Assembly: GCA_964351125.1 (NCBI GenBank)
Contig: CAYGMI010000007.1
Coordinates: forward strand, 1 to 25,158
Reading direction: 5' to 3'
Source: an uncultured Candidatus Saccharibacteria bacterium
GTDB lineage: Bacteria > Patescibacteriota > Dojkabacteria > J137 > JAEUSD01
Length of the DNA: 25,158 bases
Both the position numbers and the translations under genes were made by a program. The notes under the pieces are model-generated. The model saw only the letters and a program-made list of their open reading frames with translations. It had not been told where the DNA came from and did not search any database. Below are positions 1-25,158 of this stretch, one piece after another (the stretch's first letter is position 1; each line of letters begins with the position of its first letter).

Positions 1-2137
1 CTTCTCTATTCGTTTCTGTAGTGCCGGTTAGATAGCTCTCTGCAGATGATATATACAATCTCTGCTTTGCTCTAGTTATAGCTACATAAAACAGCCTACG
101 CTCATCCTGAATATCTATGTCTTTCTTCTGCTCCTTATCTAGCTCAGGTTGGTTTAATAGCTCTAAAGGAAGCTTGATTATTTGAGGCTTCACCTTACCA
201 CCCCAATGCTTGTCGTAACACTTTATGATAAACACGTTCTCGAACTCCAGCCCTTTCGATCCATGTGCAGTCATCATATTTACGGCATCGTCAAATAGCT
301 CTAGCGAGCTTGTTGGTACGTCAATGGAATTTTGCTCTAGAAGTTCAAGATCATTTAAAAAGTCCTCTAGGTTCAAGTCTCTGTTCTCTCTAGATATATT
401 CTTAGTAAATGCGTAGAAAGAATTAATTGCATTCATCTCACTTACATCGATCTCTTTCGTAAGCATGAAAGACAAGAACCCCGATTCTTCAAGTAGTATT
501 GCCATAAATTGCGAAAGCGGCTGGTTTTCTGAAAGTTTTCGCCAATCCACTATCTTTGTAGCAAAATCAAATAGTCCTGAGTCAGAATTCTGACTAGCCT
601 CAGCTAGTTTAGTTTTGTCACTTATTACATCAAATAACTCAAGTTTGTCTTGTTTGGAGGTGCGATTAAAATCGTTTACGTATCTTACCACCCTAAACAC
701 TTCCTCCCTCTGAACTTGAAATGTATTGCCTATAAAGTCAAAAAATATAGCCTCGAACAACAACCGATCTCTTTCTGCGCCTTTAAAGTGAATTAATCTG
801 AGAAGCTTTAGTAATCTATGCACCTGAAAATCGTCCAGTGCATTACCACCAGCCGCAATATTGAGAGGGATTCCGGCTCGGAGCATCTCCTCTATCAGAT
901 CCTCCGCATCTTTGTGCTGTCTATAGATAATAGCAATGTCTTTGTAGTTTGTGCCCGCATCGACTAGCTCTTTAATTTTATTTATTACGAATCTATTCTC
1001 TACTTCGCCAGTGGTTAGCCTTACTATCTCTGGCTTATATTTTGGCTTGTCTACTCCAGCAGTTAGATTTTTAGTAATCTCATCGATTAGGTGCACCAAT
1101 CTATTCGAATTATTTTCGATAGCCGCCTGAGCAGCATCGAGTATCGCCTGACTAGATCTATAGTTAGTGTCGATACTTATTACCTTTACGTCCTTGAATT
1201 GCTGATTAAAGAACAAGACGTTCTCTACGTTTGCACCCTGAAATCTAAAGATTGCTTGATCGTCGTCGCCTACGGCAAAGATATTTGGTCTACCCTCGTT
1301 ACCCTTGCCTAGCAGAGCTACAAGCTCATTTTGTGACCCATTTGTATCTTGGTATTCGTCTACCAAAACATATTGGTAGCGTTCAAGATAATCGTATAAA
1401 AGTTCTTCATCAGTCTTAAACTTATCGACTACAGAGATAATCATGTCTTCGTAGTCGTAAAGGTTTTGTTCAGAAAGGTGTCTTTGGTATTCCGAATATA
1501 TTTGCGCAAGCTCAACATTCCTCTTCTTAGACTTTTCTAGAGTAAGCTGTTCTCCTGTAGGATTACCTTGACGGTTTAACTTAGGATTCTGAAGTGCAAA
1601 CTCTAGCTCTGCTTCAGCTAATTCCCTAAGCTGTTCAGGGCTTGCACCTTCTCGCTTGAGAGTCTGAATTGCTGAGCCAATTGCATATACGTTGTAGTAT
1701 TTATCGTGAAAAGAAATTAGCTCCCAATCTTGGCTGTTACCTAGCTCGTCAATAATCTGCCTCAGAACCTTAATACGCATTAAGTCATTCAATTGAGTGG
1801 GTCTGCTACCAAAGTTTGGGAATTTCTCTTGGTTACTCTGGATTACTTGATTACAAAAACCATGGTAAGTGTTTATATTTACGAAATAAGCGTCTTTGCC
1901 AATTATTCCAAACAGCCTATTTCGCATTGCCGCTACTCCAGCTTCGGTAAATGTTATACAAAGTATATTCTCTGGCGCAGAATCAGTAGTAGCCAGTATA
2001 TTAGCTATTCGAGTAGCTAAGACTTGGGTCTTGCCTGTTCCAGGCCCAGCAACAACTAGCACTGGACCTTCTATTGTTACAACTGCCTCTCTTTGTTTGG
2101 GGTTCAACTTTGCTAACTCAGTCTCAAAACTTGTCAT
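1..2137 (-). CDS. uvrD: ATP-dependent DNA helicase, UvrD/PcrA (SF1A) family; 3' end runs off the window
   Basis: Not in the ORF track because it has no stop in the window. Hand-translated from the ATG at 2137: MTSFETELAKLNPKQREAV...VLVVAGPGTGKT (Walker A), TFT, TYHGFC, LVDEYQDTN (Walker B), VGDDDQAIFRFQGA (III), NYRS (IV), MTAHGSKGLEF (V), DERRLFYVAITRAKQRL (VI). No stops in the stretches I translated (N-terminal ~820 nt and motif regions); the rest was not read codon by codon. Confidence 0.95.
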   Translation of the reverse strand, partial: MTSFETELAKLNPKQREAVVTIEGPVLVVAGPGTGKTQVLATRIANILATTDSAPENILCITFTEAGVAAMRNRLFGIIGKDAYFVNINTYHGFCNQVIQSNQEKFPNFGSRPTQLNDLMRIKVLRQIIDELGNSQDWELISFHDKYYNVYAIGSAIQTLKREGASPEQLRELAEAELEFALQNPKLNRQGNPTGEQLTLEKSKKRNVELAQIYSEYQRHLSEQNLYDYEDMIISVVDKFKTDEELLYDYLERYQYVLVDEYQDTNGSQNELVALLGKGNEGRPNIFAVGDDDQAIFRFQGANVENVLFFNQQFKDVKVISIDTNYRSSQAILDAAQAAIENNSNRLVHLIDEITKNLTAGVDKPKYKPEIVRLTTGEVENRFVINKIKELVDAGTNYKDIAIIYRQHKDAEDLIEEMLRAGIPLNIAAGGNALDDFQVHRLLKLLRLIHFKGAERDRLLFEAIFFDFIGNTFQVQREEVFRVVRYVNDFNRTSKQDKLELFDVISDKTKLAEASQNSDSGLFDFATKIVDWRKLSENQPLSQFMAILLEESGFLSFMLTKEIDVSEMNAINSFYAFTKNISRENRDLNLEDFLNDLELLEQNSIDVPTSSLELFDDAVNMMTAHGSKGLEFENVFIIKCYDKHWGGKVKPQIIKLPLELLNQPELDKEQKKDIDIQDERRLFYVAITRAKQRLYISSAESYLTGTTETNRE

Positions 2138-2142
2138 GACGT

Positions 2143-2148
2143 ATTGTA
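2143..2148 (-). promoter_or_regulatory. Putative -10 element (TACAAT) of a leaderless uvrD transcript
   Basis: TACAAT ends 5 nt before the ATG at 2137; no SD between them. Confidence 0.5.
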
Positions 2149-2298
2149 CACGAAAATTGTTAACCAATTCCTAATTATGGATTTTGATATATCATGATTA
2201 TTTATGTTAAAATCACTTACGTGGTAACACGACTAGAGCTTTAAAAACAGAAAATTCGTGTTATACGTAGTCAAATAATCGATATATGGAGAAATAAG

Positions 2299-3375
2299 AT
2301 GCAAAAAAGTATGATTGTACTGTTGCTGGTTCTTATGATGATCGTGCCGACGTCAACGCACGCTCAGGAATCAACATGCTCACCAGAAGGTCTACCCTCA
2401 GAGGTTTACCTCGGAAGTACAGCTTATCTGGCAGAATGGAACGTTGTAGAAGTCGAAACAGACTCCGACCCCATCTGCGCTGCTTACACACAAACGGAAG
2501 TTGAAGATATACCCTCAGAAGCATTCGCGGTAATGAATGATGATGGCGAATGGGTTGTAACCAGCTTTTACCAATCGATGAACGGCTGGTTGGAGTTTAT
2601 TGGTGCAATCCAGCCTACGGGTAATATCGATGACACAGTTGTTATTTTCGTGTTCGAAACCGAATCCGGTGCAGGATACTATTATCTTGAGAACGCTGAC
2701 TCGGAAGCGACTGCTTCGGCAAACATCCGTCTCACGAACATTTCCATCGAAGAAAATACGGTATCGGGCACGACGCGCGACGGGCAAGGTAGCTCAATCG
2801 TGGTTGTCCCCGCTACAGGTGGTGGATGGGACTGGGCAGAAGCAGAGAATGTATCCGGCCTTGTTGATGGCTTTGACTTCGAAACATGTGAAGGCGAACT
2901 GCCGGAACTCCCCGAAAACACAATGTATCTGGGTGGTAACGCTGTTACCGTGTCATGGACGTGGGCGAATTGTGAAGTAATCTTCACGCAACCGTATGTT
3001 AATGACAGTCTCGAAACAGTAGGCGGGTTCTATCAGGGTTTCGCGCTCTGGGATCGCACTGAATGGGTGATGTCACCGGGACTGTACTCCAGCGGACGTG
3101 GCGAGCTTGAATTCGTGGGGACAATCACCGACACATTCAACGCGGACCGTGAGACGGTGACAGTGTTCGTATTCTCTGACGGTCAAGACGATACATACGT
3201 CTACATCTTAGACTCAACAGGCTATTTTGCTGGCTTCGGACTAACCGTAAACAGCCCGCTTATAGTCGGCACAACCATCGACACCATGCTGACAACCAAT
3301 GGTCGGACCTGCGAACTCATTCGCACGCAAACAGGAAATACACGCGGTTGGGGTTTCGACTGCGAAGACGCATAA
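2299..3375 (+). CDS. Secreted, highly acidic hypothetical protein with an internal tandem domain duplication
   Basis: 358 aa. GGAG SD at 2288-2291; 22-aa Sec signal (MQKSMIVLLLVLMMIVPTSTHA|QE). Two ~150-aa repeats sharing YLG..W, W..Y.S..G.LEF.G.I..T.N.D..TV..FVF...Y.Y. Six Cys; no Lys in the mature chain. Confidence 0.85.
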   Translation: MQKSMIVLLLVLMMIVPTSTHAQESTCSPEGLPSEVYLGSTAYLAEWNVVEVETDSDPICAAYTQTEVEDIPSEAFAVMNDDGEWVVTSFYQSMNGWLEFIGAIQPTGNIDDTVVIFVFETESGAGYYYLENADSEATASANIRLTNISIEENTVSGTTRDGQGSSIVVVPATGGGWDWAEAENVSGLVDGFDFETCEGELPELPENTMYLGGNAVTVSWTWANCEVIFTQPYVNDSLETVGGFYQGFALWDRTEWVMSPGLYSSGRGELEFVGTITDTFNADRETVTVFVFSDGQDDTYVYILDSTGYFAGFGLTVNSPLIVGTTIDTMLTTNGRTCELIRTQTGNTRGWGFDCEDA

Positions 3376-3399
3376 CACTTATTTAAAGCATATCTAGTT

Positions 3400-3431
3400 A
3401 TAGGGACACCCAGGAGGCGTGTCCCTATTTT
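3400..3431 (+). terminator. Rho-independent terminator
   Basis: Perfect inverted repeat ATAGGGACAC (3400-3409) / GTGTCCCTAT (3419-3428) followed by a T-run, 25 nt after the stop codon. Confidence 0.8.
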
Positions 3432-3451
3432 CGTTATATACTGACTAATTA

Positions 3452-3460
3452 TGATAAAAT
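3452..3460 (+). promoter_or_regulatory. Putative extended -10 promoter (TGa-TAAAAT) for the second secreted protein
   Basis: TGATAAAAT just after the terminator and ~55 nt before the GTG at 3516. Confidence 0.45.
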
Positions 3461-3515
3461 TGATTAGAAGCGCAGTAAGAAGCTGCGTTTGACAATAGTA
3501 CGGGAGCTAAATACC

Positions 3516-4190
3516 GTGAAAAAATTAAATCTCTTGTTGTTGATCCTGACTTTACTGGTCAGTCTGGTTGTAGTTTCCGCGCAAGAAGCTGCGGATGAGC
3601 CTACAATTGTACCGATAGATTTGATCATGAACCTTGCCGCTATAAATGGTGTGGAAGTGATCGTTTCTGACACTCAAATCGTTTTAATCAATCAGGATGG
3701 TGCCGCGTTCATTCTTCGTGGAGGACAAGGCACTGATAGTACTCTATTCACCGCAAATGCGGGTGACCTGCTTGATGCATTTGTTTTCATTGCAGAAGTC
3801 GAAGAGGAAATGAACGATATCAATACTTTCGATTCAGCCGTGAGAGTTCGCGATTATACATGGGACGATCCCATTATCGTTGAACGCGAAGAGTCACTCT
3901 GGGTAAATACATCTCGTGATGATGATTCGGAAGCATGGCTAATTGAATTCGAAGAGGGTCGTGGGTTTATAGCATCAAATCATCATGATGATTCAGGAAT
4001 AATTCGTCCAGGAAATAACAACTTATTACTTGGGGGAGCCGAAGGACTTGATGGACAATGTGTAGTGGTCGCAGGGGGGACAGCTACAGACGGGTTACCC
4101 GGACGTTTAGCACTATTCACCCCTGACATGGATAACACTGATGATGTCTGCCATGTAGATCAAGTCCGAAACATACTGAATCAACAATAG
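3516..4190 (+). CDS. Secreted acidic hypothetical protein
   Basis: Start moved from TTG 3489 to GTG 3516 (GGGAG SD at 3502-3506). This gives a 22-aa signal MKKLNLLLLILTLLVSLVVVSA|QE. Two Cys near the C-terminus; no Lys in the mature chain. Confidence 0.8.
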   Translation: MKKLNLLLLILTLLVSLVVVSAQEAADEPTIVPIDLIMNLAAINGVEVIVSDTQIVLINQDGAAFILRGGQGTDSTLFTANAGDLLDAFVFIAEVEEEMNDINTFDSAVRVRDYTWDDPIIVEREESLWVNTSRDDDSEAWLIEFEEGRGFIASNHHDDSGIIRPGNNNLLLGGAEGLDGQCVVVAGGTATDGLPGRLALFTPDMDNTDDVCHVDQVRNILNQQ

Positions 4191-4206
4191 GAATAACTAT
4201 TTGTCA

Positions 4207-4238
4207 GAGGGTACGTGAAGTAAAGCGTGCCCTCATTT
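4207..4238 (+). terminator. Probable intrinsic terminator between convergent genes
   Basis: GAGGGTACG (4207-4215) pairs with CGTGCCCTC (4226-4234), one G-U, 10-nt loop, then ATTT. Confidence 0.55.
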
Positions 4239-4243
4239 CGTTC

Positions 4244-4897
4244 TTAGCTAAAAGGTTCAAGGATCTTTACTTTATTCTCGACCAAATTCATCAGCTTTTT
4301 TGCGTCCTCAATACTACCTACTATCCCTGCGTCGTGATGCATCGGAATTACTATTTCTGGATTCAGTACCTTAACAGCTTCTGCTGCCTCTTTAGAATCC
4401 ATTACATAAGTGCCCGATACAGGTACCATAGCAACATCAATCTTCTCTTTTATTTCTTGATACTCAGGAATATTGTCGGAGTCACCTAAATGAAAAATCG
4501 TCACCCCTTCTACCTCGATTATGAAACCTAGCCAATTATTCTGTTTTGGATGATGTGGTTTATCAATATTGTAGGCTGGCACAGTTTTGAACTTTATTGC
4601 GATCTCTTGCCCTTCATAACCAGGCATAAACCCTAGAATTCTATCGTCGATACCATTTTCTTGTAGTTGATCTTTAACGTCCATAGAACAGATTACCTTA
4701 GTACCATCTGTCATTATCCGGCCAAGGCTTTCTTTATCTAGATGATCATAGTGAGTATGAGTGATAAAGATTAGATCAGCAGTTGGTTGGTTCTGCGGCA
4801 GCTTGAATGGATCTATATAGATAGTCGCGAAAGTAGAATTTATTCTAAATCCCGACTGAAGGTATTTTGTGATGGTGAGATTTTTATATGTGAACAT
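4244..4897 (-). CDS. MBL-fold metallo-hydrolase (UPF0173/Lactamase_B_3-like)
   Basis: 217 aa; IYIDPF, ITHTHYDHLD (HxHxDH), FHLGDS, IPMH motifs. Confidence 0.9.
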   Translation of the reverse strand: MFTYKNLTITKYLQSGFRINSTFATIYIDPFKLPQNQPTADLIFITHTHYDHLDKESLGRIMTDGTKVICSMDVKDQLQENGIDDRILGFMPGYEGQEIAIKFKTVPAYNIDKPHHPKQNNWLGFIIEVEGVTIFHLGDSDNIPEYQEIKEKIDVAMVPVSGTYVMDSKEAAEAVKVLNPEIVIPMHHDAGIVGSIEDAKKLMNLVENKVKILEPFS

Positions 4898-4902
4898 ATT
4901 CT

Positions 4903-4911
4903 ATTCTATCA
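4903..4911 (-). promoter_or_regulatory. Putative extended -10 (TGa-TAGAAT), leaderless start for the MBL gene
   Basis: TGATAGAAT ends 5 nt before the ATG at 4897. Confidence 0.5.
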
Positions 4912-4914
4912 AAC

Positions 4915-5922
4915 CTAGAAAATTCCCAAAGAATAAATCCACAATGCAGTAAGCGCTGCTACCGCTGAAGTTAACCAAAATCTCTGCACTACTTTCGCCT
5001 CAGACCAGCCAATGGCTTCGAAGTGATGATGTATTGGAGCAATCCTGAATATCTTTTTCTTCAAGAACTTGATCGAAAGTATCTGACTTGCGCTCGAGAA
5101 TAATTCCACCCAGAACACAAGACCTAGTATTGCAAAAGGCAATACTGTGTCGGTGACTAGGGCAAACAAAATCAACGCAAATGCGATCGGAAGCGTACCG
5201 GTACCTCCCATAAATACACGCGCTGGATTAATATTGAAGTACAAGTATACAAACGAACTACCCAACATCAAACCCAGATATGGCCATAGGTCAGTTCTAC
5301 CAGTAAGTCCGGCAAATCCAATATAAGCAATAATTGCAATTATAAATTGACCAGTGACCAACCCATCTGCTCCATCTGTTATCTCGATACCATACATTGC
5401 CAAAACCATCGCAAATGCTCCTAGAACCAATATTGGAAGAGTCATATATACAGTTATCCCCAAGATTGTAATTTGAGTTATTCCTATCGACTCTACAACT
5501 ACCAATAAGAAGAAACAGATTAGATATAGAACTAATAATTTTCCGATCCTCCAGGCAAAACTCTCTTGGAATAGTCTAAATCTTTCATCTACTTTTCTGG
5601 CAAATACTAACGATCCTTCAATGAATCCATATAGGGTGGTTAGAATCCAACCAGCAATAAAAAGTGACTTAAGTGGAGATGCAGGTATTAAAAGTAGCGC
5701 CCATACTAGTACGCTAATTGAAATCATTAGTCCACCCATCGTCGGCGTTCCTGATTTATGAGCATGAATCTTAATGAATTCAGCATTCATATTATTGCCC
5801 ATCAGGACATGCCGCACCACAATATTTGCTCTGTATAGTAAGAAGATTAGTACTGGTGCAATAATTGCCGTGGATGTAAATCCCACAATTGCAAAGTTCG
5901 TAAAGTCAGTTAGATTTCCCAT
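4915..5922 (-). CDS. mraY: MraY-family (GT4, phospho-N-acetylmuramoyl-pentapeptide transferase) homolog with substituted catalytic aspartates
   Basis: 335-aa multi-TM protein; HKSGTPTMGG, TDGADGL, YFNINPARVFMG, IFRIAPIHHHFEAIGWSEAKVVQRFW are MraY signatures. The canonical DD reads EG (E102/G103) and MGD reads MGG (G240), so family is secure but activity is not. Confidence 0.85.
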   Translation of the reverse strand: MGNLTDFTNFAIVGFTSTAIIAPVLIFLLYRANIVVRHVLMGNNMNAEFIKIHAHKSGTPTMGGLMISISVLVWALLLIPASPLKSLFIAGWILTTLYGFIEGSLVFARKVDERFRLFQESFAWRIGKLLVLYLICFFLLVVVESIGITQITILGITVYMTLPILVLGAFAMVLAMYGIEITDGADGLVTGQFIIAIIAYIGFAGLTGRTDLWPYLGLMLGSSFVYLYFNINPARVFMGGTGTLPIAFALILFALVTDTVLPFAILGLVFWVELFSSASQILSIKFLKKKIFRIAPIHHHFEAIGWSEAKVVQRFWLTSAVAALTALWIYSLGIF

Positions 5923-6103
5923 AAAATTGTTTTCCTAAATTCAGACCACTATAACTCATTAAATCTACGAAGTGAATCGGATTTGAATGAGCTATATCAC
6001 AGTTTTTTAGTTTTGTGCGATATGATTTATTCGAACTTGCTGCTACACTATACTGCCCTCTATTTAGTCGGGCTGAAGCAGTTTAATTATTAATTTCTTT
6101 CTC

Positions 6104-6514
6104 ATGCAGAAGAAAATTTATATTGGTGGCTTGCCATGGGAACTTGACCGTATTGGTCTTCTCAATTACTTCAAGGCAGTTCTTGAAGGGGCTAACATCG
6201 AAGCTGGATACGAGCTTCCATTTGTATCAGAACCTGTCCAACATCCAAACGCTACCCTTAACGTGGTAGATACTTTTGTTGCGATGGACAAAGAATCTGG
6301 AAAATCCAGAGGATTTGGTTTCATCACAATGGACTTTGTAGACGACTCAGAAGCTGAGGCGTTGTTCGCCAAGATCGTAGATCTGATGAACGAACGTGTA
6401 GTTATCGGTATCCGAGGTCCAAGAGATCTTATTGTAAATGAAGCTACTCCAAAAGAGGAAGACACAGATACAATGGACAACAATAATGATACAGACACAG
6501 ACGAAGTATTTTAA
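6104..6514 (+). CDS. RNA-binding protein, RRM/RNP-1 domain with an insertion and acidic tail
   Basis: RNP2 KIYIGGLPW; DKESGKSRGFGFI (RNP1); LIVNEA C-terminal motif. Confidence 0.9.
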   Translation: MQKKIYIGGLPWELDRIGLLNYFKAVLEGANIEAGYELPFVSEPVQHPNATLNVVDTFVAMDKESGKSRGFGFITMDFVDDSEAEALFAKIVDLMNERVVIGIRGPRDLIVNEATPKEEDTDTMDNNNDTDTDEVF

Positions 6515-6532
6515 ATTTAAAAGATAGAGTCT

Positions 6533-7360
6533 ATGGAAAAGACCCAAGACACGATAACTGTTGATATTAGACCATTCATTTGGCCGGTAACATCAATCAT
6601 TATCGCTTTAATTCTAAGTGCTACAGTGATCATCACTGCCAACATTTTGGTTGGAGGTGGCGGAGCTGTAAGAGGCACTACCACAGCAACTGGTGATACA
6701 GGCACTACTACGACACCTCAAGCTGTCCCAGCAGGAGCTAGTATTGAGAGTATTAGAGGATTGTTCACAGATGGTAATTTGTACTTTGGAGATCCAAACT
6801 CAGATTTACTATTCGTAGAGGTCTCTGACCCAAGCTGTCCTTATTGTCATATTGCAAGCGGACTAAACCCAACTCTAAATGCCTCAGCTGGGGCTCAATT
6901 CACTCTAGTTCAAGACGGTGGAACATATGTTGCTCCAGTTCTAGAAATGAAAAAACTTGTTGATCAGGGAGAAGCCGCATTTGTTTGGATATACTCAAAC
7001 GGACATGGTAACGGAGAATTAGCTACGCAAGCACTTTACTGTGCAGATGAGCAAGGTAAGTTCTGGGAAGCACATGACAAGATGATGACTGCAGAAGGTT
7101 ATGATGTAATCAACGAAGAAGTGCAGAATTCAGTTGCAAATGCTCCAAGAATGGCTGAATTCCTTTCAGGTGCTGTTGACGCAGGTCAGCTTCAAGCTTG
7201 TTTGGAGGCCGGAACTTATGCCTCAAGACCAGCAGAAGATCAGGCTGTCGCTGGAGGACTAGGAGTATCCGGAACACCTGGATTCTTTGTAAACGAAACT
7301 AATTTTGCAGGGGCATATAGTTGGACAGACTTACTACCAACTGTTGAACCTTTCCTGTAA
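6533..7360 (+). CDS. Membrane-anchored DsbA/thioredoxin-family disulfide oxidoreductase
   Basis: N-terminal TM helix, Thr/Gly-rich linker, SDPSCPYCH (CxxC), QGKFWEAHD, GVSGTPGFFVN (cis-Pro loop). Confidence 0.9.
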   Translation: MEKTQDTITVDIRPFIWPVTSIIIALILSATVIITANILVGGGGAVRGTTTATGDTGTTTTPQAVPAGASIESIRGLFTDGNLYFGDPNSDLLFVEVSDPSCPYCHIASGLNPTLNASAGAQFTLVQDGGTYVAPVLEMKKLVDQGEAAFVWIYSNGHGNGELATQALYCADEQGKFWEAHDKMMTAEGYDVINEEVQNSVANAPRMAEFLSGAVDAGQLQACLEAGTYASRPAEDQAVAGGLGVSGTPGFFVNETNFAGAYSWTDLLPTVEPFL

Positions 7361-7382
7361 GAAAATAACTGGGAGTCTTTGG

Positions 7383-7407
7383 AAGCGCCCCGTAACGGGG
7401 CGCTTTA
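7383..7407 (+). terminator. Rho-independent terminator after dsbA-like gene
   Basis: Perfect stem AAGCGCCCCG (7383-7392) / CGGGGCGCTT (7396-7405), followed by TA. Confidence 0.8.
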
Positions 7408-7410
7408 TAG

Positions 7411-7416
7411 TATAAT
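7411..7416 (+). promoter_or_regulatory. -10 element (TATAAT) for tRNA-Gln
   Basis: Consensus TATAAT 10 nt upstream of the tRNA 5' end. Confidence 0.6.
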
Positions 7417-7426
7417 TCCGAACTAA

Positions 7427-7497
7427 TGCCGGATCGTCTAATGGCAGGACTGCGGTTTCTGGATCCGCCAATCTAGGTTCGAATCCTAGTCCGGCAA
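7427..7497 (+). tRNA. tRNA-Gln(CUG), CCA not encoded
   Basis: Acceptor TGCCGGA/TCCGGCA (U1-A72); D arm GTCTAATGGCAGGAC; anticodon arm GCGGT-TTCTGGA-TCCGC (anticodon CTG); T arm CTAGG-TTCGAAT-CCTAG; discriminator A. Confidence 0.93.
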
Positions 7498-7505
7498 TAG
7501 AAACT

Positions 7506-8183
7506 ATGTCATACATCCTAATCCTACTACTAACAATAGCTTTCCCCTTGTTTCGTTCATTCGAATCGAAACTGAAGTTCTATAAGAAGTGGCCAATTGT
7601 CATCGCAGCGGCAGTACTAGTTGGTATCCCCTTCTTGATTTGGGATATGATCTTTACAGGCTGGGGCGTTTGGGAGTTCTCTGCAGAGCATATCTTAGGA
7701 TTTAGAATAGTGGGGCTACCACTAGAAGAGATACTATTCTTTGTAGCCGCACCCTTTAGCTGTATTTTTATTTGGGAGTCAGTTAAGTATTTCGTCAAGA
7801 ATAAACGCCTAGGATTTGTACAATTCGTTTGGATTCCCGCAATGCTCTTACTCTATATTGCTGCTACTAACTCAGGACTGCTATATACCTTTACAGTTTT
7901 CTCAATTACTAGCTTATTTCTATTTGTGATGAATGTGCTGAACGAAGAGGTTATAGACTCAAATAGATTTTTGATTACCATGGGATTCTGTTTTATAGGG
8001 TTTGTAGCAATCAACTATTTGCTTACATCTATCCCTGTTGTTAGCTATGATAATTTAGAAAACCTTCAGATTAGAGTTTTTACAATTCCAATTGAAGATT
8101 TCGTATACAACTTTCTGCTTGTTGCAGCCAATATTGTCGTATATGAACATATTCTCAAATACTTAAACAATAAAAACAAATGA
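7506..8183 (+). CDS. Lycopene cyclase, fused CrtYc/CrtYd-type (two lycopene-cyclase domains)
   Basis: Integral membrane protein with IWDMIFTGWGVWEF..GLPLEEILFF in domain 1 and ENLQIRVFTIPIEDFVY in domain 2 (PxE[E/D] motifs); adjacent to crt genes. Confidence 0.88.
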   Translation: MSYILILLLTIAFPLFRSFESKLKFYKKWPIVIAAAVLVGIPFLIWDMIFTGWGVWEFSAEHILGFRIVGLPLEEILFFVAAPFSCIFIWESVKYFVKNKRLGFVQFVWIPAMLLLYIAATNSGLLYTFTVFSITSLFLFVMNVLNEEVIDSNRFLITMGFCFIGFVAINYLLTSIPVVSYDNLENLQIRVFTIPIEDFVYNFLLVAANIVVYEHILKYLNNKNK

Positions 8184-9307
8184 ACATTCAAGAGTTTATT
8201 CAGCTACTCGTACTAGGTTCTATTGCCCTAAGTTTACTGCCCCTATCAGTAGCAACAATTAACTTACTAACTGCTAGACGAGTTACTAAACGCAAATTCG
8301 AAGGAGATGCAAAGCTTGCTGTGTTAATCCCCGCAAGGAACGAAGAAGGTAACATTGGAAACATTCTCTCCGATCTAGTGGGACAGACATACACTAAATT
8401 CTCGGTATTCGTACTAGATGATCATTCCGATGATGCCACAGCTGAGGTCGCATCTAAATACAAACCACAACTCTTACAATTAGAGGTTATAGAGGGTAAG
8501 GGGCTTCCATCTGGATGGCTAGGAAAGCCCTGGGCATGTCAGCAATTAGCAGAAGCGGCAGCAGATTTTGACCAGCTCTTGTTTATCGACGCGGACGTGA
8601 GGTTAGAAAAAAATGCCGTAGAATCTGCTTTAGAACTGTATAGGGAATCTAATGCCGACCTACTGTCATGCTTTCCTACTCAACTCACAGAAACTGTTGG
8701 TGAAGCCTTCTTCGTAACCATGGTGAATTGGGTGCTCCTCAGTATGCTACCACTTAGGTCGGTAGAGAGATATAAAATGCAGAGTTTGAGTGCTGCAAAC
8801 GGCCAGTTCATGTTATTCAATAGTGTTGCATACAAACAGATAGGACAGCACAATGCAGTTAAAAATCGTAACACCGAAGATCTTGAATTATCTATTTTAA
8901 TCCAAAAATATAAGAAAAAATTAGTAGTCTGTTTGGGTGCAAATTCAATTTACTGCAGAATGTACAAATCTGCAGAACAAGCTCTCAATGGGATTAGCAG
9001 AAGTTATTACATCGGTTTTGGCGCCAAAGGCCCAGGTTTCTTGATGTCTCATATGTTGATTGTCTATGCGTACGTTATGCCTTTACTTTTCTTAAGTACC
9101 TCTCCCCTTTGTTTTATTCCAATAGCACTCACGCTTGCTACTCGCACAATCGTTGCTCTGCAGTCTAATAGAAATATATTGTTCGACTTAAGCATTCACC
9201 TAGCACAAATGTTTGGGACCTTAGGACTCGCAACACACTCATATTATATGTTTAGAACTAACTCCGTCACATGGAAGGGAAGAAATATAAATATCTCAGC
9301 TCACTAG
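8180..9307 (+). CDS. Glycosyltransferase family 2, CruC/CrtQ-like carotenoid glycosyltransferase
   Basis: N-terminal TM; IPARNEE, LDDHSDD, GWLGKPWACQQL, FIDADV, ANGQFMLF, TED, CRMY; lies between the cyclase and the hydratase. 4-nt ATGA overlap with the cyclase gene. Confidence 0.85.
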   Translation: MNIQEFIQLLVLGSIALSLLPLSVATINLLTARRVTKRKFEGDAKLAVLIPARNEEGNIGNILSDLVGQTYTKFSVFVLDDHSDDATAEVASKYKPQLLQLEVIEGKGLPSGWLGKPWACQQLAEAAADFDQLLFIDADVRLEKNAVESALELYRESNADLLSCFPTQLTETVGEAFFVTMVNWVLLSMLPLRSVERYKMQSLSAANGQFMLFNSVAYKQIGQHNAVKNRNTEDLELSILIQKYKKKLVVCLGANSIYCRMYKSAEQALNGISRSYYIGFGAKGPGFLMSHMLIVYAYVMPLLFLSTSPLCFIPIALTLATRTIVALQSNRNILFDLSIHLAQMFGTLGLATHSYYMFRTNSVTWKGRNINISAH

Positions 9308-9912
9308 TTGTAGTTTTCTACTTGGTTGGAATAGCCGGACACCTTATAGGTACTTCTAGGGTTTTGTTTTTGCAGCTTACACCTTTTATTTTAGTCTTAA
9401 CGTCCATACTAGTGGTTGGCGACTTCATACTGTCTCAAAAACCCAAGCTCAGAACAAAGATTGCACTTTGGCTGGCTGTAGTGGTACTCACAACTTTTGT
9501 ACTAGAGGCATTTGGTACAAATACTGGAAGCTTATTTGGTCAGTACAATTATGGACCAACTCTTGGGGTTAAGTATTTGGATACCCCCTTAATTATTGGA
9601 GCTAACTGGATAATTATTATTCTTGGTAGCTATAGCTTTCTAAAGTACCTTGCAGTCACTAAGAACTTAGCTTTCTTGAGCGCAGTGACAGCAGTTTGCG
9701 TTGATGTATTTTTAGAGATCACAGCTGTAAAACTAGACTATTGGAGTTGGAGCAACAACCAAGTACCTGCTCAAAACTACATCGTATGGTTCTTGATAGT
9801 TTTTATTGCTGTATACTTTCTGGAGAAACTAAATCCCAAGACTGCAAAACTACTAGTACCGATATTTATAATGCAATCACTGTTTATAGTATCACTTGCT
9901 TTGCTGCTATAG
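9271..9912 (+). CDS. cruF: Carotenoid 1,2-hydratase, CruF/DUF422 family
   Basis: Multi-TM; LEAFGTNTGSLFGQYNYG..LG..TPLIIGANW, VDVFLE..AV.LDYWSW, VPAQNYIVWF match the family pattern. Start overlaps the GT2 end by 37 nt. Confidence 0.85.
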   Translation: MEGKKYKYLSSLVVVFYLVGIAGHLIGTSRVLFLQLTPFILVLTSILVVGDFILSQKPKLRTKIALWLAVVVLTTFVLEAFGTNTGSLFGQYNYGPTLGVKYLDTPLIIGANWIIIILGSYSFLKYLAVTKNLAFLSAVTAVCVDVFLEITAVKLDYWSWSNNQVPAQNYIVWFLIVFIAVYFLEKLNPKTAKLLVPIFIMQSLFIVSLALLL

Positions 9913-9914
9913 AT

Positions 9915-10940
9915 TTAGGACTCTATTGCTTCGGGAGCTCTGAGGTAAGGCATCATTAACTTCGGGACTCTATCCATCCTCATACCGTAAAAAAATACTG
10001 TGGTAAAGGCAGAAAGTAATGCAATAGTCTTGTCTACTTTAGCCGGCTTTAGTTTTCCTTCCAACACGATGAAGGGGTCGTCTAATATCTGCTCGCAAAC
10101 TCTTTGGTACATTACTGTTGCTGCTACTACTGGAACCGCCACGCCTGGACTAAAACTAACGAGTTCATTAAGTGTCTGCATTCCTTCTTGATTCCAATAC
10201 TGATACCTATTGACCTGCTTACGGATAAACTCAGCAAATAGATCTTGATTGTCTTCACTCTGACAATAAAGGGCAAAGTTATATGCGTTCATTATTGGGA
10301 ACTCTGCTCTATTAACTGCTTCTATGAACCCAGGATCGTAATCCTCTAGAGGAAAATAGTTCCTGCCTAGATTACTGTCCTCTTCTATATCTCGAATAAA
10401 GTTTATGTACTGAAATGCAAATCCAAGCTGATGTGCAGCGTAATAAGAGGCCTCGTCATCTTTCGGAAACCCAAAGATCCTTGCACACATGTATCCAATC
10501 ACACCTGCCGCTCCATGGATGTAAGACTCAATTTCTTGAATACTCTCATATCGCGCATCTCCTAGATCCATCTCCATCGAGATAAAAAAGTCTTCTACCC
10601 AGGCCCTTTCGAAGTCATATTCGTTAAAAATACCGATAAAATCATCCAGAACAGGTATTCCTGTTCTTTCACCGGAATCTAGTGCATGCCAAAATCGTGC
10701 CTTAAACTCAAGGTACTTTTGCTTATTTAACTCCAAGTCTTCTTCTGCGTCTACAAAATCATCGGCAACTCTCACAAATGCATAGAATACCTTTATTTTC
10801 TCGCCTACTATAGAAGGAAATCTCTCTGTGGCACTACTAAAGGTGTTACTTCTCTCTCCCATTACTTGCGTAGGAGTTACACCAACCAGATCTGAAAGCA
10901 GATCCGACTGAAGATTTATTGTTTCGCTATTTGTAATCAT
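9915..10940 (-). CDS. crtB: Phytoene synthase (phytoene/squalene synthase family)
   Basis: FYAFVRVADDFVD (DDxxD) and QYINFIRDIEED..LGRNYFP motifs, SMEMDL, YIHGAAGVIG; downstream of and overlapping crtI by 14 nt. Confidence 0.9.
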   Translation of the reverse strand: MITNSETINLQSDLLSDLVGVTPTQVMGERSNTFSSATERFPSIVGEKIKVFYAFVRVADDFVDAEEDLELNKQKYLEFKARFWHALDSGERTGIPVLDDFIGIFNEYDFERAWVEDFFISMEMDLGDARYESIQEIESYIHGAAGVIGYMCARIFGFPKDDEASYYAAHQLGFAFQYINFIRDIEEDSNLGRNYFPLEDYDPGFIEAVNRAEFPIMNAYNFALYCQSEDNQDLFAEFIRKQVNRYQYWNQEGMQTLNELVSFSPGVAVPVVAATVMYQRVCEQILDDPFIVLEGKLKPAKVDKTIALLSAFTTVFFYGMRMDRVPKLMMPYLRAPEAIES

Positions 10941-12384
10941 TTTGGATTTCTTTTGCTACAACTTCTCCAGAAATTATCGTCATTGGAAGACTTACTCCTG
11001 GCACCGTATACTGTCCAACATAGTACAGACCTTTTAGTTTCTTACTCTTGTGACTTGGACGGAATACAGCTGTCTGGAATAATGTATGTGCTAAGCCAAA
11101 TGCTCCACCTTTATAGGAATTATAGTCTCTTTCAAAGTCGGTAAGAGCATAGCTGCGTTTGAGGATAACATGATCTCTTATAGATTGAGATGTTATGTAC
11201 TCTAAGTCATCCATTATATCATTATAATATTCCTCTCTGATATTTTCTGTATCTTCAAGCCCTGCAGCGATGGGTACAAGTATATATAAATTCTCCATTC
11301 CTTTAGGAGCAACGTCTTCGTCAGTTTTAGAAGTCATACTCACATAGTACAAAGGCTTATCTGGCCACTTTGGATCTTTAAAAATATCATCAAAGTGTGT
11401 ATCCCAATTTCTATGGAGGAAAAGTGTATGATGCTCAAAATTGTCTAGTTTCTTATCTATTCCCAGAAAGAACAAAAGTGTAGAAGGCGACAGTACTTTC
11501 TTATCCCAGGACTGAGCAGTGTAGTCAGGACTGTCTAATAGATGCTGATCGACATATTGATAATCAGCGTTAGCTACCACAATATCTGCTTCGTATTTCT
11601 GCTTAGATACCTCTACGATTTTCTGCCCCGCATCGGTTTCGTATATTCTCGTTACTGGGGAATTGTAAATAAATTCAACCCCTAGTTCTTCTGCGAGCTT
11701 TACCAAACCTTCAACTGCTGCGTACATACCTCCTTTGGGATACCAAATTCCCAATCCAAAATCCGCATGCGAGATTAAAGAGTAAAGTGCCAAAACGTTC
11801 TGAGGTGAACCACCCAAGAATACCACCATAAACTCTACAATCTTCTGTAGTCTTGAATCTTTAAAGTAGCTCGCTACATGATTATGGAAAGTACTAAACA
11901 CATTTAGCTTTAGACCATTCCACAATAGCTTTGGGTTTACAAAATCGACAATCGAGTTATAGACCCTATAGATGTATTCGTGGGAAAGCTCGTACTTGGT
12001 TTCTGCCTTCTTTAGATATTGCTTCAACTTTTGTCCAGCGCCTGGCTCAATAGACTCAAATAGGTCTATATTCTTTTCCAGATCGGCACTAACATCGTAG
12101 AACTCATCTTTATTGAAATAGACACGGTAAGAAGGATCAAGCCTCTCTAACTCTATGTATTCGCTCATTTCTTTCCCAATAGATGCAAAGAACCGCTCGA
12201 ACACATCTGGCATCATAAACCAAGAAGGCCCAATATCGAATGTGAATCCATCTTTCTTCCACTGTGCTGCCCTTCCTCCTGCTTCAGCATTCTTCTCTAT
12301 CAACTGGACTTCATACCCTGCATAAGCAAGCTGAATTGCCACCGACAAACCACCGAATCCTGCGCCAATAACAATAACTTTCAT
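10927..12384 (-). CDS. crtI: Phytoene desaturase (CrtI family)
   Basis: VIVIGAGFGGLS FAD-binding motif, FTFDIGPSWFMMPDVFERFF, FLGGSP, WYPKGGM, FEHHTLF, YKGGAFGLAHTLFQTAVFRP, YYVGQYTVPGVSLP. Confidence 0.92.
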   Translation of the reverse strand: MKVIVIGAGFGGLSVAIQLAYAGYEVQLIEKNAEAGGRAAQWKKDGFTFDIGPSWFMMPDVFERFFASIGKEMSEYIELERLDPSYRVYFNKDEFYDVSADLEKNIDLFESIEPGAGQKLKQYLKKAETKYELSHEYIYRVYNSIVDFVNPKLLWNGLKLNVFSTFHNHVASYFKDSRLQKIVEFMVVFLGGSPQNVLALYSLISHADFGLGIWYPKGGMYAAVEGLVKLAEELGVEFIYNSPVTRIYETDAGQKIVEVSKQKYEADIVVANADYQYVDQHLLDSPDYTAQSWDKKVLSPSTLLFFLGIDKKLDNFEHHTLFLHRNWDTHFDDIFKDPKWPDKPLYYVSMTSKTDEDVAPKGMENLYILVPIAAGLEDTENIREEYYNDIMDDLEYITSQSIRDHVILKRSYALTDFERDYNSYKGGAFGLAHTLFQTAVFRPSHKSKKLKGLYYVGQYTVPGVSLPMTIISGEVVAKEIQNDYK

Positions 12385-12495
12385 ATAATAGAAATTTAAT
12401 TAAATTAGTTAACTATTTTAACAACCTTTTGTCAAACCTACCACTTTACATTGTAATTCAAAAGTCATACCATCTATATATATTACACAGTCGAA

Positions 12496-13425
12496 ATGCA
12501 AAGCAGATACTCTAGAATAGCAATAATTGGAGCTGGAATGGTTGGATCAACCATAGCTTATGCAAGCATGATCAAAGATCTTGCAGCAGAGATTATCCTT
12601 ATTGATGTAAACAAACAGCGACAGGAAGGAGAAGTTCTAGATCTATCACATGGGGCTTTCGGTACAGATACAGGTGGTATTTATAACGGCGACTACACAG
12701 ACTGTAGGAATGTTGATGTAATTGTAATCACAGCTGGAGCCAGCCAGAAGCCTGGCCAAACAAGGCTAGAACTTATCGAGATAAATGCGGGGATACTTAG
12801 AGATATAGCCGAAAGTATTGGTGAAATTCAGCAGCATACGAAGATACTGGTAGTATCTAATCCCGTAGATGTTCTTACAATGCTGGCAAAGGAAATATTC
12901 CCCGTAAGTAAGAACCAAATATTTGGGTCAGGTACATACCTAGATACATCTAGACTCAGACTACTACTTTCTCAAAAGCTACAGATAAGTGCTCACAACA
13001 CTCATGCATATGTAATAGGAGAACATGGAGACTCCGCATTTGTGCCTTGGAGCATTGCCACTGCAGCTGGCGGGCGGAAAATACAAGACATTTTATCAGA
13101 AGAAGAGCGAAACGAAATTGAACAAGGAGTCAGAAAAGCAGCCTACGAAATAATATCCAAAAAGGGCTCGACCTACTACGGAATCGGAATTGTAGTTGCA
13201 GAAATATTAGAATCCATACTATTTAATAAAAAGAAAGTGATAACTGTTTCTACGATCCCTGGGGCTGGATACGGTATAACTGATATCTGCCTAGGTATTC
13301 CATCGATAATTAGTGCAAATGGAATTGAATCTGTATGGCAGCTAAGCTTAGAAGAAAGCGAGATAGAGAAACTGCAGAATTCAGCAGGCTTACTATCAGA
13401 GGCGTACAGATCGATATCCAGATAG
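12496..13425 (+). CDS. ldh: L-lactate dehydrogenase
   Basis: IIGAGMVG, AGASQKPGQTRLEL (Gln specificity residue of LDH, not the Arg of MDH), VSNPVDV, GTYLDTSR, GEHGDS, KGSTYYGI. Confidence 0.93.
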   Translation: MQSRYSRIAIIGAGMVGSTIAYASMIKDLAAEIILIDVNKQRQEGEVLDLSHGAFGTDTGGIYNGDYTDCRNVDVIVITAGASQKPGQTRLELIEINAGILRDIAESIGEIQQHTKILVVSNPVDVLTMLAKEIFPVSKNQIFGSGTYLDTSRLRLLLSQKLQISAHNTHAYVIGEHGDSAFVPWSIATAAGGRKIQDILSEEERNEIEQGVRKAAYEIISKKGSTYYGIGIVVAEILESILFNKKKVITVSTIPGAGYGITDICLGIPSIISANGIESVWQLSLEESEIEKLQNSAGLLSEAYRSISR

Positions 13426-13456
13426 AAACTTAACTTATATTTTAAATGATGAATCT

Positions 13457-13948
13457 ATGATTACTATACTTAATGCAGAAATCAATATTCTGGGAATTAT
13501 ACTAGCGACCATTGTCTCTATGGGAATTGGAATGCTTTGGTATGGACCACTGTTTGGTAAAATATGGATGGCTTTAGTAAATAAGAAACTTGAGGATCTT
13601 GAAGCCAAACCTACCGACTACTTATCTAATATTATTGCTGGGATAATATCTGCATTTGTAATTTCCCTTCTATATTCGTACATCTCTACAGCTTCAGCTT
13701 TTTTTGCACTTTCTCAAGCATTCGGTGCAAGCGAGACTAGCGCTATACTCTCAGGTGAATGGAGCTTATGGTTAATCATGCTATTCATTCCATTTGTCTG
13801 CTGGACAGCCTTTACATTACCCGTATCAATTAACAGGATTATTTGGGAGGGCGGAAGAAAGAAATTGGTAGCACTAAATGCAGCGCACCAATTTGTTACA
13901 TTCTTGTTTATGTCAATAGTAATAGCTCTAGTACTAAACTTTTCATAG
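13457..13948 (+). CDS. DUF1761-family membrane protein
   Basis: IN..GIILAT..SMGIGMLWYGPLFGKIW N-terminus and LNAAHQFV C-terminal helix fit DUF1761 as I recall it; 4 TM. Confidence 0.7.
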   Translation: MITILNAEINILGIILATIVSMGIGMLWYGPLFGKIWMALVNKKLEDLEAKPTDYLSNIIAGIISAFVISLLYSYISTASAFFALSQAFGASETSAILSGEWSLWLIMLFIPFVCWTAFTLPVSINRIIWEGGRKKLVALNAAHQFVTFLFMSIVIALVLNFS

Positions 13949-13966
13949 TCAACAAATCTATAACTA

Positions 13967-15058
13967 CTAGGTCATTCTGACTTCAGCATCAATAAAGTCT
14001 TGAATCTCGCCATCTAAAACTGAGTCAGTTTGACTGGTTTCTACGTTTGTACGCAAGTCTTTGACAAGCTTATACGGCTGAAGTACATAGTTTCTAATTT
14101 GGTTTCCCCAGCCAAATTCTTTATGTTCACCTTTTAGTTTAGCGTCTTCCTCTGCCTGTTTCTGCTCTTCTATTTGTACTAGCTTAGACTTAAGTAGCCT
14201 CATGGCAGCTTCGCGATTTGCCGATTGAGATCTATTAACCGAACTACTAACCGCGATTCCTGTTGGTTTATGAACAATCCTAACCGCAGTCGCCACTTTA
14301 TTCACGTTCTGTCCTCCTGCTCCGGAGGATCTGACAGCACTAAATTCAATGTCTTCATCCCTTATTTCAATATCAATTTCTCCATCTACTAGTGGCATTA
14401 CTTCAACCCCTGCAAAGCTTGTCTGTCTTAGTCCAGCAGAATTAAATGGGGAGTTCCTTACCAGTCGATGAGTTCCGTGCTCACGCTTTAGGTATCCGTA
14501 GGCAAAACTTCCTTCAACCTCGAGAGTAATTGTTGAGTAACCCGTTTCTGTACCACGCACCTCATTGACTACTGTATGCTTCCAATCAACTGAATCAAAG
14601 TATCTGGTATACATCCTAAGTAGCATTGCAACCCAATCATTTGCTTCTGTACCTCCTTGTCCGGCATGGATAGAAATGATCGCACCATTTTCATCGTACT
14701 TACCCGACAGAAAAGTTTGCAATTCTAGGTCATCAATTTCTTTTGCTAGATCCTTAAACTCTGCTTCTACTATTTTGAGCAAATCAGTGTCTCTATCTGT
14801 TAATTCCGCAATGTCGGACACAATGGAAAGCCTTTTATTATCAATGGTTTGAACTTTAGTTAGCAGATTACTAATATTGCCAATTTTGCGCATCACAGAT
14901 TGAGCCGAGTCTGGATTAGTCCAAAAACCTTCATTCTTCGAGGCGTCTTGAAGCAACTCCAGTTTCGAGTTTTTATCGTCAAGGTCTAGCTGCTTAATTA
15001 TTGCGTCAAGTCTGTCAGAATAATCTTCAAATGTTTGTTTTAATTCGTGTATATCCAT
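13967..15058 (-). CDS. prfB: Peptide chain release factor 2, single in-frame ORF
   Basis: [25 protein letters not shown] (SPF, RF2-specific), [11 protein letters not shown] (GGQ), WGNQIRNYV. Start set at ATG 15058 rather than TTG 15076. Confidence 0.96.
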
Positions 15059-15065
15059 ATACTGT

Positions 15066-15071
15066 AGATTA
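15066..15071 (-). promoter_or_regulatory. Putative -10 (TAATCT), leaderless prfB
   Basis: TAATCT ends 7 nt before ATG 15058; only 32 nt separate the divergent start codons. Confidence 0.4.
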
Positions 15072-15090
15072 GACAAATGCTAGCACAGAT

Positions 15091-15888
15091 ATGAGCTTCT
15101 TTAACTACCACGGATACAAAATTGAACAGGCAAGAATAGGAGATCACGTAAGAGGTCAAACAAATGTTATCTACCTTCATGGATTTAACTTTCCATTCCA
15201 GAATAATATGAATTTGCTAGAAGGACTTGCCCTTGAGCAGATAAACCTCTGGGCAATTAACTTCCCGGGTCATGGAAATAGCGAAGAGATTGAAGAAATA
15301 AGTTGGGAGCGATTAGTTGATATAGTAAGGGCTTTTATAGAAGAAAGGCAATTAACAGATGTAATCCTCCTGGGCTATTCAATGGGAGGAGGAGTATCAC
15401 TAAAAGCCATAGAATACGGGATCCCCCTTTCGGCAGTAGTATTACTTTGTCCTTTCACTATTAGCTTTAAATTAGACTCAGCTGATCCTACTAGAGCAAT
15501 AGAGGCAGCAAGAGAAGTGTTACAACAGATCGCTCCTACCAACAAAGTAAATAGGAAGAAGCCAAAACCATGGACAGGTGCAATCACGTACATACTAGAG
15601 AACTATGTAAGAGTATTTACCGATTTCACGGTCAACCTAGAAAATAATACGACTCCAATAGAGGTTACGATTGCAAAAGAAGACAAGATTTTGCTACCAG
15701 AACAGATAAAAGAAACGCTAAAAGATGTAAATAAAGTTAAATTTAAAGAGATAAAGCACCAAGGGCACGATATATATTATATAGATGATGCTAAAATCGA
15801 CGTACTAATCAGTACACTTAGCAAACAAATTAGAAAACATGCACAAATTCAAGAAAGCTTTTGGTCAAAACTTTTTACGAAACGATAG
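15091..15888 (+). CDS. Alpha/beta-fold hydrolase
   Basis: YLHGF oxyanion loop, INFPGHG, GYSMGG nucleophile elbow, EDKIL (Asp), QGHD (His). Confidence 0.85.
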   Translation: MSFFNYHGYKIEQARIGDHVRGQTNVIYLHGFNFPFQNNMNLLEGLALEQINLWAINFPGHGNSEEIEEISWERLVDIVRAFIEERQLTDVILLGYSMGGGVSLKAIEYGIPLSAVVLLCPFTISFKLDSADPTRAIEAAREVLQQIAPTNKVNRKKPKPWTGAITYILENYVRVFTDFTVNLENNTTPIEVTIAKEDKILLPEQIKETLKDVNKVKFKEIKHQGHDIYYIDDAKIDVLISTLSKQIRKHAQIQESFWSKLFTKR

Positions 15889-16639
15889 GTTCGCACACAA
15901 GCTTGTAGAAGCTTTATCCCCTACACCAGACGATCTAATAATTGAAATTGGTCCTGGAGACGGTCGTGTCACTAGGTTACTTTTAGAGACTGGAGCACAG
16001 GTGGTTGCTATCGAAGTCGATTACGACCTTATTCCAAAACTAATCATGAAGTTTAGAGACTTCCCAAACTTCAAACTAATTAACGAGAGTATTACAGAAC
16101 AGTCAATACCAGAAATTCTAAATGAATTTTCGAAACAGAACTACAAAGTGGTGGGGTCTCTGCCCTACAACATATCTAAGCAAATAATTTCTAAGTTTTT
16201 CGAAGAAGATACTAAGCCGACAAGAATGGCATTTATAGTTCAAGAAGAAGTCGCCAAAACTTATGCAGCTCAACCTCCTAAGGCATCATTCTTAAGCAAT
16301 TATGCGAATGCTTTTGCCAACACCAAAAAGCTAGTATCCATACCTAATACACAATTTTTTCCAGTTCCTAAAGTTAATGGAGCTATCATTACATTTGATT
16401 GCAAAGAAACCGTTAATCCAAACCTAAATCTGCTGGTTAAATTGCTAAGGATTGGATTCGCCTCTCCACGTAAGACGCTAAAGAACAATCTAGGGTCGAC
16501 TTGGCACGAGAAAAAGACAGAGATAGATCACCTGCTTTCTGAATCAAATCTTAAACCCACCGCCAGGCCAGCAGAATTGACAGAATCGGAATGGGAACAA
16601 CTTACACAGCAATTAATTTCCAGTGGGATACTAAAATAG
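15839..16639 (+). CDS. rsmA: 16S rRNA m6(2)A1518/1519 dimethyltransferase RsmA/KsgA
   Basis: KKAFGQNFL, IEIGPGDG, IEVD, VVGSLPYNIS, VQEEVA, FFPVPKV, FASPRKTLKNNL, RPAEL. Overlaps the hydrolase 3' end by 50 nt. Confidence 0.93.
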   Translation: MHKFKKAFGQNFLRNDRFAHKLVEALSPTPDDLIIEIGPGDGRVTRLLLETGAQVVAIEVDYDLIPKLIMKFRDFPNFKLINESITEQSIPEILNEFSKQNYKVVGSLPYNISKQIISKFFEEDTKPTRMAFIVQEEVAKTYAAQPPKASFLSNYANAFANTKKLVSIPNTQFFPVPKVNGAIITFDCKETVNPNLNLLVKLLRIGFASPRKTLKNNLGSTWHEKKTEIDHLLSESNLKPTARPAELTESEWEQLTQQLISSGILK

Positions 16640-16651
16640 ATATACTGAGGT

Positions 16652-17470
16652 GTGAATCTAAATAATATCAAAGAAAAACTAACTAAGATAAAGAACTCTA
16701 TCAGTTCTAATGTCAAACTCCCAAGGCTAGGAAAACCAGATCAAGGAGACCTTACCAAAATAGAGTTAATTGAGATGTGGCTTACCAGCTTTATTTGGGC
16801 TGCAGTTTTTATTGTATTAATCGCAGTCGCCATATTTCTAGGCTACTGGATTTTTAGTAGGTCTCATCCTAAGGTATTTACAGGTATTAACTACTATAGA
16901 AGCCCAATTAGTGTCGAGATCGAAGGAGAAGTATATAAATTGGAGCCTTTCGAAATCTATACTCACCAAACACAATCAGTAGGGGATATTTCGATCTCAG
17001 TAAAAGATAGCTCTAATAAGGTTATAGAAACAAGAAATCACGCTACTACCAACCTTTCTGGAGTTGCCTTAGATTTTTTCGCGCCTGCCGGAGGAATAGA
17101 CCTATGTATCGTAGAGTTGGATGTAACGGAATTCTTTTACCCACTCAACAGCAAGCCAAATCGTGAAGTCTATCTTGCATCTGAACTTAAACAGGAACCA
17201 ACAAGAAGCTACTATTACCAGTACAGTGTCCTGTCAGATACAGTCGGATTGCTTTCGCTAAATAACTACGATGGTAAACATCTGCCCTCAGAGGTACTGG
17301 AATCCCAGAAGATTCTAGGCATTTATATTGTTGAATGTGACAAAGTAAATGACCAAGATGCACTTACCGCTGAGGCAAGATGGTGGACATTCTACAATCC
17401 ACAAAAACAACAAGAGCTATATCAAAAAGAAGTAGAAGAAATAGATAGCACTCCTGAGTACCAGATTTAG
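16652..17470 (+). CDS. Hypothetical single-pass membrane protein
   Basis: 272 aa, GTG start; basic N-terminus, one TM (approx. aa 43-68), beta-rich C-terminal domain with two Cys. No family recognised. Confidence 0.75.
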   Translation: MNLNNIKEKLTKIKNSISSNVKLPRLGKPDQGDLTKIELIEMWLTSFIWAAVFIVLIAVAIFLGYWIFSRSHPKVFTGINYYRSPISVEIEGEVYKLEPFEIYTHQTQSVGDISISVKDSSNKVIETRNHATTNLSGVALDFFAPAGGIDLCIVELDVTEFFYPLNSKPNREVYLASELKQEPTRSYYYQYSVLSDTVGLLSLNNYDGKHLPSEVLESQKILGIYIVECDKVNDQDALTAEARWWTFYNPQKQQELYQKEVEEIDSTPEYQI

Positions 17471-17558
17471 TACGTTCCCTTGAATATAATGCCTATTTTA
17501 TGGCATACTAACTAACACAGCCCAGTCGAATTTTGCACGAATTTGCACTAACTATATT

Positions 17559-19262
17559 ATGCCTAGACAGCCTAAGCGCATCTCAAAAAAACAAAAAAGA
17601 ACAAATGGGTTTTATTTCTGGGGCTTTGCAACGATAATAATTATTGTGGCATTGGTCCAAGTGACCAGTAACATCTCTAGCTCTGCTAATGCTCTTGGAG
17701 GAATAGATATCCCCGTTACCGCTGCAACAACAGGTGAAATTTGGTGGAATCCCGAATATTCCTCTCGTAAAAAACTCGACACTACTAATAAAACCGATAC
17801 TACACTTAAGTATGTTTTCGACCACAAAGCTCTAGTTGACTCAAATCTATCAATACCTGATGCTAGCGACATTAAACTTATCGCACAGGTTCAGGATATT
17901 TCTGACGAGGTAGCATTCGATATTCAAAGAGTTAACCGTGATAATACTACAATTGTATTCGATATCTCTAAGTACCCTACAGCTTCTTACTTTATCTATT
18001 TTGGTAATTCCTTACCTCTACCATCGAAGGTGTTAGGTACTTTTAAGCTTGATCCTAATTCAGCTGAGCTAATCACTGCAGGTGAAATAGAACACCCCAA
18101 TCTACTAATAGGCACTCAAAAGACTTGGAATCTAACCAGTGATGAGATAACAGAAGTAGCTCTAAACTATAGATCTGCCTCTGCAGTCGAGAGAAGTCAT
18201 ATTTACTATGTTTTAGACGAAAAAGCTAAATTAATCGATACAGATCTGACTAGCTTAGGTACTGAGGGTGAACTAAAACTAAAATTGGATAAAAAAGTTA
18301 CAGCCGGATATCATTCACTATTCTTGGTGATCGATACTGACCAGGGACTTATCAGAAGTAATTCGGTTAATGTAGTCGTTTCTGCACCACTTTATGTAGC
18401 AATGACAATTGACTGGGAAGGTCGCGGCGGCGAACAGGATTGGGTACTTCAGGAATTTACTAATATTGCAAACGAGTATGGTGTTAAGTTCACACACTTC
18501 TTCAATCCAAGAGTATTTATTTCCCAGTTCGTGCCGGAATATCAAGCAAACCTAATTACTAGCTGGGTAAAAGCCAGACACGAAGTATACGGTGATGAAG
18601 TTGCACTACATCTGCACATGTTCTATGACATGGTAGAAGCAGCAGGCGTTGAACCAATTAAAGCTCCTGGGTGGGGAACAGGTATCGATGGCTATGATGT
18701 ACTTACCTCTGGATACAGTTATCAAGATATAACTAAAATGTTAACCTGGAGTCTAAAAGAGTTTGAGAAAGCTGGACTTCCAAGACCAAAAGGATTTAGA
18801 GCAGGAGGATGGTTTGCAAATATGGATACTTTGAGAGCAGTAAATGATGCTGGTTTTGAGTATGACTCCTCTGGTCGCGAGCAGTATACTTTCGGCAGTC
18901 TAGAGGCCAAAGGTAATTGGAATCTATTACACACAACTCAACCTTACTTTCCATCTCAGACAGACCAGAATCTAGTAGGTACAGATATTAGACTAAATCT
19001 ATTGGAGATACCTAATAATGGAAACGACTCCTACTGGTTTAATGAACAGCAGCTAATCGACAGATTCTATATGAATTACAATCCAGGAGAAATACTAAAC
19101 AATCCCGTAATGGTTACATATCTTTCGCACCCTGATTGGTACTTTACAGACAAGCCACGTATAGAAAGACTTCTACAAGAAATCGATCAATATACGTGGC
19201 AAAACGATTCTGGTCCTGTCGTATTTACTACAATAGAAGATACTTTACCAGTGTGGAATTAA
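17559..19262 (+). CDS. Membrane-anchored polysaccharide-deacetylase-like (CE4/NodB fold) protein with a DUF2341-like N-terminal region
   Basis: Basic N-terminus plus TM; WWNPEYSSRK..FDHKALV...DASDIK resembles DUF2341-type domains; C-terminal TIDWEG, ALHLH, GFRAGGW, GFEYDSS, LLEIP, YLSHP. Confidence 0.75.
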   Translation: MPRQPKRISKKQKRTNGFYFWGFATIIIIVALVQVTSNISSSANALGGIDIPVTAATTGEIWWNPEYSSRKKLDTTNKTDTTLKYVFDHKALVDSNLSIPDASDIKLIAQVQDISDEVAFDIQRVNRDNTTIVFDISKYPTASYFIYFGNSLPLPSKVLGTFKLDPNSAELITAGEIEHPNLLIGTQKTWNLTSDEITEVALNYRSASAVERSHIYYVLDEKAKLIDTDLTSLGTEGELKLKLDKKVTAGYHSLFLVIDTDQGLIRSNSVNVVVSAPLYVAMTIDWEGRGGEQDWVLQEFTNIANEYGVKFTHFFNPRVFISQFVPEYQANLITSWVKARHEVYGDEVALHLHMFYDMVEAAGVEPIKAPGWGTGIDGYDVLTSGYSYQDITKMLTWSLKEFEKAGLPRPKGFRAGGWFANMDTLRAVNDAGFEYDSSGREQYTFGSLEAKGNWNLLHTTQPYFPSQTDQNLVGTDIRLNLLEIPNNGNDSYWFNEQQLIDRFYMNYNPGEILNNPVMVTYLSHPDWYFTDKPRIERLLQEIDQYTWQNDSGPVVFTTIEDTLPVWN

Positions 19263-19738
19263 TATCCTCTATCTAGCTCTATTATTTTATATTCTTTGTT
19301 TCCTGATGGTGAGGCAACTTTTATGCTATCTCCAGGCTTTCTGCCCAGAATAGCGGATCCAAGTGGTGAACTTGCAGTAATACATCTTTCACCCCTGTGA
19401 AAATCAACTCTATCTACAATTTTCAATCTAGCCGTAGTCCCGTTGGGCATTTCCAGTACTACTATATCACCAACTAGCACTTCTTTTACTGAATCAGAAC
19501 TAGTTGAATTAGTTCGCGCAGAATACTGGGCTAAAAGAGATTCTAATTCGAGAATCCTGGATTCCCAATAATCTCTTTTATTATCTGCACTCACTGCCAT
19601 CAACGTATCGTCGAAACGGTTACCCGTATAGTCTACGGCGATGCTGTTGATAATTTGAAGCTTTTCGCGAGCTTGCGAAATTTGCTCCTGAATCCTTACT
19701 AAAGCCTCCTCCTGTTGAAGACCTTGCGTTATTAGCAT
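19259..19738 (-). CDS. GreA/GreB-family transcription factor homolog, non-canonical (Gfh1-like tip)
   Basis: LITQG start, coiled coil ending ESRILELESLL, C-terminal VLVGDIV..ITASSPLGSAILGRKPGD..VASPSG; tip reads GNRFDD instead of GDLxEN. Confidence 0.85.
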   Translation of the reverse strand: MLITQGLQQEEALVRIQEQISQAREKLQIINSIAVDYTGNRFDDTLMAVSADNKRDYWESRILELESLLAQYSARTNSTSSDSVKEVLVGDIVVLEMPNGTTARLKIVDRVDFHRGERCITASSPLGSAILGRKPGDSIKVASPSGNKEYKIIELDRGY

Positions 19739-19812
19739 GCGAGTAAGATTAAAATGTACTCTGGATTAAACCATACAAATTTTAAAAGTATATAAACAAT
19801 CACTAGTCAAGA

Positions 19813-19830
19813 TATATACAACTATATACA
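19813..19830 (+). repeat. Direct repeat TATATACA x2, 10-bp period; candidate OmpR-type operator
   Basis: TATATACA at 19813-19820 and 19823-19830; a degenerate copy TATATAAA at 19789-19796. Confidence 0.45.
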
Positions 19831-19853
19831 GGACACAATGCAAGAAAATAAGG

Positions 19854-19859
19854 TAAAAT
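19854..19859 (+). promoter_or_regulatory. Putative -10 (TAAAAT), leaderless response-regulator mRNA
   Basis: TAAAAT ends 6 nt before ATG 19866. Confidence 0.5.
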
Positions 19860-19865
19860 CAAACC

Positions 19866-20534
19866 ATGAAAATATGCATAGTCGAAGATTCAAAAAGTTT
19901 ACTATACAGTTTAAAACAGCTTCTAATAGAAGAGAAATATGTCGTGCGCGGTTTCGACTCACCAAAAGAGGCTCTACAAGTAATTCCCGGAGAGGAATTT
20001 GACCTGTTCATGCTTGATGTAAATCTGCCAGATATGACTGGTTATGAGCTTGCTTCTAAGGTAAGGGAGTACCACCCTACTTCTGCAATAATGTTCTTAA
20101 CTGTAAGAGACAGCATCGAAGATAAAATTACAGGCTTTGAAGCCGGAGCAGATGATTACATCACAAAGCCTTTTGAACCTGCAGAACTAATTGCTAGAGT
20201 AAAAGCGCTTCTAAGAAGAAAGGTAATGGAACATCAAGAAGAACTAAATTTTGATAATCTCAAGCTAAACGTAGAAGACAAACAGGTTTATTACAAAGAC
20301 GAAGAATTGTCTTTAACATTAACAGAGTTTCAAATACTAGAATATCTGATGAGAAATATTGGTAAAGTTATCGATAAAGATAGGATAGCTAGTATGATCT
20401 GGGATGATCCATTCGAAATGAGTCCAAACCTTGTGTCAGTTTATGTAAGTAAACTTAGAAAGAAAATTGAAGAAATAAGTGGAGGCCACGAAGTGATAAA
20501 AACCGTAAAAGGATTCGGATATCGTATCGGGTAG
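19866..20534 (+). CDS. OmpR/PhoB-family response regulator (no kinase in window)
   Basis: IVED, MLDVNLPDMTG (phospho-Asp), FLTVR, GADDYITKPF, winged helix LTLTEFQILEYL..VYVSKLRKKI..IKTVKGFGY. Confidence 0.95.
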   Translation: MKICIVEDSKSLLYSLKQLLIEEKYVVRGFDSPKEALQVIPGEEFDLFMLDVNLPDMTGYELASKVREYHPTSAIMFLTVRDSIEDKITGFEAGADDYITKPFEPAELIARVKALLRRKVMEHQEELNFDNLKLNVEDKQVYYKDEELSLTLTEFQILEYLMRNIGKVIDKDRIASMIWDDPFEMSPNLVSVYVSKLRKKIEEISGGHEVIKTVKGFGYRIG

Positions 20535-20557
20535 TAGATATGCAAGCTCAATTTAAG

Positions 20558-20563
20558 TAGAAT
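20558..20563 (+). promoter_or_regulatory. Putative -10 (TAGAAT), leaderless P-type ATPase mRNA
   Basis: TAGAAT ends 6 nt before ATG 20570; TAGATA lies 17 nt upstream of it (-35-like). Confidence 0.5.
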
Positions 20564-20569
20564 TGAGCT

Positions 20570-23059
20570 ATGAAACCTGATATGAAAGGGCTCACATCTG
20601 CCCAATACCGCACAAACGTAACTAAATATGGACTAAACCAACTTCCGGAGGCTAAACCACCCTCAAAGTTAAAGATCCTTATCTCTCAGTTCTTAAATCC
20701 ACTAGTACTAGTTTTACTCGTAGCTGCTCTTCTTACTGTTGCTATTGGATTTATTTCGCATGAAGGTGAAGTAGATTTTACCGAATTCATAGGTATCATG
20801 TTGGTGGTAATCATAAATGGAGCGTTAGGATACTTCCAAGAAAACCAAGCAGAAGATACTTTGCAGGCACTAACTCAAACCATAAAACCACACTGTGTAG
20901 TTATTAGAGATGGAGAAAGAAAAACTATTCTGGTGTCGGAATTAACAGTTGGAGATGTGGTAGAACTAAAACTCGGAGATAAAGTTCCCGCAGATGGAGT
21001 AATATTCAAATCTACAGATATATCAGCAAATGAATCTATTCTTACTGGAGAATCTGACCCCGTTCAAAAGGAAGCTTACCAATCCGAAATTAATCTGGAG
21101 TCTTCAGAAGACATAGAAGAAAAACACTTTCTATATATGGGCACTTCTGTAATGAGTGGAATCGGAAAAATGGTAGTTACCCAGATAGCAGCCCAAACTA
21201 AGTTTGGCCAAATTGCCGACAGTTTGATCAACCAAGAGACCTCAGATACCCCACTGCAAGCGAGATTAAAGCAATTTACCCGCGCACTAACTATACTAAT
21301 TCTGGCGCTATCTAGTTTGATTGCTGTTTGGGGCATTTTAAAAGGCCTAGATGTTGTGGAAATCTTAGATATTGCAATTTCAGTAGCTGTCTCTACCATT
21401 CCAGAAGGACTAGTCGTTGCTCTTACTGTAATTTTGGCGCTTGGAATGCGTAGGATACTTAAAAGAAATGCCGTGGTACGCAAGTTGGTGGCAGCAGAAA
21501 CCTTAGGGTCTGTAGACACTATTTGTATCGACAAAACAGGCACTCTTACATTAGGAAGGATGGAGGTATTGCAGACATTCTTTAATGATCAAGATCTTGG
21601 CATGAGAGCTCTACTTGCAACTAATCACCAGGTCAACTCAGTTGAAATTGCTACCAACAAATGGCTCAAATCTAGAATGACAGCCAGGCAAGAAGCGGAA
21701 TTTAAACAAGAGGAATACAATGATTTTAAAATATTTGATTCAACCAGTAAATTCTCGGCAACTGCGGGTTCAGAAAACACATATTATGTAGGAGCCCCAG
21801 AAGTGATATTACAAAATACAGATCTGGGTGACAAAGACAAACAGCATTGGGAAGATGAAATTCTTAAACTATCTACTAAAGGAATTAGGCTTATCGCTGT
21901 AGGGTACTCACCATCATTAGAGAATAAGTTCTCGACTAAAGAAGTGCCTAAAGGGATCAGATGGATAGGACTTGTTGGGATAGAAGACCCAATCCGCCCT
22001 AACCTTAAAAAAGTGTTTGAACAGGCGTATGAGGCAGGAATACAAGTAAAAGTAATTACTGGAGATTATGGAGAAACTGCACGAGCAGTGATGGAGAGAA
22101 TAGGAATTGATCTCCAAAGTGACGAAATGGTTTCTGGCAAAGAATTAGCCGAGTTGTCAGATGAACAACTGGTTGTAGCGCTCAAGAAAGTTCAGCTGTT
22201 CTATAGAACTACTCCTCAACAAAAACTGAGAATTATTACCTCTCTACAAAGCCAAGGGCACGTGGTTGCGATGATGGGAGACGGTATAAACGATACTCCT
22301 GCACTAAAGAAGGCAGAAATCGGAATTGTAGTCGAAAACGCTACCGACTTCTCAAAGGAAATAGCAGACATGGTATTACTAGACTCCAACTTCAAAACTA
22401 TTATTGCTGCAGTGGAAGAAGGTCGGAATATATTCGAAAACATGCGTAAGGTGATCGCATACTTACTCAGTGATGCATTCGATGCACTAGTAATAATTCT
22501 TGGGTCCCTTGCCTTGGGTTACCAACTGCCTTTAATTCCCCTTCAGATACTCTATATTAACTTTGTTGCAGACGGTTTACCTGATCTTGCTCTAGCCTTC
22601 GAAAAGCCTGAACACGAGGTAATGAAGGATAAACCAAAGCCAAAAGACTACCCTCTTGTAGATGCTGAGGTAAGGTCCATGGTAATTACTGTGGGATTAG
22701 TTGTGGCATCCGCCATGCTAGGACTCTACTCTATCTTACTCTCACAGGGTGTCGCACTACACTATGCCAGAACATTAATTTTTGCGACTGTAGGAATAAA
22801 CTCTTTAGTATATGTGTTTCCTATTAGATCTTTCAGAAAGAATCTATGGCATATGAATCCATTCAGTAATAAACTGCTTAATCTTGGAGTGTTAATAGGT
22901 TTTGTGAGTATTTTTGCAGCAATATATGTGCCTTTCTTACAACACATACTCGAAACAGTCCCTTTAATTGCAGCAGATTGGATAATTGTTCTCGGAATAG
23001 CCCTGGTAGATGTCTTAATCATCGAACTTATCAAAATTAGATTTATTTCTAAACACTAG
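20570..23059 (+). CDS. Cation-transporting P-type II ATPase (Ca2+/PacL-like)
   Basis: LTGES, IPEGL, CIDKTGTLT (phospho-Asp), ITGD, TPQQK, MGDGINDTPAL, QILYINFVADG. Confidence 0.95.
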   Translation: MKPDMKGLTSAQYRTNVTKYGLNQLPEAKPPSKLKILISQFLNPLVLVLLVAALLTVAIGFISHEGEVDFTEFIGIMLVVIINGALGYFQENQAEDTLQALTQTIKPHCVVIRDGERKTILVSELTVGDVVELKLGDKVPADGVIFKSTDISANESILTGESDPVQKEAYQSEINLESSEDIEEKHFLYMGTSVMSGIGKMVVTQIAAQTKFGQIADSLINQETSDTPLQARLKQFTRALTILILALSSLIAVWGILKGLDVVEILDIAISVAVSTIPEGLVVALTVILALGMRRILKRNAVVRKLVAAETLGSVDTICIDKTGTLTLGRMEVLQTFFNDQDLGMRALLATNHQVNSVEIATNKWLKSRMTARQEAEFKQEEYNDFKIFDSTSKFSATAGSENTYYVGAPEVILQNTDLGDKDKQHWEDEILKLSTKGIRLIAVGYSPSLENKFSTKEVPKGIRWIGLVGIEDPIRPNLKKVFEQAYEAGIQVKVITGDYGETARAVMERIGIDLQSDEMVSGKELAELSDEQLVVALKKVQLFYRTTPQQKLRIITSLQSQGHVVAMMGDGINDTPALKKAEIGIVVENATDFSKEIADMVLLDSNFKTIIAAVEEGRNIFENMRKVIAYLLSDAFDALVIILGSLALGYQLPLIPLQILYINFVADGLPDLALAFEKPEHEVMKDKPKPKDYPLVDAEVRSMVITVGLVVASAMLGLYSILLSQGVALHYARTLIFATVGINSLVYVFPIRSFRKNLWHMNPFSNKLLNLGVLIGFVSIFAAIYVPFLQHILETVPLIAADWIIVLGIALVDVLIIELIKIRFISKH

Positions 23060-23068
23060 TACAAAAAT

Positions 23069-24373
23069 ATGAATACTGACAAAAGAAATAACTTTGCAGC
23101 TGCAGTGATAGTAATTAGTCTATTGCCTGGGATTGCCTTATTAAGATTTGAACAACTTGAGTTATCACTAGATATCTTGTTGTTCATAGCTCGAATTGGT
23201 GGAGTTTTTGGAATCGGGTTGATGGTTTGGGAAGTAATTTTGGCATCAAGAACGATCAGTAAAAGACTAACTCCAGACTATATGTTCCTCCTAAAAATAC
23301 ATAAATACGTAGGTAAGTATGGGGCTTTCTTAATCCTGGTACATCCGCTTCTTTACGTCTTTTATTACCTAATCAAGTATCAGGTCAATTTATTAAACAT
23401 TAACTTCTCTAGTAAATTCTCGGTAGCAATATTCATAGGGATGATAGCTACTTTGATGTTGTTAATCATTTGGGTTACTAGTGTATCTCTACGTAAGAAG
23501 TTGAAGTTTAGATCCTGGCACCTAATCCATACACTTACATATATTTTAGTTCCCACCGCCATCCTACATACTTGGATGATAAGTTCTTCAGATCTAGCTA
23601 GAGCTTTTTGGGGGATTTACACAATAATATATTTCTCGATGCTGGCCTATCAGATAGCCTTCAGATTTGGTCACTTCAGAACTAAATATACCGTTGAATC
23701 GACAGAAACCGTTGCTGACAATACTTTTACTATTGTAATGAAACCCGTCACTAACAAATATATCAAACCAGAGCCTGGACAATTTGTGTACCTCAAACAT
23801 CAGATAATACCTGAAATACATCCGTATTCAGTAAGTAACTTCGATCCGAATACCGGAAACATAAGTGTCACCGTAAAAGATCTCGGCCCATTCAGTCATG
23901 TATTAGAAACTATTCAAGTTGGAGATCCGATCTCCCTGGACGGTGCATATGGAGTATTTTCTCAGGAAGCATTTTTGGACAATCACCCTGCAGTGTTACT
24001 AGCAGGAGGAATAGGCATTACACCTTTTATGCCACTTATTCGCAAGATTGAGAGCGGCTGGAATAAGCCTGTTTTTCTGTTCTACGGAAACAGAGCACAA
24101 AAAGATATTGCATTTCTGGACTACCTAAATAAACTGAGTACAGAGAATCCTAACTTCGCAGTTATTCATGTATTAGAAAAAGCTGATGATGCAAATATAC
24201 CTCACGAACTAGGATTCATATCAGAGGAAGTAATTGCCAAACATCTTCCCGACAAAATTCAGAACTATGACTTTTATGTTGTGGGGCCCCCTCCTATGAT
24301 GGGTGCAATGCAAAAGATGTTTGACAAAGTGGGTGTTCCAAAGCACCGAAGGCATTTCGAAAAGTTTAACTAA
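23069..24373 (+). CDS. Ferric-reductase-like transmembrane domain fused to an FNR-type FAD/NAD(P)H-binding domain
   Basis: Six-TM N-terminus with His pairs (IHKYVG..VHP; WHLIH..LH), PGQF, HPYS, GPFS, DGAYG, LAGGIGITP, YGNR, YVVGPPPM, HFEKF. Confidence 0.9.
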   Translation: MNTDKRNNFAAAVIVISLLPGIALLRFEQLELSLDILLFIARIGGVFGIGLMVWEVILASRTISKRLTPDYMFLLKIHKYVGKYGAFLILVHPLLYVFYYLIKYQVNLLNINFSSKFSVAIFIGMIATLMLLIIWVTSVSLRKKLKFRSWHLIHTLTYILVPTAILHTWMISSSDLARAFWGIYTIIYFSMLAYQIAFRFGHFRTKYTVESTETVADNTFTIVMKPVTNKYIKPEPGQFVYLKHQIIPEIHPYSVSNFDPNTGNISVTVKDLGPFSHVLETIQVGDPISLDGAYGVFSQEAFLDNHPAVLLAGGIGITPFMPLIRKIESGWNKPVFLFYGNRAQKDIAFLDYLNKLSTENPNFAVIHVLEKADDANIPHELGFISEEVIAKHLPDKIQNYDFYVVGPPPMMGAMQKMFDKVGVPKHRRHFEKFN

Positions 24374-24385
24374 ATGTATTGTAGA

Positions 24386-24394
24386 TGATATTAT
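24386..24394 (+). promoter_or_regulatory. Putative extended -10 (TGa-TATTAT), leaderless TrmB-like mRNA
   Basis: TGATATTAT ends 5 nt before the in-frame ATG at 24400. Confidence 0.45.
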
Positions 24395-24399
24395 CCACT

Positions 24400-25122
24400 A
24401 TGACCGACATGGTGGAAATACTTAATCAAATATCTAATCTTGGACTCGAAGAAAAAGAAGCCCAAGTTTATCTCGCATTGCTTCAATACTCCGAGGTCTC
24501 GATCCTAGAACTGAGTAAGACAACAGGGATCCCTAGAAGTAGTATGTATCGAGTTGTGGACAACCTTAAATCTGGTGGATTCGTGTATGAAGTTGAATCG
24601 TCTGACACCATAAAAGCTATCAAACCCGACTCACTATCCCATCTAGTGGAAAATAAACAACTAGAAGTAGAGCTCATTGAGCAAACATTAGCATCGCTTG
24701 AGGAATCCATCAAAGATATTGCTCCTATAAGTCTAATTCAAGAGAAAGTATCAAACCTAGAAGGTATCCAAACAAACCTCAAGTCAATGCTTGAGGATTG
24801 CCAGAACAACGCTCTGAAGATACTTGTTTCACACCGGCTCAAACTTAGTGATGTAGTCTCTAATAAATTGATAGAGCTATCAGCAGCAACACAGACCAAA
24901 ATTCAAATACTCTACTCAGGAAATAAAATAATCGATAGTAGTTCCAATTTATCAATCAGAAACCCAGTGATCAAAATATATGGATTTCAGGCCATATCTG
25001 ACAATCAATTCCTAAACGTGTTCCAACTGGATAAATCTATTTCCGGGTTCAAAATATCTAACAACATGCTTGCCGAAACCGAAAGAGTTAAATTCAATAT
25101 TATTTGGCAACAGGCGCAGTAG
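24400..25122 (+). CDS. TrmB-family HTH transcriptional regulator
   Basis: LGLEEKEAQVYLALL..ELSKTTGIPRSSMYRVVDNL..GFV is a TrmB HTH pattern. Start chosen at 24400; 24385 and 24409 are alternatives. Confidence 0.8.
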   Translation: MTDMVEILNQISNLGLEEKEAQVYLALLQYSEVSILELSKTTGIPRSSMYRVVDNLKSGGFVYEVESSDTIKAIKPDSLSHLVENKQLEVELIEQTLASLEESIKDIAPISLIQEKVSNLEGIQTNLKSMLEDCQNNALKILVSHRLKLSDVVSNKLIELSAATQTKIQILYSGNKIIDSSSNLSIRNPVIKIYGFQAISDNQFLNVFQLDKSISGFKISNNMLAETERVKFNIIWQQAQ

Positions 25123-25134
25123 TGATATACAAGC

Positions 25135-25158
25135 AAAACCGCCACCCTTTCGGGTGGC
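25135..25158. terminator. Intrinsic terminator hairpin, truncated by the window end
   Basis: GCCACCC (25141-25147) TTTC GGGTGGC (25152-25158), preceded by AAAACC, which could extend the stem or form the minus-strand U-tract. Confidence 0.65.

Follow-up and report, generated by a model that had tools for sequence, protein, structure and literature searches.

Introduction

MraY is an essential antibiotic target, and the aspartates of its 'DDD' motif are treated as indispensable. In the Aquifex enzyme this motif consists of D117, D118 and D265, of which D118 and D265 were reported to be critical, and N190 and D265 both hold one amine of an inhibitor (PMC6606608). For human DPAGT1 a substrate-bound structure showed that the side chains of Asn185 and Asp252 complete the octahedral coordination of Mg2+ (PMC6218659). 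Mutants of D115 and D116 in DPAGT1 kept at least 10% of the activity, and both residues have structural roles, D116 capping TMH8 and stabilising the region of Asp252 (PMC6218659). The exchange D252N made DPAGT1 5-fold more active, and N185D alone left 0.7% of the activity (PMC6218659), so that replacing this Asn by an acidic residue is no trivial change. N190 and D193 of MraY have been assigned to the N185 and D252 contacts of DPAGT1 (PMC13184980). Here we describe a homolog of MraY from Dojkabacteria that carries a Glu at the position of N190 and a Gly at the position of D265.

Results and Discussion

An MraY homolog with an altered DDD motif

The window, i.e., the whole stretch of 25,158 nucleotides that was analysed, belongs to a genome (G000) of 1.18 Mb in 91 contigs that is 96.6% complete. 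The gene under study and the codons discussed below are:

4915..5922, minus strand: MraY-family gene of the kind termed Type A below, a stop-free ORF of 335 aa plus stop (protein P0001)
5740..5757, minus strand: codons K56...T61, equivalent to Aquifex K70...T75, in the K-x-G-T-P-T-M-G-G signature (signature model and alignment)
5614..5619, minus strand: codons E102-G103, equivalent to the DD pair, Aquifex D117-D118 (structure-chain alignments)
5383..5385, minus strand: codon E180, equivalent to Aquifex N190 and to DPAGT1 N185, a Mg2+ ligand in DPAGT1 (alignment and literature)
5365..5376, minus strand: codons D183-G-A-D186, equivalent to Aquifex D193...D196, uridine or uridine-adjacent pocket, kept (alignment)
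5212..5235, minus strand: codons N230...F237, equivalent to Aquifex N255...F262, uracil-binding residues, kept (alignment)
5203..5205, minus strand: codon G240 (GGT), equivalent to Aquifex D265 and to DPAGT1 D252, a Mg2+ ligand in DPAGT1 (alignment)
5023..5031, minus strand: codons H298-H300, equivalent to Aquifex H324-H326, HHH motif of loop E, kept (alignment)
5948..5976, minus strand: putative sigma-70-like promoter, by match to the consensus only (9 of 12 positions, no better than in shuffles), 26 nt upstream of the start codon

The translation contains the motifs G-F-I-E102-G103-S, G-I-E180-I-T-D183-G-A-D186-G and F237-M-G239-G240-T-G, and in addition H298-H299-H300 and G-T-P-T-M-G-G (58-64). 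Residues were mapped by alignment to the solved MraY chains 5jnq, 8tlu, 8g01, 9zno and 4j72 and are given in Aquifex numbering; among solved chains only MraY was matched by sequence, with 5jnq at 1e-29. Translation and alignments confirmed the motifs that had been read in an initial annotation of this DNA (GFIEGS, E180, FMGGTG with GGT at 5203-5205, HHH, TPTMGG). The view that all three catalytic aspartates are replaced is literally true, since E102, G103 and G240 stand in place of D117, D118 and D265, but the change of D117 to Glu is conservative and this position is Asp or Glu in every member of the clade.

Only the DD pair and the N190/D265 pair are changed. The pocket residues K70, T75, D193, G194, D196, N255, F262 and G264 of Aquifex MraY are all present as K56, T61, D183, G184, D186, N230, F237 and G239, and the only pocket residue that differs is N190, replaced by E180. 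In an alignment of 70 clade members most of these pocket residues are invariant or nearly so, with D183, G184, D186 and N230, as well as H298 and H299 of the HHH motif, being strictly invariant; position 180 is almost always E in this alignment, with D in rare cases.

Family models place the protein in the superfamily: PF00953 (Glycos_transf_4) matched with 50.5 bits (3e-13, cut-off 27) and PF10555 (MraY_sig1) with 20.8 bits (cut-off 20.1). The best NCBIfam match, TIGR00445 (mraY), reached 148.6 bits and stayed under its cut-off of 192.05, a value that is attained in only 1 of 41 genomes of the class and that canonical forms also miss. An AlphaFold2 model calculated with 70 relatives in the alignment had a mean pLDDT of 96.1 and a pTM of 0.93, and its best Foldseek matches in the PDB were all MraY (TM 0.74-0.80), ahead of DPAGT1. 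The protein was closer to models and structures of MraY than to models of WecA and does not belong to the WecA/TagO type. Sequence, fold and, among relatives, the position in the operon place it in the MraY branch of the PNPT superfamily; because it lacks the DDD motif, it is a variant and not a standard member.

A separate WecA-like gene lies at the end of contig C82 of the same genome (TIGR02380, 5.9e-11). The idea that this third paralog might stand in for MraY was rejected, as it occurs in most of the relatives' genomes searched, together with Type A or Type B alike.

Two kinds of MraY in Dojkabacteria

When 41 genomes of this class were searched in six frames, two kinds of MraY could be distinguished. 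Type A has about 330-360 aa; its DD pair reads [D/E]-x, its Asn site is E, and G/A takes the place of Asp265. Type B has about 379 aa, the canonical DD, N and D, and an extra insertion. Type A alone was found in 14 genomes, Type B alone in 23 and both in 4, all of one genus (g9); a further genome, G506, also carries both. In g9 both types are under purifying selection (low dN/dS), which, together with the coexistence in g9 and G506, may indicate non-redundant roles.

A maximum-likelihood tree with WecA-like paralogs as root showed Type A as monophyletic (SH-aLRT 99), with ordinary branch lengths and apart from Type B. In a 400-genome sample of the phylum it was present in 23 of the 25 genomes of the class and in 0 of 376 others; within the class about 67 of 151 genomes carry it, among them essentially all members of families f3 and f7. 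Type A is thus a Dojkabacteria-specific clade of MraY. One homolog of P0001 is named Candidatus Dojkabacteria, and its product name from the NCBI pipeline is 'hypothetical protein'. In the literature searched on MraY with Dojkabacteria, Patescibacteria or CPR we found no description of a variant of this kind.

Several further observations concern the genes that accompany the two types. A MurC-like ligase of ~495 aa, with about 160-245 bits on TIGR01082, adjoins Type B at a distance of 2-8 kb (for example G007:C17, G012:C8, G030:C2 and G022:C1:810-820 kb), and the MurC of most genomes with only Type A scores 238-487 bits on the same model. The two types may be accompanied by different versions of the precursor module. 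A third, short canonical MraY (317-326 aa; DD, N, D) directly follows murG on L080-L082 (G512, G502 and G519; family f7), and some f7 genomes of this short-form group have two MraY matches.

The acidic residue at the Asn site covaries with loss of Asp265

Among the 99 closest homologs, position 180 is acidic in all (E, in a few D), and position 240 is G, A or S in 98 and E in one (P0025), while every canonical MraY in the homolog list has N plus D. The altered sites thus co-occur among relatives, as the initial annotation had proposed to check. An exhaustive HMMER search of 1.84 billion proteins yielded representatives with the same pairing, and across roughly 390 homologs an acidic residue in place of Asn goes along with the absence of a carboxylate in place of Asp265. 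In Type A the DD pair always begins with D or E, and its second residue is G, D, E, K, A, C or V. According to the tree, the Asn site became acidic 3 times independently, and the carboxylate of Asp265 was lost in 3 of 3 cases; with only 3 independent pairs (p = 0.25) significance is out of reach for this test.

One of these gains lies in Microgenomates. The protein P0177 (Microgenomates/Amesbacteria) has a swap of N to D and D to N, which is shared by 86 of the 120 matches listed, itself included. A member of this clade, P0303, is encoded in a dcw operon (mraZ-rsmH-ftsL-ftsI-dagK-mraY-ftsW-murG-x-ftsA-ftsZ). On an Amesbacteria-type contig (L074:8001-9038) the motifs of the swap clade (P0177, P0269-P0387) read F-D-I-T-D-G and W-L-G-N-A-G, and the protein is annotated as an ordinary MraY.

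In the representative library four proteins (P0195, P0234, P0239 and P0244) combine Glu in place of Asp265 with Gly, Ala or Arg in place of Asn190. Judging from these residues, the pair seems to have undergone coupled change in a second way as well.

Considering the contacts known from DPAGT1 and Aquifex MraY, both covarying positions supply neighbouring ligands to a single metal site. We therefore favour the view that P0001 is probably an active translocase with a relocated Mg2+ carboxylate, a reading that is based on sequence patterns and on analogy with DPAGT1 both for catalysis and for binding of the metal by E180. The carboxylate would have moved from the start of TM8 (Asp265 to Gly, Ala or Ser) to the neighbouring position on TM5 (Asn190 to Glu, rarely Asp), so that the metal site would keep one acidic and one neutral ligand, with E180 as the putative acidic one. 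The first aspartate of the DD pair is retained as Asp or Glu. The second position varies, and it would have been freed of constraint because Asp265, which the second aspartate positions, is gone. The reaction would most likely still be the transfer of phospho-MurNAc-peptide from the uridine nucleotide to undecaprenyl phosphate, giving lipid I. The earlier suggestion that a new Glu takes the place of the lost Mg2+-ligand Asp is strongly backed by the covariation, its recurrence in Microgenomates and the shared Mg2+ coordination in DPAGT1.

Type A is the sole MraY of several relatives with genes for wall synthesis

MurG was found in 41 of 41 and SEDS proteins in 40 of 41 genomes of relatives, and MurA in 134 of 151 genomes of the class. 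These numbers do not support the statement in the initial annotation that the WS6 lineage is reported to lack peptidoglycan synthesis. The closed genomes G005 and G032, like the near-complete G036, contain no MraY homolog besides Type A. In seven genomes (G032, G040, G002, G004, G018, G026 and G027) Type A alone occurs together with MurA, MurC and 4-5 Mur ligases.

In several relatives the gene is part of the dcw operon or adjoins it. The closed genome G212 has the contiguous order ftsW-murG-murB-murA-mraZ-rsmH-ftsI-TypeA on one strand, with Type A as the last gene. In G036 the order is mraZ-rsmH-ftsI-TypeA, and ddl-murA-murB-murG-ftsW is found at a distance of a few kb on the same strand; in G032 ftsI is directly upstream of Type A, and in G506 murA-TypeA-mraZ share one strand, whereas murB, just upstream, is on the other. 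Type A and murA share a contig and are no more than 10 kb apart in at least 30 genomes. The statement that the gene lies outside any dcw cluster thus holds for the genome of the window but not for the Type A genes of several relatives.

The locus in the window's genome and its missing Mur enzymes

In the window the MraY gene is accompanied by genes for an MBL-fold hydrolase and a DsbA-like protein and by a carotenoid cluster, with no dcw genes among its neighbours; mraZ-rsmH-ftsL-ftsI of this genome are found on another contig (C39). The genes around the MraY gene are:

4244..4897, minus strand: MBL-fold hydrolase gene, downstream, 17 nt after the MraY stop, same strand
6104-6514, plus strand: 136-aa ORF divergent from the MraY gene, with an RNP-1-like R-G-F-G-F-I motif and an acidic tail
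7506-8183: lycopene cyclase domain protein, carotenoid cluster
8180-9307: GT2 glycosyltransferase, carotenoid cluster
9271-9912: carotenoid biosynthesis protein, carotenoid cluster
9915-10940, minus strand: phytoene/squalene synthase, carotenoid cluster, with a 485-aa ORF adjacent

The hydrolase gene is possibly co-transcribed with the MraY gene. This pairing is not conserved in relatives, and the neighbourhood in G005 is different. The 136-aa ORF had no Pfam match at E <= 0.001. The apparent carotenoid cluster (7506-12384) is notable for a CPR genome of 1.2 Mb.

The genome of the window encodes MurF (290 bits, over the cut-off), a MurE-like ligase, a MurF-like ligase of 582 aa, Ddl, MurG, two SEDS proteins and four PBPs including FtsI (contigs C1, C8, C13, C23, C38, C39 and C61). 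MurA, MurB, MurC and MurD were not found with curated HMMs and with probes from the same family and the same class. The search for murA to murG that the initial annotation had proposed thus revealed a kernel of truth in its doubt about wall synthesis, as the first four enzymes were not found, but the MurE-like ligase, MurF and MurG were. Incompleteness alone does not explain this gap, since MurA, MurC and MurD were likewise not found in the closed genome G005; MurC and MurD were also not found in G017. As MurA to MurD were not found, the nucleotide substrate in the window's genome is probably salvaged or made by an unrecognised route.

A divergent Mur-ligase-like protein of 461-477 aa, of which only the first ~120 positions of Mur_ligase_M were matched, is encoded at G005:C1:609219, G006:C1:210043, G017:C2:591689, G018:C27:5596 and G036:C2:184514 (L066:8098-9531). 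G005, G006 and G017, which have only Type A, encode no other clear Mur ligase.

Could the substrate or the function have changed?

A match to MurA is absent from 17 of 151 genomes of the class, and 15 of these 17, including that of the window, carry Type A; as these relatives are non-independent and the smallest genomes tend to be those of Type A lineages, we report no more than an association. The pattern suggests a recurrent loss of early cytoplasmic steps, possibly with salvage of precursors. In view of this association and of the coexistence of both types, the donor substrate could be a changed or a salvaged one. Type A could be a neofunctionalised phosphoglycosyl transferase that keeps the uridine site and the lipid phosphate acceptor but uses a different donor, the altered metal site reflecting a changed chemistry. 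Candidate donors would be a salvaged or shortened UDP-MurNAc-peptide or another UDP-sugar; alternatively, the enzyme could work mainly in exchange or in the reverse direction. Besides the 15 MurA-less genomes, this proposal can draw on the additional lack of MurC and MurD in G000, G005 and G017, on the presence of essentially one divergent Mur ligase in G005, G006 and G017 and of two in G036, and on the occurrence of Type A next to Type B in g9 (both with low dN/dS) and G506. However, some genomes, for instance the closed G032, combine Type A as their single MraY with MurA, MurC, four Mur ligases, MurG and SEDS; Type A lies in or adjoins the dcw operon in G212, G036 and G506, and all residues that contact uridine as well as the HHH motif of loop E are unchanged. 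We consider a different donor rather unlikely. For the earlier idea that the reaction has changed we obtained no positive evidence, and the dcw context argues for synthesis of lipid I.

A related, speculative view is that the relocated-carboxylate site alters the donor tolerance or the ligand sensitivity of the Mg2+- and uridine-adjacent pocket; we regard this as a tentative proposal with a minor chance of being correct. If true, reduced epibiotic Dojkabacteria could use nucleotide or muropeptide precursors scavenged from the host after repeated loss of MurA-MurD, and altered donor tolerance or ligand sensitivity could explain why some genomes keep Type A plus a canonical MraY.

The absence of D118 and D265, which were reported to be critical in MraY, and the TIGR00445 score below the cut-off could also be expected for a pseudoenzyme, i.e., a catalytically dead protein that binds undecaprenyl phosphate or a nucleotide-sugar and acts as scaffold or regulator of wall synthesis. 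This was one of the alternatives raised in the initial annotation, and it appears very improbable to us. A carboxylate is always kept at the metal site by the covarying change, the uridine pocket is intact, and the independently swapped clade is the dcw-encoded MraY of Microgenomates. Moreover, closed genomes with MurG, SEDS and PBPs have no MraY other than Type A, in part within a dcw operon, and the source of lipid I would be missing in these bacteria if Type A were dead.

The gene is neither decaying nor misread

A search of 5.8 billion proteins returned ~100 close homologs with the features of P0001 (34-71% identity). Pairwise dN/dS between close relatives was 0.056-0.076 for Type A and 0.03-0.08 for the canonical Type B, the paralog in the same genomes; as dS was saturated (>1.4, and undefined for several pairs), we claim no more than a dN/dS far below 1. 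In public contigs, which came from two studies and may be the source sample, all four altered codons were covered at a depth of ~4-5x with zero differences, and 5776-5871 of the gene was uncovered. The closest homologs all belong to the same class and track its families, and an origin from a contaminating second organism was rejected.

Although codon 240 (GGT) is one transition from GAT and the depth of the public contigs is only about 4-5x, a decaying pseudogene or an error of sequencing or assembly at the catalytic codons has a negligible probability in view of the full-length ORF, the pLDDT of 96, the dN/dS far below 1, the independent contigs without differences and the same states in about 100 homologs from many samples, the last of which excludes a read error. 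The assessment of the gene as intact, conserved and not decaying was thus borne out, and two of the findings that the initial annotation had named as arguments against its reading, read-level errors at these codons and sporadic substitutions with a dN/dS near 1, were both not observed: the states are clade-wide, and dN/dS is about 0.06-0.08.

Implications

About half of the class Dojkabacteria has an MraY without two of the aspartates of the DDD motif, often as the sole copy and inside a dcw operon. Type A and the swap lineage of the CPR can be seen as a natural double-mutant experiment. They support the view derived from DPAGT1, here extended to MraY, that the metal site is formed by the Asn190/Asp265 pair, the DD pair having a structural role. 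If the carboxylate has indeed been relocated, E180 should be essential, G240D should be deleterious or neutral, and reciprocal swaps should be tolerated. The data also mark evolutionarily plastic pocket residues among those that are used by nucleoside inhibitors. The membrane steps of wall synthesis are kept without MurA-D in several lineages, which raises the issue of precursor salvage in episymbionts.

Comparison with known systems

Type B also occurs in Dojkabacteria, also scores below the TIGR00445 cut-off and has a distribution that is largely complementary to that of Type A. Its similarity to P0001 amounts to only 72-121 bits.

The swap clade of Microgenomates independently has the carboxylate at the TM5 position, lacks it at TM8 and is the resident dcw MraY. 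It differs from Type A in that the exchange is isosteric (N to D and D to N, versus N to E and D to G), in that the DD pair is kept, and in forming a separate clade on the tree.

With characterised MraY (EC 2.7.8.13; PDB 4J72, 5CKR, 5JNQ, 8G01) P0001 shares the fold at 23-26% identity, the K-x-G-T-P-T-M-G-G signature, the pocket of D193/D196 and N255/F262, the HHH loop and, in relatives, the dcw position. It differs by Gly at D118 and D265, by Glu at D117 and at N190, by a TIGR00445 score below the cut-off, and by the location of the gene outside the dcw cluster in the window's genome, where MurA-D were not found.

DPAGT1/GPT (human; PDB 6FWZ, 5O5E) is only 13-14% identical, has another sugar-recognition loop, donor and acceptor, and keeps Asn plus Asp. 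It nevertheless shares the superfamily fold (TM about 0.7), and its homologous Asn185 and Asp252 jointly bind the catalytic Mg2+ while the DD pair is structural, which provides a mechanistic precedent for the reading proposed here for Type A.

Follow-up and report, generated by a model that had tools for sequence, protein, structure and literature searches.

A probable chromosomal carotenoid gene cluster in a Dojkabacteria (CPR/Patescibacteria) genome and the question of its precursor supply

Relation to described carotenoid gene clusters

In green sulfur bacteria the glucosyltransferase that acts on chlorobactene and OH-gamma-carotene is CruC, and cyanobacterial myxol glycoside synthesis involves CruF and CruG. 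Within the window, by which we mean the whole 25,158-nucleotide stretch analysed here, five intact ORFs between positions 7506 and 12384 encode a fused CrtYc/d lycopene cyclase, a CruC-like family-2 glycosyltransferase (GT2), a CruF-type hydratase, a CrtB-type synthase and the desaturase CrtI (Table 1). Their coordinates agree exactly with the block delimited by an initial annotation of this DNA, and the five gene identities proposed there are borne out by Pfam and NCBIfam family matches. As with CruC and CruG, a family-2 glycosyltransferase would act on a carotenoid hydroxyl predicted to be made by CruF. The best full-length NCBIfam alignments of the GT2 are to HpnB (126 bits) and CruG (93 bits), both under the equivalog cut-offs. 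For CruG (NF045692) that cut-off is 600 bits, and so, despite a model that aligns end to end, the protein is not a CruG orthologue by the NCBIfam standard.

A related cluster lies on a 278-kb JGI contig from outside the CPR (L176), in the order CrtI-CrtB-cyclase-CrtD-acyltransferase-GT2-CruF-desaturase, and we take it to be of the monocyclic carotenoid glycoside (ester) type of Salinibacter, Rhodothermus and Ignavibacteria. Both loci have CrtI, CrtB and a fused cyclase of the Lycopene_cyc family, as well as GT2 and CruF genes that overlap, and the GT2 of the window is 39% identical to its counterpart over 94% of its length. However, the window lacks a separate CrtD, a CruD-like acyltransferase and any ketolase/hydroxylase of the FA_desaturase type, and its genes are ordered as two convergent operons. 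Bacteroidota clusters of the form CruF...CrtI-CrtB-CrtYcd (Marivirga, Roseivirga, Cyclobacteriaceae and others) hold homologs of four of the five genes, with identities of up to 52% for CrtI, up to ~41% for CrtYcd, up to ~39% for CruF and 31-42% for CrtB. Their CrtI likewise belongs to the CrtID type, although in a tree the window's CrtI is placed outside the fully supported Bacteroidota clade, and a GT2 homolog was found in 0 of 80 Bacteroidota loci.

Carotenoid genes have already been reported in Patescibacteria from Lake Baikal, where lyeJ, crtD and cruF were interpreted as a bacterioruberin pathway (PMC9948471). The locus resembles that case in its CPR host and in its CrtI/CrtD-family and CruF genes, but it has a complete synthase-to-glycoside set (CrtB, cyclase and GT2) and no LyeJ-type elongase within the cluster; neither Dojkabacteria nor this gene set is reported in the Lake Baikal paper. 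Moreover, the cluster is not rare, as the same modules recur in Dojkabacteria and Patescibacteria. Of the 221 Dojkabacteria species, 21 have SQS_PSY genes, and crtB/crtI-type genes are found in ~10% of the class; among sampled Patescibacteria, 45 of 401 species (~11%) have SQS_PSY genes. The closed genome G059 carries a CrtI-CrtB-CrtYcd-CruF module and G140 a PPS-CrtI-CrtB-GT2-CruF module, whilst three other class relatives (G039, G040 and G105) have pairs of a CrtD-like gene and CruF. The initial annotation knew of no characterised example in the CPR, and held that a cluster already common in the lineage would count against its reading. The latter is partly the case, given these counts; as to the former, crt genes do recur in the CPR, and we found no experimental characterisation of Patescibacteria carotenoid genes in the literature searched.

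The five genes and their predicted product

Table 1. Features of the cluster, the remaining slot cargo and the adjoining backbone
Feature	Position	Strand	Basis
DsbA/thioredoxin-like gene, last conserved backbone gene before slot	6533-7360	+	PF13462
tRNA-Gln(CTG), left edge of slot	7427-7497	+	ARAGORN
crtYc/d, fused heterodimer-type lycopene cyclase, 225 aa	7506-8183	+	PF18916, TIGR03462
CruC-like GT2, 375 aa	8180-9307	+	PF00535, DAD motif, homologs, context
cruF-type carotenoid 1,2-hydratase, membrane protein, 213 aa	9271-9912	+	PF04240
crtB-type phytoene synthase, 341 aa	9915-10940	-	PF00494, Asp-rich motifs, crtI adjacency
crtI, phytoene desaturase, CrtID type, 485 aa	10927-12384	-	NF058655, TIGR02734
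L-lactate dehydrogenase (LDH), slot cargo	12496-13425	+	TIGR01771, 335 bits (cut-off 303)
DUF1761 membrane protein, slot cargo	13457-13948	+	PF08570, 76.6 bits
prfB (RF2), first conserved backbone gene after slot	13967-15076	-	TIGR00020, 433 bits

The start codon of crtYcd lies 8 nt beyond the end of the tRNA gene. The GT2 gene overlaps crtYcd by 4 nt and cruF overlaps the GT2 gene by 37 nt; on the opposite strand crtI overlaps crtB by 14 nt, and crtB and cruF converge with a gap of 2 nt. This arrangement, in which two convergent operons with overlapping genes bring together five functionally linked members, is far beyond chance.

The cyclase carries two tandem Lycopene_cyc/CarR domains in one membrane protein of ~225 aa (PF18916, 105 bits in two stretches; TIGR03462, 92 bits against a cut-off of 39.4), and is 34-41% identical to cyclases of Dojkabacteria and Bacteroidota crt clusters. 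The GT2 combines the family fold (PF00535, 58.8 bits) with a DxD motif, DAD at residues 137-139. Several of its nearest homologs (35-41% identical) are named 'chlorobactene glucosyltransferase' by JGI, and cruF adjoins the GT2 gene in G140 and in the contigs of two of the nearest outside homologs. The Caroten_synth domain of CruF scores 73.6 bits (cut-off 25), and the protein shares 30-43% identity with CruF-like members of crt clusters from Dojkabacteria and Bacteroidota. It lies under the bisanhydrobacterioruberin hydratase equivalog cut-offs (TIGR03460, 60 against 154.7 bits; NF041333, 44 against 300), which model the archaeal C50 enzyme, and by these scores is a bacterial relative rather than that orthologue.

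CrtB matches SQS_PSY (PF00494) with 135.5 bits, where the cut-off is 26, and both of its Asp-rich motifs are intact (DDFVD at 60-64 and DIEED at 184-188). On the CrtB equivalogs NF042419, NF045921 and NF045686 it scores 64-66 bits where 480-550 are required, and it scores higher on HpnD (115 bits), still under the HpnD cut-off. Since the CrtB cut-offs are not reached, the assignment rests on the family and on the adjoining, overlapping crtI. CrtI exceeds the cut-off of the 'bifunctional phytoene desaturase/3,4-desaturase' model NF058655 (681.9 against 640 bits) and that of crtI_fam (TIGR02734, 462 against 238). It has NAD_binding_8 and Amino_oxidase domains with an FAD-binding GxGxxG motif (GAGFGG at 7-12), and reaches 52% identity with CrtI proteins of Bacteroidota as well as with one from Dojkabacteria. 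For CrtB, CruF and the GT2, substrate specificity rests on context, because all three score under NCBIfam equivalog cut-offs.

In the predicted pathway CrtB would join two GGPP molecules into phytoene, which the CrtID-type CrtI would take to lycopene by four-step desaturation. The fused CrtYc/d would then cyclise one end to give gamma-carotene; this one-end outcome is predicted from the cluster, as sequence alone cannot tell it from cyclisation at both ends. CruF would add water at the uncyclised psi end, producing the 1'-hydroxy form, CrtI may introduce a 3',4' double bond to yield 1'-hydroxytorulene, and the CruC-like GT2 would put a sugar on the 1'-OH. As no acyltransferase, ketolase or ring hydroxylase lies within the cluster, the expected product is a simple monocyclic carotenoid 1'-glycoside that carries no acyl group and would sit in the membrane. 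The product class of the initial annotation, a monocyclic 1'-hydroxy-carotenoid glycoside, is reasonable.

Host genome and genomic slot

The host belongs to the class Dojkabacteria of the CPR/Patescibacteria. Named matches to its RF2, at 52-61% identity, comprise nine Candidatus Dojkabacteria, one Doudnabacteria and one labelled only 'bacterium'. The genome is of 1.18 Mb (96.6% completeness, GC 40.42), assembled as a low-coverage MAG of 91 scaffolds (word depth 3-5), and kinship codes assign it to a class that counts 221 species, with genome sizes of 0.5-1.9 Mb throughout. Neither ribosomal protein L30 (PF00327) nor a fatty-acid synthase/ketoacyl synthase (PF00109) was found in this incomplete genome, with controls positive. 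Together with the synteny of the flanks, these features confirm the CPR host that had been suggested. Exact copies of the CrtI and GT2 proteins occur in GCA_030429885.1, whose accession falls within those of a biofloc MAG study; a single Dojkabacteria MAG appears in the supplement of that study, with a GC of 40.43, against 40.42 here. The habitat of the genome is aquaculture biofloc.

Immediately after tRNA-Gln(CTG) comes a variable slot, filled here by the cluster, the LDH gene and the DUF1761 gene, in a backbone otherwise conserved in the family. The tRNA gene occupies the same backbone position in the same-family genomes G001, G002 and G004; the DsbA/thioredoxin-like gene is syntenic in G002 and G004, and prfB in G001-G004. 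The order UvrD-MraY-like-orf136-DsbA-tRNA-Gln / slot / RF2-RsmA-orf272 is largely preserved in G001, G002 and G004, with backbone genes sharing 26-61% amino-acid identity (most 43-61%), and the slot cargo is different in each of the three. In the regions fetched around their slots, LDH was absent and the DUF1761 gene had no match. LDH is without a known role in the pathway.

Precursor supply and alternative readings

The interesting part of the finding is the precursor gap. No MVA or MEP marker, polyprenyl (GGPP) synthase or UppS was found in this low-coverage assembly of 91 scaffolds: profile searches with PF00348, PF01255, PF02401, PF00368 and PF00288 were negative with positive controls, and so was tblastn with class proteins for precursor genes. 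The sole precursor-related gene found is a type-2 IPP isomerase (IDI-2; 369 bits against a cut-off of 281). Thus, of the genes that the initial annotation proposed to search for, idi is present in this form whilst GGPP synthase, MVA and MEP genes were not found, and its suggestion that the cell may make its own carotenoid glycolipid is unsupported. Three of four same-family genomes carry a polyprenyl synthase, and its absence here is unproven because the syntenic site adjoins a scaffold gap (C5 6982-6991). Judging from the markers not found, the pathway would be unable to start from central metabolism; C5 units, and possibly GGPP as well, would be supplied by a host or by neighbouring cells, or a GGPP synthase would lie in unassembled DNA. 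We regard the locus as probably a genuine chromosomal five-gene carotenoid cluster of a Dojkabacteria genome, with precursors from elsewhere or from unassembled DNA.

HMG-CoA reductase and IspH are both missing from 15 of the 21 CrtB-bearing Dojkabacteria genomes, and 19 of these 21 have a polyprenyl synthase. IDI-2 occurs in 11 of the 21 as against 11 of 200 CrtB-negative genomes and, within its family, the genome studied here alone has crt genes or IDI-2. Because of these counts we tentatively suggest, at less than even confidence, that carotenoid synthesis from imported precursors could be a recurring Dojkabacteria trait, in which these episymbionts would balance host-derived C5 units (IPP/prenyl diphosphates) with their own IDI-2 and use them for a membrane carotenoid glycoside. 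If true, this would represent a defined, testable transfer of isoprenoid precursors between host and CPR cell.

It could be argued that crt genes of a co-occurring Bacteroidota cell were joined to Dojkabacteria DNA during assembly or binning, an explanation that is close to refuted. The MAG has low coverage, the NCBI assembly of the organism breaks inside crtB (10613-10622) into two contigs that overlap by merely 10 bp, and the closest non-CPR CrtI proteins, at ~50% identity, are from Bacteroidota, one of them from the same biofloc project. Yet a Logan contig (10117-11048) bridges this break with zero mismatches, and crtB is in frame across it with one continuous Pfam alignment. This is the only suspect join, and it is bridged independently. 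Moreover, each of the two NCBI contigs has Dojkabacteria backbone genes plus crt genes, and the gene order of the flanks is shared with three genomes of the family. Among the Bacteroidota homologs found, none is more than 52% identical to any of the crt proteins, and CrtI lies outside the Bacteroidota clade. The composition of the cluster is native, with a tetranucleotide correlation of 0.939 (at the 72nd percentile among 191 windows across the genome) and a GC of 0.395 against 0.404 +/- 0.013 for the genome.

Without a source of GGPP the pathway may be idle, and the island could be acquired cargo that makes nothing and is being lost. The precursor genes not found, a variable slot with different cargo in each relative, and a stop codon interrupting crtB in G140, by which crt gene decay does occur in the class, all fit this reading. 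We nevertheless consider it quite unlikely: the five ORFs are full length with intact catalytic motifs and tight overlaps, the fully ameliorated composition indicates that the genes are not a recent arrival, and the genome, alone in its family, keeps an IDI-2 that would be useless without isoprenoid flux. Rather unlikely, too, is that the genes are correctly identified but yield another product, be it beta-carotene (maybe for retinal), acyclic lycopene di-glycosides or FPP-derived C30 diapocarotenoids. Such products would be consistent with a CrtB that scores better on HpnD than on the CrtB equivalogs, under all cut-offs, and with a cyclase whose regiospecificity is not predictable; Patescibacteria rhodopsins dependent on external retinal are also known (PMC9296517). 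However, CrtI exceeds a C40-specific equivalog cut-off, and rhodopsin and Blh had no match in this genome or in four crt-bearing relatives, with control genomes equally silent. In L176, a cluster of characterised type, GT2 and CruF occur alongside a single cyclase and a psi-end desaturase, as expected of a monocyclic layout.

The cluster and its place in the chromosome

Five of the 24 main ORFs in the window encode carotenoid enzymes; the coordinates given for them in the initial annotation proved exact, and their identities were upheld by Pfam and NCBIfam. They form two convergent operons of overlapping ORFs, crtYcd-GT2-cruF and crtI-crtB, with overlaps inside the operons of 4, 37 and 14 nt and a gap of 2 nt between the two. 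CrtB retains its Asp-rich motifs, the family-2 glycosyltransferase (GT2) its DxD motif and CrtI its FAD motif, each of them intact. A promoter and terminator scan returned site counts not above those of shuffled sequence; at this overall level, a -10-like element can be noted against the start of crtI.

Coordinates of the features discussed, in the window unless a genome (G), scaffold (C) or fetched locus (L) of class Dojkabacteria is named
Feature	Position	Strand	Observation
MraY-like gene	4915-5922		148.6 bits, under the MraY equivalog cut-off of 192
tRNA-Gln(CTG)	7427-7497		Ends 8 nt before crtYcd
Five carotenoid genes	7506-12384
crtYcd, fused two-domain lycopene cyclase		+	PF18916 twice; TIGR03462 above cut-off
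GT2, family-2 glycosyltransferase		+	Top full-length alignments HpnB and CruG, both under their cut-offs
cruF, Caroten_synth/CruF-family membrane protein		+	Pfam/NCBIfam
crtB, SQS_PSY synthase		-	Pfam/NCBIfam
crtI		-	NF058655 'bifunctional phytoene desaturase/3,4-desaturase', 682 bits against an equivalog cut-off of 640
-10-like element	12385-12412	-	TATTAT abuts the crtI ATG; TTAACT 16 nt upstream of TATTAT
Contig 80, GCA_030429885.1	5554-10622
Contig 7, GCA_030429885.1	10613-25111
Overlap of contigs 80 and 7	10613-10622		10 bp
Logan contig	10117-11048		Zero mismatches
Type-2 IPP isomerase and Fe/Mn superoxide dismutase	G000:C34:10944-12564 (L168)		Adjoining genes
Terpene cluster, G002	L129:5477-9563		Polyprenyl synthase, class II (squalene-hopene-cyclase-like) cyclase, class I terpene synthase
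Terpene cluster, G001	L130:7980-11407		As in G002
Split crtB, G140	G140:C19 (L131:9399-10202)		TAA stop; ORFs of 116 and 150 aa
Tandem CrtI-CrtB-CrtI, G021	G021:C13 (L100:10-3606)		Two CrtI copies on different tree branches

A chimeric assembly would join foreign carotenoid genes to unrelated flanks, and the NCBI assembly GCA_030429885.1 is indeed split within crtB. Depth at this point is only 3-5, which accounts for the fragmentation. A chimera is opposed by the Logan contig that bridges the split and by crtB itself, which stays in frame across it and gives a single continuous Pfam alignment. Moreover, both NCBI contigs bear carotenoid genes together with backbone genes, and the composition is native: the tetranucleotide correlation of the cluster with the genome is 0.939 (72nd percentile of 191 windows), and its GC content is 0.395 against 0.404 +/- 0.013 for the genome.

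The left edge of the cluster is marked by a tRNA-Gln(CTG) gene that did not feature in the initial annotation. The order UvrD-(MBL)-MraY-like-orf136-DsbA-tRNA-Gln(CTG), then a variable slot, then RF2-RsmA-orf272-orf567 is largely kept in three further genomes of the family (G001, G002 and G004), each with different cargo. In G002 the slot contains NfeD/SPFH genes, in G004 permease/DUF1980/Big_5 genes, in G001 a Big_5 gene, and in the genome that bears the window (G000) the five carotenoid genes with LDH and a DUF1761 gene. The slot contains no integrase, and at its borders the 3' end of the tRNA has no att-like direct repeat. Given the linkage evidence and the conserved flanks around differing cargo, the cluster is therefore lineage-specific cargo in a tRNA-linked variable slot of a genuine Dojkabacteria chromosome.

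That the host belongs to the CPR, as first proposed, is borne out by its RF2 relatives and genome features, which place it in the class Dojkabacteria (WS6). Among the named sequences closest to its RF2 (52-61% identity), nine are 'Candidatus Dojkabacteria', one is Doudnabacteria and one is marked just 'bacterium'. In the protein Atlas, RF2 matched nothing more specific than generic bacterial clusters. G000 has a size of 1.176 Mb, spread over 91 scaffolds (completeness 96.6%, contamination 3.5%), with GC uniform at 0.40 and no match to L30 or ketoacyl synthase; genomes of the class span 0.5-1.9 Mb across all 221 species. Identical CrtI and GT2 proteins are present in GCA_030429885.1 (JAUIGJ01), whose accession falls within the range of 444 biofloc-aquaculture MAGs (PMC10582022). 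The supplement of a companion paper to that study lists one Dojkabacteria MAG, o__J137;f__JAEUSD01, with a GC of 40.43 (G000: 40.42). Since that MAG is smaller (1.007 Mb, 157 contigs, against 1.18 Mb), G000 appears to be another assembly of the same organism; it is likewise larger than GCA_030429885.1 (1.01 Mb), which appears to represent this organism too. Contigs from runs X1 and X2, filed under two study codes, are near-identical, and the two may be a single data set filed twice.

Spread and relationships of the carotenoid genes

Genes of the SQS_PSY family occur in 21 of the 221 species genomes of the class and in 10 of its 22 families, that of G000 included. CrtI homologs (E<1e-30) were found in 28/221, with none in the other four genomes of the family of G000 and one in the 27 of its sister family. 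Across the phylum, 45 of 401 evenly drawn genomes, several of them closed, contain an SQS_PSY gene. A pathway of this kind is patchy in the lineage, not rare, and is of an already known kind.

Cluster layouts in the class are mosaics of the same modules: CrtI-CrtB-CrtYcd-CruF in the closed genome G059, CrtI-CrtB-CrtYcd in G058 and G061, CrtI-like-CrtYcd-GT2 in G103, CrtD-like-CruF in G039, CruF-CrtI in G040 and G105, and PPS-CrtI-CrtB-GT2-CruF in G140. In the last, a stop splits crtB in an otherwise intact cluster, which may reflect a pseudogene or a sequencing error. A tandem arrangement was also seen in G021. The layouts of G039 and of G040 and G105 resemble the genes that a Lake Baikal study reported as 'bacterioruberin' genes of Patescibacteria (PMC9948471). 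Our literature search found no paper connecting Dojkabacteria with carotenoids.

The best non-CPR matches to CrtI, at 44-52% identity, all come from Bacteroidota or unnamed MAGs, and their loci read CruF...CrtI-CrtB-CrtYcd without a GT2 homolog. In a quick maximum likelihood tree of 75 CrtI-family proteins, Bacteroidota form a single fully supported clade to which the window CrtI is sister (support 88). Together they group (support 96) with the CrtI of four Dojkabacteria, G037, G047, G058 and G059, and the remaining Dojkabacteria sequences form a grade below. The tree and the native composition of the cluster exclude a recent transfer from Bacteroidota; as sampling covered Bacteroidota and Dojkabacteria, we claim no direction of transfer. 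The affinity of the GT2 differs. Its nearest homologs are 35-41% identical, several are named 'chlorobactene glucosyltransferase' by JGI, and those with a named source come from Ignavibacteria and Melioribacteraceae. Two of these homologs, whose loci were inspected, lie in GT2-CruF-desaturase modules, one within a full cluster, CrtI-CrtB-cyclase-CrtD-acyltransferase-GT2-CruF-desaturase.

Predicted product and precursor supply

From the established functions of these families, CruC, CruF and CruG among them, CrtB would convert GGPP to phytoene, CrtI phytoene to lycopene, CrtYc/d lycopene to gamma-carotene, and CruF gamma-carotene to 1'-OH-gamma-carotene. The last could pass to 1'-OH-torulene, provided that CrtI is truly a CrtID, and the GT2 would form the final 1'-O-glycoside. 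A literature search for 'CrtID' returned nothing relevant, so the sole basis for the 3',4'-desaturase step is the NCBIfam name. The cluster contains no acyltransferase, ketolase or hydroxylase, and its predicted product is therefore simpler than pigments of the salinixanthin type. Rhodopsin and Blh had no match in G000 or in four relatives bearing carotenoid genes, a weak result as the control genomes were silent too.

The initial annotation held that the cell may make its own glycolipid; as stated this is unsupported, as neither a polyprenyl synthase nor markers of the MVA or MEP pathways were found in G000. Polyprenyl synthase, UppS, IspH, HMG-CoA reductase and GHMP kinase (covering MVK, PMK and IspE) all lacked a match there, with control genomes positive in each case, and tblastn with the class's own proteins recovered none of the missing precursor genes. 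UppS and HMGR are absent from all five genomes of the family (G000-G004), and the MraY-like gene of the window scores under its cut-off. Salvage by isopentenyl phosphate kinase was ruled out, the sole AA_kinase protein of G000 being UMP kinase. G000 has no type-1 isomerase and is alone among the five in possessing a type-2 isomerase (IDI-2). Polyprenyl synthase is present in three of the four family relatives; in G002 its neighbour is a GAF histidine kinase, and the homolog of that kinase in G000 lies right at a scaffold gap (C5 6982-6991). The absence of the synthase from G000 may be an assembly gap. HMGR occurs in only 13/221 genomes of the class and IspH in 2/221; the lack of an IPP pathway cannot be put down to this MAG alone.

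Counted across the class (counts, not tests, since kin are not independent), genomes with CrtB carry polyprenyl synthase in 19 of 21 cases and IDI-2 in 11/21, against 11/200 for IDI-2 without CrtB, but HMGR in only 6/21 and IspH in 0/21. These counts point either to imported C5 units as the source of the carotenoids or to an IPP route not yet recognised.

CPR bacteria are usually pictured as lipid scavengers with nearly no biosynthesis. An intact, native-looking pathway to a membrane carotenoid glycoside qualifies this picture, as does the presence of such genes in about one in ten species of Dojkabacteria and of the sampled Patescibacteria, and suggests that cells of this kind tune or protect their own membranes. 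The sample was an aerated biofloc, and a superoxide dismutase adjoins the IPP isomerase. More telling is the contrast between a complete downstream pathway and an absent upstream supply: either an unrecognised IPP route is hidden in many CPR genomes, or prenyl precursors pass from host to symbiont, and both are testable.

In G001 and G002, which are without HMGR, IspH and UppS, the polyprenyl synthase belongs to a small terpene cluster that looks to be of the diterpene type, here in CPR genomes devoid of an IPP pathway.
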